Positions 1 to 64,000 of a stretch of DNA of 64,000 nt are shown here, in pieces. This DNA comes from an uncultured bacterium (GTDB lineage: Bacteria; Patescibacteriota; Minisyncoccia; UBA6257; GWB1-50-10), in NCBI GenBank assembly GCA_903827975.1, contig CAIKKG010000031.1, forward strand, positions 3,717 to 67,716, in the 5' to 3' direction. The position numbers were made by a program, and so were the translations under genes. Numbering within the stretch: the first letter of the stretch is position 1; each line of letters starts with the position of its first letter. The notes below the pieces were generated by a model that worked only from the letters and a program-made list of their open reading frames with translations, did no database searches and was not told the origin of the DNA.

Positions 1-1
1 G

Positions 2-835
2 CGATTAAAAGAAAAAATGCCTTGGGGTATTCCAGTTCCAGGAGATGAGACTCAGGTAATGTATGTTTGGTTTGATGCACTAATAAACTACATATCGACA
101 CTTGGTTGGCCTGAAGATACTGAGAATTTTTTACGCTTCTGGGGTAATAAAGATACGCCTAATGCCATACAAATAGCTGGTAAGGATAACTTGAGACAAC
201 AGTCAGCAATGTGGCAGGCCATGTTACTATCAGCAAAACTTCCAACATCAAAGCAAGTGATTATTCATGGATTCATAACAAGTGAAGGCCAGAAAATGTC
301 AAAAAGCGCAGGAAATGTTGTTGACCCGTTTGAAATTTCTGAAAAATTTGGAACGGATGCATTACGCTATTGGCTTACAAGGGAAATGAACACATTTGAA
401 GATGGCGACTTCACTATGGAAAAATTTACGGATTCATATAATGGAGGACTTGCGAATGGACTTGGAAATCTGGTTAGCCGCATTATGAAAATGGCATCCA
501 CAAATGGTGTCTCGATAACCCGTGAGATGGATTTTGCGAATGATAATGAATTTGAAATTTTACGAGACCATCTTTCTAAATATGAGATAAAAAGAGCGGC
601 GGACGAGATTTGGAAAATCATTGGGGAGCTTGATAAAAAAATTCAGGAGACTGAGCCATTCCGCCTTGTAAAAACTGAGCCAGAAAAAGCAAAACAAATT
701 ATAGGAGAACTTGTTGGAGAAGTTTGGAAGATAGCATACATGACAGAACCATTTCTACCAGAAACAAGCGAAAAAATATTTAGAGCATTAAAAAATCCAA
801 GTGAGGCATTGACTCCATTATTTCCAAGAATATAA
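2..835 (+). CDS. metG: Methionyl-tRNA synthetase, C-terminal part (5' end lies outside the window); ends after the anticodon-binding domain
   Basis: Reading frame is open to the window start; KMSKS class I motif (KMSKSAGN); MetRS-like 'PWGIPVPGDE..VWFDALINY'; followed by a terminator. Confidence 0.85.
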   Translation, partial: RLKEKMPWGIPVPGDETQVMYVWFDALINYISTLGWPEDTENFLRFWGNKDTPNAIQIAGKDNLRQQSAMWQAMLLSAKLPTSKQVIIHGFITSEGQKMSKSAGNVVDPFEISEKFGTDALRYWLTREMNTFEDGDFTMEKFTDSYNGGLANGLGNLVSRIMKMASTNGVSITREMDFANDNEFEILRDHLSKYEIKRAADEIWKIIGELDKKIQETEPFRLVKTEPEKAKQIIGELVGEVWKIAYMTEPFLPETSEKIFRALKNPSEALTPLFPRI

Positions 836-868
836 AAATCCCCCGCAAAAATGCGGGGGTTTTTTTAA
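836..868. terminator. Bidirectional rho-independent terminator between convergent metG and the HAD hydrolase
   Basis: Hairpin CCCCCGC-aaaaat-GCGGGGG flanked by an A-run and a T-run. Confidence 0.7.
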
Positions 869-1485
869 TGCGAATCAATAAAGCCAATAACTCCAGAGAA
901 ATGATTTGACATTAAGTGTGGCTTTGCGTGGCGAATCTGCTCGGTAAGTCCATACCCATGTGTCATTCCTACGGTGGTGAATCCAAGTTCTTTTACACCA
1001 CTTAATGCGTAAGAATCATCATCGATGTAAATGGTCTCACTCGGAATAAAATCGAGGCATCTCAACACTTCTACCTTGTTGCGAGTACTAACAACCTTTC
1101 CATCAAAAAAATGCTCTAAAGAAAACTGCTTTAATCTGCGTAAAACAACGTCACCCACTTCTCCCGTAAGAAGAAATATCCTTATATGTTTCTTCTTAAG
1201 AAACTCTAAGAATTCTACAACATATGGCTGAAGACTAACGTTGTCCCACTGCTCTTCAAAAAATTTGCGTCTGATTGAATTCAGTTTTTCTGGGTCGACA
1301 TCTTCAGGAATGCCATACTTAATATAAAATTTCATCCACTCATAAGAAACATCCTTGCGATACTGCTCTAGTGTTGGCGCCGGAAGTCCGAATGCCTTAA
1401 AGATATGTCTTACACTCTGATAAGAGAATGGTAGATCATTCAAAAGCGTTCCATTCCAATCAAGTACAGCTGTTTTATAGCACAT
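865..1485 (-). CDS. HAD-superfamily hydrolase (phosphatase-like)
   Basis: N-terminal 'LDWNGTLLND' (DxDGTL-like HAD motif I); ~200 aa Rossmannoid hydrolase architecture. Confidence 0.65.
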   Translation of the reverse strand: MCYKTAVLDWNGTLLNDLPFSYQSVRHIFKAFGLPAPTLEQYRKDVSYEWMKFYIKYGIPEDVDPEKLNSIRRKFFEEQWDNVSLQPYVVEFLEFLKKKHIRIFLLTGEVGDVVLRRLKQFSLEHFFDGKVVSTRNKVEVLRCLDFIPSETIYIDDDSYALSGVKELGFTTVGMTHGYGLTEQIRHAKPHLMSNHFSGVIGFIDSH

Positions 1486-1568
1486 TTTCAGCCTCCTTTC
1501 AGGGCTTATTTAGCGTGTTTATGAACTGCGATTATGTTATAGTAATCCAATTCTAAGCACAATAGCAT

Positions 1569-2357
1569 ATGAAATTTAAACACTTCGACGCACATACACA
1601 CACCCAATTTCCAGCATATGATAATGACCGCGATGCTGTAATTGATTGTGCACTAAAAGAAGGGATAGGCATTATAAATGTGGGATCTGAGAAAGGTACG
1701 TCAATTGATGCTGTTAAACTTGCTCACAAATATAATAATGGTGTATATGCAACCATAGGGCTTCACCCAACCGACTCTGAGGAAGGTTTTGATTATGAAG
1801 AATATAAGAAACTGGCGCTTGATGAAAAGGTTGTTGCAATTGGAGAATGCGGATTAGACTTTTTTAGGATTGGTTCTGATGATGCTGAAAAAATAAAAGC
1901 TAAGCAGTGTGAAATATTTTTGGAGCAGATGAGGCTTTCATTTGAAGTCAAAAAACCATTAATGATTCATTGCAGGAATGCAATGCCTGAACTTATAGAG
2001 CTTTTAAAATCTAATAAAGAGATTCTTATGCCGGGTTCGGTCATGCACTTTTTTTCTGGAACGCCTGAAGAAGCAAGTGAACTTCTTAAGCTTGGTTTCT
2101 ATTTCACATTCGGGGGAGTCATAACTTTTGTAAGTGATTATGATGAAACCATAAAAATAATCCCGGTCACATCGATACTTTCAGAAACAGATGCTCCATA
2201 TGTCACGCCGGTCCCGCATCGTGGAAAAAGAAATGAACCATCCTTTGTGGTTGAGATTGAAAAAAGACTCGCTGAATTAAAGGGTGTCACACAAGAAGAA
2301 ATGGCAAAACATATAATTCGGACGGTTGGAAAGGTTTTTTCTATTTCAATAGAATAA
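1569..2357 (+). CDS. tatD: TatD-family metal-dependent hydrolase / DNase
   Basis: N-terminal 'FDAHTHTQFP' and overall TatD similarity; 262 aa. Confidence 0.85.
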   Translation: MKFKHFDAHTHTQFPAYDNDRDAVIDCALKEGIGIINVGSEKGTSIDAVKLAHKYNNGVYATIGLHPTDSEEGFDYEEYKKLALDEKVVAIGECGLDFFRIGSDDAEKIKAKQCEIFLEQMRLSFEVKKPLMIHCRNAMPELIELLKSNKEILMPGSVMHFFSGTPEEASELLKLGFYFTFGGVITFVSDYDETIKIIPVTSILSETDAPYVTPVPHRGKRNEPSFVVEIEKRLAELKGVTQEEMAKHIIRTVGKVFSISIE

Positions 2358-2365
2358 AAACCTAT

Positions 2366-3592
2366 TTACCATTTAATAGACGTTCTTACTGCTGGAGAAA
2401 AATTAAGACACACATCACACATCCCGCAATTTTCATTCGGGTATTTTTCTCCAAAATACTGAAGTAACATTTTTCTCCTACAAAAATTTGCGGTGCAATA
2501 CGTGACCATTGTTTCTAATTGTTGTTCTGCAATACGAATCTGATCTGGATCAGTTTTTTTGCTTATGAAAAATTCGTGTTTCATTTTATCGTGATAACTA
2601 AAAAATAGTATACACTCTGCTGGCTTTCCATCCCTGCCAGCGCGACCAGTTTCCTGATAATAACCTTCGATATTCTTGGGCAAATCATGGTGTATCACAA
2701 ACCGAACATTAGACTTATCTATTCCCATACCAAATGCAATTGTTGCTGTTACAACCTGAACACTTCCAGTCATAAATAGCTTTTGGTTTTTTTCTCTTTC
2801 CTTTTGTGGTAAACCCGCATGATAAACGCAGGCACTTATACCATCTGATAATAGATCCTTCGCAATACGATCTGCCGATGCCCTACTATGACAATAGATA
2901 ATTCCGGATTGACCAGCGTGGTCTTCTATATAATTTAATATCTCATCATATGAGTTTTGCTTTGGGCGAATAGCATAATGAAGATTTTTCCTATCAAAAC
3001 TACCACAAAACTGTTTATAGTCATGAAATGCTAACTGGCGCACTATATCACCGCGCACCTTAAGCGTTGCAGTGGCAGTTAGTGCAATTACTGGAACCTC
3101 TGGGAAAAGCCCTCGTACAAGCGATATTTTGCGATATTCGGGCCTAAAATCGTGCCCCCACTCGGAAATACAGTGCGCCTCATCAACGGCCAAAAGCGAG
3201 ACTGGAAGGGTTCTCAAGAAATCCATAAACCCATCCTTTAGCAATCGCTCAGGCGCCACATAAAGCAGTTTTATTTCTCCATTTTTTAACCGCTCTTTTA
3301 CTGATCTTTCTTCGCGAACGCCAAGGCTACTATTAAGATATGCGGCAGATATATCATTATCTTCCAATCCAGAAACCTGATCCTTCATTAGAGATATAAG
3401 AGGAGATACAACCAAAGTAATTCCTGGCAATAACATCGCAGGAAGCTGATAGCAGAGTGATTTACCACCCCCAGTCGGTAATAAAACTAATGTGTCGTTA
3501 CCACTTATAACATTTTCTATAATGTCTTTTTGAAGCGGCAAAAATTCGTCAAAGCCAAAATGCTTTTTTAGTATGCTATGCATGAGTCTCAA
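2366..3592 (-). CDS. recQ: RecQ-family ATP-dependent DNA helicase (short form: helicase core plus Zn-binding region, no HRDC)
   Basis: Walker A 'PTGGGKSLCYQLPA', DEAH box 'VDEAHCISEWGHDFR', C-terminal Cys cluster 'CGMCDVC'. Confidence 0.8.
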   Translation of the reverse strand: MRLMHSILKKHFGFDEFLPLQKDIIENVISGNDTLVLLPTGGGKSLCYQLPAMLLPGITLVVSPLISLMKDQVSGLEDNDISAAYLNSSLGVREERSVKERLKNGEIKLLYVAPERLLKDGFMDFLRTLPVSLLAVDEAHCISEWGHDFRPEYRKISLVRGLFPEVPVIALTATATLKVRGDIVRQLAFHDYKQFCGSFDRKNLHYAIRPKQNSYDEILNYIEDHAGQSGIIYCHSRASADRIAKDLLSDGISACVYHAGLPQKEREKNQKLFMTGSVQVVTATIAFGMGIDKSNVRFVIHHDLPKNIEGYYQETGRAGRDGKPAECILFFSYHDKMKHEFFISKKTDPDQIRIAEQQLETMVTYCTANFCRRKMLLQYFGEKYPNENCGMCDVCLNFSPAVRTSIKW

Positions 3593-6088
3593 TTATGCAG
3601 TATGAACTATACTCTTGTAAAACCACCTCTTTAAAATTTCAGCTAATACCAAATAAGTTATAAGCAACATGGCAATAGAACCGTATACGCTAAGTGGCAA
3701 CGTGACGAATGAAAAGACTGAACCCAATGGAGTTAGTGGTAATATCCACGCGAAAGTTACCAATAAGAAAGTAGAGAGAAATAATGCCAAGCTTGGAGAG
3801 CTCTGAATAAACGGGATTCGTTTTGTTCTAATAATATAAATAACGAAAACCTGTGTTGCAAATGACTCAATAAACCAGCCGGTCTGAAATTGTGATGGAG
3901 AAAGTTTGAATACAAAATACAAAAGCCCAAATGTTGAAAAATCAAAAATAGAACTTAGTAATCCGAAAGAGACCATATATTTTTTAATATAACCCATATT
4001 CCACTTTAGAGGCTTCATAATATCTTCCTTATCAACTGAGTCTGATGTAATAGTAAGTTGCGACATATCATATAAAACATTATTTAATAAAATCTGCCCT
4101 GGTAACATAGGCAAAAATGGCAACATTACAGACGCTCCAGTCATTGAAGCCATATTCCCAAAATTAGAACTAAGACCCATAGATATATATTTCATTGCAT
4201 TTTGAAATGTATGTCTTCCTTCATATATACCCTCATGAAGCACGCGTAAACTTTTTCGTATAAGAATAATGTCAGCTGTTTCTTTTGCCACATCAACAGC
4301 GTTATTAACAGATATACCAACATCAGCAGCTTTTAGCGCTGGCGCATCGTTAATTCCATCTCCGAGATAACCTACTGAATGCTTTTTATTTTTTAGTGCA
4401 ACTATGATTCGCTCTTTTTGATCGGGTGTAATTCTTGCAAAAATTGTAGTTGCCTCTGCCCTATTTCCCAATTCTTCATCTGTCATTTTTGCTATATCAC
4501 TTCCTAAAAGAATTTCTTTAATTGTTAGTTTAATGTCCTTACATATTTTCGCGGTTAATAATTCATTGTCTCCAGTAAGAATCTTAATCTCGACACCAAA
4601 TTCATTTAGGTCACTAATTGCTTTTTGTGCAGTTGCTTTAGGTGGATCAATAAATGCTGTAAACCCAAGAATTGTCATATCAGACTCATCATTCTTAGTG
4701 AATACTCGGTGTTCGTGTGGCATATGCCTTGTAGCAACAGCGAGAACGCGATACCCATCTTTACTATATTCTATGAATTTCTCATGAATTTTTTTACGCA
4801 TTTCATCAGTCAGCAATTCCTCTTTGTCTCCATTCATATATTTCTGAGAAATTGCAAAAATATCCTCTGGCGCGCCCTTGGAAATAATTATGTTGTGATT
4901 CTCTTCATTATTTTCTACAACAATTGAGTCTTTTTTACGTGTAAAATCGAATGGTATCTCGTCAATCTTCTCGTACCCGTGCATTGGAAGCTTCTCATGC
5001 ACGCAGATTGCCTCATCCAATGGGCCACGCACGCCAGTATGAAATGTGCTTGATAGATAAGAAAAAAGAAATACAGATTCTGAGTCATTACCAAAACAAT
5101 CTACATGTTTTATAAGAGTTATACGATTTTCGGTTAATGTTCCCGTCTTATCAGTACAAAGTATATCCATACTACCAAGACTTTGAATTGAGGATAGGTT
5201 CTTCACGATCACGTCCTTCTTGGCCATCTTTGAGGCGCCATGACTAAGTGAGACTGCCAAAATTACTGGCAAAAGTTCTGGGGTCAGACCGATTGCTATT
5301 GCAAGAGCAAATAGAAAAGAGTTTAGCCAGCCTTTATCAGTTATTACATTTGCTAAGAATACAAATGTAACTAATACAGCAGTAACCCTTACTATAAAAA
5401 TGCTGAACTCGCGTATACCTTTCTCAAAATCGGTTTCTGGTGGCTGTAGAGAAAGACTTTCTGCAATTTTTCCGAATTCTGTATTTTTGCCTATTGCTAA
5501 AACCTCTACCAAAGCAAATCCTGTTACAATGCTTGTTCCCATGCAAACTGCATATGGAGACTGCGGTGACATTTCAAACTGAACGTCGGCAAGAGCTTCT
5601 TTTTCAACAGGGAATGCCTCACCAGTCAGAGCAGACTGATTAATAAATAAATCCTTTGCCTTAATTACTCTGGCATCCGCAGGCACAACGTCACCAGCAG
5701 AAAGAAGTAGAAAATCACCAGGCACAAGTTCTGCAAAAGGAACCTCATGCTTTATTCCATCACGTAAAACAGTCGCGGTTGTGACTACGCGTGCAATAAG
5801 TTTTTCAATTGCTTTCTCGGAACGATACGAATTAACAAAATCGACAATCCCGGAAATTAAAATCATTGAAACGATAATAACGCCGTTTATTCGCTCACCA
5901 ACAAAAAAAGAAATTGTTGCGGCTACAACCAAAATAAGCAAAAGCGGATTATTAAACTTCTTAATAAAAGAAATTAGTGGTGCAAATTTCCTTCTATGAG
6001 AAAGTTCATTCGAGCCATATCTAAGTTGTCTCTTTTTAACCTCTTCTGTTGTAAGTCCGATTACATCATGTTCAAATAATTCTGCCAT
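3593..6088 (-). CDS. mgtA: P-type cation-transporting ATPase, MgtA-like (Mg2+ importer type)
   Basis: 'CTDKTGTLTEN' phosphorylation motif, 'GDGINDAPALK', MgtA-like 'DLFINQSALTGEAFPVEK'; 831 aa with multiple TM segments. Confidence 0.8.
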   Translation of the reverse strand: MAELFEHDVIGLTTEEVKKRQLRYGSNELSHRRKFAPLISFIKKFNNPLLLILVVAATISFFVGERINGVIIVSMILISGIVDFVNSYRSEKAIEKLIARVVTTATVLRDGIKHEVPFAELVPGDFLLLSAGDVVPADARVIKAKDLFINQSALTGEAFPVEKEALADVQFEMSPQSPYAVCMGTSIVTGFALVEVLAIGKNTEFGKIAESLSLQPPETDFEKGIREFSIFIVRVTAVLVTFVFLANVITDKGWLNSFLFALAIAIGLTPELLPVILAVSLSHGASKMAKKDVIVKNLSSIQSLGSMDILCTDKTGTLTENRITLIKHVDCFGNDSESVFLFSYLSSTFHTGVRGPLDEAICVHEKLPMHGYEKIDEIPFDFTRKKDSIVVENNEENHNIIISKGAPEDIFAISQKYMNGDKEELLTDEMRKKIHEKFIEYSKDGYRVLAVATRHMPHEHRVFTKNDESDMTILGFTAFIDPPKATAQKAISDLNEFGVEIKILTGDNELLTAKICKDIKLTIKEILLGSDIAKMTDEELGNRAEATTIFARITPDQKERIIVALKNKKHSVGYLGDGINDAPALKAADVGISVNNAVDVAKETADIILIRKSLRVLHEGIYEGRHTFQNAMKYISMGLSSNFGNMASMTGASVMLPFLPMLPGQILLNNVLYDMSQLTITSDSVDKEDIMKPLKWNMGYIKKYMVSFGLLSSIFDFSTFGLLYFVFKLSPSQFQTGWFIESFATQVFVIYIIRTKRIPFIQSSPSLALFLSTFLLVTFAWILPLTPLGSVFSFVTLPLSVYGSIAMLLITYLVLAEILKRWFYKSIVHTA

Positions 6089-6227
6089 AAATATATTATA
6101 CCCTGAATAAAAAATCTTATCTCATAAGCTGTTTAGAAGCTGATGAATCAGAATATGTGCCTTTACAAAACGCTAAGTATGTGTAATGATATGTGAGCTG
6201 GGCTGATGCCCTTTTACAAGGAGAAGT

Positions 6228-6548
6228 ATGAGAACGAGCTTCGCTGCGAGGAATATCCTCGCCAAGAAGAAGCGACTGACGGTGCAGTACACCATAAGTC
6301 GCTCCAATCCCCGCTTCCGCGGGGCCTGCAAGTGTGGGTCTGCGGAGGCCACGACCCTCACCGTCGACGTGAAGAGCGTCAGTGGAGAAGATGGGGTCCT
6401 TTCCCAAAAGGACCACGTCGCCAAGGCTGCGGGCCGTAAGGTCCAAAGCAATCTAGGTGCCGGGAAACGCCTCTGCGAGCACTGCTTCAAGCAGACGCTC
6501 GAGGTGGCCTCCCGCCCAGACGCACTGGGCCAGGTCTTCGCGAGCTAG
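6228..6548 (+). CDS. Hypothetical basic 106-aa protein with a CxC...CxxC zinc-ribbon-like motif, encoded in a ~60% GC island
   Basis: SD AAGGAG (6218-6223) 4 nt before the ATG; third codon positions ~80% G/C in this frame; terminator immediately downstream; no recognisable family. Confidence 0.5.
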   Translation: MRTSFAARNILAKKKRLTVQYTISRSNPRFRGACKCGSAEATTLTVDVKSVSGEDGVLSQKDHVAKAAGRKVQSNLGAGKRLCEHCFKQTLEVASRPDALGQVFAS

Positions 6549-6570
6549 TTTCGCAAAGACCACACAATAC

Positions 6571-6599
6571 CCGCGCTCCAATGGAGCGCGGTTTTTTTA
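6571..6599 (+). terminator. Rho-independent terminator of the GC-rich ORF
   Basis: CCGCGCTCC-aatg-GGAGCGCGG followed by TTTTTTT. Confidence 0.7.
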
Positions 6600-6629
6600 T
6601 TTCCAATTAAAGGGTATGATAGAGCTAAG

Positions 6630-7601
6630 ATGCTTATAGACGACGTAACACTAAAAATAACCGCTGGAAATGGCGGAAAAGGCAAGGTTGCCTTCAATAA
6701 AAACCTAATGGAGCTTGGCCCTGTCGGTGGTAGCGGAGGAAAGGGTGGTAGTGTCTATTTTGAAGGGACCTCTGATCTAAACGCTTTAAATAAGTTTCGC
6801 TTTAAGAAGAACGTGGACGCTGATAACGGCGAAGACGGAAAAGCGCAATTTAATGATGGCGCCGATGCAAAGGATTTAATACTTACAGTACCAGTTGGTA
6901 CGGTTATTCATGATTTAGAAAATAATGTGGATCATGAGATTGTAAAAATAGGAGAACGAATAATGATTGCAAAAGGTGGTAAAGGAGGCAGGGGTAATTT
7001 TCACTTTAGATCGGCAACAAATACAACGCCTAAGCAATTTCAGAGCGGAATACCTGGAGGAGAGGCAAAGGTTAGACTTGAGCTAAAATTAATCGCAGAC
7101 GTTGGTTTCGTTGGACTTCCTAATGTAGGAAAATCAAGTCTTCTAAATGAATTGACTAGGGCAAGCGCAAAGGTGGCAAATTACCCATTTACAACATTAG
7201 AGCCAAACCTAGGAACACACTTTGAGCTAATTCTTGCAGACATCCCAGGACTCATAGAAGGTGCCTCAATTGGAAAAGGACTTGGTATAAAATTCCTAAG
7301 GCATGTTGAGCGCACAACTACACTATTCCACTTTGTATCTGCTGAATCAGCTGATCCGGCGCTTGATTATAAAACAATAAGAAAGGAGCTTGGTGAATAT
7401 AATAAGGAACTTCTAAAACGAAAGGAGTACGTCTTCATTAGTAAGAGTGACGAGGTTAAGGTTGAAGACCTTAACAAAATGTTGAAGGCAATGAAAAAAC
7501 TAAACCCTAATACTATTGCAATCTCAATATATGACGACGAAAGCATAAAAGAGGTAGCGAAAATATTAAATATAATCACAAAAGAAAAGCACATAGCATA
7601 A
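6630..7601 (+). CDS. obg: GTPase Obg
   Basis: Gly-rich Obg fold N-terminus ('TAGNGGKGKVAF..GGSGGKGGSV') and G-domain 'GLPNVGKSSLL'. Confidence 0.9.
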   Translation: MLIDDVTLKITAGNGGKGKVAFNKNLMELGPVGGSGGKGGSVYFEGTSDLNALNKFRFKKNVDADNGEDGKAQFNDGADAKDLILTVPVGTVIHDLENNVDHEIVKIGERIMIAKGGKGGRGNFHFRSATNTTPKQFQSGIPGGEAKVRLELKLIADVGFVGLPNVGKSSLLNELTRASAKVANYPFTTLEPNLGTHFELILADIPGLIEGASIGKGLGIKFLRHVERTTTLFHFVSAESADPALDYKTIRKELGEYNKELLKRKEYVFISKSDEVKVEDLNKMLKAMKKLNPNTIAISIYDDESIKEVAKILNIITKEKHIA

Positions 7602-7605
7602 TATA

Positions 7606-7635
7606 AAAAACGCCCAGATAATGGGCGTTTTTTTA
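7606..7635. terminator. Bidirectional terminator (obg / ftsX)
   Basis: AAAAACGCCCA-gataat-GGGCGTTTTTTT. Confidence 0.7.
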
Positions 7636-7642
7636 TATAGTA

Positions 7643-8551
7643 TTAAAGCTGAAGATATTTTCTTACTGCTATAAAACTTGAAATTGTTCCCATAAAAATA
7701 CAGAACAATAGCTGGTACATAAACAAAGTTATATAGTTCACTGAAAAATATGCCAACAAATCTACCTCTGGAATAAAGCTGTGAACATACGGAGCCAGAA
7801 AATTCATAATAGGAATGACTATCAAGAAACTAACTATAGCCGCAACAAATCCATAAATTATACCCTCAACTATGAATGGGCCCCTGATAAACGAATTAGA
7901 TGCTCCAACGAGTCTCATAACACCAATCTGCTCACTTGCGGAAAATATTGCGAGTCTAATTGTATTGAATGTTACAACAACGGCCAAAATAGAAAGGAAT
8001 ATTGTTAATGCTATACCTCCATTTCTAAGCGTGTCGATTAAACCTATAAGTCGCTCAATAACCCCTTGATTCTGGGCGTATGTTATTTTTTCTATCTGGT
8101 CTTTTAATGTCTTTGCCTCTAGATAACTTGCGATAGATTTATATTCTCGCGGATCTTTTGCTTTTACATTTAGCGATGCGAGAAGTGGGTTTTTATCTAA
8201 TTCCTCTATCGCCTGTCCAAGCGCTGGATCGTCAGAATGTTTATTTTTAAACTCGGTTAGCGCAATCTCAGCTGAAACATATTCAACATTCTTAACCTCA
8301 CTAAGATCTTCCAAGGACTTTTTTATGTTTAAAATATAGTCCTCTGATGCGTTGCTCTTAAAATAAATGCTTATGTCAATCTTGTCCTGTAATGAACTAA
8401 TTGTTGTTTTACCAATTACATTAAAAAGAACAAGACCCTCAAACACTATTGCGGCCAAAATCATAATTCCGATAGTAGAAACGGAAAGCCATCCGTTTCT
8501 CACGAATGCCTGCCATCCGTATTTAATTATTCGAGTAAGTGTAACAATCAT
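7643..8551 (-). CDS. ftsX: Cell-division ABC transporter permease FtsX
   Basis: 4-TM permease with a large periplasmic loop, directly downstream of ftsE. Confidence 0.8.
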   Translation of the reverse strand: MIVTLTRIIKYGWQAFVRNGWLSVSTIGIMILAAIVFEGLVLFNVIGKTTISSLQDKIDISIYFKSNASEDYILNIKKSLEDLSEVKNVEYVSAEIALTEFKNKHSDDPALGQAIEELDKNPLLASLNVKAKDPREYKSIASYLEAKTLKDQIEKITYAQNQGVIERLIGLIDTLRNGGIALTIFLSILAVVVTFNTIRLAIFSASEQIGVMRLVGASNSFIRGPFIVEGIIYGFVAAIVSFLIVIPIMNFLAPYVHSFIPEVDLLAYFSVNYITLFMYQLLFCIFMGTISSFIAVRKYLQL

Positions 8552-8557
8552 ATTAAT

Positions 8558-9241
8558 TTAATCTAAAACAAATCTTCCATTGGCCTCGTCCTTTATAACC
8601 ATTCCATTTTCTAGTGTTATTACGCGCTGACCAAGTGAGTTAACTATTTCCTTGTCATGCGTTGCTAAAATCACAGTACTACCCAACTCATTAATCTTAG
8701 TTAAAAGCTTAACAACTTCCCATGTGTTATATGGGTCAAGGTTTCCTGTTGGCTCATCAGCAATAAGAACATCTGGTCTGTTAATCATAGCTCTTGCAAT
8801 AGCAACTCTCTGACGCTCACCGCCTGATAGCTCAGCTGGAAAATTTTTCTCCTTGCCCTTCAATCCGACCATATCTAAAACCTGTGGAACGTATTCATTT
8901 ATTTCTGACTGTGGACGCCCAGCAACCTCCAAAGCAAATGCAACATTTTCAAATACAGTCTTCTTCATTAGTAACCTAAAATCTTGGAAAATAACACCGA
9001 TGTGGCGTCTTAATTCAGGCAACTCATTTGATTTAAGCTTTGTTACTTCGTATGTACCAAAAAAAATCTGTCCTTTTGTTGGCTTCTCCTCGCCAATTAA
9101 CATCTTAATAATTGTTGACTTACCCGCGCCAGAACGACCCACAATAGATACGAACTCGCCAGGCTGAATTTTAAAACTTACTTTATCGAGTGCCGTAGTC
9201 CCGTGACCGTAGGCTTTCGTTACGTTTTGAAAGATAATCAT
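8558..9241 (-). CDS. ftsE: Cell-division ATP-binding protein FtsE
   Basis: Walker A 'GRSGAGKST', ABC signature 'LSGGERQR', Walker B 'LIADEPTGNLD'. Confidence 0.85.
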   Translation of the reverse strand: MIIFQNVTKAYGHGTTALDKVSFKIQPGEFVSIVGRSGAGKSTIIKMLIGEEKPTKGQIFFGTYEVTKLKSNELPELRRHIGVIFQDFRLLMKKTVFENVAFALEVAGRPQSEINEYVPQVLDMVGLKGKEKNFPAELSGGERQRVAIARAMINRPDVLIADEPTGNLDPYNTWEVVKLLTKINELGSTVILATHDKEIVNSLGQRVITLENGMVIKDEANGRFVLD

Positions 9242-9309
9242 ATGACAAAAAAATAAAAACCGAAATAAAGACGCTATGTGTACTTATAATAGCACAAAAA
9301 GATATTATC

Positions 9310-9999
9310 TTAAAGTAAATCTAGGTCACCTTCTAACACATTATCAACTTTTGTTATTTTCTTACCAGTTCTGTGATCTTTAACCTGCTTATATGGGTGC
9401 AACACATAAGACCGTATCTCATTGCCCCACTCTGGTTTAACCTTTGTTCTTAAGTTAGCTATATCTTTTTCGTGTTGAATCTCGGCAAGTTGTAATAATT
9501 TTGCCTTCATCATATTAATAGCACGCTCTTTATTTGCGGCTTGTGAACGTTCCTCTCTTGATGCAGTAACCACGCCAGTCGGTAGATGTACGATACGCAC
9601 AGCCGTTTCAACTTTATTTACATTCTGCCCACCAGGACCTCCCGCCCGCGTAAATTCAATCTTAATATCTTTCTCTGGAAGTTTAATATTCTTTGCTTCA
9701 ATCTCCGGAATTTCTGGTAGCACCTCAACAAGCGCAAATGATGTATGACGAAGTTTTTTTGCATCATACGGTGAGATACGCACAAGCCTATGAACACCGG
9801 TCTCACTCTTTAATCTATCAAAAACCCCCTGGCCTTTAATACCAATTACATAATCATCTATATACTGTATTTTCCACTGCTTTTTTTCGGCGAACCTTGA
9901 ATACATACGCAAAAGCATCTTTGCCCAATCTTTTGCATCATCACCACCAGCCCCAGCAAGCACGGAAACAGTTATCGCGTTTGGATTAACACTTATCAT
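9310..9999 (-). CDS. prfB: Peptide chain release factor 2 homolog lacking N-terminal domain 1 (domains 2-4 only)
   Basis: GGQ motif '[10 protein letters not shown]', 'SPY' in place of the RF2 SPF motif, '[11 protein letters not shown]' aligns to residue ~120 of E. coli RF2; no upstream coding space because of the tRNA. Confidence 0.75.
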
Positions 10000-10074
10000 G
10001 GAGCCAATGGTCGGAGTTGAACCGACGACCCACGCTTTACGAAAGCGTTGCTCTACCAGCTGAGCTACATTGGC
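9999..10074 (-). tRNA. tRNA-Thr (anticodon CGT), CCA encoded
   Basis: Hand-folded cloverleaf: acceptor GCCAATG/CATTGGC, D-arm AGCTCAGCTGGTAGAGC, anticodon stem ACGCT/AGCGT with loop TTCGTAA, T-arm GTCGG-TTCAACT-CCGAC. Confidence 0.8.
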
Positions 10075-10159
10075 ACTAATTTACTAAACAAAAACAACCT
10101 GAATACTCACTTTTACGAGTATATAATATGAAAACCTTATCGTAAAGACAAGGTTTTCA

Positions 10160-10536
10160 TATTGAAGTAAGTCATAAGCCGGATTCTGTATCGTCGGCCG
10201 TTAAGCCAACTAGTGATAATTCATCTTGACCCGCGATTACTCGCAAGTTCTAGCGATTCTCCACTCATATAAATACGAATGACACGATCTTGCACTCTGG
10301 TAAGGATTTTGCCGTTTCACCTTCGCCTTGTTGTCCCTATAGCGAAGTTAAGCCACCTACGTTGGGATTGGGCTTCCTTTGGCTTTCGCCTAAGGCGTCA
10401 CTGCTCGCACCTCTGTCCTCGCGAACGACGGGGGTTACCCGCTACCATTATCAATGGCATAGCCACTGACTAAGTGTCCGGACTTTCCTCTCCTCATTAT
10501 TTCTAATAAAGAGCTATCACCTGTCTTACTTCATTT
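10160..10536 (-). ncRNA. rnpB: RNase P RNA (bacterial type A-like)
   Basis: Conserved 'GGAAAGTCCGGAC' near the 5' end and 'ACAGAATCCGGCTTA' near the 3' end; P1 pairing GAAGTAAG/CTTACTTC between the ends; GC-enriched structured region with no credible ORF. Confidence 0.75.
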
Positions 10537-10574
10537 TGAAAATAACATAAATGAGCTTAAAAAGCAAGTATCGA

Positions 10575-10991
10575 TTACTTTAGATAATTATCTAAAGCTT
10601 TATTAACCATAGCATCGGCTTCTTTATTTTTTTCTCTCCTTATGTGAACAAATGTAACTGAGTGATAATTCGGAATAAGCTTCTGCACCTCAACATATAA
10701 CTCTCTTAGCCCCTCATTCTTAACCTTATACTCACCGCTCATCTGCTTAACAATTAACTCACTATCCATACGCACCTCCAGACTTATCTTCTTTAAATCA
10801 TCTAGGCCAGTCGCCCTTTTTACATGTTTCAATGCATATACAAGTGCTTTATATTCAGCAATGTTATTTGTAGTCTCTCCTATATATTCCCCATGCATAA
10901 AATCGTCGCCAATCACAACACCAATTCCAGCTGGCCCAGGATTCCCCCTTGCACCTCCATCTGTATAAATAATTATTTTATTCGAAGTCAT
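10575..10991 (-). CDS. rnhA: Ribonuclease HI
   Basis: 'IYTDGGARGNPGPAGIGVV' RNase H N-terminal signature; 138 aa. Confidence 0.85.
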   Translation of the reverse strand: MTSNKIIIYTDGGARGNPGPAGIGVVIGDDFMHGEYIGETTNNIAEYKALVYALKHVKRATGLDDLKKISLEVRMDSELIVKQMSGEYKVKNEGLRELYVEVQKLIPNYHSVTFVHIRREKNKEADAMVNKALDNYLK

Positions 10992-11852
10992 TTAATTACT
11001 TTTTAATACTTTCCAAGGAAACTCCCCCGAAAACTTTATCTTAAATGCTGCGGCAGCTTTATGCCCACCACCGTTATATTTTTCTGCAATTTTTGAAACA
11101 TCAACCGTTCCATCAGAACGAAGAGATACGTGCAACATACTTCCATTCTCATACCAAACAACTCCGAATGGTGGAAATTTTTTAGCCAAAACGTTACCTA
11201 TTGTTGAAACAAATTTTTTAGATGAAAAATTAACCGCCTTGACCTTATATTTTCCGAATTGTATATCATCCGCCTTCTCAACAATTTCATCAACAACACT
11301 ATCAAAATATTTTGATATTGCTTTCCCGGAAATAACGCAAACATCAAAGGTTTTTTTGCTTTCCATCTTACGCATAAAAATATCCCACTGCTTAAACTCA
11401 AGTTCATGTGCCGATATAAAGCGAGTTATGTCATTTGAATAAGGTAACGAATGTTTCCAAAGGTCATTATCCTCAACATATTTTAATAATTTAGGAACTG
11501 GTTTCTTTGGGTGAAAATACTTCCACGCTAAAACAGCCCCGGAATGCGAGTTATCAAAAATATTCTGCGGAAATGCACGCACATCATCCTCTGAGCTTTC
11601 ATGATGATCAAGCACCACCACACTTATATTTTTATCCATAAGTTCCTTAAGGACTTCTTTTGAGTAGCTATTATCAATAACATAAATCTCTTTGCCCTCT
11701 AGTCTTATATTTGGAAGTTCCCTGGGATCAGCTGGTATGTATTCCGCATTAAGCTTAAATTTTTTATATGCGGCCCAAGCACCACCAAAACCATCTGGGC
11801 AATTCCTATGGTAAATTACAACAACTTTTTTCAGCTCTTTTATTTTTTTCAT
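10992..11852 (-). CDS. DHH-family phosphoesterase (NrnA-like nanoRNase / pAp phosphatase)
   Basis: DHH motif 'VVVLDHHESS'; DHH and DHHA1-like architecture. Confidence 0.65.
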   Translation of the reverse strand: MKKIKELKKVVVIYHRNCPDGFGGAWAAYKKFKLNAEYIPADPRELPNIRLEGKEIYVIDNSYSKEVLKELMDKNISVVVLDHHESSEDDVRAFPQNIFDNSHSGAVLAWKYFHPKKPVPKLLKYVEDNDLWKHSLPYSNDITRFISAHELEFKQWDIFMRKMESKKTFDVCVISGKAISKYFDSVVDEIVEKADDIQFGKYKVKAVNFSSKKFVSTIGNVLAKKFPPFGVVWYENGSMLHVSLRSDGTVDVSKIAEKYNGGGHKAAAAFKIKFSGEFPWKVLKSN

Positions 11853-11907
11853 AATCTAAATTTCGAACCAATAGAAATTAATTATACGTTTAATTGAGAA
11901 ATTAATA

Positions 11908-11942
11908 AAATGAAAAACCCCGCACTAGCGGGGTTTCTTTAA
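11908..11942 (-). terminator. Terminator downstream of rpsI
   Basis: AAACCCCGC-actag-GCGGGGTTT followed by a T-run on the minus strand. Confidence 0.65.
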
Positions 11943-11945
11943 AGC

Positions 11946-12377
11946 TTAACGCTTTCTCCATTGCTGTGGTCTTCGAGCTTTTCGAAGTCCTGGCTTCTTG
12001 CGCTCCACCATGCGTGGGTCACGTTTCAAATATCCGAGCACCTTAAGAGGGGTGCGCCAGACGGGATTCATTATAATAAGTGCTCGAGAAATACCTAGGC
12101 GAATTGCCTCTGCCTGTCCCATAACACCACCACCCAAAGCCTTTACTGTAACATCATACTCGGTTATTGAGAGCGTTTTAAATGGCGCCAATACAGTAAG
12201 ACGATGCTTCTCTACTGGAAAGTATTTTGAGAACTCTTTGTCATTTATAGTAACGCTGCTTCCTGTTTTTGTGACGTGTAATCTTACACGAGCAACGGCG
12301 TTCTTACGGCGACCAACTGCTTCAAAATAGCGGCCTGCTTTGGTGACTTTAGTTGTTTTTGTTGTCTTAGGTGGCAT
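11946..12377 (-). CDS. rpsI: 30S ribosomal protein S9
   Basis: 'GRRKNAVARV...GGGVMGQAEAIRLGISRAL...KARRPQQWRKR'. Confidence 0.9.
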   Translation of the reverse strand: MPPKTTKTTKVTKAGRYFEAVGRRKNAVARVRLHVTKTGSSVTINDKEFSKYFPVEKHRLTVLAPFKTLSITEYDVTVKALGGGVMGQAEAIRLGISRALIIMNPVWRTPLKVLGYLKRDPRMVERKKPGLRKARRPQQWRKR

Positions 12378-12382
12378 AGATA

Positions 12383-12763
12383 TTAATCGCTAATTTTCAT
12401 GCGCTTCATGCGCCTTGCCGACAATTTATTCTTAGGAAGCATAAGACGAACCGCTCGGCGCAAAACCCAAGCTGGATTCTTCTCAAATGCATTTTCAAAT
12501 TTTGTCTCTTTCAAGTGACCGAGCGGACCTCCGTGCTTATAATACATCTTCTGTAGTGGTTTTTTTCCAGTTAACTCAATACTCTTGATGTTCTTTACAT
12601 CAACGGTATCAACACCTTCCACGCGAGGAGTATAATTTGGGCTTTTCTTTCCTTGCAAAATAGTTGCAATTTCAGATGCGAGGCGACCTAGCTTTTGATT
12701 TTTTGCGTCAAGTTCGTAGTGCATATTATACAAGTTCAATTGTTGCCATCTGCGACGCGTCAT
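12383..12763 (-). CDS. rplM: 50S ribosomal protein L13 (start chosen at MTRRRW to limit overlap with rplQ)
   Basis: 'LDAKNQKLGRLASEIA' aligns with L13 'VDATGKTLGRLATELA'; the tracker ORF extends further 5'. Confidence 0.8.
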   Translation of the reverse strand: MTRRRWQQLNLYNMHYELDAKNQKLGRLASEIATILQGKKSPNYTPRVEGVDTVDVKNIKSIELTGKKPLQKMYYKHGGPLGHLKETKFENAFEKNPAWVLRRAVRLMLPKNKLSARRMKRMKISD

Positions 12764-13076
12764 GCTTTCTGAGTCTAGCAATTTTTATAACGCGGGTGTA
12801 ACCGCCTTTTCGGTCAGCATATCGCGGAGCAATCTCGTGGTACAACTTATAAGCCGTTGCCTTAGGAAGATACCTCATCAAAAGACGCAATGATGCAACT
12901 GTCTGCTTTTTACCGTGCGTAATAAGTCGCTCAACAAAACCACGCAAATCTTTTGCACGAGCCTCAGTCGTTGTGATTTTCTCGTGCTGAATAAGGTTAT
13001 GCGCAAGTCCTTTTACAAATGCTTTGCGCTGCCCCTTCTCTCTTCCAAATTTTTTTCCTTTCTTTGCGTGACGCAT
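12726..13076 (-). CDS. rplQ: 50S ribosomal protein L17
   Basis: 'MRHAKKGKKFGR' L17 N-terminus; 116 aa. Confidence 0.9.
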   Translation of the reverse strand: MRHAKKGKKFGREKGQRKAFVKGLAHNLIQHEKITTTEARAKDLRGFVERLITHGKKQTVASLRLLMRYLPKATAYKLYHEIAPRYADRKGGYTRVIKIARLRKHDASQMATIELV

Positions 13077-13078
13077 GT

Positions 13079-13825
13079 TTATTTCTTCTTAGCTGTCTTT
13101 TTTTCTTTGTGTTCTCCAATTTCAGTCTTGGTAACCTCGACGCCAGATAACTTTTCAAAGTGATCCTTTAAAATGCTATCGGCTTTATGGAATGCCTCTG
13201 ATGGGGTAATTGAACCGTCCGTCTCAATTTCCAAAATAAGCTTATTGTAATCTGTTCTATCACCAACACGCATATTTTCAACTGAGAATGTAACACGCGT
13301 TACAGGAGAGAATACAGCATCAAGAACAATTGTTCCAACCGGAAGTCTCTCAAGCTTTCGTGATTCTGAAGGAACGTATCCAAGTCCCTTTTCAACTGTA
13401 ATTTCCAAATCTAGGTCAGCTGTTTTCTTAGAAAGCTTTGCTAGGTGTAGTCCCTCGTTAATAACCTTAACAAAGGTTGTTGACTCTATGTCTCCAGCAA
13501 CTATATCCTTCTCACCTTTAACGTGAAGTGTCAATGCCTGTGGCTCATCTGCAAAAAAGTGAAAACGAACCTTTTTCAAATTAAGTGAGAATTCAACAAT
13601 ATCTTCAACCATTCCAGGTAATACTGAAAATTCATGATTAATGCCCTTTATCTTTATCTGAGTTATTGCAGCACCTGGAAGTGATGACAATAAAACTCTT
13701 CGCAAAGAATTACCAAGCGTTACTCCATAACCGGTATATAAACCGTCTATGTGAAATAAGCCGATATTATCTTTTTCGGAAACCTTCTTTACAATAACTG
13801 ATTCACTAAGATGCGCGTATTTCAT
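13079..13825 (-). CDS. rpoA: DNA-directed RNA polymerase alpha subunit, N-terminal domain only (248 aa, no alpha-CTD)
   Basis: Alpha-NTD similarity throughout; the protein ends in a Lys-rich tail right after the NTD; position within the S13-S11-S4-rpoA-L17 cluster. Confidence 0.85.
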   Translation of the reverse strand: MKYAHLSESVIVKKVSEKDNIGLFHIDGLYTGYGVTLGNSLRRVLLSSLPGAAITQIKIKGINHEFSVLPGMVEDIVEFSLNLKKVRFHFFADEPQALTLHVKGEKDIVAGDIESTTFVKVINEGLHLAKLSKKTADLDLEITVEKGLGYVPSESRKLERLPVGTIVLDAVFSPVTRVTFSVENMRVGDRTDYNKLILEIETDGSITPSEAFHKADSILKDHFEKLSGVEVTKTEIGEHKEKKTAKKK

Positions 13826-13845
13826 ATGTTTTTTATTATTAATAA

Positions 13846-14445
13846 TTAGCGCGAATAGAATTGGCCGACTAAATTTATATCAAATGGGAATCTATACTCC
13901 TCTGTATTAGAGCTGGCGATACACTCACCCTTCAAATTCTCTAAATCAAGCTTAAGCCACTTAGGCATATCTGCATCCTTCAACCTCTCACGTATTCCTT
14001 CAAATAACTTTGAATCGCGAGACTCAGGACGAATCTCTACCTTATCACCAACTGAAACATGAAACGAGGCAATTGTCACTTTTCTTCCATTTACTAGTAT
14101 GTGGCCATGAGAAACCATCTGGCGTGCTATTCTAGGTGATTTTGCGAAACCAATGAGATAAGTGACGAAATCCAATCTCTGTCTAAGACTTGTCTCAATT
14201 TTTTCCCTAGGACCACCAAAAAGACGCTCCATCTGATGATTGCTCAATCCAAAATAAAATTGAATTTTTTGTTTCTCCTGCAATTGTTTTCCAAAATCTG
14301 AAATATTCCTCTGACGCTTTGCGCCATGCTGTCCAGGACGTTGTGGTCGGCGTACTGAAACACACTTAGGTGAATTACAACGATCTGCCTTTAGGAAAAG
14401 CTTTGTTCCGAGTGATCTTTCTTTTTTCTCTTTTATGCTTCGCAT
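13846..14445 (-). CDS. rpsD: 30S ribosomal protein S4
   Basis: S4 N-terminal Zn-finger-like region and 'QLQEKQK' motif; cluster context. Confidence 0.9.
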   Translation of the reverse strand: MRSIKEKKERSLGTKLFLKADRCNSPKCVSVRRPQRPGQHGAKRQRNISDFGKQLQEKQKIQFYFGLSNHQMERLFGGPREKIETSLRQRLDFVTYLIGFAKSPRIARQMVSHGHILVNGRKVTIASFHVSVGDKVEIRPESRDSKLFEGIRERLKDADMPKWLKLDLENLKGECIASSNTEEYRFPFDINLVGQFYSR

Positions 14446-14453
14446 GATTAAAA

Positions 14454-14903
14454 TTAAATTCTCCTGACTTTGCGCGGTCTAGGTCCGTTATGCGGTATCG
14501 GGGTAACATCCTTGATGCTCAAAATTTCAAATCCTTTTGCAGCAAGTGAACGAACCGCCGAATCACGACCTTTTCCAATACCACGCACAAATATCTCAAT
14601 TTTTATAGGACCAGATTTCTTTACTTTCTCTGCAATTGCTTCAGCAACCTTAGATGCTGCAAAAGGCGTTGCCTTTTTAGGACCGGAAAAACCAAGAGAG
14701 CCGGCTGAAAGCCATGCAACTGTATTACCCTTCTCATCTGTAACAGTCATTATTGTGTTATTCAAAGATGCCTGGATAAATACCTTGCCTTTTTCCACGC
14801 GTAATTTGCCCGATTGCTTTACTTCAGCAACCGCGGTGTCGACTCCAGCCGACTCCTTAAGCACCTTATCGTTTGATTCTTTTGCAACTTTTTTCTTTCC
14901 CAT
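14454..14903 (-). CDS. rpsK: 30S ribosomal protein S11
   Basis: S11 family similarity ('ASLNNTIMTVTDEKGN...FSGPKKATPFAA'); cluster context. Confidence 0.9.
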   Translation of the reverse strand: MGKKKVAKESNDKVLKESAGVDTAVAEVKQSGKLRVEKGKVFIQASLNNTIMTVTDEKGNTVAWLSAGSLGFSGPKKATPFAASKVAEAIAEKVKKSGPIKIEIFVRGIGKGRDSAVRSLAAKGFEILSIKDVTPIPHNGPRPRKVRRI

Positions 14904-14914
14904 GTTTGTTATGA

Positions 14915-15298
14915 TTACTTCAACTCAACCTTTCTCTTTCCGCTTCCGGCCGTTTTTCTTACGTTTCCGCGAACAGAGCGTGAATTCGTCTTAGTGCGCT
15001 GTCCTCTGACAGGAAGGCGACGCATGTGTCTTACACCCCTATACGTCTTAATCTCCTTCATTCTGGCAATGTTATGCTTCACTAACTGGCGAAGCTCTCC
15101 CTCAATCTTATAATCCTTTTCCATCGCCGACTGAATCTTGTTGATATCATCAGGTGTTAGATCCTTTGCAAATTTCTTAGGATCTATCTTAGCCTCAACA
15201 ACAATATGCTCAGCGCGTGCACGACCAATACCATACAAATATGTAAGTGCGATTTTTACTCTCTTATTATCCGGGATGTTTACACCAACGATTCTCAT
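14915..15298 (-). CDS. rpsM: 30S ribosomal protein S13
   Basis: 'MRIVGVNIPDNKRVKIALTYLYGIGRARA'. Confidence 0.9.
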   Translation of the reverse strand: MRIVGVNIPDNKRVKIALTYLYGIGRARAEHIVVEAKIDPKKFAKDLTPDDINKIQSAMEKDYKIEGELRQLVKHNIARMKEIKTYRGVRHMRRLPVRGQRTKTNSRSVRGNVRKTAGSGKRKVELK

Positions 15299-15308
15299 GT
15301 TTTAAATA

Positions 15309-15422
15309 TTATCCTTGTCTTTGCTTGTGTTTCTTTGTTACACAAATTACATATACCCTCCCTTTGCGACGGACGGTTTTACACTTCAAACATATCTTTT
15401 TTACTGATGCTCGTACTTTCAT
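15309..15422 (-). CDS. rpmJ: 50S ribosomal protein L36 (37 aa; too short for the supplied ORF track)
   Basis: Hand translation gives [37 protein letters not shown], a classic L36 with a CxxC...C...H zinc ribbon, between infA and rpsM. Confidence 0.8.
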
Positions 15423-15477
15423 AATTAAAAAACGCACTTTGCGAGTACCGCAATACTATATTCTATATGTTGAAAAT

Positions 15478-15699
15478 TTACAACCTCCTTATGATACGAC
15501 CTCGTCTGTCATCGTAAGGCGTCATTTCAACGACCACCCTATCGCCCGGAATAACCCGAATGCGATGTAGCTTTAATTTTCCGCCCAAAGTAGCCAAGAC
15601 CTCTTGTGTGCCGCCATCAAGCGATACTCTGAAGAGTAAGCTAGGCAAAGCCTCATGAACTATACCCTCTCTTTTTGTAAGATTCTTATCTTGTGGCAT
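15478..15699 (-). CDS. infA: Translation initiation factor IF-1
   Basis: 73-aa S1-like OB fold; 'GIVHEALPSLLFRVSLDGG...IRVIPGDRVVVEMTPYD'. Confidence 0.9.
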   Translation of the reverse strand: MPQDKNLTKREGIVHEALPSLLFRVSLDGGTQEVLATLGGKLKLHRIRVIPGDRVVVEMTPYDDRRGRIIRRL

Positions 15700-15816
15700 T
15701 TAACGACTGAAATTTATAGCGATTTCAATTATATGAATAAATTCAAATGAAGTCAACCCTTTAGCTACTTTATACCGATAAAATGTGTTAAATCGACATT
15801 TATTTAATTAACTCAA

Positions 15817-17472
15817 CTATTTAATAGAAATATCAATCCTTGAGACATCTGGCGGTACTGAATTAACCCAGAATGGCCAGAATGATATTTTCGCACTCTC
15901 AAGTCTCGGCAAGCCCAAAATCATCATCTCAGCAGAAGATTTAGAGCTTCCTTTTATATTATTCATAACACTCTCGATGTTTATATTTGGGGAGAAAACA
16001 ACTGAGCTTTTTACCTGAATAGTTATCGTGCCGTTATCAAAATCAAATTTTGGCTCGCCGTATTTTACATCAACAGAATCAACGTTATCTTTCTCTGTTT
16101 CAACACTACGCGCCCTATTAACAACCGCGTCCTTAAGTGTGCCCTCGTCAAACGCTATTTGTTTCATATCGCCCTCCATGAATAACTCAAATTTATTTGG
16201 ATCGTTCTTATCAACATGCTCTTCCTTTTTGGTTATAGCAAAGTAAGTGCTACTACTAAAAGTTTTAAACTTATCAGCCATTGCAAGAATCTTCATGCCT
16301 AAGGATGATTGTAATGCGTCACTAACCTGCTTCTCAGCTTTTGTGCGGTCATCATCTGAGAGTTTTGGGCGTAGGCCAGTAGCACCGCCACTCATAACAG
16401 CTTGTGAATCTGCATATATTCCAGTAAAACGGGCGGTTCCTTTAAATCCAGGTATCGTCCAATGAGTTGCTGGTTCTTTATTATATTCATCCCCAGCCTT
16501 ATCTGCCGTTACAGAGACCTCCACTTTTGATGGGGTTAGCTTTCCATTGACGCTTTTTGCTCCAGGAATAGTAACTGCATTATCGAGTCTAAATATTTTC
16601 CCATCTGGAGACTCAAATCTAGTTAGTTTTAAGAGTGGCTGTGGGCTAACACTATAGGTGTTGTACACCAAAAGCTTTCCAGTGGCCTTTGTTTCAAAAC
16701 TTTCCGTACCGCTTGCTGGAAAACTCATTGTGAAATTTCCTGTTTCTGAAAAAACCTCTCCTGGCAAAAGAAAAGCCCCAGTTGAATCAAAAACTTCTTT
16801 ATAATTTTTACCAATTCTTACAATATCGTCAGCTGAAACAGTCTTGCGATTTATTAATAAAGTTATTTTCGCATTCGGCAACTTAAATATTGCATACCAA
16901 GATAGACCAAATAACACTACTGATAATGCGGTCATTACAAAAATTAGCCGTCTTTTTGACCTTGCACTTCTTTTTGTGTGATGTTCCTGATGTGTTTCTG
17001 TAATTACGGCCTCCTCCCTATCTATTCGAGTACTTTGTGATATCGGCTTAAAAAATGTTGGCGCTTTCCTAACAAGAACATCAACATCTTCGTCACTATG
17101 CCTTGTAACCATATCATTGCCCTTTCCTTGGTGCTCAGCATATGAATGTGACTCCATTTTAGTTGGCTTATGTGGTGAGCGCCTAACAATATCCATAGAT
17201 GGTCGCACAACAACCTTCGGAACATTTTCTGCAATAATCTTTGCTCGTAGTGCAAGCTCAAGAATGTGCTCATCAGATGACTCAATCATTAATGCTTTGC
17301 CCGCGGTCTCGCTCTCGCGCTTTAGGGCATTGAAATTGCTCAGTGAATGTCCAAGAATAGAATCTTTTGGTATTACCAAAACAACAGCAAAGGTTGATGC
17401 GTGAATTATCTTATCTACAACACCATCAAGCTTATCCGTTTTATTTAAAAATATTTTTGTATCTGCTTTCAT
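15817..17472 (-). CDS. Hypothetical bitopic membrane protein (cytoplasmic N-terminus, one TM, large extracytoplasmic domain); possible pilus-assembly PilN/PilO-like partner
   Basis: TM 'LIFVMTALSVVLFGLSWYAIF'; directly downstream of an actin-like ATPase gene. Confidence 0.45.
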   Translation of the reverse strand: MKADTKIFLNKTDKLDGVVDKIIHASTFAVVLVIPKDSILGHSLSNFNALKRESETAGKALMIESSDEHILELALRAKIIAENVPKVVVRPSMDIVRRSPHKPTKMESHSYAEHQGKGNDMVTRHSDEDVDVLVRKAPTFFKPISQSTRIDREEAVITETHQEHHTKRSARSKRRLIFVMTALSVVLFGLSWYAIFKLPNAKITLLINRKTVSADDIVRIGKNYKEVFDSTGAFLLPGEVFSETGNFTMSFPASGTESFETKATGKLLVYNTYSVSPQPLLKLTRFESPDGKIFRLDNAVTIPGAKSVNGKLTPSKVEVSVTADKAGDEYNKEPATHWTIPGFKGTARFTGIYADSQAVMSGGATGLRPKLSDDDRTKAEKQVSDALQSSLGMKILAMADKFKTFSSSTYFAITKKEEHVDKNDPNKFELFMEGDMKQIAFDEGTLKDAVVNRARSVETEKDNVDSVDVKYGEPKFDFDNGTITIQVKSSVVFSPNINIESVMNNIKGSSKSSAEMMILGLPRLESAKISFWPFWVNSVPPDVSRIDISIK

Positions 17473-18657
17473 TTAATTTTTGCTTGATGTTGATGGTGTC
17501 AACCAGCGAACACGACGCCTAAGTAGCTGGTTTAAAAATGAATACTGCGGATGTAGATATGGATACCCAAGTAAAATGAATGACTGATGTGCTATATCTG
17601 CCCTAGCTGAATAAACATCACCAAATGAACTGCCAGCAAACCCATTTGATTCAAACTCACCAGAAAATTCTACTTTCTGAAATCCAAACTCATCTAATAG
17701 CGATTGCGGAAGTGATTCACGCGCTCTAAGTGTGTAATGAATAAGGGAACTCTTTTTTAATCCTGCACTTTCAAAAGTTGGCGTTATTAAACGCAACAAT
17801 TCATTCACCTCTTCTCTTGTAATTCGTTCGACTAGGCGCCTAACTTTTTCAGATACCTGATTCTTAGTATAACGTCTTAAAATTTCGGGAACAATGGATT
17901 CATCTACACCAAAATACCTTGCAATGGCGTTTGTAATTTTTCTTGCACCCCAGGCAACCTCATGCAGATAAGCGCTCTCGCTATTGCTAGTTACATAAAT
18001 TGTTGTCTTCGTATCTCCAATATCAATAAATGCATTTTCTTTATTTAGCGCCCCAGAAAGAATTGTACCTCTCTCAACAACAAATATATTACCATTTGCG
18101 AATTTAGAAATTCTATCAATCGAATTAAGTATCTCGCGCGGAACAAAAGTTCCACGGAATCTTATTGAAACTTCGTGTCCTGAGAAATCTAATGGATTGA
18201 AAACCTTATGTTCACCCAAAGAAATTCCGCACACAACTATATTTGCAACAACTGGATCAAGTTCATTTGTATTAAATTTTTTTGCGGCAAATGGGCGGTA
18301 TCTATTCAAAAAATTCCAGAATGCTTTAAAAAGCATTGCGTCTAATTCACCCTCACTTATTGGGTCGTTTGGCTTATCTCTAACTATGCGAGTTACGCCT
18401 TCTATTGTGGTTGCATTTTCGGAATGAAGTGCGAGGATTGCCTTATCAAAAACACCCATCCAAATTGGTGGCCTTCTTACTGACTCTAAAGAACTAACCT
18501 TATATCTTCTTACCAATGAAAGTTTCCTTGAATCACTTTGTGAAACAACGTGGGTCACATAAAAACTATCTTCAAATTGTTCTATAAGAAGAATTTTCTC
18601 AGCACCTTTAAAAAAGAAGGAGAATGTTCTAGAGAATAAATTCATTTCCACTAACAT
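17473..18657 (-). CDS. Actin-like ATPase, PilM/FtsA-like
   Basis: 'IDIGDTKTTIYV' resembles the FtsA/PilM phosphate-2 motif 'DIGGGTTDI'; 394 aa. Confidence 0.45.
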   Translation of the reverse strand: MLVEMNLFSRTFSFFFKGAEKILLIEQFEDSFYVTHVVSQSDSRKLSLVRRYKVSSLESVRRPPIWMGVFDKAILALHSENATTIEGVTRIVRDKPNDPISEGELDAMLFKAFWNFLNRYRPFAAKKFNTNELDPVVANIVVCGISLGEHKVFNPLDFSGHEVSIRFRGTFVPREILNSIDRISKFANGNIFVVERGTILSGALNKENAFIDIGDTKTTIYVTSNSESAYLHEVAWGARKITNAIARYFGVDESIVPEILRRYTKNQVSEKVRRLVERITREEVNELLRLITPTFESAGLKKSSLIHYTLRARESLPQSLLDEFGFQKVEFSGEFESNGFAGSSFGDVYSARADIAHQSFILLGYPYLHPQYSFLNQLLRRRVRWLTPSTSSKN

Positions 18658-18689
18658 TATACCACCAAAATATGAAACTGACTTATAAA

Positions 18690-19250
18690 CTAAACAACTA
18701 TCCTAACCTCACGCAAAAATTCTTCGTAAAGATTAAGAACTCTCTCTCCATCACTCTCGCTTATTGAGAATTTTGAATCATGAGCGATTTGATTTCTTAT
18801 CTTATGCGCACGAAAGATTCCATTAACAGCACCGCGCTTTAGGCCCATTGAGTTTAATCGTCCGAAGCGCTCTGCTGCGTCATTACCTATAAAGCCGGCA
18901 TCCTTCAATATCTCATCAATAAACGCGTCAGCGCCTATAATTGCGGCACTATATGAGGCTGGTGGCGTCGATCTAGCATCAGCGCGTAGCTTCACCCAAC
19001 GATCAAAATACTGCTCACGCGCACCGGAGCGCTTCAAAATATCAGCAATGGTCGGTGGTAGAGCCTTCAAGTCAATCTTAATTCTATAAGATAGTCCCTT
19101 ACGAATAAGAATAATAATTGCAATTATTAGAGCAATATCTAGCGCAAGAAAAACATATTTAAAAAGTAAGTAAACGAACATCCAATTTGTTCCTTGAATT
19201 GCGTTAGATACTCCACCAAATGATGAGAATAGCGAATTTAGATTATTCAT
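18690..19250 (-). CDS. Hypothetical membrane-anchored protein
   Basis: N-terminal TM 'LALDIALIIAIIILI'; no recognisable family. Confidence 0.4.
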   Translation of the reverse strand: MNNLNSLFSSFGGVSNAIQGTNWMFVYLLFKYVFLALDIALIIAIIILIRKGLSYRIKIDLKALPPTIADILKRSGAREQYFDRWVKLRADARSTPPASYSAAIIGADAFIDEILKDAGFIGNDAAERFGRLNSMGLKRGAVNGIFRAHKIRNQIAHDSKFSISESDGERVLNLYEEFLREVRIVV

Positions 19251-19259
19251 TAATTATGC

Positions 19260-20660
19260 TTATATTTCTGTTCTAAATTTATCCAAATGCTCCTCCTCTC
19301 CAAATATAGGAAGTCCAGATGGTGGACCAGCTTTCTTGCTTTCAACACGTCGCATATGTGGAGCCGTAAGAACAACGGAAGACGGCGGGTGAAATACAGT
19401 AGCTAACTCATCAATTGAAAGCTCAAAATACTTACTATCCAGATTCCAATCATAAAAGAAGGATGACAATATTCGTGCTGTGAATGTTTCTGGAGGGTTC
19501 TCCCTATTGCGAAGATTATGCAAAATGCGTTGCTTTCTGTATTCCAAGCGACTGTCACTGTTAACATGTGGCCAACTCCACTTATCTATTTTTGTTGCTG
19601 TTTCGGAATTTGCTTTAAATGAATTAAGTTTTGGAGATGCATACTGGTTAAATGCTCCTACAATTCCTCCTCGAGCAAATGCTGAACCGCTCTTCATAAG
19701 AGTTACTGGAGCTAAATAACAAATTCTTATTACTGTATTAAATGCTGACTTAGTTAGTTTTCTCTCAACGGCAGTCACAACCTCAGTCTTACCTGGAGTT
19801 GCTGGCAATGGAACTTTTACCTCACCAGCATCTACTAATTTCATCTCGCGAAGTTTATCTAAAATCTTCTCCCACTTTTCCGCCCAGTCCTTTGCAGATG
19901 GGGAGATAATAATCTGAACGCACGCAATCTCCTCATCATCTAATTTTCCCAAGACCTCAAGAAATACAGCTATCGGATCTGACTGCTTTTCAGCAGACTC
20001 AAAATCAGAAAATGTTTTTATAGGATAGGCGTCTTCTCTTCCGAGCTTCATCTCAGTCCCCCACAAATCCATCTCACGGGCATATAACTCAGCCGTAGAA
20101 GCCGGTAGATTACGCATGTAGTCCTTTACGTCAGCTATCTCAACATCTGGATAATTCGAGAAAAATGCAACCTCAACAAGGTGCCTATTCTTCTTCGGAA
20201 CTCTTATATAAAGATGAATCTCTCCACCAAATTTTACTATTTCAAGTGATGACCAAAGTGGCACCTCCCCATCAAGATACTTCTCATGTAAACTACCAGG
20301 CGAGTTTCCAAGCATGTGTAGAGACCCGAATACCTGTGCCATGGCCTTTGGACTCTTATCCATCTCGCGAGGAATTTGTATCTCTAATACTGAGTATTTT
20401 TCTGGGGACGCCTCACTGGCCTTAAAAAGCTGTTGCCTCCAATAAAGAAGTAACTCTCTAAATATTGGGAACAAAATGAAGAATGCCCAAAACCACCACG
20501 TATACAAAATGAACTCCCTTACTAAGGATAGTATGTTAACAGATGGAAATACTGGCGCGCTGGATACGAGCCCAAGAAGAGCAATAAAAAGCCACGCCTC
20601 CCAGTTGGAGAATAGTTCCACAAAAACCTCAATTGTATGCTCAAATATTTTACTAAACAT
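19260..20660 (-). CDS. Hypothetical membrane protein (three N-terminal TM helices plus a large soluble domain)
   Basis: Long ORF with coding-like composition, in an operon with the downstream genes. Confidence 0.45.
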   Translation of the reverse strand: MFSKIFEHTIEVFVELFSNWEAWLFIALLGLVSSAPVFPSVNILSLVREFILYTWWFWAFFILFPIFRELLLYWRQQLFKASEASPEKYSVLEIQIPREMDKSPKAMAQVFGSLHMLGNSPGSLHEKYLDGEVPLWSSLEIVKFGGEIHLYIRVPKKNRHLVEVAFFSNYPDVEIADVKDYMRNLPASTAELYAREMDLWGTEMKLGREDAYPIKTFSDFESAEKQSDPIAVFLEVLGKLDDEEIACVQIIISPSAKDWAEKWEKILDKLREMKLVDAGEVKVPLPATPGKTEVVTAVERKLTKSAFNTVIRICYLAPVTLMKSGSAFARGGIVGAFNQYASPKLNSFKANSETATKIDKWSWPHVNSDSRLEYRKQRILHNLRNRENPPETFTARILSSFFYDWNLDSKYFELSIDELATVFHPPSSVVLTAPHMRRVESKKAGPPSGLPIFGEEEHLDKFRTEI

Positions 20661-20792
20661 AATCTCTGTTTCTTTTTATATTCTATCACGGAAAATATTC
20701 AATGTCTTTTCCCCTAATCTTCGAAACTACTATTTAGGCGTATTAAGATATGTAAACACGAAGCCCCGCACTAGAAAGTGGGGGCTCGTATA

Positions 20793-21806
20793 TTATGCTT
20801 CCTTTATGTTGTACTTCCCGTCATCTAGGCGCTTAAAATGCTTCCTATTTTGAAGACTAAGAAGAATTGTATTTTCTTTCAAAAATCTCTGCTTATTAAC
20901 CATCGTTACAACCTCTCCAGACAATAACGGACCATTCTTCTTTAATAAGCTGACAATTACATCTCTAACTGTTCCGGCCTCAAACCCGTGTTCCTTCAAT
21001 CCATACATTCCGCGACCAACGAGTACAAAGCGGATATCCTTTATAAGTTCATTGTGTACTGTTTGCATATGTGCTTTTTTCTTATCAAGGCCGTATTCAT
21101 TAATAAACTTTGCAACACTTTCAAAGTGAAGTGGTTGCCCGTGCTTTTTTAAAACAAGATATGCCTTATCACGGATTGTCTTAGGCTCAATCTCAGGCCA
21201 CTCACGAAGCCCGACATCTCCGAAAACATTTACACCAAAATGCTTTGGGACTGAAAGAAAATGTGTAGATGAAAACTCCTTACATAGTGCAAGATAAGTC
21301 TTCTCGCGCAAAATCTGATTCTTATCACCAGCCTTAAAAAACTGGGTGATTTGTTTTGTAAAATCCAAAAACCTCTTTTTTTCCGTATCTCCTATATACC
21401 AGAATGCATTAAAACTATCATCCTCTTTGTGAAAAAGTGGTGAGCCAGCAGTAACAAAAATAAAGTGCAACTTTTGATCAATGTACTTAGTTTTTATTTC
21501 AGATATAGCCGCTTTTATCTCCTTTATAAACTCATCGTCACGTCTTACCCCATCAACAGACTCAAGATGCGCAATTGATAGATTAATAAGCTCTTTTGCA
21601 CCCTCGCGAACTCCAGCGCGAATTTTTCCTATTGTTTGTTCCTCTATCTGGCGCACGCGCTCACGCGTAATACCAAGCTCATCGCCTATCTCCTGCAATG
21701 TAGCGCGCTTTCCATTCTTCAAACCAAAGCGACCCGCGAGCACCTTGCGCTGCTTCGGGGTAAATCCTTCGAAAAGCTCATTGATGAATTGGTCTATGTT
21801 TAACAT
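20793..21806 (-). CDS. Putative DNA-binding regulator: N-terminal sigma-70 region-4-like HTH plus C-terminal HARE-HTH-like winged helix
   Basis: 'TLQEIGDELGITRERVRQIE' (sigma70 region 4.2-like) and C-terminal 'IRFVLVGRGMYGLKEHG' (HARE-HTH-like). Confidence 0.5.
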   Translation of the reverse strand: MLNIDQFINELFEGFTPKQRKVLAGRFGLKNGKRATLQEIGDELGITRERVRQIEEQTIGKIRAGVREGAKELINLSIAHLESVDGVRRDDEFIKEIKAAISEIKTKYIDQKLHFIFVTAGSPLFHKEDDSFNAFWYIGDTEKKRFLDFTKQITQFFKAGDKNQILREKTYLALCKEFSSTHFLSVPKHFGVNVFGDVGLREWPEIEPKTIRDKAYLVLKKHGQPLHFESVAKFINEYGLDKKKAHMQTVHNELIKDIRFVLVGRGMYGLKEHGFEAGTVRDVIVSLLKKNGPLLSGEVVTMVNKQRFLKENTILLSLQNRKHFKRLDDGKYNIKEA

Positions 21807-21954
21807 TGGTAATTTGTATTAATGATTGTGATATACCTTACTTATAATGTCAAGTTTGTTGCGCTTAAAAATCTACGTGGTTAATACTAAAAATCTGACT
21901 ATTCACACTTACAAAAAGTGCCCTCCAAAATTTGTGGGCACTTTTTGATAAAAA

Positions 21955-22860
21955 TTATTCACTCTTACTTCCCCACAAATAAAGTATGGGACTCGCAAGA
22001 AATATTGATGAATAAGTTCCAAATACTGTTCCAACTAATATTATTAGTATGAAATAGAATAGCGATGAAGGACCCAATAGTAGTAAAGCTATAAGAACAA
22101 TAATAAGAGTTAATGTCGTATTAATTGAGCGTACAAATGTTTCACGCACACTGATATTTATAATCTCTGCGAGAGTAAAATTCTTTCCTCTGTGTGTCAA
22201 AAGATTTTCTCTAATTCTGTCAAAAACAACAATCGTGTCGTGTACCGAGAAACCCATAACAACCAAAAGTGCGACTATGAAGTTTGTATCCATTTCAACA
22301 CCTTTATACCAACCAAGAAATGCCAAGAATCCAGTAGGAATTACCACGTCATGAAAAAGTGAGATAAGCGTTGCAAATCCATACTTCCATGATGAGATTG
22401 GTTTCGAAACCTTACGGAATGCATAGGCTATATAAAGTGAGATTCCGAGTAGCACAAATATAATTGCTTTTATTGAGCGGTTACGAAGTTCAATACCAAT
22501 AGTAGGACCGATGCTCGAAAAATTCTGCTCACTAAACTCACCAAGTTTTGCTAGCGCAGATTTATACTGTGAGTGTTGTGCTTCATCTAAACTTTTAATT
22601 CTTATAACAAATGTTCCATCTGAAGTTTGACGAACATAATTCTCCTTATCAGTAGAAAGACCGAGTAATACATTTTTTATCGAGTCACTTGTTACTTCTG
22701 AATTAGAAAATTTAATCTCCCACTGAGTTCCTCCGCGCAAATCAATTCCCTGCTTAATACCTAGAGTTGCGACAAGAATTACGCTTAGCGCCATCATCAC
22801 TAGAGAAAAGCCTAGGAATATATTTCTATTTTCAATTAATTTAAAGTTTTTCATATTCAT
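21955..22860 (-). CDS. secF: Protein translocase subunit SecF
   Basis: 6-TM SecF architecture directly downstream of secD. Confidence 0.85.
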   Translation of the reverse strand: MNMKNFKLIENRNIFLGFSLVMMALSVILVATLGIKQGIDLRGGTQWEIKFSNSEVTSDSIKNVLLGLSTDKENYVRQTSDGTFVIRIKSLDEAQHSQYKSALAKLGEFSEQNFSSIGPTIGIELRNRSIKAIIFVLLGISLYIAYAFRKVSKPISSWKYGFATLISLFHDVVIPTGFLAFLGWYKGVEMDTNFIVALLVVMGFSVHDTIVVFDRIRENLLTHRGKNFTLAEIINISVRETFVRSINTTLTLIIVLIALLLLGPSSLFYFILIILVGTVFGTYSSIFLASPILYLWGSKSE

Positions 22861-24122
22861 TATTTAAGGAAGGCGCGCAACATAAGTCGCGTCGTTGTTA
22901 TTGCACTAAACAGACTGAGCACAACACCAATGAAAAGCGAGAGAGCAAATCCCTGCACAAAACTTGATGTGAAGAAATAAAGCACTCCAGCCGTTATCAT
23001 TGTTGAAACATTCGAGTCTCTGATTGATGTCCACGCCCTACGAAATCCCTCTTCAATAGCAGCCGCATGCGGAATTCCCTTCTTCAACTCCTCCTTGGTC
23101 CTCTCGAACACGAGTATGTTTGCGTCAACTGCCATACCTATTGAAAGAATGAATCCTGCAATACCTGAAAGTGTCATTGTGATTGGAATGAGCTTGAACA
23201 CACTCATTGTTATTGCCGTGTAAATAAGAAGCGCAATGGAAGCAAATATTCCAAGTGTTCGGTAATAAATAAGCATGAAAAGCATTACCGCAAGAGTTCC
23301 AATCACGCCAGCAAATATTGCCTTACCAAGCGAATCCTGACCAAAATCGGATCCGATTGTCTGCTGATTAACGAGTGTTATAGGAGCAGGTAGTGCGCCG
23401 GCATTAAATCGCTCCACAATCTGACTTGCTCGTGTAATGGTAAATTGTCCAGTAATTCGCGCTTTTCCACCTGAAATCTTACTCTGTACACGAGGACAGC
23501 TGTCTTGAAAATTATCCGAGATTATCGGCTGACCATCAATGAAAAGACAGATTGGTTTGCCAATATTTTTTGCTGTTATATTTTCAAATAATACAGCACC
23601 CTCATCATTCAAAGAAAAATCAATCTCGGGAATTCCAGTATTAGCATCGCGTCCAACCTGAGCACTATTAACGTAGCGCCCTGTTAAGGCTGTTGGAATA
23701 AATGCTACTGAACTTGTAGATTTTTCATCCTGCTGTACTTCTCTGAATTCCAAAAATGGTGTCTGCCCTATCATCTTGATTGCCTGGTTTATGTCCTTTA
23801 TGCCGGCAAGCTCAACTACAAGACGATCACTTTTTCCAACTTTCTCGGTATACACCTTTGGTTCTGCGACACCAAAAAGATTTACGCGCTTCTCAATGAC
23901 ATCGCGAAGACCGCGTACAACAGAATCTTTTTCCGCATCTTTTACATTACTAACGTCAATTTCATAAACCAAAGATGAACCTCCAGCAAGGTCCAATCCA
24001 AGGCTCCATGGCCTGAATGAACTTATTTTTTGCCACAATGGCTCATACGAAAAAACGCCGGCAACGACCGACACGGCGACAATAAGCGTCAAAAACGCAA
24101 CAATCCTCTTTCGTTCATGCAT
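22860..24122 (-). CDS. secD: Protein translocase subunit SecD (start chosen at the ATG for MHERKRIV; the tracker ORF begins at an upstream TTG at 24161)
   Basis: SecD family similarity, large periplasmic domain plus C-terminal TM bundle. Confidence 0.8.
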   Translation of the reverse strand: MHERKRIVAFLTLIVAVSVVAGVFSYEPLWQKISSFRPWSLGLDLAGGSSLVYEIDVSNVKDAEKDSVVRGLRDVIEKRVNLFGVAEPKVYTEKVGKSDRLVVELAGIKDINQAIKMIGQTPFLEFREVQQDEKSTSSVAFIPTALTGRYVNSAQVGRDANTGIPEIDFSLNDEGAVLFENITAKNIGKPICLFIDGQPIISDNFQDSCPRVQSKISGGKARITGQFTITRASQIVERFNAGALPAPITLVNQQTIGSDFGQDSLGKAIFAGVIGTLAVMLFMLIYYRTLGIFASIALLIYTAITMSVFKLIPITMTLSGIAGFILSIGMAVDANILVFERTKEELKKGIPHAAAIEEGFRRAWTSIRDSNVSTMITAGVLYFFTSSFVQGFALSLFIGVVLSLFSAITTTRLMLRAFLK

Positions 24123-24159
24123 AATGAAATCAAGTTTATCCCATAAAAAATACAAAATC

Positions 24160-24192
24160 AACTAATAAAAAGCCCCCATTACTGGGGGCGTA
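24160..24192 (-). terminator. Terminator of the 153-aa orphan gene
   Basis: GCCCCCA-ttac-TGGGGGC followed by a T-run on the minus strand. Confidence 0.6.
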
Positions 24193-24196
24193 AAAA

Positions 24197-24658
24197 CTAC
24201 TTAACATTACTAAAAAAACTAAGACATAGGCCAGTCGTCTTGCAGACATAGAACCTAGGGTGAATCTCGCCAATCGCTTCACAAACGCTGAGCGTCTGAG
24301 TCTCAAAACGCGAATCACACGGCATTAGGTTATTCTCTGCAAATGCGGCCATTGCCTCATTGCGAGTAATAAATAAGCCGACAATCTTAGATGTGTGACC
24401 ACCCCAAAATCGCCTATCAATGAGCTCAATACGTCGCTCTATTCTTGATGGCGCAAAAGGAATCTCACTCTTTATTTTTGCGTAGTTATACATAACCACA
24501 CAACTGGTGATGGCAACCATGTTACCGCCATGTAATGATGAGCCCACTGTAATCTGGCTCTCTCCTTTCAGGGCGATTTTTGCAACCACCGGAACTCCAT
24601 TAGTAAAAGACACCCGATACAAGGATGTCACTGTGACCACATAGAATGTTCTTATCAT
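24197..24658 (-). CDS. Hypothetical 153-aa protein, mildly GC-elevated, with its own promoter, SD and terminator
   Basis: Upstream TTGACG-17-TATTCT and GGAGGaacaATG; no family recognised. Confidence 0.45.
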   Translation of the reverse strand: MIRTFYVVTVTSLYRVSFTNGVPVVAKIALKGESQITVGSSLHGGNMVAITSCVVMYNYAKIKSEIPFAPSRIERRIELIDRRFWGGHTSKIVGLFITRNEAMAAFAENNLMPCDSRFETQTLSVCEAIGEIHPRFYVCKTTGLCLSFFSNVK

Positions 24659-24719
24659 TGTTCCTCCATGAGATGTGCTGAAAATAGAATACTATTATTC
24701 TATCATTGCGTCAAGGAGT

Positions 24720-25589
24720 CTATACTTTCTTTTTAAACGCCTGTACTAACCTTATAGGATCAACAGGAACCGAGTTTACCTTTACAGACAAATGAAGATG
24801 AGGACCAGTTGCATAGCCAGTGTGACCAAGCAGGCCAATCACATCACCGCGCTCAACTATATCATTTGACTTAACATTTATTTTTTTCAAATGCATATAA
24901 AGCGAATAGATTCCCTCTCCGTGATCTACGATGATTGTATTGCCGTATACTGTGTCAAAATAAGTACTAACAACAACTCCTCCACTCATTACGCCAACTG
25001 AAGCACCCTCCCTCCCTTTTAAATCAATTCCCCAGTGATGAAGTACTGAGCTTCCAGTTTGCCTTATCTCACCAAAAGTACTTGTTATTTTTGAATTATC
25101 ATACAACGGCAAGCCAAACGCCCTATCAAAATAAACTTTAGGAGTCTCATTTTTTACCACAGAATCTATACTTACCTTCTGCTCACCAAGTTTTGTTAAA
25201 AGTCCGCCAGTTGTTAATCCAAGATCCTCAGGAATACCAAGCACAACTTTATCGAATTTTCTGGCGCGTATAACTATTTTTCTACTAAACGCCTCCTTAG
25301 TATCAAATAAAACGGATAGTGTATATGAGCCAGCTTTCTGTAGTGCTGGAATAGGAATTACTACAGTTTTTGAATCACGATAACTAAAAAATGTAAGTGG
25401 CTTATCTAAAAATGTTCCTGACTTAGGAATTGCACTACCTTTAAATGAAACTAGAAGTGTATCCCCTTGATATGGCGATGAATCGGAAACAACCGCAGTA
25501 AATCCTGTGGCCTGCGCCTGTCCAACAAACGCAAACATAAAAATACCTATATAAAAAGCTATTCTCTGCATATTAATATTGTAACTCAA
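24720..25589 (-). CDS. M23-family metallopeptidase (secreted)
   Basis: 'LGHTGYATGPHLHLSV' HxH M23 motif; N-terminal signal peptide. Confidence 0.8.
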   Translation of the reverse strand: MSYNINMQRIAFYIGIFMFAFVGQAQATGFTAVVSDSSPYQGDTLLVSFKGSAIPKSGTFLDKPLTFFSYRDSKTVVIPIPALQKAGSYTLSVLFDTKEAFSRKIVIRARKFDKVVLGIPEDLGLTTGGLLTKLGEQKVSIDSVVKNETPKVYFDRAFGLPLYDNSKITSTFGEIRQTGSSVLHHWGIDLKGREGASVGVMSGGVVVSTYFDTVYGNTIIVDHGEGIYSLYMHLKKINVKSNDIVERGDVIGLLGHTGYATGPHLHLSVKVNSVPVDPIRLVQAFKKKV

Positions 25590-25625
25590 ATAAAGAAAAA
25601 CTCACCATAAGAAAACGAGCAATCT

Positions 25626-26540
25626 CTACTCTCTAAACAATGGTAATGTTGAGCAACGTAACAAACCGCCCATTTTAGAAATCTCGTTATACGGTATTTT
25701 TTCAACTATAAAGCCCCACTCCTTTTCCAAAAAATTATTAAGGCGGGTAAAATTCTGCTCTGTCACAACAATATTTGGTGAGATAGAAAAAATATTTGGT
25801 GTCATATGATACATTTCTTCTTCTGTAACATGAAAAATATTATCTTTCCCAAATATTTCAAGAACAGTTTCGTAATCCTCCAAATCTCTGAATCCTTCTT
25901 TATAAATAATTGCCTTATTATTCCCAATCGGCTGAAACGCACAGTCTAGGTGCAGAACTCCTTTATGTGGGTTCTCGTCATTTTTTACAAGACTGAAATC
26001 CAAAACCTTTTTATGAGGGAATAATTCGCGCAAAAAATTTACGCCATGGCTATTTGTCCTGGCTGTTTTATATTTTCCATAATCACCTCCCTTATAAGTT
26101 CCAACAAAAAGAAAATCATTATATAAAACAACATCCCCGCCCTCTATATGCGCACTCTCAGGAAGGTTGAAAATCTTATTAAATGCGGCTGACTTAAAAA
26201 TAAAATCATAGGCCTCTTGCTCGTCTTCTCTGTCAGGAAAAATGTTTGAAATAATTATTTTGTCGTCAATTACAAAACCTACATCTCTCGCAAAAACCTG
26301 ATTACAATTTGGAATAACCCATGGTCTAAAAACATGAACGTCATATTTTTTTAATACATCATCGAAGCCAGTCATTTCCTTAGAAATCGCTTCTTCTGTT
26401 GGGTATATTTTTTTTAAAACTGATTCTCGTGATTTTGCATCATATGTCTGCTCAAGCGTGGGATTTTTACCCATCGATTTAGGTTGGCCCAATACTACAC
26501 TTTTCAACCTACCCGTCTCGTTTGTTACATGAAGCAACAT
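25626..26540 (-). CDS. Amidinotransferase-superfamily enzyme (arginine deiminase / DDAH-like)
   Basis: C-terminal 'GGLLRCSTLPL' catalytic Cys motif of the guanidino-modifying fold; start at ATG (MLLHVTN) placed downstream of a TTGGAA-17-CATAAT promoter. Confidence 0.6.
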   Translation of the reverse strand: MLLHVTNETGRLKSVVLGQPKSMGKNPTLEQTYDAKSRESVLKKIYPTEEAISKEMTGFDDVLKKYDVHVFRPWVIPNCNQVFARDVGFVIDDKIIISNIFPDREDEQEAYDFIFKSAAFNKIFNLPESAHIEGGDVVLYNDFLFVGTYKGGDYGKYKTARTNSHGVNFLRELFPHKKVLDFSLVKNDENPHKGVLHLDCAFQPIGNNKAIIYKEGFRDLEDYETVLEIFGKDNIFHVTEEEMYHMTPNIFSISPNIVVTEQNFTRLNNFLEKEWGFIVEKIPYNEISKMGGLLRCSTLPLFRE

Positions 26541-26604
26541 AGTTTTAATTGAAGGTATTATGCTAAGGCAAGATAAAACTTCCAATACATTGATTGTAGC
26601 CCAA

Positions 26605-26640
26605 ATAAAGAAAAACCCCCACTAAAAAGTGGGGGTGTTG
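26605..26640 (-). terminator. Terminator downstream of tgt
   Basis: ACCCCCAC-ttttt-AGTGGGGGT followed by a T-run. Confidence 0.65.
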
Positions 26641-26642
26641 TA

Positions 26643-27875
26643 TTACTTCTTTTTCTCAATTCGCTTAAGCATTTCTTCTTTATACTCAGGGAATCTATCT
26701 TCCATTATTGATTGCCTAATCTTTCCCATAAGCTCATTGAAAAAATAGACATTGTGTAGTGTTGCAAGTCGCCCACCCTCTCGGTCTTTATTTTTGAAAA
26801 GCTCATATAGCTTTGCGCGAGTAAGACCATCGACACATGCGGGACAAACACAACCTTCTAAAAGAGGCGCCTCGATATTTTTGTTCGAACCCTTAGTTAC
26901 ATCGTAGCGTCCATCATAGGTCCAGATTCCTCCGTGACGCGCCTCACGCGTTGGAATAACACAATCGAATGTATCAACTCCACGCTGAACACCTTCGAAA
27001 ATATCACGAATCTGACCAATACCTAGTAGGTGCCTAGACTTGTCCTCTGGAAGATAAGGCATGCTCCACTCGAGCACTTTATACATATCCTCTTTAGAAT
27101 TTCCAAGCGAGCCACCTATTGCGAAACCATCAAACGGCATTGAGCCAATTATGCGCGCACTTTCCCTTCGTAAATCTTCAAACGCACCACCCTGTACTAT
27201 GCCGTATAAAAGTTGCTTAGGTCGTGCCTTCAACTCGAGGCAAAGCTTTGCCCATCTGTGCGTGCGATTCATAGCCCACTTGGTATACCAATAACCATGA
27301 CGTGGGGACGTACACTCATCAAACGCAAGAATAATATCAGCGCCTAGTTTTTCCTGAATCCTTATTGATTTTTCCGCATCAAGAAATACGAATTTTTTAT
27401 CACCATAATTCTCATCCTTAAAATATGCGCCCCATGGCATAACGCGAACAGAATTTCGCGAATTAGTTATGCCGAGCCAAATACGTATCTGGAGAAATAA
27501 ATCAGAAAAAAATCCTGGCGTTGAATTACTTTCAGGAAAAAATCCTACCTTTGAAACCTCATGTTCACGTCCAAATCCAAGTGAAAAAACTTGGAACCCC
27601 CCTGAATCTGTCGCAATTATGCCATCATACTGCATGACATCATGAAGCCCTTTAAATTGGGGTAGCTTATCACCAAGGCCACGCCAAAGGTGATAAGTAT
27701 TAGAAATAATAATGCCTGTTTTTGTTTTGATGAGATCCTCAGGCTCAAGTGTAATTACTTTTGCGCGAGTTCCAACCATAGTAAAAGCAGGAGTTTCTAA
27801 TCTCCCTCCATGCGGAACTGTTAAGGTGCCTACTCTCGCGAGTGTCCTTTTGTCTTTCTTTACTATTTGAAACAT
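26643..27875 (-). CDS. tgt: Queuine tRNA-ribosyltransferase
   Basis: 'TPAFTMVGT', 'ISNTYHLW', Zn site 'CVCPACVDG...H'; start ATG preceded by GAGGAGG (the tracker began at an upstream GTG). Confidence 0.85.
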   Translation of the reverse strand: MFQIVKKDKRTLARVGTLTVPHGGRLETPAFTMVGTRAKVITLEPEDLIKTKTGIIISNTYHLWRGLGDKLPQFKGLHDVMQYDGIIATDSGGFQVFSLGFGREHEVSKVGFFPESNSTPGFFSDLFLQIRIWLGITNSRNSVRVMPWGAYFKDENYGDKKFVFLDAEKSIRIQEKLGADIILAFDECTSPRHGYWYTKWAMNRTHRWAKLCLELKARPKQLLYGIVQGGAFEDLRRESARIIGSMPFDGFAIGGSLGNSKEDMYKVLEWSMPYLPEDKSRHLLGIGQIRDIFEGVQRGVDTFDCVIPTREARHGGIWTYDGRYDVTKGSNKNIEAPLLEGCVCPACVDGLTRAKLYELFKNKDREGGRLATLHNVYFFNELMGKIRQSIMEDRFPEYKEEMLKRIEKKK

Positions 27876-28008
27876 AGATTCCTCCTCTTTTGAGAGCAAC
27901 ACTAATTTACAATAAATATTCTAATAAGTAAATAAAAAGTCTAAGTACATAGACAAAAACGGTTATTTATTATATAATTTCAGCAGAAACTTTCCACAAG
28001 GAGCTAGG

Positions 28009-28479
28009 ATGATTAAATATATGTTGGCTGATTATGGGTTTGTTGCCATAGATAAACTCGATGGCTCAAGAACGTTTGCAGACGCAAAAGACATTTTTAG
28101 AGATATAGATACAAATTTTCAAAGCTGGGGCCTGAATACAAAGTACACAGGAACACTGAAAATGCGCGCCCATGTTTATGCACTCGCTCTTGATTCTTCA
28201 ACTAAAAGAATGTTCGAAACGATTTCATCCAATCTAAACGAACTAGTACTAACACCGCATCAGGTTATCTGGTTATGTACTCACCGTCCTGATATATTAG
28301 CAAAAAAAGAAGGTAATACGTTTTTTCTTCTTGAATCATACGGACGCTTCTTCGTTGTCTATATTACTGTCACCTCAGGAGGGTCTCTCTGGCTTAGAGT
28401 AACGCGATTCTCTATGCTAAACCCAGAAATCTGGAATGGTAGAAATGGACACAGAATTGTAGTAAAAGAAAGTGCATAA
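28009..28479 (+). CDS. Hypothetical protein (156 aa)
   Basis: AAGGAG SD 7 nt upstream; terminator downstream; no family recognised. Confidence 0.45.
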   Translation: MIKYMLADYGFVAIDKLDGSRTFADAKDIFRDIDTNFQSWGLNTKYTGTLKMRAHVYALALDSSTKRMFETISSNLNELVLTPHQVIWLCTHRPDILAKKEGNTFFLLESYGRFFVVYITVTSGGSLWLRVTRFSMLNPEIWNGRNGHRIVVKESA

Positions 28480-28480
28480 A

Positions 28481-28510
28481 AAAAGCCCCGTCAATGACGG
28501 GGCTTTTAAA
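28481..28510 (+). terminator. Rho-independent terminator
   Basis: GCCCCGTC-aatg-ACGGGGC followed by TTTT. Confidence 0.65.
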
Positions 28511-28558
28511 AACTTATTTTTACTTATAAATAATAATGCGCACTTTGTTGAATTTGAA

Positions 28559-29044
28559 TTACTTTACTCCCAATAATTCAACCTCAAAAATAAGTGTTGA
28601 GTTTGCAGGAATTAGTCCATTTCCAACCTCTCGTGCTCCGTATGCGAGCCCTGAAGGAATTGTGAGCTTCCTCTTTCCGCCAACCTTCATACCAACAACA
28701 CCCTCATCCCAACCCTTTATTACCTGACCGGCGCCAAGATCAAAAGAAAATGGTTCACCTCTATCAAGAGAGCTATCAAACTTTTTTCCATCTGTAAGAG
28801 TGCCAGTGTAATGAACGCTGACTTTTTTTCCTGCAACCGCCTCGGCTCCTGTACCAATCACCTCGTCTGTCATCTGCAATCCGCCTGCTGTTGTTATTGT
28901 CATGCTATTAGTTTTTCCTGTTGTACTGTTAGTTTTTTCTGCAATGCTAGGTTTTTTCGTAACCTTGTATGCCACACCGACAATGGCAATTATAAGAACA
29001 ATAATAAACCCGATGAATACCTTACCATCTTTATTTATTTCCAT
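28559..29044 (-). CDS. FKBP-type peptidyl-prolyl cis-trans isomerase, membrane-anchored
   Basis: '[18 protein letters not shown]...[32 protein letters not shown]' FKBP signature; start placed at MEINKDGK before the TM helix. Confidence 0.8.
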
Positions 29045-29057
29045 GTTGAAAATAATA

Positions 29058-29408
29058 TCATAAGGCGTCTTGAAGTGCCAAGATGTCACCAATAGATGTT
29101 CCGGTACTGTCCAGCGTTCCAGCTGGTAATTCGATAACATTGTTAAATCTTGGATTCCAAAAAAAGAATTTCCCAGGTGCAATATCCTTCTTAATCTTTA
29201 CAACGCGGAAATCAGAATCTAGTAACGCGCAATCTATTGAGAAACGCATTCCAAAAGTATGGATACCAAACCGTGTTTTCAAAAATAAAGACTTCGGCAC
29301 AACATCATTTAAGAGTCCAACACCCCTCTCCGATATTGTGCGCGCGACACCTATTCGCTCTGCCAGCACGCAATCCTTCGATATATTAACTAACTTCCTT
29401 TGAAGCAT
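29058..29408 (-). CDS. DUF192 / COG1430-like protein
   Basis: '[23 protein letters not shown]' resembles the DUF192 core. Confidence 0.45.
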
Positions 29409-30247
29409 GAGGATAGAATTTCAATATTTTTCTTATCGGATCCCTCGCCATCAAACCCAGGAACCTCCAATATCCAAGCCTTGTCATGTAATCGCGAATC
29501 ACTAGCAAGTGCTTCAAATCCATTAATACCTATGTGACCCTCTCCTATATTTTCGTGCTTGTCGTGATTTGAATTTGATATAGTTTTAGAATCATTAGCG
29601 TGAATTGCAACAATATTCTCTATTCCCAACTTTTTATCAAACTCATCAAATAACTTCTTAACACTCTCCTTCGTATACGACTCTACTAGCCCTGCCTCAA
29701 ACCCATGTGCTGTGTCATAACAAACCTTTACTCGTGGCGAATTTACCGAATTCAGCAATCGCGCGATATCAGAAATCTCCGCCCCGATCTTATCTCCACC
29801 ACCAGCGGTATTTTCCATAATTAGCTGTGTACCACCAGGAACTGTGCTAAGCACCTTTTTAATTGCCAAGACCTCTCTCTCAAACCCTTCATCTCGATCA
29901 CCGCCTTTTGTAGAGCCTAGATGAAAGATGACGCCCTCTGCTCCGATTACATCAGCTATCTTTAAATGGTCCACTAAGCTCTGAATTGAGAATGAATATA
30001 TATCAGGTGAAGAGCTTGCTAGATTTACTAAGTATGCTGAATGTAAAAAAACCTTTTTTATTGAACTTTTGCCGAGCACCTTCTTGTATTCCGCTACCTC
30101 ATCTGCGAGTGGCATTCTGGTTCTCCACATTCTTGGTGATGAACCAAAAATCTGCATTGTTTGTGCCCCAATCCTTTCGGCATTTTCGACGCAAACAGAT
30201 AACCCCCCAGAAATATGTGCTCCTATTATTGGTTTCATTACTTTCAT
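29390..30247 (-). CDS. nfo: Endonuclease IV (AP endonuclease, xylose-isomerase-like TIM barrel)
   Basis: 'IGAHIS..GG' N-terminus and the Nfo pattern of His/Asp/Glu metal ligands. Confidence 0.8.
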   Translation of the reverse strand: MKVMKPIIGAHISGGLSVCVENAERIGAQTMQIFGSSPRMWRTRMPLADEVAEYKKVLGKSSIKKVFLHSAYLVNLASSSPDIYSFSIQSLVDHLKIADVIGAEGVIFHLGSTKGGDRDEGFEREVLAIKKVLSTVPGGTQLIMENTAGGGDKIGAEISDIARLLNSVNSPRVKVCYDTAHGFEAGLVESYTKESVKKLFDEFDKKLGIENIVAIHANDSKTISNSNHDKHENIGEGHIGINGFEALASDSRLHDKAWILEVPGFDGEGSDKKNIEILSSCFKGS

Positions 30248-30268
30248 TTACTTTATTATAATACAAAA

Positions 30269-31471
30269 TTACTTAAATAATTCCCGCCCCCGCAAACTCT
30301 TGTGATATGAGATAGCAAACCTATGTGCCTCGTCTCGGACCTTAATTAGAGTTTCAATATTAAAAGCGCTTGGGAGCTTGCCTATAAGTTCATTCTTTTT
30401 TCGCTCAGCCCCTTTTGCAAGTCCAACCACTGGAATAGTTAGCCCACTTTCGCGTAAGACATTATTTGCTACATTAACCTGCCCTATTCCGCCATCAATT
30501 AAGATTAAGTCTGGTAATGTCCAATTATTTTTAAATCTTCTAGTTAAAACCTCGCGCAACATAGCAATATCATTCGGGCCCGTAACAGTCTGAATTTTAA
30601 ACTTCCTATATTCATTTCTATCAGACTCATTATTAGTAAAAACAACCATTGAACCAACTGCGGATGTTCCAGATATATTTGATATATCATACCCCTCTAT
30701 ACGTATTCTTTTGCTTACTTCGCCTGAATCAGAGCGTATCTCATCATCATTAATTAGTGCGGTATCCTGAATATGCTGAAGAGCAAATATTTTTCTTTTT
30801 ATAATTTCAGCACTTTCATATTCCTCTTTCTTACTTAATACGCTCATTTCTTTCTTAAATTTCTCAATAACAACCTCCTTCTTACCGCTAAAAAATAATG
30901 AGAGTTTTGAGATTGTTCTAGCATAATCTCTTTTTGAGATTGCATTAATACAAACACCAGGACATATTCCTACTTCAAAATCAAAACATGGTTTTTTATA
31001 TTTACCAATTTTCTCAGGATCATGAGTGTGCCAAGGAAATATCTTACGCAAAATTCTAAGCGCCTCGCGCACGCTTGATGCTGAAACAAATGGTCCAAAT
31101 TTTTTCTTGTTCTTTATTTCTGAAATATTTTTACCCCTCGCCAAAAGAACACGTGGAAATTCCTCATCCGTTATTACAACATAGAGAAAACTCTTGTCAT
31201 CCTTCTCTCTTATATTAAATGGAGGCTCGTGTTTCTTAATTAGGGTTGATTCTAGTATCAATGCCTCGAGCGCGGTATCCGTCTGTTTATAATCTACTTC
31301 GCGTATTAGGCTAACTAATTTTTGAATGCGCGCATCATGTGGACGCAAAAAATAACTCGAAACCCTACGCTTTAGATTTCCAGCCTTTCCTATATATAGA
31401 ATCTCCCCCTTTTCATTCTTCATGAAATAAACTCCAGGAGTCTCAGGTATGTGCTCGTATAGCGTCTTCAT
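30269..31471 (-). CDS. uvrC: Excinuclease ABC subunit C, short form (GIY-YIG plus RNase-H-like endonuclease domain, no HhH)
   Basis: 'GVYFMKNEKGEILYIGKAGNLKRRVSSYF' GIY-YIG; C-terminal 'ILIDGGIGQVNV' UvrC endonuclease domain. Confidence 0.8.
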   Translation of the reverse strand: MKTLYEHIPETPGVYFMKNEKGEILYIGKAGNLKRRVSSYFLRPHDARIQKLVSLIREVDYKQTDTALEALILESTLIKKHEPPFNIREKDDKSFLYVVITDEEFPRVLLARGKNISEIKNKKKFGPFVSASSVREALRILRKIFPWHTHDPEKIGKYKKPCFDFEVGICPGVCINAISKRDYARTISKLSLFFSGKKEVVIEKFKKEMSVLSKKEEYESAEIIKRKIFALQHIQDTALINDDEIRSDSGEVSKRIRIEGYDISNISGTSAVGSMVVFTNNESDRNEYRKFKIQTVTGPNDIAMLREVLTRRFKNNWTLPDLILIDGGIGQVNVANNVLRESGLTIPVVGLAKGAERKKNELIGKLPSAFNIETLIKVRDEAHRFAISYHKSLRGRELFK

Positions 31472-31580
31472 TGTGTAATATATAAAACTATATATGTGTG
31501 TACCCTAGTTTGCAAAATATACTGTGTGTGCTTTTATGAGTATAGTTTTTTAACATATAACACATCCTAAGGGAGGAAGT

Positions 31581-32201
31581 ATGCGTGGAACCATGAAACT
31601 AATCATGGGCAATATGTTCGCCGGTAAAACAACCGAGCTTATTACCAGAATTGATATCATGCGGAAGCATGGTCGTAAGAAGGTTCTAATTTTGAAACCA
31701 TCTATAGACACGAGAAGTGGCGCTGGTAAAATTAAGAATTTTCATGGAAGAGCAATGGATGCGATTGAAATTCCAATAAACCACGCTAAGTCTGTTCTTC
31801 AGGCCGTACACGAAGAAGAACTACGAGTTGGAAATAAGTTTGATGTAATTGCAATTGATGAAGTTCAGTTTTTCACATTCCGCTCTGGTATATATCGAAT
31901 AATAAATGAACTTCTTGAAAACGAATACGACGTGATTGCCGCTGGTCTACGACTTGATTTCCGAGGCGAACCATTCGGCTCTACGTTAGACCTTGTAGGT
32001 CTTTGTGAGGGAATGCACAATGTAACACTCCTTTCCTCTTTCTGCACAATGTGCGGAAAGCCAGCTCACCTTCCACAACGCTTAATAGACGGTGATCCAG
32101 CCCCATATGAGTCAACTCAGATTCAGGTTGGTGGTAAGGAAAGCTACGAAGCGCGGTGCTATGAGTGCCACAAACTCCCAGGCAGACCAAGTGTTCAATA
32201 A
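31581..32201 (+). CDS. tdk: Thymidine kinase
   Basis: P-loop 'GNMFAGKTTEL'; C-terminal Zn ribbon 'CTMCGK...CYEC'; GGGAGG SD. Confidence 0.9.
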   Translation: MRGTMKLIMGNMFAGKTTELITRIDIMRKHGRKKVLILKPSIDTRSGAGKIKNFHGRAMDAIEIPINHAKSVLQAVHEEELRVGNKFDVIAIDEVQFFTFRSGIYRIINELLENEYDVIAAGLRLDFRGEPFGSTLDLVGLCEGMHNVTLLSSFCTMCGKPAHLPQRLIDGDPAPYESTQIQVGGKESYEARCYECHKLPGRPSVQ

Positions 32202-32204
32202 TTT

Positions 32205-32235
32205 AATCCCCCACAACAAGTGGGGGATTTTTATT
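32205..32235. terminator. Bidirectional terminator (tdk / SIMPL gene)
   Basis: TCCCCCCAC-aacaa-GTGGGGGA followed by TTTTT. Confidence 0.7.
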
Positions 32236-32971
32236 ATGGAACAAGTTCAAATGAAACAGTCACTGTAGCGCTAGCTTCCTTTTCTTTCGTTGAAAGATCG
32301 TATGCCCCATAATCCGCAACATCCATTGAGTTCGTAGCTAGAAGCTGAATCACTCCAGTCTTAGCTGTTCGAAGCGCACCAACTTTAACACCCGTTCCCT
32401 CAGCAATTGCTTTCGCACGTGTTTCCGCATCTTTAGTAGCGTCAGCAAAAAGCTTTGGCCTAAGTTCAGCAAGTTTCGTATATAGATAATCCGTATGTTG
32501 GTATTCAGCAACAATTCCAAGATCAACCAAACCCTTTGCATTTATTGCCAGGTCATCAATTTTTGTAATATCTCCACTCTCAACCCTAACCTCCTGCCTA
32601 ACGTTATACCCTATTACATCCTGACCACCATACCCGTTTTTTCCTTGGTCATACACTGGGTCTGTTTGAATAGGAAGCAATGTTATTGAACTAGCATCGA
32701 TACCTCGAGCAACGATAAACTGCTTAATTTTCTCGCCGTTTGAACTCGCCTTTTCTAGTATATCTTTTAGATTGCTTAAGTCTGCTCTCAGTGTGAAGTT
32801 CGCGCTCCACTTTGCAAGGTCTGCTGTTACGTGTGTTTTCGATGAACCAGTAACTGTTATTGTGTTTGTTGTTCTATTAGAAGAAATAAAAAATCCAAGG
32901 ACACTCAGACCCGCAACAAGCGAGACACCCAAGATAACTGCGGACCACACATTTTTATTATTTTCTTGCAT
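32234..32971 (-). CDS. SIMPL-domain (DUF541) periplasmic protein
   Basis: N-terminal TM or signal peptide plus SIMPL-like beta-rich domain. Confidence 0.6.
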   Translation of the reverse strand: MQENNKNVWSAVILGVSLVAGLSVLGFFISSNRTTNTITVTGSSKTHVTADLAKWSANFTLRADLSNLKDILEKASSNGEKIKQFIVARGIDASSITLLPIQTDPVYDQGKNGYGGQDVIGYNVRQEVRVESGDITKIDDLAINAKGLVDLGIVAEYQHTDYLYTKLAELRPKLFADATKDAETRAKAIAEGTGVKVGALRTAKTGVIQLLATNSMDVADYGAYDLSTKEKEASATVTVSFELVP

Positions 32972-33019
32972 AATGTTTTATTCCTATAATTATAACACTT
33001 ACACACGCAAACCTCGCGT

Positions 33020-34066
33020 CTAAATTATTTGCTCCCATGGAAACCCTTCCTTTCCGAAATGACCGTACGTCGCAGTTTTCTGAAAAATTGGACTTCTCAA
33101 ATTGAGTCTTTCAATAATTGCACTTGGTCTAAAGTCAAAATTCTTTTTTAAAATTTCAGAATAATCATTTCCAAACTCATCAATTGCCGAAAGCATAACG
33201 GGCTCAGCACGTCCTATTGCATACGCAACTGAAACCAGACACTCATTACAATCACCTCGCGCAACAATATTCTTTGCTGCAAAGCGGCACATATATGCGG
33301 CGCTCCTATCTACCTTTGTTGCGTCTTTTCCTGAGAATGCGCCACCACCATGAGGAACTAGACCGCAATATGTATCAACCATAAGCTTACGCCCAGTGAG
33401 ACCAGTGTCAGCACCAAATCCTCCGGATTCAAAATTTCCAGTTGGATTAGTTAGTATTTCTATATCTGAAATATCGCCGATTACTGGAACAATTATTTTA
33501 CTTACCAAATTATTTCTAATCTCCTGTTGTGAAATTCCGCTCTTATGTTGTGTACTTATAAGTACGGAAGATATTTTCCCATCATTAATAGAAATCTGTG
33601 TTTTTCCATCTGGCATAAGCCAAGGAAGTTTTTCTGTTTCTCTAGCGCTCTGAAGTAGACTGGCGAGTGCATGAACATTCACAACTGCACGAGGCAAAAA
33701 TTCTTTTGTCTCATTTGTGGCAAACCCATACATCATTCCCTGATCTCCAGCACCTCCAGTATCTACACCCTGCGAAATATCAGGCGACTGCGTGACCACG
33801 TTCACCAACACGCGAAGTGTGTCATCATAACCAATCTCCCTATATACATCTTTCGCAATCTTCTCATAATCTACGATCGCATTTGTGGTTATCTCACCCC
33901 CTATAACTAAAAGACCATGCCCTCCAAAAACCTCAACTGCCACACGACTCATTTTATCCTGCCTCAAACACTCATCAAGAATCGCATCAGCAATCTGATC
34001 ACATATCTTATCTGGATGTCCACTAGTTACACTTTCAACCGCATATTGTTTTGCTTTATTAAACAT
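33020..34066 (-). CDS. metK: S-adenosylmethionine synthetase
   Basis: 'ESVTSGHPDKICDQIADAILD', 'GGGAFSGKD' MetK signatures. Confidence 0.9.
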   Translation of the reverse strand: MFNKAKQYAVESVTSGHPDKICDQIADAILDECLRQDKMSRVAVEVFGGHGLLVIGGEITTNAIVDYEKIAKDVYREIGYDDTLRVLVNVVTQSPDISQGVDTGGAGDQGMMYGFATNETKEFLPRAVVNVHALASLLQSARETEKLPWLMPDGKTQISINDGKISSVLISTQHKSGISQQEIRNNLVSKIIVPVIGDISDIEILTNPTGNFESGGFGADTGLTGRKLMVDTYCGLVPHGGGAFSGKDATKVDRSAAYMCRFAAKNIVARGDCNECLVSVAYAIGRAEPVMLSAIDEFGNDYSEILKKNFDFRPSAIIERLNLRSPIFQKTATYGHFGKEGFPWEQII

Positions 34067-34222
34067 AAAACTTCCTTGAAGGGAAGTTGTTTTTTGTACG
34101 ACGATATCTCCCCCTTTCGGGCTGGACGAAGCACTTTATCCTTAATCCTGCTGTGGATTTTAAACAAGTTGCTGATGGGTCACTGAGCCAGTGCTCTCGC
34201 CATACTCTTGATAGCTAACTAT
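34067..34222 (-). promoter_or_regulatory. SAM-I (S-box) riboswitch in the metK leader, with an SD-sequestering hairpin
   Basis: Minus-strand read 'CUAUCAAGAGUAUGGCGAGAGCACUGGCUCAGUGACCCAUCAGCAACUUG...GGAUAAAG' matches the SAM-I consensus (UCAAGAG..GG.GAGGGACUGGCCC.AUGA..CC.GCAACC); the hairpin AACUUCCCUUCAAGGAAGUU covers the SD AAGGAAG 5 nt before the AUG. Confidence 0.75.
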
Positions 34223-34271
34223 TAAATTGTGACTCTACTATAACATGAAAAAACTTTTTTGAATATTAATT

Positions 34272-34613
34272 TTAAAGTCCTTGTGTGTTTGTTATATCAA
34301 GTAATGAGTTATAGGACTGTTCAAAAAAACTCTTAACAGCTAAATATCCAAAAACTAATGAGAGAATCGTTAGTCCAAGTGAAATAGCTCCAATAATTTT
34401 TGACTTCATATCGGGCTGTTTCAGATACGTGTACGCATACCCGAGCCCGAATGGTGCAAGAAAAAGACTTACAAAATATATAAGTATTTGTTTTGTAATA
34501 GAGACGTCCGTAGGTTTCGCACGTAGAATAGTTCCGCAATTAGCGCAAAAATATGCCTCTTCGGAAACCTCAGTATTACACTTAGGACAATGCTTCTTAA
34601 TTAATTCTGCCAT
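34272..34613 (-). CDS. Small zinc-ribbon membrane protein
   Basis: 'CPKCNTEV...CANCG' zinc ribbon followed by 2 TM helices. Confidence 0.5.
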   Translation of the reverse strand: MAELIKKHCPKCNTEVSEEAYFCANCGTILRAKPTDVSITKQILIYFVSLFLAPFGLGYAYTYLKQPDMKSKIIGAISLGLTILSLVFGYLAVKSFFEQSYNSLLDITNTQGL

Positions 34614-34703
34614 TATTTTATAAGTGTAGCACGAAATTATTCCATATTCATGATGGAAAAAATGTTTTCCTCAACTAATGGTGGGTATTTCAATATAGGC
34701 AGG

Positions 34704-36530
34704 CTACCTAATAATTTCTGTGGTCTTTGATAATGTGCTTCTAGGAATTTCAATATTAAGTAAATCGGCTGTTTTTTGATTTACATATATTAATGGTCGC
34801 GTGACCGTTTCTGTTTCAATAGAGCTTGGTGATACTCCCTCTAAAATAAGCGCCGCCTTCTCTCCTGCCATTTTACCAATTTCATAAAGGTCGGCTACTG
34901 CACCAAGAAGATCTCCATTCATTGGTCCACTGTTGTTACATGAAAAGGACGGAATCTTATTTTTTTGTGCAAATGCAATTATAGTTTTCTCAGCCTCTCC
35001 CTGCACAAGTGTGTCGCATGCAGAAAAAATACTACCCACCTTTGCAGAGTTAAGTGCTACTTCTAATTCAGAAAGGTCGTGCCCTGCAATTTCAACCACT
35101 TTAATTCCGTATGGCTTTGCAGCAACGCGCATCTCACCAAGTTGTATTGTTGAATTAACCTCTCCATCGCGATGAACAAAACCAATTGAACGCACATCAG
35201 GAACTAATTCCCTAAATACTGAAAGTTGGTATTCAATTGGCACCCAATTACGTGTACCAACAAGATTATTTTCTGAATGAATTAATGATTTTATAACGCC
35301 TGCCTCAACTGGGTATGTAACGACTGAGAAAACTATTGGAATATTTGGTACATTATTCTTAAGAATTAGAGTTCCTGGTGTGGTTAAAGAATATATAAGG
35401 CTTACTTTTTTTTCGTTAAATGAATTAGCAATTTCTTTCTGACGATTTGCATCAGCATCTGCAACCTTAAGGTCATATACAACATAGCTACCTTCGGCAT
35501 ATCCTGCCTCAGCTAACCCATCCTTAAAACCCTGAATGTTTTTATCATAAGATGTATTACCTACTGGCACCCAACGCGATATACCAATAACCAATGGCTT
35601 TCTTGTGGGAAGTTTCTTGAATACCACACCAAATATAACCAAGCCAACTAATACTAATATAATAAACGAGCCAATAACTTTGACCCTTCTCGAAGCGTGC
35701 CTTCCTATAAAAATTAACCCGAGAAGTAAAAATAGTATGGCTGGTCCAAACTCCGACATGAGAATTCTTATTCTTTGTGCGTCAGCATTTTTTGCCTGAG
35801 CGTCAATACTAGTTTCTGTATAACGGTTACGAAATGTGTTCCAAGGATTTATCCGTTCCTTTGTTTTTTGATCATAAAAATAAGCACTTGCCTGGTCTGC
35901 ATAACTCACAAGCCAACCAGATACTGGTTCAATCCAAAGTGTCAATTTAACATCAAGGGTTACTCCACGCTCCTTAGGCACTCCTGGTAAATATGATAAC
36001 GTCTCGGTCTGATCTGATATAAACTCGGAAGTAAACCGATATGTATTAACTCCGTCTATTACCTCCTCACCGCTAAAAACCATTTTAACCGGTTCATCAT
36101 AACTAATGTGCTTATAATAAAATGTATCATTTTTTGAAATATTTCTAGGTCCGAAAATATATCCACTAACTCCTTTAGGAGTAATCTGTTTCCATGAATA
36201 CTGGTCAAGACTTAAATCATGTCTAAGAGAAATTATCTCCTCACCTGAAGTCGAGCGCACATCAAAAATGCCGTTAATGTCTGCCTTTCCGTTATTATTG
36301 CCCTTTATACTATATTCAAAAAGAGTTGTAGATCGATTTTCGCCGGAAAATGCCTTTGTTTTCTCATTATATAAATTATCAACTGAAATAACGTCCGCTG
36401 AGTAATGGAAATCCGCTGGAACTCGGAAAAAATATGGGGTTAAAACAAAATAGGAAAGTATAAAAATTAGAATCGTTAAGAGTGCGACACCAACTGAATA
36501 TAATAAATTTGTTTTTGTATCTTGAGACAT
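34704..36530 (-). CDS. Membrane protein with a C-terminal periplasmic-binding-protein-like domain (ABC-type substrate-binding fold, COG2984-like)
   Basis: N-terminal TM, mid TM, C-terminal half resembling a type I PBP substrate-binding domain. Confidence 0.5.
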   Translation of the reverse strand: MSQDTKTNLLYSVGVALLTILIFILSYFVLTPYFFRVPADFHYSADVISVDNLYNEKTKAFSGENRSTTLFEYSIKGNNNGKADINGIFDVRSTSGEEIISLRHDLSLDQYSWKQITPKGVSGYIFGPRNISKNDTFYYKHISYDEPVKMVFSGEEVIDGVNTYRFTSEFISDQTETLSYLPGVPKERGVTLDVKLTLWIEPVSGWLVSYADQASAYFYDQKTKERINPWNTFRNRYTETSIDAQAKNADAQRIRILMSEFGPAILFLLLGLIFIGRHASRRVKVIGSFIILVLVGLVIFGVVFKKLPTRKPLVIGISRWVPVGNTSYDKNIQGFKDGLAEAGYAEGSYVVYDLKVADADANRQKEIANSFNEKKVSLIYSLTTPGTLILKNNVPNIPIVFSVVTYPVEAGVIKSLIHSENNLVGTRNWVPIEYQLSVFRELVPDVRSIGFVHRDGEVNSTIQLGEMRVAAKPYGIKVVEIAGHDLSELEVALNSAKVGSIFSACDTLVQGEAEKTIIAFAQKNKIPSFSCNNSGPMNGDLLGAVADLYEIGKMAGEKAALILEGVSPSSIETETVTRPLIYVNQKTADLLNIEIPRSTLSKTTEIIR

Positions 36531-36702
36531 ATATTGTTATTTTAGTTAGTAAAATGCACAGCGCCCATTATAAAAACTATAACATAATCAATATGCTAAA
36601 AAGTCTGAAAAATATGTGTATTTGTGGACATTAGAGTTTTTTAAAATATCTCACTTCGTTGAAAAAGAAACTGGTTTGTCGTACAATCACAAAGCATCAA
36701 AT

Positions 36703-36787
36703 GGAGGGGTCGCATAGTGGTCTAGTGCGCAGTCCTGGAAAGACTGTATACCGCAAGGTATCGAGGGTTCAAATCCCTCCCCCTCCG
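36703..36787 (+). tRNA. tRNA-Ser (anticodon GGA), class II with a long variable arm
   Basis: Acceptor GGAGGGG/CCCCTCC, D-stem GCA/TGC, anticodon stem CAGTC/GACTG with loop CTGGAAA, variable arm hairpin ATACC-gcaa-GGTAT, T-arm GAGGG-TTCAAAT-CCCTC. Confidence 0.85.
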
Positions 36788-36943
36788 CAATTATATTAAA
36801 ACCACTTTCGCATAGGAGATGGGTTTAATATAACCATGGAAATAGGCTGGATTAGAACTTGTTCAAATCTTCACTATTTTCTTAATGAGTGTTCAAATTT
36901 AGAAAACAGCAATGCCGCGTAATCGTGCCCCCTCATCCACCAA

Positions 36944-37405
36944 ATGAATAAATTTATGAAAATTGCGGTGCAGGAAGCCGCCAAAGGAGTGAAAGCAAAT
37001 GATGGCGGTCCTTTTGGTGCTGTAATAGTTAAAAATGGAAAGGTGGTTGCAAGAGGTCATAACATGGTTGTTATTTCAAATGACCCAACCGCACACGCAG
37101 AAGTAACTGTGATTAGGAATGCAACAGCAAAATTAAAATGTTTTGATCTTTCGGACTGTGAGCTATATACCAGTTGTGAACCGTGCCCGATGTGCTTATC
37201 AGCTATCTACTGGGCAAAATTTAAAAAAATATATTTTGGTGCAACACGAAAAGACGCGGCAAATATAGGCTTTGACGATAAGTTTATTTATGATGTATTG
37301 GAAAAAAATACAAAACCAAGCGTCGTACTTAAGCCCTTAGACAGAAAGGAATGTGTAAAACCAATGGATGTCTGGAAGAAAAAAATAGATAAAGTACAGT
37401 ACTAA
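36944..37405 (+). CDS. CDA-fold nucleoside/nucleotide deaminase (TadA / GuaD-like)
   Basis: 'HAEVTVI' and 'CEPCPMC' zinc-binding deaminase motifs. Confidence 0.8.
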   Translation: MNKFMKIAVQEAAKGVKANDGGPFGAVIVKNGKVVARGHNMVVISNDPTAHAEVTVIRNATAKLKCFDLSDCELYTSCEPCPMCLSAIYWAKFKKIYFGATRKDAANIGFDDKFIYDVLEKNTKPSVVLKPLDRKECVKPMDVWKKKIDKVQY

Positions 37406-37408
37406 AAT

Positions 37409-37442
37409 AAAAGCCGCCTCTCGTTTGGGAGGCGGTTTTAGT
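37409..37442. terminator. Bidirectional terminator
   Basis: AAAAGCCGCCTC-tcgtttg-GGAGGCGGTTTT. Confidence 0.7.
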
Positions 37443-37448
37443 ATTCTG

Positions 37449-37928
37449 CTATTTTACCGTGTAATTAACAGTCTTTGCTTTTACTCCATCTATATAAAAT
37501 GAAAGTGAGTAATCTCCTACATTTCTTGATTTTTCCGGTGAAAGAATCCAGTTAAAATGAAATGACTTTATTCCGTCCTCTGTTACGTGTGAAACCTTAG
37601 AATCAATATACTTTCCGTTAAATGTTCGTATATATGATATTGGTGTTCTCGCAAAAAAATTATCTAAAGAAAGTACTGCATATATATTGTCTGTTCTTCC
37701 GAATTCATTAATAGCTGAATCAATTGTTCCACTTGCATTCAATACATTGCCCATTTTTATTTCTAAAATAGCTGGACTTGTTGTGGTTGCTACTAATGTT
37801 GATGTAGCAATTTGTTGAACAGGCAACTGAACAGGCGCTGAGCTCAACTGCATAAATGCTATAAATAAAACGCCAATCACAGAGACTACCATTATTGCTG
37901 ATGAGATGTATTTTGTTGAATCTTCCAT
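37449..37928 (-). CDS. Hypothetical secreted or membrane-anchored protein
   Basis: N-terminal hydrophobic segment; no family recognised. Confidence 0.4.
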   Translation of the reverse strand: MEDSTKYISSAIMVVSVIGVLFIAFMQLSSAPVQLPVQQIATSTLVATTTSPAILEIKMGNVLNASGTIDSAINEFGRTDNIYAVLSLDNFFARTPISYIRTFNGKYIDSKVSHVTEDGIKSFHFNWILSPEKSRNVGDYSLSFYIDGVKAKTVNYTVK

Positions 37929-37937
37929 AGTATTTAC

Positions 37938-38360
37938 TTACTGCGTGCCATTATCTAGACCTCCACGTGATGGGTTCGAATTATTGTTCCCGGCTATAGA
38001 CTCACCCGCATAACTCTCAGGACTCTCCAAATCAACCTGAATATTAATCTGCTTCTTAATTTCTACAAATGATTTCTCACCTTCAAGTAAAATATTATTT
38101 CCATATTTATCTCCGGCACTTTTAATATCAGCAAAATCAATTTCACTTAACATCTGCCTAATATCAACCCCGGTCTCTAAATCTTTTTTTAGTTTTTGAA
38201 TATCTAACTCGAAATCATTCGTTGAACTTTGTGGAACTACGGCTGATTCCGTTGATGTTACAGAACTCGTTTGAGCATTAGCAAAAAATCCTACCCCGCT
38301 CCAAGCTGGTATAAATATTGCGATGAACAAAATAATGTAGCTCTTTAATTTCATTTCCAA
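37938..38360 (-). CDS. Hypothetical secreted protein
   Basis: Signal-peptide-like N-terminus; no family recognised. Confidence 0.4.
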   Translation of the reverse strand: MEMKLKSYIILFIAIFIPAWSGVGFFANAQTSSVTSTESAVVPQSSTNDFELDIQKLKKDLETGVDIRQMLSEIDFADIKSAGDKYGNNILLEGEKSFVEIKKQINIQVDLESPESYAGESIAGNNNSNPSRGGLDNGTQ

Positions 38361-38393
38361 GATACATTTATTATAGCAAAACAGATATTAAAA

Positions 38394-39083
38394 TTAGTGA
38401 ACAATCGTACCATCAAACTCCTCACCCTTCAAAAGATTCTCCATGTTCATCATATTTCGCCCATCAAGAACAATCGTGGCAATTTTCTTTGCTTTACCAA
38501 ACTTCGCAGCAACAGGATCAATCGGTAAATTTGCTCCGGGTTCCCATTTGTGAGGAACAAGCTTCCAATACTCAGTCCATTTCATTTCTTTAAAAGGCCT
38601 TGCATCAATAAATTGATCTGGATTCTTGTCATATATAAAAGCTGGCCTACCCGCCATAACTACAGCTCCAGCACCAAACTGCTCTGCAAGAACCATACAA
38701 ACATAATCTGTTGAGGCGCCAGGCTCCCAACCACATGCCACTGTTACCTTATTGGTTAACTTTTTTATTTTTTTCGGTTCGTCAAACAAAACTGGGTCAG
38801 CAATTTTACCAAATATTGTTTGAATTAGTTTTGCATTTGCACGAGTTGCGTATATACCAAGCCAATCACTTTCTTTAATTGAGATTGGTTTAATACTCTT
38901 TGCAGCGTCTTGAAATCTACGCGCAAGCTTTCCACCACCCATCACAATTATAAATTTGTGAGTCTTAGAATATTTTTCAACCAATAATTTCCAATCCTTG
39001 AGTAATTTAACGTCAATTTCATTCTGGAAAACAACTGAACCACCAAGACCCAAAACTATTAAGTTTCCTAATTTGTAATTCAT
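38394..39083 (-). CDS. Amino-acid-kinase-family protein (archaeal-type UMP kinase-like)
   Basis: 'LIVLGLGGSVV' N-terminal nucleotide-binding motif of the carbamate/UMP kinase fold; ~229 aa. Confidence 0.5.
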   Translation of the reverse strand: MNYKLGNLIVLGLGGSVVFQNEIDVKLLKDWKLLVEKYSKTHKFIIVMGGGKLARRFQDAAKSIKPISIKESDWLGIYATRANAKLIQTIFGKIADPVLFDEPKKIKKLTNKVTVACGWEPGASTDYVCMVLAEQFGAGAVVMAGRPAFIYDKNPDQFIDARPFKEMKWTEYWKLVPHKWEPGANLPIDPVAAKFGKAKKIATIVLDGRNMMNMENLLKGEEFDGTIVH

Positions 39084-39093
39084 ATTTATCTAA

Positions 39094-39975
39094 TTACCAG
39101 TTTCCACTTGATCCACCACCTCCAGACCTACCTCCTCCAAACCCTCCAAACCCTCCACCAGAACCTCCTCCAAATCCTCCTGCGCCACCACCTCCAAGCC
39201 ACCATGGTGGAATACCGCCTCCATTCTTAAACTTGTCATAGGACTTTGAAACAAAATAATCGAATATTAGTCCTAGTGGAATTAGAATACCTATTGAAAT
39301 AATTCCGAAATACATAAACCCTTTAATCAACCCAATAATAGCTCCAGCAACACCGCCAACGACACCGCCAGCCCACCAGGACTTTGACTTACCTAAAATA
39401 CTCGCAAGCCATATAAAAATAAGTGGGACAAAATACCAAAAATCAAAAATAGCTGTTGAGGTTTTATTTTTCTTTGGAGATTCGGAAGGAATATACTCAC
39501 CCTGCGTGGCTGCGATAATTTTTGAAACACCAGCATCAATTCCAGCATAATAGTTATTCTGTTTAAATTGCGGAGTTATCTCGTTCTGAATAATCCAGTA
39601 ACTCTGTGAATCTGTAAGCGCGCCCTCAAGTCCGTACCCAACCTCAATACGCAATGACTTATCATCTCGTGAAATAAGTAAAAGTACTCCGTTATCTTTG
39701 CCTTGCTTTCCAATTTTCCACTCCTCAAAAAGCTTAACCGCATAATTTTCTATGTAATCTCCTTCCAAGCTAGGAATTGTTACAACTGATATTTCATTGC
39801 TTGTACTTTTTTCAAATGCTGACAATTTCTGTTCAAGTGCGGTTTTCTCATCTGGTTTCAACATTCCAGCAAAATCGTTTACAAAGCCCGCGGGCTTACC
39901 GGGGCTTGTGTATGCACTCGCAACAAATGGAATTATTGCGACAACAATGAGAAAGAGTAATGTGACCCTTCTCAT
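39094..39975 (-). CDS. TPM-domain (YgcG-like) protein with TM helices and a Gly-rich C-terminal tail
   Basis: TPM/DUF477 core 'GVLLLISRDDKSLRIEVGYGLEG'; paired with an upstream LemA gene. Confidence 0.7.
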   Translation of the reverse strand: MRRVTLLFLIVVAIIPFVASAYTSPGKPAGFVNDFAGMLKPDEKTALEQKLSAFEKSTSNEISVVTIPSLEGDYIENYAVKLFEEWKIGKQGKDNGVLLLISRDDKSLRIEVGYGLEGALTDSQSYWIIQNEITPQFKQNNYYAGIDAGVSKIIAATQGEYIPSESPKKNKTSTAIFDFWYFVPLIFIWLASILGKSKSWWAGGVVGGVAGAIIGLIKGFMYFGIISIGILIPLGLIFDYFVSKSYDKFKNGGGIPPWWLGGGGAGGFGGGSGGGFGGFGGGRSGGGGSSGNW

Positions 39976-39981
39976 ATAAGA

Positions 39982-40539
39982 CTAGAAATTAACTTTTGGC
40001 GCTTCCTCAGCTCCTTTAGCAGCGGCAAAATATGCGCGTTGATTGAAACCAAACATTCCCGCAAATATATTTCCTGGGAAACTTTTTACTGAAATGTTCA
40101 ACACGGTAACCTTATCGTTAAAGCGCATTCTTTCAACACTTACTCGGTTTTCAGTTCCGGTAATCTCAGCCATAAGTGTCTGAACAGTATCAATAGATTT
40201 AAGTTGTGGATAATTTTCCATGACAGCAAGCACCTTTGCAAAAGTTGACTCAACCTGTCCAGCAGCAGCAACTTTAGCGTCAACTCCAGAAGCGTTCATA
40301 TATCGAGTACGAGCCTCAGTGACTGCGCCGAATACAGCGGTCTCCTGTTTCATAGCTCCCTGCACAGAACTTACAAGATTCGGAATCTGATCAATTCTTC
40401 GCTGATACTGAGCCTCAACCTGTGCCCACTGGTTATTTACAGCCTCATTTTTCCCAACAAGACTATTATACGAAGACCAAGTAAACAAAACTAAAAGTAA
40501 TACTATACCACCGACAATCCATGATGCTTTATTTTTCAT
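39982..40539 (-). CDS. LemA-family protein
   Basis: N-terminal TM plus the LemA helical-domain pattern; LemA-TPM gene pair. Confidence 0.75.
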   Translation of the reverse strand: MKNKASWIVGGIVLLLVLFTWSSYNSLVGKNEAVNNQWAQVEAQYQRRIDQIPNLVSSVQGAMKQETAVFGAVTEARTRYMNASGVDAKVAAAGQVESTFAKVLAVMENYPQLKSIDTVQTLMAEITGTENRVSVERMRFNDKVTVLNISVKSFPGNIFAGMFGFNQRAYFAAAKGAEEAPKVNF

Positions 40540-40589
40540 AAATTATTTTTTTATTTTGACCTTATAGTAAGGATAGCACAAATAACCCT

Positions 40590-40620
40590 AATAAAAAGCC
40601 CCGTCCGTAGACGGGGCAAA
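40590..40620 (-). terminator. Terminator downstream of the 3D-domain gene
   Basis: GCCCCGTC-cgtag-ACGGGGC followed by a T-run on the minus strand. Confidence 0.65.
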
Positions 40621-40626
40621 ATGAAA

Positions 40627-41031
40627 CTAACCCAGTATGACTATGCGCATGCGTGACCTACCGATTTGGAATGCTCTTTTTTTGGAAGAGACCCAGATAT
40701 CGATAAAATTACGCTTTCGCTTCGCCATACGATCTTTTACGATGAACTCCTTTTCACCGAAAAGATCTGGGATTTTTATGCGTGTACCAAGCGGAAGAAA
40801 GTTGCAAGCAACAATTCCGTCGCGGGCGGGTTCACCCGACTTAGTAATACCGAGTGCGTTTCCGCACTCATCAGCACTACTAGTGTACGCGGTGATATTC
40901 GCCTGAGCGAATGTCTCACCATTTTCTGAGATTTCATAGACTGGCTCGCGTACGGGACTATAAGCCCCCTCAGAACTCCACGCGCGTGCGCCAGAGAACA
41001 AAATCAAAATTGGAATTACCAAATTTCGCAA
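40627..41031 (-). CDS. 3D-domain (MltA/RlpA-like double-psi beta-barrel) secreted protein
   Basis: 'NITAYTSSADECGN...GIVACNFLPLGTRIKIP...IDIW' 3D-domain pattern; signal peptide. Confidence 0.55.
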   Translation of the reverse strand: MRNLVIPILILFSGARAWSSEGAYSPVREPVYEISENGETFAQANITAYTSSADECGNALGITKSGEPARDGIVACNFLPLGTRIKIPDLFGEKEFIVKDRMAKRKRNFIDIWVSSKKRAFQIGRSRMRIVILG

Positions 41032-41166
41032 AACAAACCTCCCTTATGGATTAAACTTCTTTGGTTATTAAGGAACAAGACAATATTGTATACCATATTT
41101 CTATTTTGTCAATCATTTAATATTTGTCTTGCGAAAACGCCTGCTTCAGGCTAACTTAAAGATGTA

Positions 41167-42522
41167 ATGGTAATTCGAAACACACTTAGAAGAATTGTCT
41201 TCCTTGCATTTATAACACTGTTTTTAGTTGTGGGGACATATCTGACAATAAAAATGCTTGGATTTGTTATTGATACAAAACATATGCAACTCACGAAAGC
41301 GAGCGGAATTTTCGTTAGCTTCACACCAAGTGATTCTATTCTGTACTTAGACGGCGATGAATACCCTGGCAAGGTTGGCTTCATGGGTAAGGATATTTAT
41401 GTGCCTGGACTTATGCCTGGAACTCACACGGTATCACTAAAAAAAGATGGGTATTACGATTGGAACAAGGAACTCACACTTGAATCAGGAAGAGTTGCGT
41501 CAGCAAAAGACGTAACACTGTGGCCGAAGACGCTTACCCCGCTAGCGAGCTCAACTGATGTTTCTTCCTTTTGGTTAACAAAAAATGGTCCGCTCACTAA
41601 AAATAGCAAAGGGCAGCTTGCGATAAATAAAACAAAAATAAAAGGTAAAAATGTTATTTTATCTAATTCGGATTCTAAATTTGTAGTAACAAGCGATGCG
41701 GGAGCTTATTACTTTATGGATCTTGATAATACATCTACTACTATAAATGTGGCGACTGTATTCAACAAACTTAAAAGTGAGCAGTTAAAAATTAATGGGG
41801 TCACTGCAATACATGAGGTAATTTCACATCCATTCACAAGAACTACGCTCGTGATAACTACAAACTCATCAATATATCTTCTAGATATGAAGAAGATGTC
41901 ATTAGAAAAATTATTTTCAGCAGAAAAACTTGTTACATATGCAACAAGTAATAATTCAATTTTTGCTGTTGACTCAAGGGGTACTCTTACCGTGATGAAT
42001 CTGCTAATGCATACAAAATCTGAATATCCAATTCACTTGGAATTTGCATCACGCATTATTGCAGATCCAGAAGGTTCTAATCTAATAATTATTGATTCTG
42101 AGAATAAAGCATTCCTATATGAAGTTGGCGCGGAAATACTAAAGAAGATAGGAACGGATATATCATTTTTCTCATTCTCACCTGACTCAAAGCGAGCAAT
42201 AATAATTTCTAGAAGAGGAGAGGCGCAGATTATATATCTAAAAGATTATGAAGATAATGTAGTTCGTAAAAATGGAGATGTTAGCTCACTCATACTAAAC
42301 GAACAAGAAGATGCTTTAACATTCGCATGGATGCCATTAGAGCAAAATTACTTCCTCATTAAAGCTGATGGAACAATGATGATTGAAGAATTTGATATGC
42401 GCGGAAAAAGAAATATATATAAAATTGCAAAAGACGCAAAACAATTTGCGATTCACGATAATACACTTTATCTATTGAATAATTCGGGCCTACTTACCTA
42501 TCAGAAACTTTCTGCTAATTAA
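41167..42522 (+). CDS. PEGA-domain membrane-anchored protein with a C-terminal beta-rich (propeller-like) region
   Basis: N-terminal TM; PEGA-like 'YLDGDEYPGKVGFMGKDIYVPGLMPGTHTVSLKKDGYYDW'. Confidence 0.5.
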   Translation: MVIRNTLRRIVFLAFITLFLVVGTYLTIKMLGFVIDTKHMQLTKASGIFVSFTPSDSILYLDGDEYPGKVGFMGKDIYVPGLMPGTHTVSLKKDGYYDWNKELTLESGRVASAKDVTLWPKTLTPLASSTDVSSFWLTKNGPLTKNSKGQLAINKTKIKGKNVILSNSDSKFVVTSDAGAYYFMDLDNTSTTINVATVFNKLKSEQLKINGVTAIHEVISHPFTRTTLVITTNSSIYLLDMKKMSLEKLFSAEKLVTYATSNNSIFAVDSRGTLTVMNLLMHTKSEYPIHLEFASRIIADPEGSNLIIIDSENKAFLYEVGAEILKKIGTDISFFSFSPDSKRAIIISRRGEAQIIYLKDYEDNVVRKNGDVSSLILNEQEDALTFAWMPLEQNYFLIKADGTMMIEEFDMRGKRNIYKIAKDAKQFAIHDNTLYLLNNSGLLTYQKLSAN

Positions 42523-43395
42523 TTACTTATAAAGAATTAAATCCATAAACTTCTCGAATGGCGCTTTTTCGGGCATTGTGTGTCCCACATGTGCACATAT
42601 TTCTGAAATCTTATCATGAGCCTCCTGCTCCCCATGCGCTATTAACTCTCGTGCACTTCCAAAATCAAGCCAATGATGATTAAGGACGTTTGGTCTCAAA
42701 ACAAAATCTGCACTACTTGTGAGTACGCGACTCGCAATCTGATACTCTATTACTGACATTGCTGCAGCTATAAGAGCATAGACATGCAAAACATTAAGAT
42801 GTTCTTCCGTAAGATTAAACCACTTACTTGATACATCAACTGCTATTACAAAATCAGAACCCATTTCCTTTACTACATCTGCTGGAACTGGATTTACAAA
42901 TCCTCCATCCATAAGAAGTCTGCCATCTATCTGAACTGGGCTAAAAACAACAGGTAACGCTGTGCTAGCGCGAACAGCGTCAGCAATATTCCCAACTTCC
43001 AAAACAACCTGCTCCCCATTTTTGACATCAGTAGCAATTGCTTTGAATGGTATTTTACAATCTTCAAAATTAAATTTACTGAAGTGACTCTCAAGAAAAT
43101 CAGGGATTGATGAGTCTTTAAAAATTAAGCCATCATGTTTGCGTGCTATTTTACCCGCAGTATATACGTCGTCCTTTTTTACTCCCAAAAATAATTTCTC
43201 AAGTGTAGAAATGTCTTTAGTCGATGCATACCAGGCACCAACAAGCGCACCCATGCTTGTGCCAGTAATATAACTAATCTCGAGCCCCGCGCGCTCAATC
43301 TCCTTTATAACCCCTATATGAGCCAGGCCCTTTGCACCACCACCTCCAAGAGCAAGACCAATCTTCCTTTTTTTAATATTTAGATTCTCTGTCAT
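42523..43395 (-). CDS. Patatin-like phospholipase
   Basis: Oxyanion 'GGGGAKG' and GxSxG 'GTSMG' motifs. Confidence 0.8.
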   Translation of the reverse strand: MTENLNIKKRKIGLALGGGGAKGLAHIGVIKEIERAGLEISYITGTSMGALVGAWYASTKDISTLEKLFLGVKKDDVYTAGKIARKHDGLIFKDSSIPDFLESHFSKFNFEDCKIPFKAIATDVKNGEQVVLEVGNIADAVRASTALPVVFSPVQIDGRLLMDGGFVNPVPADVVKEMGSDFVIAVDVSSKWFNLTEEHLNVLHVYALIAAAMSVIEYQIASRVLTSSADFVLRPNVLNHHWLDFGSARELIAHGEQEAHDKISEICAHVGHTMPEKAPFEKFMDLILYK

Positions 43396-43416
43396 TTGAT
43401 TTATTCTACCACCAAA

Positions 43417-45930
43417 TTATAAAACTTTCTTCAAGTAATAACCCGTGAAACTATTGGCTCTTTGGGCGATATCCTCAGGCGTTCCCTCTCCAACTATACT
43501 ACCGCCACGCTCACCACCCTCAGGACCAAGATCAATTACCCAGTCTGCCGACTTAATAACATCGAGGTTGTGTTCAATTACCACAACGGTATTTCCTCGT
43601 GAAACAAGTCTTTGCAATACATCAAGAAGTTTTTGAATATCAGCAAAATGAAGTCCTGTTGTCGGCTCATCCAAAAGATAAATTGTCTTTCTTGTGTCAC
43701 GCTTACCGAGCTCAGCCGCCAACTTTATTCGTTGTGCCTCACCGCCTGATAAAGTTGTTGCGGATTGCCCAAGCTGAAGATAACCGAGACCAACCTCATC
43801 TAATATTTTAAGTCTGTCATAAAGCCAAGGAATGTCTTCAAAAAACTTTGCCGCCTCCTCAATTGTAGTTTGCAAGACATCATAAATATTCTTACCCTTG
43901 TACTCAACCTCAAGAGTCTCCCTATCAAAGCGCTTTCCTTTACAAACATCGCAGGTCACATAAACCGTCGGAAGAAAGTGCATTTCAATTGCAATTACGC
44001 CATGACCCTCACAGTTCTCACACCTACCACCTTTAACATTGAAACTAAATCTTCCGGGCTTATATCCTCGCACACGGGCATCCTCAGTTGCTGAAAATAA
44101 ATCACGGATAAATGACCAGGCCCCTACATATGTTGCCGGGTTTGAGCGAGGAGTTCTTCCTATTGCGCCCTGATCGATATTGATAACACGATTTATATAT
44201 TCAAGTCCTGTTATTCCCTTGTTAGCGCCAACTTTATAACTCGCACTGTTAAATTTATTTGCGAGATGCTTATATAACACATCATAAATTAATGAGCTTT
44301 TTCCTGAACCTGAAACTCCTGTTATGGCAGTTAATCTGCGCAGAGGAATCTCTACATCAATGTTCTTGAGATTATTTTCAGTAACCCCCTTCATTTTTAT
44401 TGACTCATGACCGCGCTTAACATTTCGTCGTTCTTTTGGAGCCTCAATAAATTCCTTCCCGCGTAAATAATCCAATGTAAGTGATTTCTGCGTTGTATCA
44501 TTTAAAATCTCTGGAACAGGACCTGCGGCTATTACCATTCCTCCATGAACACCGGCGCCAGGACCTATATCAACAAGATAATCGGACTCGCGAATTGTTT
44601 CCTCGTCGTGCTCAACAACAATAACGGTATTTCCAAGATCTCTTAAATCATGAAGTGTTTTAATAAGCTTAGCGTTATCACGTTGGTGTAATCCAATTGT
44701 AGGTTCATCAAGAATATATAGAGTTCCAGTAAGGCGTGAGCCGATCTGAGATGCCAGACGAATACGCTGCGCCTCACCACCAGAGAGCGTGCCCGCGCGC
44801 CTATCAAGTGTCAGATATTCCAAACCAACATCAGCTAAAAATTTTAGACGATTTCTTATCTCACGCATCGGGAGCTCTGCAATTTCCTTAAACTGAGTAT
44901 CTTTTTCCGTTTGCGCAATTTCAAAAAATTCATTTGCGTGCGAAACAGAAAGCCCAGTGATTGAGGCAATGTTTTTACCGCCAATTAAAACATTTAGAGC
45001 CTCCTCCTTTAATCTCTTTCCATTACAGACCTCACAGATTTTTTCTGAAAAAATACTCTCAGTTCCTAAACCGCTACACCCGGGACACATTCCATAAGGA
45101 CTATTAAAAGAAAATAATCTAGGCTCAATTTCAGGAAAAGAAAATCCATCATTCGGACAAGTGAATTTTGCCGAGAGTGAGACCTCCTCATCCGTTATTA
45201 TTGTCACCACATCATTACCATGTTTTAGTGCTGTCTCAATAGCCTCAGAGAGACGAAGACGATTATCTTTTTCTCCAAAATTAAGTCGCGCAGGCATCCT
45301 ATCTACTACAAGATCAATCGTGTGTTGTTTATAACGACTCAAATCAACCTTATCTCTCAAAGAATAATATTTTCCATCAACTCTTATTTCAGAAAATCCA
45401 GTGTTTAAGAAATCATAAAGCAACTGATAATACTCACCCTTTCTTCCGCGAACCACTGGCGCCAATATAACCATATTTTTCCCCACCTCATTTTTCTTTG
45501 AAATCTGAACGGCAACATCAACGATTTCTTCAATCGTCATTTTTTTAATTGCATTACCACATCTTGGACAAAATGGTTTTCCCGCACGAGCAAAAAGCAC
45601 GCGCATGTAATCATATATTTCAGTTATTGTTGCAACAGTAGAACGAGGATTTGCTGAGTGACTTTTCTGGTCAATAGAAATTGCTGGAGATAGACCTTCA
45701 ATCTCATCAACGTCTGGCTTATCAAGACGGCCCAAAAATTGTCGCGCATAAGCAGAAAGAGATTCTATATAGCGACGCTGCCCTTCTGCAAAAATTGTAT
45801 CAAAAGCTAATGATGATTTTCCTGAACCTGAAAGACCCGTAAATACGGTCATCTTTCCACGAGGAATCTCTAAATTTATATTTTTGAGATTATGTTCTCT
45901 TGCTCCTTTTATTATTATTTTGTCTTGCAT
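43417..45930 (-). CDS. uvrA: Excinuclease ABC subunit A (837 aa, compact)
   Basis: '[18 protein letters not shown]' aligns with E. coli 'MDKIEVRGARTHNLKNI'; two ABC ATPase modules and Zn fingers. The tracker start (GTG at 45969) reads through a GC hairpin and was rejected. Confidence 0.9.
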
Positions 45931-46004
45931 AACGAAATGGCCCGGCACTTCGCGTGCCAGGGATACCACAGACGAACTTTAGTGTTCGAAATAAAAAAAG
46001 TCAA

Positions 46005-46045
46005 TCAACTAAAAATAAAAAGGCCCCCGCGGTTAGGCGGGGGCA
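46005..46045 (-). terminator. Strong rho-independent terminator downstream of the GC-rich ORF, upstream of uvrA
   Basis: GCCCCCGC-ctaac-GCGGGGGC followed by CTTTTTATTTTT on the minus strand. Confidence 0.75.
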
Positions 46046-46063
46046 GACAATATTTGGCCGATA

Positions 46064-46714
46064 TTACTCGGCGGGTGCGGCCTTCTTGGCCCTGGGCTTG
46101 CGCCTGGGGGTTGGAGCCGAAGCAACCAGCTCTGCCGGAGGCGGGACTACCACCAAGGGCTCGGGCTGATTTGCCATCCTGAGTTTAAGAAACTCACCCG
46201 CAGTGATGATGCGCAGACCACGACGAACGTCGTAGTAAAGCGCTACGGTCATCCCAGCCGAATCGTCCGAATGGACTGGCAAAACATCACCCGGCTCCAT
46301 TACAACGATGCCGTCTCCGACGACCTTCCTGCTACTAGTGATGCTCCAGCCGTAGGGCAGATCATCATCAGGCTCCTTTGGCCAGATGCCTGTCACCCGT
46401 ATCAGAATGCTGGTATCTGGGTCACCATCCTCCTCGGCAGAGAGGAGGTGGAAGTACTTGAGCCCCTCTGTGGTGCTCGCTCGGTCTTCGAGCTTCATCA
46501 GTGCGGTGGCAAAGATGCGACCGTTCTTCACGGTCGGGGGGTTCTTGAAAAAGAACCCCACTTTCTGGCACCACTGGTCCTTGCCATATCGGCCGAGAAC
46601 CACAGATTGGTGCGTCTCCTCGCCTTTCTTGGTGATGGTGGTGACGATGCCCGCAACTACTCGGGCAACTAAGGTACCTGCAGAATTCTGGAAAAACATA
46701 CTAAAACACTTCAT
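46064..46714 (-). CDS. Hypothetical 216-aa protein encoded mostly in ~60% GC DNA, with a Pro/Lys/Arg-rich C-terminal tail (PRRKPRAKKAAPAE). No family recognised
   Basis: ATG at 46714 preceded by GGAGG-6nt spacing; AT-rich first ~14 codons then a GC-rich body; consensus promoter upstream and terminator downstream; lies between uvrB and uvrA. Confidence 0.55.
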   Translation of the reverse strand: MKCFSMFFQNSAGTLVARVVAGIVTTITKKGEETHQSVVLGRYGKDQWCQKVGFFFKNPPTVKNGRIFATALMKLEDRASTTEGLKYFHLLSAEEDGDPDTSILIRVTGIWPKEPDDDLPYGWSITSSRKVVGDGIVVMEPGDVLPVHSDDSAGMTVALYYDVRRGLRIITAGEFLKLRMANQPEPLVVVPPPAELVASAPTPRRKPRAKKAAPAE

Positions 46715-46925
46715 TAGAAACCTCCTGCGCCACGAAGGGCGCAAAACCTAAAATGATGCGGATTATTTTTCCTGCCCCGCACCAAAAGGTGGGCAGTTGC
46801 TCTCAGACGAGAAGCGCACTGAATACCTAAAAATAGATAGACACGCAGTACGCCACTCATCTAAAAGTAATTAAATTAAAATCTATTACGTTTTCAATGT
46901 GCTTTTATAATACGATAACAAATGT

Positions 46926-46954
46926 ATTCTACCCTAATTATATGATTTTGTCAA
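46926..46954 (-). promoter_or_regulatory. Near-consensus sigma70 promoter (TTGACA-17 nt-TAGAAT) driving the GC-rich ORF through a ~200-nt leader
   Basis: Minus-strand read TTGACAaaatcatataattagggTAGAAT, immediately 3' of the uvrB stop. Confidence 0.55.
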
Positions 46955-46971
46955 TACAAATTCTGCGCACG

Positions 46972-49026
46972 TTAACCTCTCTTTGGGGTGTTTTTTTCTT
47001 TCTTTTTTGTGCTTTTTAGGGCCTCTTTTTTAATATCATCTATCTTTTGAGATAGTATTTTTATTTCCTCGCGCAAGATAGTTGCAAGCTCAAAATTGAG
47101 TTCCTCTGCGGCCTCACGCATTTCTTTTTCCTTTTCTTTAATTAATACATCAAGAACCTTTTTTGATTTTGGAACTACTCCTAGCTCTATACTCTCAATT
47201 TTACCAATTGGTAAAATATCTTTTATCTCCTTCTTAATTGTTCTTGGGGTAATATTATGCTTCTTATTATATTCAAGTTGAATCTTTCTACGCCTTCCTG
47301 TTTCACGTATTGCTCGCTCCATTGAACCAGTTATATTATCCGCATACATAAGAACCTCACCACTAACATTACGCGCTGCACGTCCTATTGTTTGAACGAG
47401 TGCCGTCTCACTTCTCAAAAATCCTTCCTTGTCAGCATCCAAAATCGCAACAAGTGAGACCTCAGGCAGATCTAATCCTTCACGAAGAAGGTTAACGCCA
47501 ACTAGTACATCAATCTCTCCCCTTCTCAATTTAGTAAGAATCCTAATTCTATCCAGCGTTTTAACATCACTATGTAAATAAGTTACTTTAATTTTCCTCT
47601 CTTCAAGATATGCGGATAAATCTTCAGCCATTTTTTTTGTAAGCGTGGTTACAAGAACACGCTCTCGCTCAGCATCAGGCCTACTGATATGTTTTTCGAT
47701 ACGCATTATTAAATCCTGCACCTGACCTTTCGCGGGAAGAATTGTGACAATCGGATCAACAAGACCAGTTGGACGAATAATCTGTTCAACAATCTGCCCA
47801 CCATGTTTTTTAGACTCATCTAATTCATACTTACCAGGGGTGGCGGACACATATACAACCTGTCCTATGCGACCGTTAAACTCCTTAAATGTAAGTGGTC
47901 TGTTGTCAGCAGCAGATGGAAGACGAAATCCAAACTCAATAAGTGTTTTCTTTCGCGCCGCATCACCAGCAGACATTCCAGAAATTTGCGGTACGGTAAC
48001 GTGTGACTCATCAATAAATGTAATAAAATCTTTTGGAAAATAATCGAGAAGCGTGTCAGATGGCTCACCTGCTGGACGTCCTGAAAGATGACGAGAATAA
48101 TTCTCGATTCCGTTGCAATACCCAACCTCACGTATCATCGCCAAATCAAACTTAGTTCTCCTCTCAAGGCGCTCAGCCTCAAGATACTTTCCCGTTTTTT
48201 CAAAATATTTTAGCTGAGCTTTCAATTCATTCTGAATCTCATTAATGGCGCGCTCCCTTTCCTCAGGTAATGTAATAAAGTGCTTTGCTGGAGCAATAAA
48301 AATCTCATCACGCGTAGGTGTTTTTCCAGGAATAAATCCAGCAACTGGATCAATCTCATAGATTGTTTTAATTACATCATTTTTAAGCTCGAAGTTAAAA
48401 ATAACCTCTCTGTCTGTAGGCATTATCTCCCAGTTGTCTCCTCGAAGACGAAATGTGCCCCTGGTTAGGTCTGAGTTCGTGCGGTTAAAATGCAATTCAA
48501 CTAGTTTACGAACAAAAGACGGGCGGTCTATTGTATCCCCTTTTTTAAAATGAAAAATATGGTCTGCATAAACCTGTGGCGTACCAAGTCCATAAATACA
48601 CGAGACTGACGAAACAACGATTACATCACGGCGCGTAAGAAGCGCGGTTGTTGCAGCATGACGCAACTTATCAATCTCCTCATTTATCATCGCCTCCTTA
48701 CCTATATATGTGTCTGACGTAGGAATATAAGCCTCAGGTTGATAATAGTCATAATACGAAACGAAATAGTGAACTGAGTTTTCAGGAAATAATTCACGAA
48801 GCTCATTTGTTAATTGTGCGGCAAGTGTCTTGTTATGAGCGATTACAAGTGCGGGGCGTTCTATTTCCTTAATAACATTAGCCATCGTAAATGTCTTACC
48901 AGAACCAGTAACACCTAGTAGCGTCTCCTGAGTTATGCCTTTTTTTATACCACTAACAAGCGCCTTAATCGCTTTTGGTTGGTCACCAGCGGGTTTGTTT
49001 TCGCTAACTAATTTAAAAAGGCTCAT
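46972..49026 (-). CDS. uvrB: Excinuclease ABC subunit B
   Basis: 'MSLFKLVSENKPAGDQPKAIKAL' aligns with the E. coli UvrB N-terminus; 'GVTGSGKTFT' Walker A; full-length similarity. Confidence 0.9.
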   Translation of the reverse strand: MSLFKLVSENKPAGDQPKAIKALVSGIKKGITQETLLGVTGSGKTFTMANVIKEIERPALVIAHNKTLAAQLTNELRELFPENSVHYFVSYYDYYQPEAYIPTSDTYIGKEAMINEEIDKLRHAATTALLTRRDVIVVSSVSCIYGLGTPQVYADHIFHFKKGDTIDRPSFVRKLVELHFNRTNSDLTRGTFRLRGDNWEIMPTDREVIFNFELKNDVIKTIYEIDPVAGFIPGKTPTRDEIFIAPAKHFITLPEERERAINEIQNELKAQLKYFEKTGKYLEAERLERRTKFDLAMIREVGYCNGIENYSRHLSGRPAGEPSDTLLDYFPKDFITFIDESHVTVPQISGMSAGDAARKKTLIEFGFRLPSAADNRPLTFKEFNGRIGQVVYVSATPGKYELDESKKHGGQIVEQIIRPTGLVDPIVTILPAKGQVQDLIMRIEKHISRPDAERERVLVTTLTKKMAEDLSAYLEERKIKVTYLHSDVKTLDRIRILTKLRRGEIDVLVGVNLLREGLDLPEVSLVAILDADKEGFLRSETALVQTIGRAARNVSGEVLMYADNITGSMERAIRETGRRRKIQLEYNKKHNITPRTIKKEIKDILPIGKIESIELGVVPKSKKVLDVLIKEKEKEMREAAEELNFELATILREEIKILSQKIDDIKKEALKSTKKKEKNTPKRG

Positions 49027-49076
49027 ATATATTCGCACTCATAATAGATAAGGTGTGCGAACTAAGCAAGAACATT

Positions 49077-49298
49077 CTATTCAGCAACCTCAACTACTTT
49101 TATTTTTGCCATATGACCAGCTACTATCTCCACCTCATATGGGCGGAGTCCTAAGTGTTTCGCAAGTGCCAACTCAATAGCTTTATTTGCCTTCCCTTCT
49201 TTTGCGGGAGCCTTAACAGAAATCTCGTAGTTTGAGTCATCAATGCGCAAAACCTTTTCTTCGCGCGCATTAGGTTTTGCGCGCACCAAAATCTTCAT
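49077..49298 (-). CDS. DUF167 (YggU/UPF0235) family protein
   Basis: 73-aa 'KILVRAKPNAREEKV...ISVKAPAKEGKANKAIELALAKHLG' typical of DUF167. Confidence 0.65.
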   Translation of the reverse strand: MKILVRAKPNAREEKVLRIDDSNYEISVKAPAKEGKANKAIELALAKHLGLRPYEVEIVAGHMAKIKVVEVAE

Positions 49299-49753
49299 TA
49301 TTGTTTGCTAAACGGCTGATAAAAATCCTTATCAATTGTCCTTGAAAAACATACCCTACCAGCGTCATGTTTCCAATCATCACTAAGTGGTGCGCCACCC
49401 CCAACTGGTACAGAAATAAAAGAACCTCCCTCACTATTTCCTATACGGTTAAATAACGAACACAGTTCAAATTGGACCTCACCGGTCGCATGAAACTCAT
49501 ATGCATTACTGGTTTCAGGATCAACAGGAATTGTTACACCACGCAATGGATCATTTAAATCTGCTAAAGCATTAGGCAATCGCTGCTTGGCCTGCCAATA
49601 AGTAGCTACGTTATATTGAATACTCCTCAAGTCTGATACTCTCTGCTCATCAAAACGTCTGAGTCTCTGCTCATTCGGAGATCCAACAATAAAAAAACCA
49701 GCAAGAATTGCAACGCTAACGACTGATATAACTGTATATATAAAATATTTCAT
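49298..49753 (-). CDS. Hypothetical secreted or membrane-anchored protein
   Basis: N-terminal TM or signal peptide; no family recognised. Confidence 0.4.
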   Translation of the reverse strand: MKYFIYTVISVVSVAILAGFFIVGSPNEQRLRRFDEQRVSDLRSIQYNVATYWQAKQRLPNALADLNDPLRGVTIPVDPETSNAYEFHATGEVQFELCSLFNRIGNSEGGSFISVPVGGGAPLSDDWKHDAGRVCFSRTIDKDFYQPFSKQ

Positions 49754-49754
49754 A

Positions 49755-50246
49755 TTACTCAGTTTTATACTTTTTTAGATCCGAAAAATAATATGTGAAA
49801 ACTGAAACAACAACAAATAATACAGTTGAGGCCTTTAAAAGAAATCGGATTGTAACCTCCCCTCCCAACAAGTTATAAATAAGTGTCACAAGGTCGCCAA
49901 TAACTACGAGAGCTGCAACAAACAACGTGAAGTATACAAGCCACTTACGAATCCTAATATTTCTCTTTGTGGGGTTAGATTCATAACTTTTATTTAGAAA
50001 GCGAGTTGTAAAAATGTAGACTGGAAATACTACAACCAAAGTTGCAATCGCAAATCTTATAGAAGAGTATGCTGATTCAATTGCATAATAACCTCCATTT
50101 AATGCATCCGGAAAATAAATGTTTATGTACTGAAAAATCAGCACTAGAAAAGTGATCGAGCTTATATATAGCGTAATAATGGCCAGAAGATGCAGAAATA
50201 CATCTTTTGGTGAGACTTTCTTATCCTGTTCTTGAATTGTTTCCAT
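49755..50246 (-). CDS. Hypothetical integral membrane protein (~4 TM)
   Basis: Hydrophobic helices; operon context. Confidence 0.4.
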   Translation of the reverse strand: METIQEQDKKVSPKDVFLHLLAIITLYISSITFLVLIFQYINIYFPDALNGGYYAIESAYSSIRFAIATLVVVFPVYIFTTRFLNKSYESNPTKRNIRIRKWLVYFTLFVAALVVIGDLVTLIYNLLGGEVTIRFLLKASTVLFVVVSVFTYYFSDLKKYKTE

Positions 50247-50260
50247 ATCTACTAATTATA

Positions 50261-50935
50261 CTATATTGAAAGAACTGACAAGCCAGTGATATTCAGTATT
50301 GTGCTTGCAAATATTAGTGTCATAAACGCTGATAAAATAAATGGCCATCCAAGTGTTGTATAGGCCTCTTTAAATGCTGCGAGTCTAAAAATAGAAACAA
50401 TAACAACAAACAGAAAAGCCATAGGTACAAAAATTATAAATGCTGGCCACCCTACAACCAGCGCACATAAAAATCCTAGCTCAACCTCGCCCTCATCAAA
50501 AAATCTCTCCTTGTATCTATTCAGAATCATCAAAAATCTGTAAAACAGCCAAGCAACAAAAATAGAAAGCGTGGCACTAACCCAGAAATGTTGGATTGAG
50601 TAAAAAATAAAGTACCCGTGTTTTGAATTAAAAATCCACGAAAAATTATGAACAATCCAAATTGGTATAGATTTATCCAGAGACTGCTTTAGAAAAAATG
50701 TGCCCAGTCCTCCACCAGCCCAAGTCTTGTACTGAAGAAATGTTAGAAGTACAGAATATAAAAGACGAAAGCCAACAATAGAGAATGCTAATCTTTTAAA
50801 ACTGAAAATCTGTTTAAATCTGGACCAATTACTTTTTTCACGAACAAAATATGCAACAGTAGAAATAATAAGCAATATCCAAAAAAAAGTTGTTGGAATA
50901 AATTTAATCCATTCGTACATAATTTCCTGCGTCAT
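50261..50935 (-). CDS. Hypothetical integral membrane protein (multi-TM)
   Basis: Hydrophobic helices; operon context. Confidence 0.4.
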   Translation of the reverse strand: MTQEIMYEWIKFIPTTFFWILLIISTVAYFVREKSNWSRFKQIFSFKRLAFSIVGFRLLYSVLLTFLQYKTWAGGGLGTFFLKQSLDKSIPIWIVHNFSWIFNSKHGYFIFYSIQHFWVSATLSIFVAWLFYRFLMILNRYKERFFDEGEVELGFLCALVVGWPAFIIFVPMAFLFVVIVSIFRLAAFKEAYTTLGWPFILSAFMTLIFASTILNITGLSVLSI

Positions 50936-50937
50936 GA

Positions 50938-51942
50938 TTATGGAACTAGATTTTTAGGAGTATTGGCAAGAAAACCGGAGATGTTATCTATCGTAGTATT
51001 CAAGATTCTCTCAAGTGCTTCCTGCGTATTAAATGCATTGTGAGGAGTTATAAGAACATTAGACATCTTCATTAGAGCATGATTCTCAAGCATTACACGT
51101 ACGCGCTCCTCATGAAATTCGGTGTTTGCTAAAAATTTCATCTCATCTTTTATGTCACCCTCCTCTTCCAATACATCCAAACCTGCACCAGCCAATGTGC
51201 CATCCATAAGTGCGGTCACTAAAGCACTTGTCTCAACTATACCTCCACGCGCTGTGTTTACGAGATATGCACCTTTCTTTATGAATTTAATATTATCCTT
51301 ATTAATTAGGTGCTTTGTCTTGTCGGTAAGCGGAGCATGAATTGTAATCACATCAGCAATCTTCAGTGCCTCCTCTAGTGGCATATATGTAAACCCGAGA
51401 GTTTTAGATGCCTCTTCGTTTGGAAATGGATCGTATGCAACAACATGCATACTGAATCCCTTTGCTATTTTGATTGATTCCTTGCCTATGCGCCCCGTTC
51501 CTATAACAAGCAATGTTTTTCCCTTTATATCCATTCCCTTGAGTCCTGCAAATGAAAATGTTTCAGATTTTTTTATCTGGTCGATTGCCTGATACATTTT
51601 GCGTGTAAGATTCAAAATCAAGCTAAATGCAAACTCAGCGACTGTATTATCGCCATATCCTGGGACATAGGAAACCTTTATTCCTTTTGCATTACAAGTT
51701 GGAACATCAATATGGTCAAAACCGGTTGACCTAGTTGAAATTAATTTCAAATTTGGAAACTTATCAATCACGCCAGATGTTACTTGCGAACTTACGAAAG
51801 TACAGATGATATCAAAATCAAGCTGAGCTGGAAGATTTTTCTCATTTATCTTCTCATTACTAAATCGAAGGTCATGACCTTGAAATTTTTCTCGTATCAT
51901 CTTCTCCTCCCAACCATCAAGTTCAAAAAATCCTATTTTCAT
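50938..51942 (-). CDS. D-isomer-specific 2-hydroxyacid dehydrogenase (D-lactate / glycerate dehydrogenase family)
   Basis: NAD-binding 'GTGRIG' Rossmann motif and catalytic-domain similarity. Confidence 0.8.
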   Translation of the reverse strand: MKIGFFELDGWEEKMIREKFQGHDLRFSNEKINEKNLPAQLDFDIICTFVSSQVTSGVIDKFPNLKLISTRSTGFDHIDVPTCNAKGIKVSYVPGYGDNTVAEFAFSLILNLTRKMYQAIDQIKKSETFSFAGLKGMDIKGKTLLVIGTGRIGKESIKIAKGFSMHVVAYDPFPNEEASKTLGFTYMPLEEALKIADVITIHAPLTDKTKHLINKDNIKFIKKGAYLVNTARGGIVETSALVTALMDGTLAGAGLDVLEEEGDIKDEMKFLANTEFHEERVRVMLENHALMKMSNVLITPHNAFNTQEALERILNTTIDNISGFLANTPKNLVP

Positions 51943-51966
51943 GTATATTTTTTATTGTATTATTTT

Positions 51967-54405
51967 CTATTCCTTCTTAGCTCTTGGTTTAGGCGTTTTC
52001 TTACCAAGCTCCATTATCATCTTAATAATTGAATCTGGATTTAGTGACATACTTTCAATTCCCTCTTCCACCAAAAATCTTGCAAAATCGGGATAGTCAG
52101 AAGGCGCCTGACCGCAGATACCAATATACTTTTTCTTTGCACGACACTTAACAATGATTTCTGAGATAAGCTTTTTAACAGCTGGATTATTCTCATTAGC
52201 AATGTGAGTAACGATGCCTGAATCTCTATCAAGTCCAAGCGTGAGCTGTGTTAAATCATTTGAGCCAATAGACATTCCATCAAATATTTCCAAAAACTCG
52301 TCGGCTAAAAGAATGTTTGATGGTATCTCGCACATTACATAAACTTTAAGTTTTTTATCTGTCTTCCTATCAAGTCCGTGCTCTGCCATAGCATCAAGAA
52401 CCTGCTTACCCTCCTCAGGTGTTCTACAAAAAGGAATCATTGGAACAACGTTCGTAAAGCCCATCTCCTCGCGAACATGCTTCATAGCGAGACACTCTAA
52501 TCCGAAGGCTTTTTTAAACTTCGGGTCATAATAACGTGACGCTCCTCTCCAACCAAGCATTGGGTTTTCTTCGTGAGGCTCATATAATTCTCCACCGATA
52601 AGCTTACTGTACTCATTCGTCTTAAAGTCAGAAAAACGAATTATCACCTCATTTGGGTAAAGAACAGAAGCAATTTTAGCGATACCTCTTGCCAAGCGAT
52701 CAACATAATAACGCTCCTTATTTTCATACCCCTCGGTAATCTCTTCTATCTCGCGGAGAGTTTTTCGAATTGCTTGAGTCTTTGGTCCATGCTTCAACTT
52801 CTTATAATCAATGAGTGCATTTGGATGAACTCGAATATGTGATGCAATAATAAATTCCAAACGACCAAGTCCCACACCTTTTGCTGGTAGATAGTGATGC
52901 TTAAATGCCTCATCTGGAGAACCAATGTTCACCATTATTTTTGTCTTAATTTTAGGTAATTTATCAAGTCTGTGCTCTAAAATTTCAAATGGCAAAATTC
53001 CATCATATACATTGCCAACCTCACCAGATGAACAATCAACTGTTACCTCGTCTCCATTTCGTAATTTCTTTGTTGCAACCTTGGAACCCACAATACAAGG
53101 GATTCCTAATTCACGGGAAACGATGGCTGCGTGTGATGTGCGTCCTCCTTTATCGGTCACGATCGCAGAAGCAATTTTCATAATTGGTTCCCAATCTGGA
53201 TCAGTAATTTCGGTTACGAGAACCTCACCCTTTTCAAAATTTTCAATATGTTTTGCGTCTCTCAATACGCGAACCTTGCCTGCACCAATCCTGGCGCCTA
53301 CAGCGATTCCATTTACCAAAACATTGCTTCTCTTATTAAGTCGGTACTCTTTATATACATTCTTATCCTCACCAGCATGAATTGTCTCAGGTCTTGCCTG
53401 CACAATAAATAATTCCCCAGTCTTTCCATCCTTTGCCCACTCAATATCCATAGGTCGATAATGACCAGCCTTACCTGAAAAATGTTTTTCAATCTGAACG
53501 CACCATGTTGCAAGCTTTATGACCTCTGCATCTGTTAAACAAAATTTCTGTTCATCTGCCAACGAAACATATTTCTGCTTCGTTCCAAATAATGAGTAAA
53601 CGAGCTTAACATTTTTCTTACCAAGCTCTTTTGCAATTATCGGATTAAATCCACCCTCAAGCGTAGGCTTGAAAACTATAAACTCATCTGGAATAACCTT
53701 ACCCTGCACAATAAATTCTCCGAGCCCATAGATGCCATTAATAACAACGACTTTATCGAAACCAGTCTCTGTATCAATTGTAAAAGCCACACCCGATGCT
53801 GATAAGTCAGAGCGTACCATCCTCTGAATACCAACAGAAAGTGCTGTATCGAAATGAGAAAATCCCTTATCAGCACGATAAGAAATTGCGCGATTCGTAA
53901 AAAGTGAAGCAATACACTTTCTTGTAAAATGAACAACATCACTAATACCTCGTACATTCAAAAATGTCTCCTGCTGTCCTGCAAATGAGGCGCCTGGAAG
54001 ATCTTCTGCTGTTGCAGATGATCGAACCGCGACATCAATATTTTTACCGTATTTTTTTGATAATTCGGCGTATGCTACAGCAATTACATCCTTTAGTTCT
54101 TTAGGCAACTCGGCTTTTAAAATAGCGGTTCTTACTTTCTCTCCACGAACCTGAAGGTTTCGCATATTATGCGTATCAAGATCAGCAAGTATCTCCTTTA
54201 CCTGTTTATCCAAGCCCGTCTGCTCAAAAAAATAGCGATATGCGTCTGCTGTAAGAGCAAATCCGTCAGGAATATTAACGCCAAGCGGAACGAGGTTAGA
54301 ATACATCTCGCCAAGTGCAGCATTCTTACCACCAACAAACGGAACGTCCTCAATCCTTGTATCGCTAAACCATTTTATAAACTGTGCGGATTTTTCTTTT
54401 GCCAT
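51967..54405 (-). CDS. ppsA: Phosphoenolpyruvate synthase (pyruvate, water dikinase)
   Basis: PEP-utilising His motif 'GGRTSHAAIVSRELGIPCIVG'; ATP-grasp N-terminal domain; 812 aa. Confidence 0.85.
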   Translation of the reverse strand: MAKEKSAQFIKWFSDTRIEDVPFVGGKNAALGEMYSNLVPLGVNIPDGFALTADAYRYFFEQTGLDKQVKEILADLDTHNMRNLQVRGEKVRTAILKAELPKELKDVIAVAYAELSKKYGKNIDVAVRSSATAEDLPGASFAGQQETFLNVRGISDVVHFTRKCIASLFTNRAISYRADKGFSHFDTALSVGIQRMVRSDLSASGVAFTIDTETGFDKVVVINGIYGLGEFIVQGKVIPDEFIVFKPTLEGGFNPIIAKELGKKNVKLVYSLFGTKQKYVSLADEQKFCLTDAEVIKLATWCVQIEKHFSGKAGHYRPMDIEWAKDGKTGELFIVQARPETIHAGEDKNVYKEYRLNKRSNVLVNGIAVGARIGAGKVRVLRDAKHIENFEKGEVLVTEITDPDWEPIMKIASAIVTDKGGRTSHAAIVSRELGIPCIVGSKVATKKLRNGDEVTVDCSSGEVGNVYDGILPFEILEHRLDKLPKIKTKIMVNIGSPDEAFKHHYLPAKGVGLGRLEFIIASHIRVHPNALIDYKKLKHGPKTQAIRKTLREIEEITEGYENKERYYVDRLARGIAKIASVLYPNEVIIRFSDFKTNEYSKLIGGELYEPHEENPMLGWRGASRYYDPKFKKAFGLECLAMKHVREEMGFTNVVPMIPFCRTPEEGKQVLDAMAEHGLDRKTDKKLKVYVMCEIPSNILLADEFLEIFDGMSIGSNDLTQLTLGLDRDSGIVTHIANENNPAVKKLISEIIVKCRAKKKYIGICGQAPSDYPDFARFLVEEGIESMSLNPDSIIKMIMELGKKTPKPRAKKE

Positions 54406-54412
54406 ATTTTTT

Positions 54413-55693
54413 TTATATTTTTATACCTACTATTAAATCTGAAACATTAGACCCAGTACTTCCAGTCATTAGGAAGTCACCTGCATACTCGAAGAATTTA
54501 TACGACATGTTTTCCTCGAGATATTTTTCAGGACTCAGACCGAATCCTTTTGCCTTTTCTAAGGTCATTATATCACAGAGTGCGCCTGCAAAATCTGAGT
54601 TATCCATTCCATCCGACGCTATAGACATGACAAGTTCACCCTTTCCTACAGTTCTTGATGCACTAAGAACCAGTTCCATTCCGCGCCCTCCCTTTCCTGG
54701 CTTTTTTACAGTAACAGTAGGCTCTCCGCCATACAATAATATTGTTTTACTTGGAGCAGAATGTAATTCCTCCACAATTTTTGCTCCAATATCACGCGCC
54801 TCACCGGAAAGTGTGTTTGTTTTAATTATAGGAGTATATCCGAGCTCCTTCGCTTTTTCCTCCATTGCTTTAAGTGCAACCTTGTTCGAAATAATCACTG
54901 TATTCCAAACATTTTGGAAATAAATATCTTCTTTAGGTGTTTCAATAAGCGATGCCTCTATTAGTGCATTATTAGAAAGATTATACTTTTCCAAAATCTT
55001 TTTTGCATCATTTATTGTAGTTGTATCCTTAACTGTTGGTCCTGAAGCAACTAGCCCAATGTCATCACCCGGAACATCGGAGAATATCAAAGATGCTACA
55101 CGTGCTGGATATGCATACTTTGCTAAAAATCCACCGCGGGCAGATGAAATATGCTTCCTTAAAACATTAATCTCCTCAATTGTTGCTCCAGCATCAAAAA
55201 GCTTTTTTAAAATATTTGCCTCACTCTCACATGTGATACTTTGTGGCTGACAAAGAAGTGTTGAACCACCGCCAGAAATAACAAATATCACAAGGTCGCG
55301 TTCAGTCATTCCTGAAAGCATTTTTATTATCTCACTCGTTGCCTCAACGTTTGCAATCGTTGGAAATGGATGAGTTCCACAATAAGTCCTCACTTTATTA
55401 AATTTTTCCTCACTCGCACATAGAACAATGCCGTCTGCAATAATATCTAATAATGTTTTTTCAATTACGCTAACCGCCTCGGCTGAGCATTTACCGACTC
55501 CTACAACAAATATTCTTCCTATATCCTCAAGTGGAAAATACTTACCACTTATAAAAAGGGTTCGCTCTTTGAGAACAAAATTTTTCTCCATTACATCATG
55601 CGTATCTATTGCCTGTAGTGCTGTCTCCGCAAGCATCATAGCAACATCGCGCACTTCACTAGTCGCCAAATCGTGGAAATTCTTTATTTTCAT
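54413..55693 (-). CDS. Glycerate 2-kinase, MOFRL family
   Basis: DUF4147-like N-terminal domain plus MOFRL-like C-terminal domain. Confidence 0.6.
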   Translation of the reverse strand: MKIKNFHDLATSEVRDVAMMLAETALQAIDTHDVMEKNFVLKERTLFISGKYFPLEDIGRIFVVGVGKCSAEAVSVIEKTLLDIIADGIVLCASEEKFNKVRTYCGTHPFPTIANVEATSEIIKMLSGMTERDLVIFVISGGGSTLLCQPQSITCESEANILKKLFDAGATIEEINVLRKHISSARGGFLAKYAYPARVASLIFSDVPGDDIGLVASGPTVKDTTTINDAKKILEKYNLSNNALIEASLIETPKEDIYFQNVWNTVIISNKVALKAMEEKAKELGYTPIIKTNTLSGEARDIGAKIVEELHSAPSKTILLYGGEPTVTVKKPGKGGRGMELVLSASRTVGKGELVMSIASDGMDNSDFAGALCDIMTLEKAKGFGLSPEKYLEENMSYKFFEYAGDFLMTGSTGSNVSDLIVGIKI

Positions 55694-55732
55694 TTAATAA
55701 AATAATTTTACCATTTTAAGCACTTTTTAACC

Positions 55733-55765
55733 ATTTAAAAAACCGCACTTTGCGGTTTTTTAAAA
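55733..55765. terminator. Bidirectional terminator
   Basis: AAAAAACCGCA-cttt-TGCGGTTTTTT. Confidence 0.7.
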
Positions 55766-55767
55766 TA

Positions 55768-56196
55768 TTATTTTGAACCAGTACTAAACGGACACCCACT
55801 CGCTTTAGAAAGCGCCTCAAAACTCTGTTCTCCCTCGTAAGGCGTCTCCTTTCCATTGGCATCTGGAACAAGCCAGGTTGGAAAACCTTGAATTCCTTTT
55901 GCAATACACACCTTTCCGTCGTTCTCAGTACACTCCACATATGGAATATATTTGAATGAATCTCCAAAAAGTTTTTTCTGACTCTGACAATGCGAGCACC
56001 AGTATGCTCCATACATAGTAACCTTTTTATCTGCTAAGCATTGTGCAAGGGCGGTAATATTTGCAGAAACCTCAGTTTTGTCTGGTGCCGGTGTTCCTGC
56101 GTCCCAGGTAATCTTCCATATTCCCCAAATCAAAAACACACTAGCTAACAATATCCCAACAAAAATTAATGCATACTGTAATAATTTATTATTCAT
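55768..56196 (-). CDS. Membrane-anchored thioredoxin-fold thiol:disulfide oxidoreductase
   Basis: 'WCSHC' CxxC active site; N-terminal TM. Confidence 0.7.
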   Translation of the reverse strand: MNNKLLQYALIFVGILLASVFLIWGIWKITWDAGTPAPDKTEVSANITALAQCLADKKVTMYGAYWCSHCQSQKKLFGDSFKYIPYVECTENDGKVCIAKGIQGFPTWLVPDANGKETPYEGEQSFEALSKASGCPFSTGSK

Positions 56197-56719
56197 CGCA
56201 ACAATTTACTAATTTAGCCACAATGTCTTCGACTGCCCAGGGCTTCTTTGTTCCTTCTGTGTCATGCACATTTATCTGATCATCATTAATTTTTTTAACA
56301 TTACCTAGATCAACAAGCTTCAAGCGTAATGCCCAGAACATTGAATACACGTGATATGCTTTATCAAACATATCTTTTGCATCCTCCTTCTTGCCCTCAC
56401 CATTAAACTTAGTACCAACCTCCATTAGGCGCATTGATGCGGCAAGTAAGTGCTTTGAAATGCACCATGTCTCACCCTCATTCACATCCATCATCCTTTT
56501 CAAAAGTGACTTCCTGATTTCTCTCGTCTCTGCAAGCAAATCAAAATACTCGTCCTTCTTTGTTTTTTCTGCAGTAAAGAAAAAGTGTTCCTCCAAACTA
56601 ATAAGGTTCATTATCGCAATTGATAAATCTTCCTCCATAGAAAGGTCAACGGTTCCACTCTTCTTCATCTCTTCAACCTTAGCAATAAGTTTCTTAATTT
56701 TTTCGTCGTTTTCGTTCAT
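56189..56719 (-). CDS. Hypothetical cytoplasmic protein
   Basis: No family recognised; sits between the thioredoxin-like and CcdA genes. Confidence 0.4.
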   Translation of the reverse strand: MNENDEKIKKLIAKVEEMKKSGTVDLSMEEDLSIAIMNLISLEEHFFFTAEKTKKDEYFDLLAETREIRKSLLKRMMDVNEGETWCISKHLLAASMRLMEVGTKFNGEGKKEDAKDMFDKAYHVYSMFWALRLKLVDLGNVKKINDDQINVHDTEGTKKPWAVEDIVAKLVNCCDE

Positions 56720-56764
56720 TGGATTATTTTACACAAGCTACAAAATCAGCACAACCACCCATAT

Positions 56765-57547
56765 TTAGAGTAAAAAGATTAGAGAGCCCAAAACTATCAT
56801 TGCTAGGCCAGTTATGAATCGCAACTTGCTCGAACTGCCACTTCTCATCTCCTGCACTTTTGTAAGCAGAGACTCATTTGAAGCAATTACCAACACAACA
56901 ATTAGCGGGACAAGGAATAAAAGATTATAGAAAAGTAATAAACCAAATCCACCTACAAATGAATTTGAATCATGCAAAAGACCAAGTATTAATAGATACG
57001 GCCCTCCAACACATGGGAACTGCACGAGTCCAACAAAAATACCAAGTATAAATGCCGTTATCACAGAACCCTTCTGCATTAGAACCGCGATTGGCTTCTT
57101 TGCACTTGCTGGAATCTTCAACTGTATTGGAAACTTCGGGAAATATGCGCCTATAAGATCTATTATACCGAGAATAATAATTATCGTTGCACCGAACTTA
57201 CCCATGAATCCTGGAATATTAAAAAGTGATAGCGCTCTTAAAATTCCTAGTCCAATTAATACGTAGACCGTAAAAATTCCGAATATATAAGTACCCCCAA
57301 TTGCTAGAATTCTTTTCCTCGATTCCCCCATATTGAAAAGGAAGGCGACGGTAAGAAGTAAAACAGAAAATGCACACGGATTTAAACTGTCCAAGAGTGC
57401 TGCAACAGCAATAAGCGGAATAAGTGCGGGAGTTCCACCACTCTCCATTTTTGTTAATAGACCACTTCCACTAAACTTCAAAAATACCATTAACCCAATG
57501 AAAATAATGATTGCTCCAGCCATCCATACAAATTTCTTTTTATCCAT
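56765..57547 (-). CDS. ccdA: Cytochrome c-type biogenesis / disulfide electron-transfer membrane protein CcdA (DsbD family)
   Basis: 6-TM topology with conserved Cys in TM1 ('LNPCAFSVLL') and TM4 ('FPCVGGPYL'). Confidence 0.7.
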   Translation of the reverse strand: MDKKKFVWMAGAIIIFIGLMVFLKFSGSGLLTKMESGGTPALIPLIAVAALLDSLNPCAFSVLLLTVAFLFNMGESRKRILAIGGTYIFGIFTVYVLIGLGILRALSLFNIPGFMGKFGATIIIILGIIDLIGAYFPKFPIQLKIPASAKKPIAVLMQKGSVITAFILGIFVGLVQFPCVGGPYLLILGLLHDSNSFVGGFGLLLFYNLLFLVPLIVVLVIASNESLLTKVQEMRSGSSSKLRFITGLAMIVLGSLIFLL

Positions 57548-57567
57548 AATAAATATAATTAATTAAA

Positions 57568-57951
57568 TTAACGAATCTTACTACCCGGCTTTATATCACG
57601 CTCAGGCATAAGCAATATTGGAATCCCATCATCTGGGTCAGTTGCAGCCAATAACATTCCATTACTCTCCTCGCCCATTAATTTTCTTGGCTCAAGGTTT
57701 GCCACAATCACTATATTTCTTCCGACAAGTGTCTCAGGCTCATATGCTTTCCTTATTCCTGCTAAAATCTGGCGCGAAACAGGTGCACCAGCCTCATCCA
57801 CATCTCCAGCGTTAATCATTAGCTTTACAAGCTTTTCCGATCCTTCTACTGCCTCAGCTGAAATAATATGTGCAGTTCGCAATTCCACTTTTGCAAAATC
57901 ATCAAAAGAAATCATTTGTCTAAGTGTACCGAATCCACGCCCCCTCCGCAA
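57568..57951 (-). CDS. Stand-alone tRNA-binding domain protein (CsaA / EMAP / MetRS C-terminal-like OB fold)
   Basis: 'FAKVELRTAHIISAEAVEGSEKLVKLMINAGD...' matches the Myf/CsaA tRNA-binding domain. Confidence 0.7.
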   Translation of the reverse strand: MRRGRGFGTLRQMISFDDFAKVELRTAHIISAEAVEGSEKLVKLMINAGDVDEAGAPVSRQILAGIRKAYEPETLVGRNIVIVANLEPRKLMGEESNGMLLAATDPDDGIPILLMPERDIKPGSKIR

Positions 57952-57953
57952 AC

Positions 57954-59171
57954 CTAAATATTTGATGCGGAATTTTGTGGTGTTGGAGCAGAATTCAAAT
58001 GAAATAATGTACTACCCCATCCATCACGCACAAAACTTGAACCGTCAGAAATTGAGTCCCAGTATACAAAATCGAGTGTCTTACTATTCGCTCCATAAAC
58101 AGTAATTCCATTTTTTAACGCGGAAAGCGAATACGATGATGGCCATACAACATCAGGTTTTGTGCTCCCCGTGTATCCGCTCTCATTTGCTAGTAATAGG
58201 AACCCATGCACTGGAATTGTTTTTCCACTCAACCTGCTTTCAGACACGAGTGTAGATTCTTTTCCTGTAGAACTTTTCTTTTTAATTGAGACCCCATCTA
58301 ATACTGCTGGAGAATCAGCATTATTATATAACTCAACAAAATCATAATTTGAAACTCCTTTCATACCAGTCATTACCTCACTAATCAAAATTGAGTATGA
58401 CTGAGGTGCAACCTGAACAAAACTTGATGAGCTTTGTAAGGTTTTAGAAACCTCTTGTTTTATTATGGAACTCACCACAGTCGAAGAAGTAATAGCTTGT
58501 GACTGAATAATAGTTGGTGAAGAATTTTCTTTTCCTGGAGTTCCGTTTACCAATTCCGATGTGTGCCAACCTAGATCTGAATCTCGCTCCGCGGTTTTCC
58601 AGGTCTCATTATTACCAGCCACCCATCCAGGATTTGCGGATACCGCGTCAACAAGCGCGCAATTCGAATCAAATAAAGATAATGATTCATCGCTGTTATT
58701 TATCGTCCCAGTAAAGTCTCTACCTCTAGATATTACATAAAATACGTTTGGTGCAATTTTAACGCCTGAACTAAATTGCACATCAATTTTCTTACTCTTG
58801 TCCAAAAGCTCCCACCCGCTTAATGAGATTGAGCTAGAAGAAATATTTTTTAACTCAATCCACTCACGCTTTGTATCATTCTCACTCCCCATCCATGCAA
58901 CCTCGCTAATAATAATACTGGCATGCGTCGGCGCGTCTGAAGTTATTATGCACTTAGGAAGTATTGGACTGACTTTTTTTGCACTAACCGCTTCACTCAC
59001 GCTTGCACTCTTTTGAACAACATTACCTGGAGCATCAAGGTTTATTACCTCGGATTCTTCTCCTGTTTTTGTAGACAGAATATTTTCCATGAATGGAGTA
59101 ATCCCTCCGCTCATGTATATTGCGAATCCTATAATTGCGACAATCACCAAGCCAGACGCAAATATTTTCAT
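57954..59171 (-). CDS. Secreted protein with two lamin-tail-domain (LTD) repeats
   Basis: 'ISEVAWMGSENDTKREWIELKNISSSSISLSGWEL' and 'ISEVMTGMKG...DFVELYNN' LTD signatures; N-terminal TM or signal. Confidence 0.65.
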   Translation of the reverse strand: MKIFASGLVIVAIIGFAIYMSGGITPFMENILSTKTGEESEVINLDAPGNVVQKSASVSEAVSAKKVSPILPKCIITSDAPTHASIIISEVAWMGSENDTKREWIELKNISSSSISLSGWELLDKSKKIDVQFSSGVKIAPNVFYVISRGRDFTGTINNSDESLSLFDSNCALVDAVSANPGWVAGNNETWKTAERDSDLGWHTSELVNGTPGKENSSPTIIQSQAITSSTVVSSIIKQEVSKTLQSSSSFVQVAPQSYSILISEVMTGMKGVSNYDFVELYNNADSPAVLDGVSIKKKSSTGKESTLVSESRLSGKTIPVHGFLLLANESGYTGSTKPDVVWPSSYSLSALKNGITVYGANSKTLDFVYWDSISDGSSFVRDGWGSTLFHLNSAPTPQNSASNI

Positions 59172-59229
59172 CTATATACTAATTATACCAATATCAAATA
59201 AAAATAAATCAAAATAAGAAGCTAAGCCC

Positions 59230-59640
59230 ACACAGCCACACGTAACTATGCGCAAAGACGTACAAAGATGTGCAAAGACTTGCAACAACGCGCAAAGATG
59301 TGCAAACAAATTTAACTATGCATAAAGATGTGAAAAGACGTGTAACCATGTGCAAAGATACACAAAGACTAGCAAACAAATTTAACTATGCATAAAGATG
59401 TGAAAAGACGTGCAAGACTTTAAAAGACTTGCAACAACGCGCAAAGATGTGCAAACAAATTTAACCATACGCAAAGATACACAAAGACTTGCAACCATGT
59501 GCAAAGATACACAAAGACTTGCAAACAAATTTAACTATGCGCAAAGACTTGCAAAAACGTGCAAAGATGTGAAAAGACGTGTAACCATGTGCAAAGATAC
59601 ACAAAGACTAGCAAACAAATTTAACTACTTACAAACAGAT
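59230..59640. repeat. Degenerate tandem array. ~70-90-bp units anchored by GCAAACAAATTTAAC, each built from ~11-bp subrepeats (RYGCAAAGAYR)
   Basis: Anchors at ~59303, 59371, 59450, 59521 and 59611; CAAAGA words recur with ~11-bp phase. Confidence 0.7.
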
Positions 59641-59652
59641 AGTGATAAAACA

Positions 59653-59684
59653 ATACTCCACTACAGTTAACTGTAGTGGAGTAT
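59653..59684. repeat. Perfect 32-bp palindrome ATACTCCACTACAGTT|AACTGTAGTGGAGTAT, downstream of the TrpR-like gene
   Basis: Exact reverse-complement symmetry; shares a 20-bp core with the palindrome at 60339-60378. Confidence 0.8.
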
Positions 59685-59827
59685 TTTAGAAATACTGGCT
59701 AATAAAAAGAAGGTGACTGTTTTTATATGCTGGGTGCAATCTACTAGTGCATTTTGCGCATAACAAACTATGGATACATCACTTAGTAAGGACTATTAAA
59801 TAAATATAAAAAGGTTTCCACCACACC

Positions 59828-60181
59828 CTAAAGTCTATGCTTGCCCTTATACCGCGGTGATCGTTTTCTAAACTCTCGTTCATATGGTGTTAATTGCTTA
59901 TGAACAGGAGCTGCTTTTATAAAATTATGTTTTACAAAACTAATAGTTACTGGGCTTACATCCAATATATCGCCAATAGCTTTATAGCTCAGCTTTTGTT
60001 TAATCAAAATCTTAATTGAGAGTCTTTTTTCAAGCATTATTATTTCGCTCTGTGTAAAGTATTTTTTCAAATTCGAGATAAAAACTTCTTGCGAGTCTGA
60101 ATTTTTCACCTCACTTAAAAAAGTGTTCCAGGCGTCTGTCTGTATTTTTTTATCTAGATATTTTTTACTTATATTTACCAT
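59828..60181 (-). CDS. TrpR/YerC-YecD-like small HTH DNA-binding protein
   Basis: 'LEKRLSIKILIKQKLSYKAIGDILDVSPVTISFVK' matches the TrpR-like YerC/YecD HTH. Confidence 0.55.
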   Translation of the reverse strand: MVNISKKYLDKKIQTDAWNTFLSEVKNSDSQEVFISNLKKYFTQSEIIMLEKRLSIKILIKQKLSYKAIGDILDVSPVTISFVKHNFIKAAPVHKQLTPYEREFRKRSPRYKGKHRL

Positions 60182-60187
60182 ATTATC

Positions 60188-60266
60188 GATTACTAAAATT
60201 TACCATTGTATTACTTAAATATCATTACAAGTTTATTACTTACTAAAATTTACCCTTGTATTGCTT
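60188..60266. repeat. Two 28-bp direct repeats (TTACTAAAATTTACCMTTGTATTRCTTA) in the promoter region of the TrpR-like gene
   Basis: Copies at 60188-60215 and 60239-60266 (2 mismatches). Confidence 0.7.
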
Positions 60267-60338
60267 ACACACTCTTACGGTTGCATCACCTACTCATACC
60301 TACAACTTCATTTTTATGTGTAAGGAGTAACTTAATTA

Positions 60339-60378
60339 TACCAGATGGCACTACAGTTAACTGTAGTGCCATCTGGTA
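60339..60378. repeat. Perfect 40-bp palindrome TACCAGATGGCACTACAGTT|AACTGTAGTGCCATCTGGTA, upstream of the TrpR-like gene
   Basis: Exact symmetry; core CACTACAGTTAACTGTAGTG is identical to the 59653-59684 palindrome; the outer arms differ but remain self-complementary. Confidence 0.8.
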
Positions 60379-60415
60379 TACACCAATACTTGTGTTTTGG
60401 TTGTTGCTTATTAGT

Positions 60416-60690
60416 TGTGATTATATATATTCAGTAGTTATGAATTAGTGGTTGTTAGTTATTAATTGTGAGTTAAGAGTTATTGATTATTAGCTGTGAG
60501 TTAAGAGTTATTAATTGCGAGTTAAAGATCATTGATTGTTAGTTGCGAGCTAATGGTTATTGGTTGTGATTATATATATTCAGTAGTTATGAATTACTGG
60601 TTGCTAGTTATTAGTTGTGAGTTAAAGGTTAAAGGTTGTTAGTTGTGGGTTGTTAGTTGTGGGTTGTTAGTTCAATGTTGCTGCTTAAAA
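60416..60690. repeat. AT-rich minisatellite. ~45-bp direct repeat (GTGATTATATATATTCAGTAGTTATGAATTA..) at 60416 and 60569, plus GTTGTTAGTTGTGGG and GTTATTAATTGTGAGTTAAGA subrepeats
   Basis: Direct inspection of the non-coding region between the TrpR-like gene and the giant surface-protein gene. Confidence 0.65.
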
Positions 60691-60725
60691 AATAATCCCC
60701 GCTTTTGCGGGGAGTATTTTTTTAC
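60690..60725. terminator. Bidirectional terminator at the 3' end of the giant surface-protein gene
   Basis: CCCCGC-tttt-GCGGGG flanked by A- and T-runs. Confidence 0.7.
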
Positions 60726-63700
60726 TTTATCAACTTGTCCAGATTGAATCCTTCTGTTGTGTCGGTATCTGCGCGACGATTGCCAAATGAATCATGGTCG
60801 AATCGTGGAGCGGTAAGACGATAAGAGATTTCTAGTGTTTTACTAGCACTCTTTGTGTCCTGCTTTGCATAAACAATAATCTTTCCATCCTTCTTCTCGT
60901 ACCAGGTGCGTCCGTCGAAGTTCGGCGAGACTAGAACAGTTACATTATCCAATCCCTCGTTTGCTAGATTTGTTGTTTTTGCGAATAGCCACAAATCAGA
61001 TGCCTCTGGTGAATTTTTCAAATCAAGTACCGCGGAACATTTATCGCCCAAGACCTGACATTTAACATTACCGGTCGCCTCTTCTTTTACACCAGACATA
61101 CTAGGCACATAAGTTGCATACTTCTTTCCATCAATTGTGTACGGTGGGTCAACGGTTCCGACATCAATCTTTCCTGCGCCACCTCCGACAGTGATAGTTC
61201 CTGCTGTCTGGAGAATGTTAATACGAGAAGTATTGTTAAAGTCCATGTAATATGCGGCATCATTCCAGTCAAACATATACTGAGGACGCACATCTACGAT
61301 ATATGCCTGATCAACATAATAAAGTTGGTTTAAGCGGCTTGAGCCAGCAGGATCAAGATAGAAAGCAGTGTTATCCTTGTCATAATATAAAGGCGCCTGC
61401 ATATTATCTCTCGCGCGGATACTTCCTGAAATTGCGGCTAGGAAGGTTCCGTTTTCCATTACGAGTAAACCATGTGAGTTTAAGTTAGACGCAACACCAC
61501 CAGCATTCGGATGAGACCACGCAAGTCCATAAAGACTTCCTGTTGTTGAGCCATCTGCTGGAAGCATGTATGAACTATCCATTGCAAACACAGCCTGATA
61601 TCTGGTTGATGTATATGTTCCAACTACACCAATTCCATAATTATTAAACTTCAAATTTCCAGACATTGTGTCGCCAGATTTCAAAACGTAATTCGATAAA
61701 GATCCAGTTGCATATCCGCAGTTATTAGAGTTATCACACACCGTACGCCAACCCTGCCAGCCGGAATTATATCTTCTAAAATAAAGTTGATCATCCCACA
61801 TATTCTGCACAATTTGGAACCCATACGCCTGATCACCTGGATGAGAGCCAACAGAAATACCATTTGAATAACAGGCGCCACTTCCGTTATTTGCACAACC
61901 AGTATTCCACGAATAAAAAGGTCTTAGTCCTGTACCAGGATGAGAATTGTCAGGGTTTGAAGAATATCCATTTACCTTATCAGCTGTGCTAGAGTTACCG
62001 GCAGAATTTGCGTAGCCCACGCTCAATGAAGTGCGAGCCGCTAGATATGAACTTCCATTTGAATCAGCACCCCAAAGATATGTTGGACTATTACTTGCAT
62101 TTGACCATGCGAAATGCTGACTATCTACGGTGTCGGCATTGCCAGCGCTATCGGCATATGGACGATATGTGTCTGAATATATTCTGTACCAAGAATTCCA
62201 GGTATTATTATCACCATTTTTTGTTCTATACGAAAAGCCAGTTCCACCGCCATAATTTGCATTAAGCTCAAGGTCATAATTGCTAGAATTAAATCTAACC
62301 ACTGGACCAGTCCAAGGAGCTCCAACTGAATATGTAAATCCAGACCTGTTTGCCCCCATCCAGTTTGCATCAAGCGTGAATCCTTCATACTGAAAGAAAC
62401 TTGAAGCGTGCATACTATCAACAGTATCCGCATTCGATACCGTACCGCTTAATGTTCCTGAAACAGTAAGATTGTTTAAGCGTGATGTTCCATTTGGATC
62501 TAAATAATAGGCGGTATCCTGTCTATCATAAAGAATGTTTGGCCTAATATCATTTAAATAGGAAACGCTATTTGGATCTACATAATAACTAGTATCTGCA
62601 GCATCATAAATTACGCCTGGCACTAGGATACCATTTGCAGCATTTCCAAGAGTTAGCTGGCCCGCATCTTTCTGAATGTAGAGCATGTTACAGCATCCTC
62701 CAGCATATGTAGCACGAGCAGCCCACTGATTATCAATATATGACTGAATTGAATTCGTGTTATCTCCGTTTATCTGCCCAATCACAATTCCATCTACGTT
62801 ATTAAGTGGGGTAGAAACATCTAGCGTTCCCCTTGGCACGTTCGTACCAATACCGACATTGCCACTATTATCAATAACCATCTTCTGGTTGAATGTTGTT
62901 CCGTTATAAGTTCCAAAGGTAATCTTACCCATTCCGCCATAGTTCGATGTGTAAATGGACATTTCATAAGGACCACCTCCCATGTCAGTTCCTAATCCCA
63001 TATATGCATTCGCATCTGCATCAAGACCAAAAAGCTGGAGACGTGGAGATCCCGCATAACCGCCACCAATCATCATTGCTGGAGCATTACTTAATTTTTG
63101 AACCTGGAATTTATAAGTAGGTGCTGTCGTGCCAATACCAACATTGCCATCTGTTCCAAACCAAGCACTGAATGTACCGCAACTTGCTGTTGCACAAATC
63201 TTTGTTGGTCCGGGGCGACGATAATTAATTTCCAAAGTATCGCCAGAAACACCTGAATTAATTGTATCCGCATATACGTCCCTCCCCACGAAGCCGTACG
63301 CATTATCAGAAACGTAATAATAATTAGGTGCATATATGTTTCCATTCGTCTCAATATTCGTTTGATTTGAGCTACCAAAGTATGCACCGCCGTAATGATA
63401 TACTCTGTACCAATTTTCGATTGAACTGTTAAGATTGATTCTCATATTTTCATTTCCGGCCACTGAGCGGAAATGAAATGCGGAGTTGTTATCAAAATAC
63501 ATACCACCAGCATCTGCTCTAAGATGCATATTACCTCCATCATATGGCCTGAACCAGTTACCAGCAGCAGCAGTTGAATACATATAACCAGTCGTCGACA
63601 TCGCGATATTAGAATTACCACCCATTGTAAGAGAGCCGGTCATCGTGTCGCCCGCTTTCAATACATAATTTGAACCAACTGCATATCCGCAGTTATTTCC

Positions 63701-64000
63701 TGAGTCACATACTGTGTATGTTCCACGTTGATACATTGTTCCAGATGCTTGGACATCTCCAGCTACGGTGAGCTTATATCCAGGTGCCGTTGTACCAATG
63801 CCGACATTTCCGGCTGGGGTAATACGTACCTTTTCTGTGCTATCTGTATAAAATTGCAATGTTCCATCGGCTGATGAGCCCATTCCACCATCAGTATCTC
63901 CAGGGCCTGAGAAAATAAAACCTCCGGCCTGTCCGCCTGGTGAACCAGCGCTTGCACGGAAATATGTTGCCTGCGCAACATTGAAGTTCGAAGTGCCATT
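60722..64000 (-). CDS. Giant Gly/Asn/Tyr/Ser/Thr-rich secreted surface protein with repeated 'GNVGIGTxxP' tail-fibre-like motifs; 5' end lies beyond the window
   Basis: The frame stays open from 63884 to 64000 with the same composition, so the M at 63883 is internal; motifs 'GNVGIGTTAPGYKL', 'GNVGIGTTAPTYKF', 'GNVGIGTNVPRGTL'. Confidence 0.6.
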   Translation of the reverse strand, partial: NGTSNFNVAQATYFRASAGSPGGQAGGFIFSGPGDTDGGMGSSADGTLQFYTDSTEKVRITPAGNVGIGTTAPGYKLTVAGDVQASGTMYQRGTYTVCDSGNNCGYAVGSNYVLKAGDTMTGSLTMGGNSNIAMSTTGYMYSTAAAGNWFRPYDGGNMHLRADAGGMYFDNNSAFHFRSVAGNENMRINLNSSIENWYRVYHYGGAYFGSSNQTNIETNGNIYAPNYYYVSDNAYGFVGRDVYADTINSGVSGDTLEINYRRPGPTKICATASCGTFSAWFGTDGNVGIGTTAPTYKFQVQKLSNAPAMMIGGGYAGSPRLQLFGLDADANAYMGLGTDMGGGPYEMSIYTSNYGGMGKITFGTYNGTTFNQKMVIDNSGNVGIGTNVPRGTLDVSTPLNNVDGIVIGQINGDNTNSIQSYIDNQWAARATYAGGCCNMLYIQKDAGQLTLGNAANGILVPGVIYDAADTSYYVDPNSVSYLNDIRPNILYDRQDTAYYLDPNGTSRLNNLTVSGTLSGTVSNADTVDSMHASSFFQYEGFTLDANWMGANRSGFTYSVGAPWTGPVVRFNSSNYDLELNANYGGGTGFSYRTKNGDNNTWNSWYRIYSDTYRPYADSAGNADTVDSQHFAWSNASNSPTYLWGADSNGSSYLAARTSLSVGYANSAGNSSTADKVNGYSSNPDNSHPGTGLRPFYSWNTGCANNGSGACYSNGISVGSHPGDQAYGFQIVQNMWDDQLYFRRYNSGWQGWRTVCDNSNNCGYATGSLSNYVLKSGDTMSGNLKFNNYGIGVVGTYTSTRYQAVFAMDSSYMLPADGSTTGSLYGLAWSHPNAGGVASNLNSHGLLVMENGTFLAAISGSIRARDNMQAPLYYDKDNTAFYLDPAGSSRLNQLYYVDQAYIVDVRPQYMFDWNDAAYYMDFNNTSRINILQTAGTITVGGGAGKIDVGTVDPPYTIDGKKYATYVPSMSGVKEEATGNVKCQVLGDKCSAVLDLKNSPEASDLWLFAKTTNLANEGLDNVTVLVSPNFDGRTWYEKKDGKIIVYAKQDTKSASKTLEISYRLTAPRFDHDSFGNRRADTDTTEGFNLDKLIK

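What the first reader, a model, noticed from the sequence alone, without database searches (positions are those of the whole stretch)
59653..60378. Two perfect palindromes with an identical 20-bp core and covarying outer arms bracket the TrpR-like gene
The two palindromes are ATACTCCACTACAGTT|AACTGTAGTGGAGTAT and TACCAGATGGCACTACAGTT|AACTGTAGTGCCATCTGGTA. They share the core CACTACAGTTAACTGTAGTG, centred on a GTTAAC HpaI site. Their outer arms differ in sequence, yet each stays perfectly self-complementary. Maintenance of symmetry despite divergence implies selection on a hairpin or cruciform, or on a dimeric protein-binding site. One sits ~150 nt downstream and the other ~155 nt upstream of the gene. 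Candidate roles are paired operators, terminator/insulator hairpins of one family, or REP-like elements.
Basis: seen in the sequence. Interest (0 to 1): 0.55.

Follow-up and report, generated by a model that had tools for sequence, protein, structure and literature searches.

The report
Paired operators bracketing a TrpR-like repressor gene
The two palindromes are most likely the DNA binding sites of the small TrpR/HisR-family repressor encoded between them, one on its own promoter and one just after its stop codon; this site-gene-site layout recurs in every related locus examined in CPR (Parcubacteria-type) bacteria, so it is a tidy but fairly ordinary self-regulating gene.

Summary
P1 (59652-59685, 34 bp) and P2 (60337-60380, 44 bp) are perfect palindromes. 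They share the 20-bp core CACTACAGTTAACTGTAGTG, which occurs nowhere else in the 64-kb window, and they are its two longest palindromes.

In all 23 distinct orthologous loci fetched, the 117-aa TrpR-family gene has a palindrome of this type upstream. In about 21 of 23 an extended -10 box (TGnTATAAT-like) starts 17-21 nt after the palindrome centre. Every locus with enough downstream sequence has a second copy 5-210 nt after the stop.

Cores differ between genomes by symmetric changes but are the same, or differ at no more than 3 positions, among the copies of one genome. Two protein residues track operator bases:
- Residue 67 (aligns with E. coli TrpR Arg69) is K or R, matching A or G at operator position 9.
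- Asn78 occurs only with T5/A6.

The core has the 20-bp geometry of published TrpR/HisR motifs.

Best reading: these are paired operators of an autoregulated repressor, and the downstream copy often doubles as a terminator-like hairpin. A REP-like family is not supported. Still open: the perfectly symmetric outer arms, the purpose of the downstream copy, and single exact-core copies at unrelated CPR loci.

Verdict: a new variant of a known kind, of moderate interest.

The parts
60337..60380 (.). P2, the upstream operator: a 44-bp perfect palindrome with its centre between 60358 and 60359. It overlaps the promoter of the TrpR-like gene.
   Evidence: Equivalent upstream palindromes are present in all 23 orthologous loci.
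60349..60368 (.). The 20-bp core CACTACAGTTAACTGTAGTG within P2, the proposed contact surface for a TrpR-like dimer.
   Evidence: It has the same 20-bp palindromic geometry as the published HisR motif cacTTTAnnnnnnTAAAgtg (10 of 14 specified positions match) and shares the GTnnAC centre of the TrpR motif (PMC9413887).
60335..60343 (-). Extended -10 promoter element TGGTATAAT. The hexamer runs 60340 to 60335 on the minus strand and starts 19 nt from the P2 centre, which puts the operator centre near -30.
   Evidence: Read from the sequence. A TGn plus TATAAT-like hexamer (at least 5 of 6) lies at +17 to +21 in the 20 loci scored automatically; 19 of the 20 carry the TG. L008 fits by eye.
59828..60181 (-). 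Gene for the 117-aa TrpR/HisR(YerC)-like HTH regulator, deposited at NCBI as MCX6788280.1, 'Trp family transcriptional regulator', Candidatus Jorgensenbacteria.
   Evidence: Pfam PF01371 at 32.6 bits against a 27-bit cut-off. Closest PDB sequences are 3KOR, 3G1C and 3FRW, then E. coli TrpR. The top 40 Foldseek hits for the AF2 model are all TrpR or TrpR-like.
59652..59685 (.). P1, the downstream operator copy: a 34-bp perfect palindrome containing the core at 59659-59678. On the gene strand it also forms a terminator-like hairpin.
   Evidence: The terminator scan gives a 15-pair stem. The RNA fold is -24.2 kcal/mol with z = -5.5. Downstream copies exist in every orthologous locus that has enough downstream flank.
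59642..59651 (-). T-rich tail (GTTTTATCAC on the minus strand) that follows the P1 hairpin.
60184..60334 (-). Long (about 147 nt) predicted leader between the promoter and the ATG. It contains four 25-bp direct repeats that duplicate the first codons of the gene (ATGGTAAAT). The leader is specific to this lineage; orthologues have 28-90 nt between the operator centre and the ATG.
   Evidence: (family D3). Whether it has any role is unknown.

Best explanation
The two palindromes are operators of the TrpR/HisR-family repressor encoded between them.

Shown by comparison:
- The inner 20-24 bp is a symmetric site of the type bound by TrpR-family dimers.
- The upstream copy (P2) sits immediately upstream of an extended -10 promoter (TGGTATAAT), with its centre near -30.
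- The downstream copy (P1) carries the same core just after the gene.

Inferred:
- Bound protein at P2 would occlude RNA polymerase and repress the regulator's own transcription, probably in response to an unknown small-molecule co-repressor.
- P1 is a second operator. It probably cooperates with P2 through a protein-bridged DNA loop of about 690 bp, acts as a roadblock, or both.
- Because P1 is transcribed, it also forms a hairpin followed by a T-rich tail that ends or insulates the transcript.
- The site-specific, perfectly symmetric outer arms lie beyond the likely protein footprint. They reflect hairpin or cruciform selection, or templated symmetrisation of quasi-palindromes.
For: 1. Layout. 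In all 23 distinct orthologous loci (identity to the window protein ranges from 100% in the conspecific contig L015 down to 33%, in different gene neighbourhoods) a palindrome of this family lies upstream of the gene. Every locus with enough downstream flank has at least one more copy 5-210 nt after the stop.

2. Promoter spacing. A TATAAT-like hexamer (at least 5 of 6) starts +17 to +21 nt from the upstream palindrome centre in all 20 loci scored automatically, preceded by TG in 19 of them. L008 fits by eye.

3. Concerted change. Cores differ between genomes by symmetric changes but are the same, or differ at no more than 3 positions, among the 2-4 copies of one genome. The inner ten positions are almost 100% symmetric, 13 of 16 pairs carry double changes, and 0 of 500 shuffles reach the observed score.

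4. Motif. The core has the 20-bp palindromic geometry published for TrpR and HisR (cacTTTAnnnnnnTAAAgtg and TGTAcTnGTnnACnAgTACA; PMC9413887). The invariant positions A4, T7 and C8 coincide with conserved HisR positions.

5. Protein-DNA covariation.
- Residue 67 aligns, in my own gapless alignment, with TrpR Arg69, a listed DNA-contact residue (PMC9413887).
- It is R in 14 loci, all with G at operator position 9.
- It is K in 9 loci, 8 of them with A9 (Fisher p = 1.8e-5).
- The K/R switches are scattered over a neighbour-joining tree, suggesting about 5 independent events.
- Six of the loci (L033-L040) were fetched afterwards as a prediction test: 4 fit, 1 was mixed and 1 failed.
- Asn78 (aligned with TrpR Ala80) occurs only with T5/A6: 5 of 5 loci against 0 of 18 (p = 3e-5; p computed, counts tallied by hand).

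6. The protein is a TrpR-family member.

7. Autoregulation is documented for trpR and for hisR in 183 genomes (PMC9413887).

8. The upstream neighbour has its own classic terminator (60696-60713), so P2 is not needed to terminate it. P1 scores as a terminator on the gene strand.

9. In L013, L025 and L042 the downstream copy faces a convergent gene, so it is not the operator of a next promoter.
Against: - There is no binding, transcript or structural experiment; everything is comparative.
- The symmetry cannot by itself separate a dimeric protein site from a hairpin.
- Outer arms of up to 22 nt are perfectly symmetric well beyond a TrpR-type footprint, at upstream sites as well as downstream ones. 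An operator does not need this.
- Only about half of the downstream copies have a T-rich tail, so the terminator role is not general.
- The K67/A9 rule has one exception (L040) and one mixed locus (L038).
- No further targets were found in 64 + 20 + 20 kb, so the regulator has no visible regulon apart from itself.
- The exact core also occurs singly at unrelated CPR loci and in one viral contig, with no TrpR-like gene in the fetched fragments of the seven genomic loci, often as an A-run/T-run hairpin.
- The alignment of residue 67 to TrpR Arg69 is a gapless sequence alignment. PMC9413887 equates Arg69 with the neighbouring conserved Tyr in HisR, so the contact could be off by one residue.
Confidence: 0.75

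Rival explanations
1. The palindromes are only RNA-level intrinsic terminators or insulator hairpins of one sequence family, which isolate an independently transcribed small gene. Their identity within a genome comes from gene conversion, not from a binding protein.
For: - P1 scores as a terminator, and both palindromes fold very stably.
- The outer arms are perfectly paired beyond any likely footprint.
- The same 20-bp core flanked by A and T runs lies at gene 3' ends in other CPR genomes and in a viral contig.
- L021 has two extra copies after the 3' end of an opposite-strand gene.
Against: - The central 4-6 nt, which would form the hairpin loop, are themselves palindromic in nearly all sites. 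A hairpin does not require this.
- The upstream copy keeps a fixed +17 to +21 spacing to an extended -10 box and lies outside its own transcript.
- The upstream genes in the window and in L008 have separate classic terminators.
- About half of the downstream copies lack a T-rich tail.
- There is no excess of G-T wobble among the non-paired positions (my tally of the per-pair counts).
- Two protein residues covary with operator bases, which a protein-independent hairpin cannot explain.
Confidence: 0.1
2. The palindromes are a REP-like or miniature mobile palindromic element, or the recombination ends of a mobile cassette that carries the HTH gene.
For: - The site-gene-site module is found in different gene neighbourhoods.
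- The exact core occurs at unrelated loci in other CPR genomes.
- The protein gives weak matches to transposase-type HTH domains: HTH_38 at 26.4 bits (just under the 27-bit cut-off) and HTH_23.
Against: - There are only two copies in 64 kb, and none in a further 40 kb around two orthologues.
- There are 7 exact hits in 185,579 species genomes, at most two per genome.
- I saw no target-site duplication next to the palindromes in the sequence.
- No transposase, RAYT or integrase gene was recognised among the immediate neighbours that were annotated.
- Protein and sites have diverged together (33-66% protein identity outside the conspecific contig), which fits vertical descent and not recent mobility.
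Confidence: 0.04
3. The palindromes are CIRCE-like operators of the heat-shock repressor HrcA or of another global factor, and not of the adjacent protein.
For: - The GCACT...AGTGC ends resemble CIRCE (TTAGCACTC-N9-GAGTGCTAA, recalled from memory).
- Two of the exact-core hits in other genomes lie upstream of hrcA-grpE-dnaK (L006) and between dnaK and dnaJ (L007).
Against: - The spacing differs: 12 nt between GCACT and AGTGC here, against 11 in CIRCE.
- The TTAG/CTAA outer bases are absent.
- The sites bracket the TrpR-like gene in 23 of 23 loci and not chaperone genes.
- The core changes in step with residues of the TrpR-like protein.
Confidence: 0.02

Closest known systems
HisR (YerC) histidine repressor of Firmicutes, TrpR family (PMC9413887)
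   Same: It is a small TrpR-fold HTH protein, and the closest PDB sequences (3KOR, 3G1C) belong to this branch. Its operator is a 20-bp palindrome with cacT...Agtg ends and conserved A4, T7 and C8. Its gene often has its own operator upstream, indicating autoregulation.
   Different: - The window protein scores below the curated YerC/YecD cut-off (20 bits against 42.2).
- No histidine genes were recognised near it: the window neighbours are an LTD protein and a 1053-aa protein with no Pfam match, and none appear among the genes called around L041 and L042.
- The ligand is unknown.
- A second operator copy downstream of the gene and perfectly symmetric arms of up to 22 nt are not mentioned in the passages of the HisR paper I read.
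E. coli TrpR and its operators (trpEDCBA, aroH, trpR)
   Same: The fold is the same and the gene is autoregulated by an operator overlapping its own promoter. The published consensus is a 20-bp palindrome with a GTnnAC centre and G at position 9. The residue aligned with the DNA-contacting Arg69 tracks the base at position 9. From memory, the trp operator centre AGTTAACT is identical to the centre here.
   Different: - The outer half-site differs: CACT/CGCT at positions 7-10 here, against GTAC in TrpR.
- The equivalog model is not met (16.6 bits against 67.25).
- To my knowledge E. coli trpR has a single upstream operator and no copy after the gene.
- The co-repressor is unknown. CPR bacteria generally lack tryptophan synthesis (general knowledge).
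Repressor genes flanked by two operator sets that loop (lambda cI between OL and OR; gal OE/OI; lac O1/O2)
   Same: There are two copies of one operator, several hundred bp apart, with the regulated promoter at one of them. As with lambda cI, the regulator gene lies between the two.
   Different: Looping is not shown here. TrpR-family proteins are not known to form tetramers that bridge distant sites. Here the distal site coincides with the gene's 3' end and can fold as a terminator.
Intrinsic (factor-independent) terminators
   Same: P1, and about half of the downstream copies elsewhere, are a stable hairpin followed by a T-rich tail at a gene's 3' end.
   Different: The stem is long and AT-rich and the loop is palindromic. 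The sequence is identical to the promoter operator and changes in step with the protein. P2 and many downstream copies have no T tract.

Membership tests
TrpR family transcription factors (Pfam PF01371) | Sequence match to the Trp_repressor model above Pfam's gathering score | tested here: met
   The window protein scores 32.6 bits against a 27-bit cut-off. All 18 aligned orthologues match the model at E <= 0.01, with a best E of 1.5e-13.
TrpR family transcription factors (Pfam PF01371) | All-helical TrpR fold with the HTH formed by helices D and E | tested here: met
   The AF2 model (pLDDT 75) has six helices. The top 40 Foldseek PDB hits are all TrpR or TrpR-like, with probabilities from 0.85 to 1.0 and TM-scores of 0.45-0.58. 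The profile search of PDB sequences gives 3KOR, 3G1C, 3FRW and TrpR.
TrpR family transcription factors (Pfam PF01371) | Binds a roughly 20-bp palindromic operator as a dimer | tested here: inconclusive
   A 20-24 bp symmetric core is conserved next to the gene in 23 loci and covaries with two HTH residues. No binding assay is possible with these tools.
TrpR family transcription factors (Pfam PF01371) | Amino-acid co-repressor required for DNA binding | not testable with these tools
   The ligand is unknown.
HisR / YerC-YecD subfamily (TIGR02531) | Score above the curated NCBIfam cut-off | tested here: not met
   20.0 bits against a 42.2-bit cut-off.
HisR / YerC-YecD subfamily (TIGR02531) | Operator consensus cacTTTAnnnnnnTAAAgtg | tested here: inconclusive
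   The window core matches 10 of 14 specified positions. The cores of L017 and L041 match 12 of 14.
HisR / YerC-YecD subfamily (TIGR02531) | Controls histidine biosynthesis or uptake genes | tested here: not met
   No his or histidine-transport genes were recognised next to the sites in the window, L041 or L042. No other sites were found in 64 + 40 kb.
TrpR equivalog (TIGR01321) | Score above the curated cut-off | tested here: not met
   16.6 bits against a 67.25-bit cut-off.
Intrinsic terminator | Stable stem-loop followed directly by a T/U tract on the transcribed strand | tested here: met
   This holds for P1 only: a 15-pair stem plus GTTTTATCAC. P2 is followed by TAATTAAG and is not called. 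Seven of the 17 downstream copies scored have at least 5 T in the next 10 nt.
REP/BIME-type repeated extragenic palindromes | Tens to hundreds of copies per genome, dispersed between unrelated genes | tested here: not met
   There are 2 copies in 64 kb at up to 3 mismatches, only the 2 flanking copies in each 20-kb locus of two orthologues, and 7 exact hits in 185,579 genomes.
CIRCE / HrcA operator | TTAGCACTC-N9-GAGTGCTAA upstream of chaperone operons | tested here: not met
   The spacing is off by one and the outer TTAG/CTAA bases are absent (sequence). The sites bracket the TrpR-like gene and not chaperone genes. The CIRCE consensus is recalled from memory.
Known RNA families (Rfam 15) | Match at the gathering score | tested here: not met
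   Only generic hairpin matches to miRNA models were found, far below their gathering scores.

The most novel reading that the evidence does not exclude
The regulator and its two perfect palindromes form a self-contained, insulated module whose only high-affinity targets are its own flanks. The protein bridges the two sites into a loop around its own gene, or stabilises or competes with cruciform or hairpin extrusion. One sequence then serves as promoter operator, protein roadblock and conditional terminator. The exact symmetry of the arms is kept by a cruciform- or hairpin-templated correction process and not by base-by-base selection.
Probability: 0.2. Interest if true: 0.6.

Novelty: new variant of a known kind. 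Interest (0 to 1): 0.4.

Why it matters
- As far as I know, transcription control in CPR/Patescibacteria is almost unexplored. Two of my literature searches dealt with this: one for TrpR-family regulators in CPR and one for TrpR-operator contacts; neither found a paper on these regulators in CPR.
- This locus gives a concrete regulator-operator pair with a readable specificity code (K/R67 with A/G9; N78 with T5/A6). It could be tested with a gel shift and might be reused as a genetic switch in these organisms.
- It gives 20-odd aligned examples of a CPR promoter type: an extended -10 box with, in the window and L008, no recognisable -35.
- It documents an unusual, strictly conserved arrangement in which an operator copy sits at the gene's 3' end.
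- In practice, long perfect palindromes like these may break assemblies and mislead terminator or repeat annotation.

Tried and rejected
- **DNA uptake sequence:** the 10-nt half-site occurs only inside the two palindromes, and no 10-mer is enriched.
- **REP-like family:** copy number is far too low.
- **CIRCE:** the spacing and outer bases do not fit.
- **Integron attC or pdif-type cassette ends, and hairpin-telomere junctions:** considered from the cassette-like look. I dropped them because the protein is a plain HTH, no recombinase was recognised among the annotated neighbours, and the sites are short perfect palindromes with different flanks.
- **Mobile IS-like unit:** no target-site duplication seen, no catalytic domain, and sites and protein diverge together.
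- **Known RNA families:** none.
- **Conserved synteny pointing to a regulated neighbour:**
  - The window's 1053-aa and LTD neighbours are conserved only in the conspecific contig L015.
  - In other loci the neighbours differ (rplU, rpmE, serS, UDG).
- **More operators in the window:** a relaxed motif (CACTNNANNNNNNTNNAGTG, 1 mismatch) gave only one extra hit, at chance level.
- **TrpR-like genes next to the seven exact-core hits in other genomes:** tblastn found none.
- **Relation between the flanking tandem arrays and the palindromes:** orthologous loci lack the arrays, so they are not part of the module.

Full report
**1. Observation**

The two palindromes are real and slightly longer than reported. 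P1 is 59652-59685 (34 bp, arms of 17) and P2 is 60337-60380 (44 bp, arms of 22).

They share the 20-bp core CACTACAGTTAACTGTAGTG. This core has no other match in the 64-kb window even at 3 mismatches, against 0 expected in shuffles. They are the two longest perfect palindromes in the window. The next longest are ordinary GC-stem/T-run terminators.

Between them lies a 117-aa ORF on the minus strand (59828-60181). It matches Pfam Trp_repressor above the gathering score. It is deposited as 'Trp family transcriptional regulator' of a Candidatus Jorgensenbacteria MAG, a CPR/Parcubacteria lineage.

**2. Comparative anatomy**

I collected orthologous loci three ways: from protein hits, from their contigs, and from a metagenome scan with a protein alignment. 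This gave 23 distinct loci. Identity to the window protein ranges from 100% (the conspecific contig L015) down to 33%.

Every locus has a palindrome of the same family upstream of the gene. Every locus with enough downstream sequence has at least one more copy, 5-210 nt after the stop codon. Some loci have three or four copies (L025, L021).

Gene neighbourhoods differ:
- rplU in L013;
- rpmE in L014;
- convergent serS in L025 and L042;
- UDG in L041;
- a large protein in L008 that is not homologous to the window's large protein.

The sites therefore travel with the gene and not with its neighbours.

**3. The upstream copy is a promoter operator**

In all 20 loci scored automatically, a TATAAT-like hexamer (at least 5 of 6 matches) begins 17-21 nt after the palindrome centre. 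It is preceded by TG, the extended -10 signature, in 19 of them. L008 fits by eye (TGGTATACT at +19), L021 only weakly, and L014 is unclear.

In the window the element is TGGTATAAT, with the hexamer at 60340-60335 on the minus strand. It overlaps the end of P2, which puts the palindrome centre near -30, where a bound protein would block RNA polymerase. In the window and L008 I saw no convincing -35 hexamer.

The upstream neighbour (the 1053-aa gene) has its own classic terminator at 60696-60713, as does the upstream gene in L008. P2 is therefore not needed to end upstream transcripts.

**4. The sites match the TrpR/HisR operator type and covary with the protein**

PMC9413887 reports that TrpR-family regulators recognise 20-bp palindromes:
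- HisR/YerC: cacTTTAnnnnnnTAAAgtg
- TrpR: TGTAcTnGTnnACnAgTACA

It also reports that hisR and trpR are commonly autoregulated.

The window core matches the HisR consensus at 10 of 14 specified positions, and the cores of L017 and L041 match at 12 of 14. The centre GTnnAC is that of the TrpR motif. From memory, the E. coli trp operator centre AGTTAACT is identical to the centre here.

Across 31 sites:
- The invariant positions are T2, A4 and T7 counted from the centre, with T1 and C8 nearly invariant.
- The other positions change symmetrically between genomes: 13 of 16 pairs have double changes, and the covariation score is 0.569 against 0.219 in shuffles (0 of 500 as high).
- The copies within one genome keep the same core, differing at no more than 3 positions.

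Two HTH residues track operator bases.

Residue 67:
- It aligns, in my own gapless alignment, with TrpR Arg69, a listed DNA-contact residue.
- It is Arg in 14 loci, all with G at position 9.
- It is Lys in 9 loci, 8 of them with A at position 9 (Fisher p = 1.8e-5).
- The switches are interleaved on a neighbour-joining tree, suggesting about five independent events.
- Six of the loci were fetched afterwards as a test of this prediction: four fit, one was mixed (L038) and one failed (L040).

Residue 78:
- Asn78 (aligned with TrpR Ala80) occurs only with T5/A6: 5 of 5 loci against 0 of 18 (p = 3e-5).
- The counts were tallied by hand.

A protein-independent hairpin cannot explain these correlations. 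The caveats are that the tree is crude and that the alignment to Arg69 could be off by one residue.

**5. The downstream copy**

On the gene strand P1 is called as an intrinsic terminator, with a 15-pair stem followed by GTTTTATCAC. Its RNA fold is -24.2 kcal/mol with z = -5.5.

Elsewhere only about half of the downstream copies have a T-rich tail. In L013, L025 and L042 the copy faces a convergent gene, so it is not the operator of a following promoter.

I infer that it is a second operator, acting as a looping partner, a roadblock or both, and that it often also serves as a terminator hairpin. This step is not shown.

**6. The outer arms**

Beyond the roughly 20-24 bp that the copies of one genome share, arms extend by up to 12 more perfectly paired positions. 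The extensions have site-specific sequence and occur at upstream and downstream sites alike. Chance cannot give this, and a TrpR-type footprint does not need it.

The central 4-6 nt are also symmetric, which a hairpin loop does not need. By my tally of the per-pair counts, G-T wobble is not enriched among the non-paired positions. The symmetry therefore seems to act at the DNA level.

Selection for a hairpin or cruciform, and templated symmetrisation of quasi-palindromes (a known mutational process, cited from general knowledge), both remain possible.

**7.

- Only the two flanking copies exist in the 64-kb window, and only two in each of the 20-kb loci L041 and L042.
- The exact window core occurs in 7 stretches among 185,579 species genomes. 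Six are named as CPR (five Saccharibacteria contigs and one Paceibacterota); the seventh is an unnamed 876-kb uncultured bacterium. There are at most two hits per genome.
- It also occurs in one viral contig.
- The seven genomic hits have no TrpR-like gene in the fetched fragment.
- They lie between convergent genes, after gyrB or dnaK, upstream of hrcA, or inside coding sequence. Several look like A-run/T-run terminators.

This is far from a REP-like family. These scattered copies remain unexplained. They could be regulon sites of related regulators, an independent terminator hairpin, or partly chance among palindromic terminators.

**8. Verdict**

The finding is a TrpR/HisR-family repressor gene bracketed by two copies of its own operator. 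Autoregulation of this family is known. What appears to be new:
- the strictly conserved operator-gene-operator layout;
- the dual operator/terminator character of the distal copy;
- the exact extended symmetry;
- the occurrence in CPR bacteria, where no study of such regulators was found.

I rate it a new variant of a known kind, with moderate interest.

Noticed in passing
window 59195-59650 and 60400-60680: Two tandem-repeat arrays flank the module on its outer sides. The left array has periods of 10, 30 and 149 nt and is A/C-rich on the plus strand. The right array has periods of 7, 21, 28 and 149 nt and is G/T-rich on the plus strand. They are therefore inverted in composition and share a 149-nt higher-order period. 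In the conspecific contig L015 the left array is about 240 bp shorter and the right about 70-100 bp longer, while the rest is 97-99% identical. Orthologous loci in other genomes have no such arrays.
   Followed up: partly
window 60159-60283: Four 25-bp direct repeats lie in the leader of the TrpR-like gene. They are duplications of the gene's first codons (ATGGTAAAT...). One copy creates a 7-codon mini-ORF whose stop overlaps the real ATG (TAATATG).
   Followed up: partly
window 60722-63883 (minus strand): A 1053-aa protein with no Pfam match is mosaic and hypervariable between strains. It is 79-86% identical in protein to the L015 version, with unalignable segments, while the LTD, tRNA-binding and DsbD-like neighbours are 99.7-100% identical. 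It may be a surface protein under diversifying selection.
   Followed up: no
L001, L004, L005, L006, L007, L043: The exact 20-bp window core occurs singly at unrelated loci in Saccharibacteria and Paceibacterota MAGs and in one IMG/VR viral contig. It is often embedded in A-run/T-run bidirectional terminator-like palindromes, for example AAAAAACCAC-core-GTGGTTTTTT. L001 and L004 come from the same MAG and share a 26-bp core. L006 and L007 lie next to hrcA-grpE-dnaK and between dnaK and dnaJ.
   Followed up: partly
L042 7400-8740: The Brennerbacteria locus carries a reverse transcriptase (RVT_1) next to a bAvd gene, the signature of a diversity-generating retroelement, about 1.3 kb from the TrpR-like gene.
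   Followed up: no
L025 1336-1437 and 1990-2104; L021 245-345: The operator-promoter unit is tandemly duplicated (78-nt spacing) and the downstream copy is duplicated (86-nt spacing) in L025. L021 has two extra copies about 1 kb upstream, after the 3' end of an opposite-strand 225-aa gene that looked TPR-like by eye (not scanned). The sites therefore duplicate locally.
   Followed up: partly
window 60696-60713: A classic bidirectional terminator (TCCCCGCAAAAGCGGGGA flanked by A and T runs) lies directly after the stop of the 1053-aa gene. This shows what ordinary terminators look like in this genome.
   Followed up: yes
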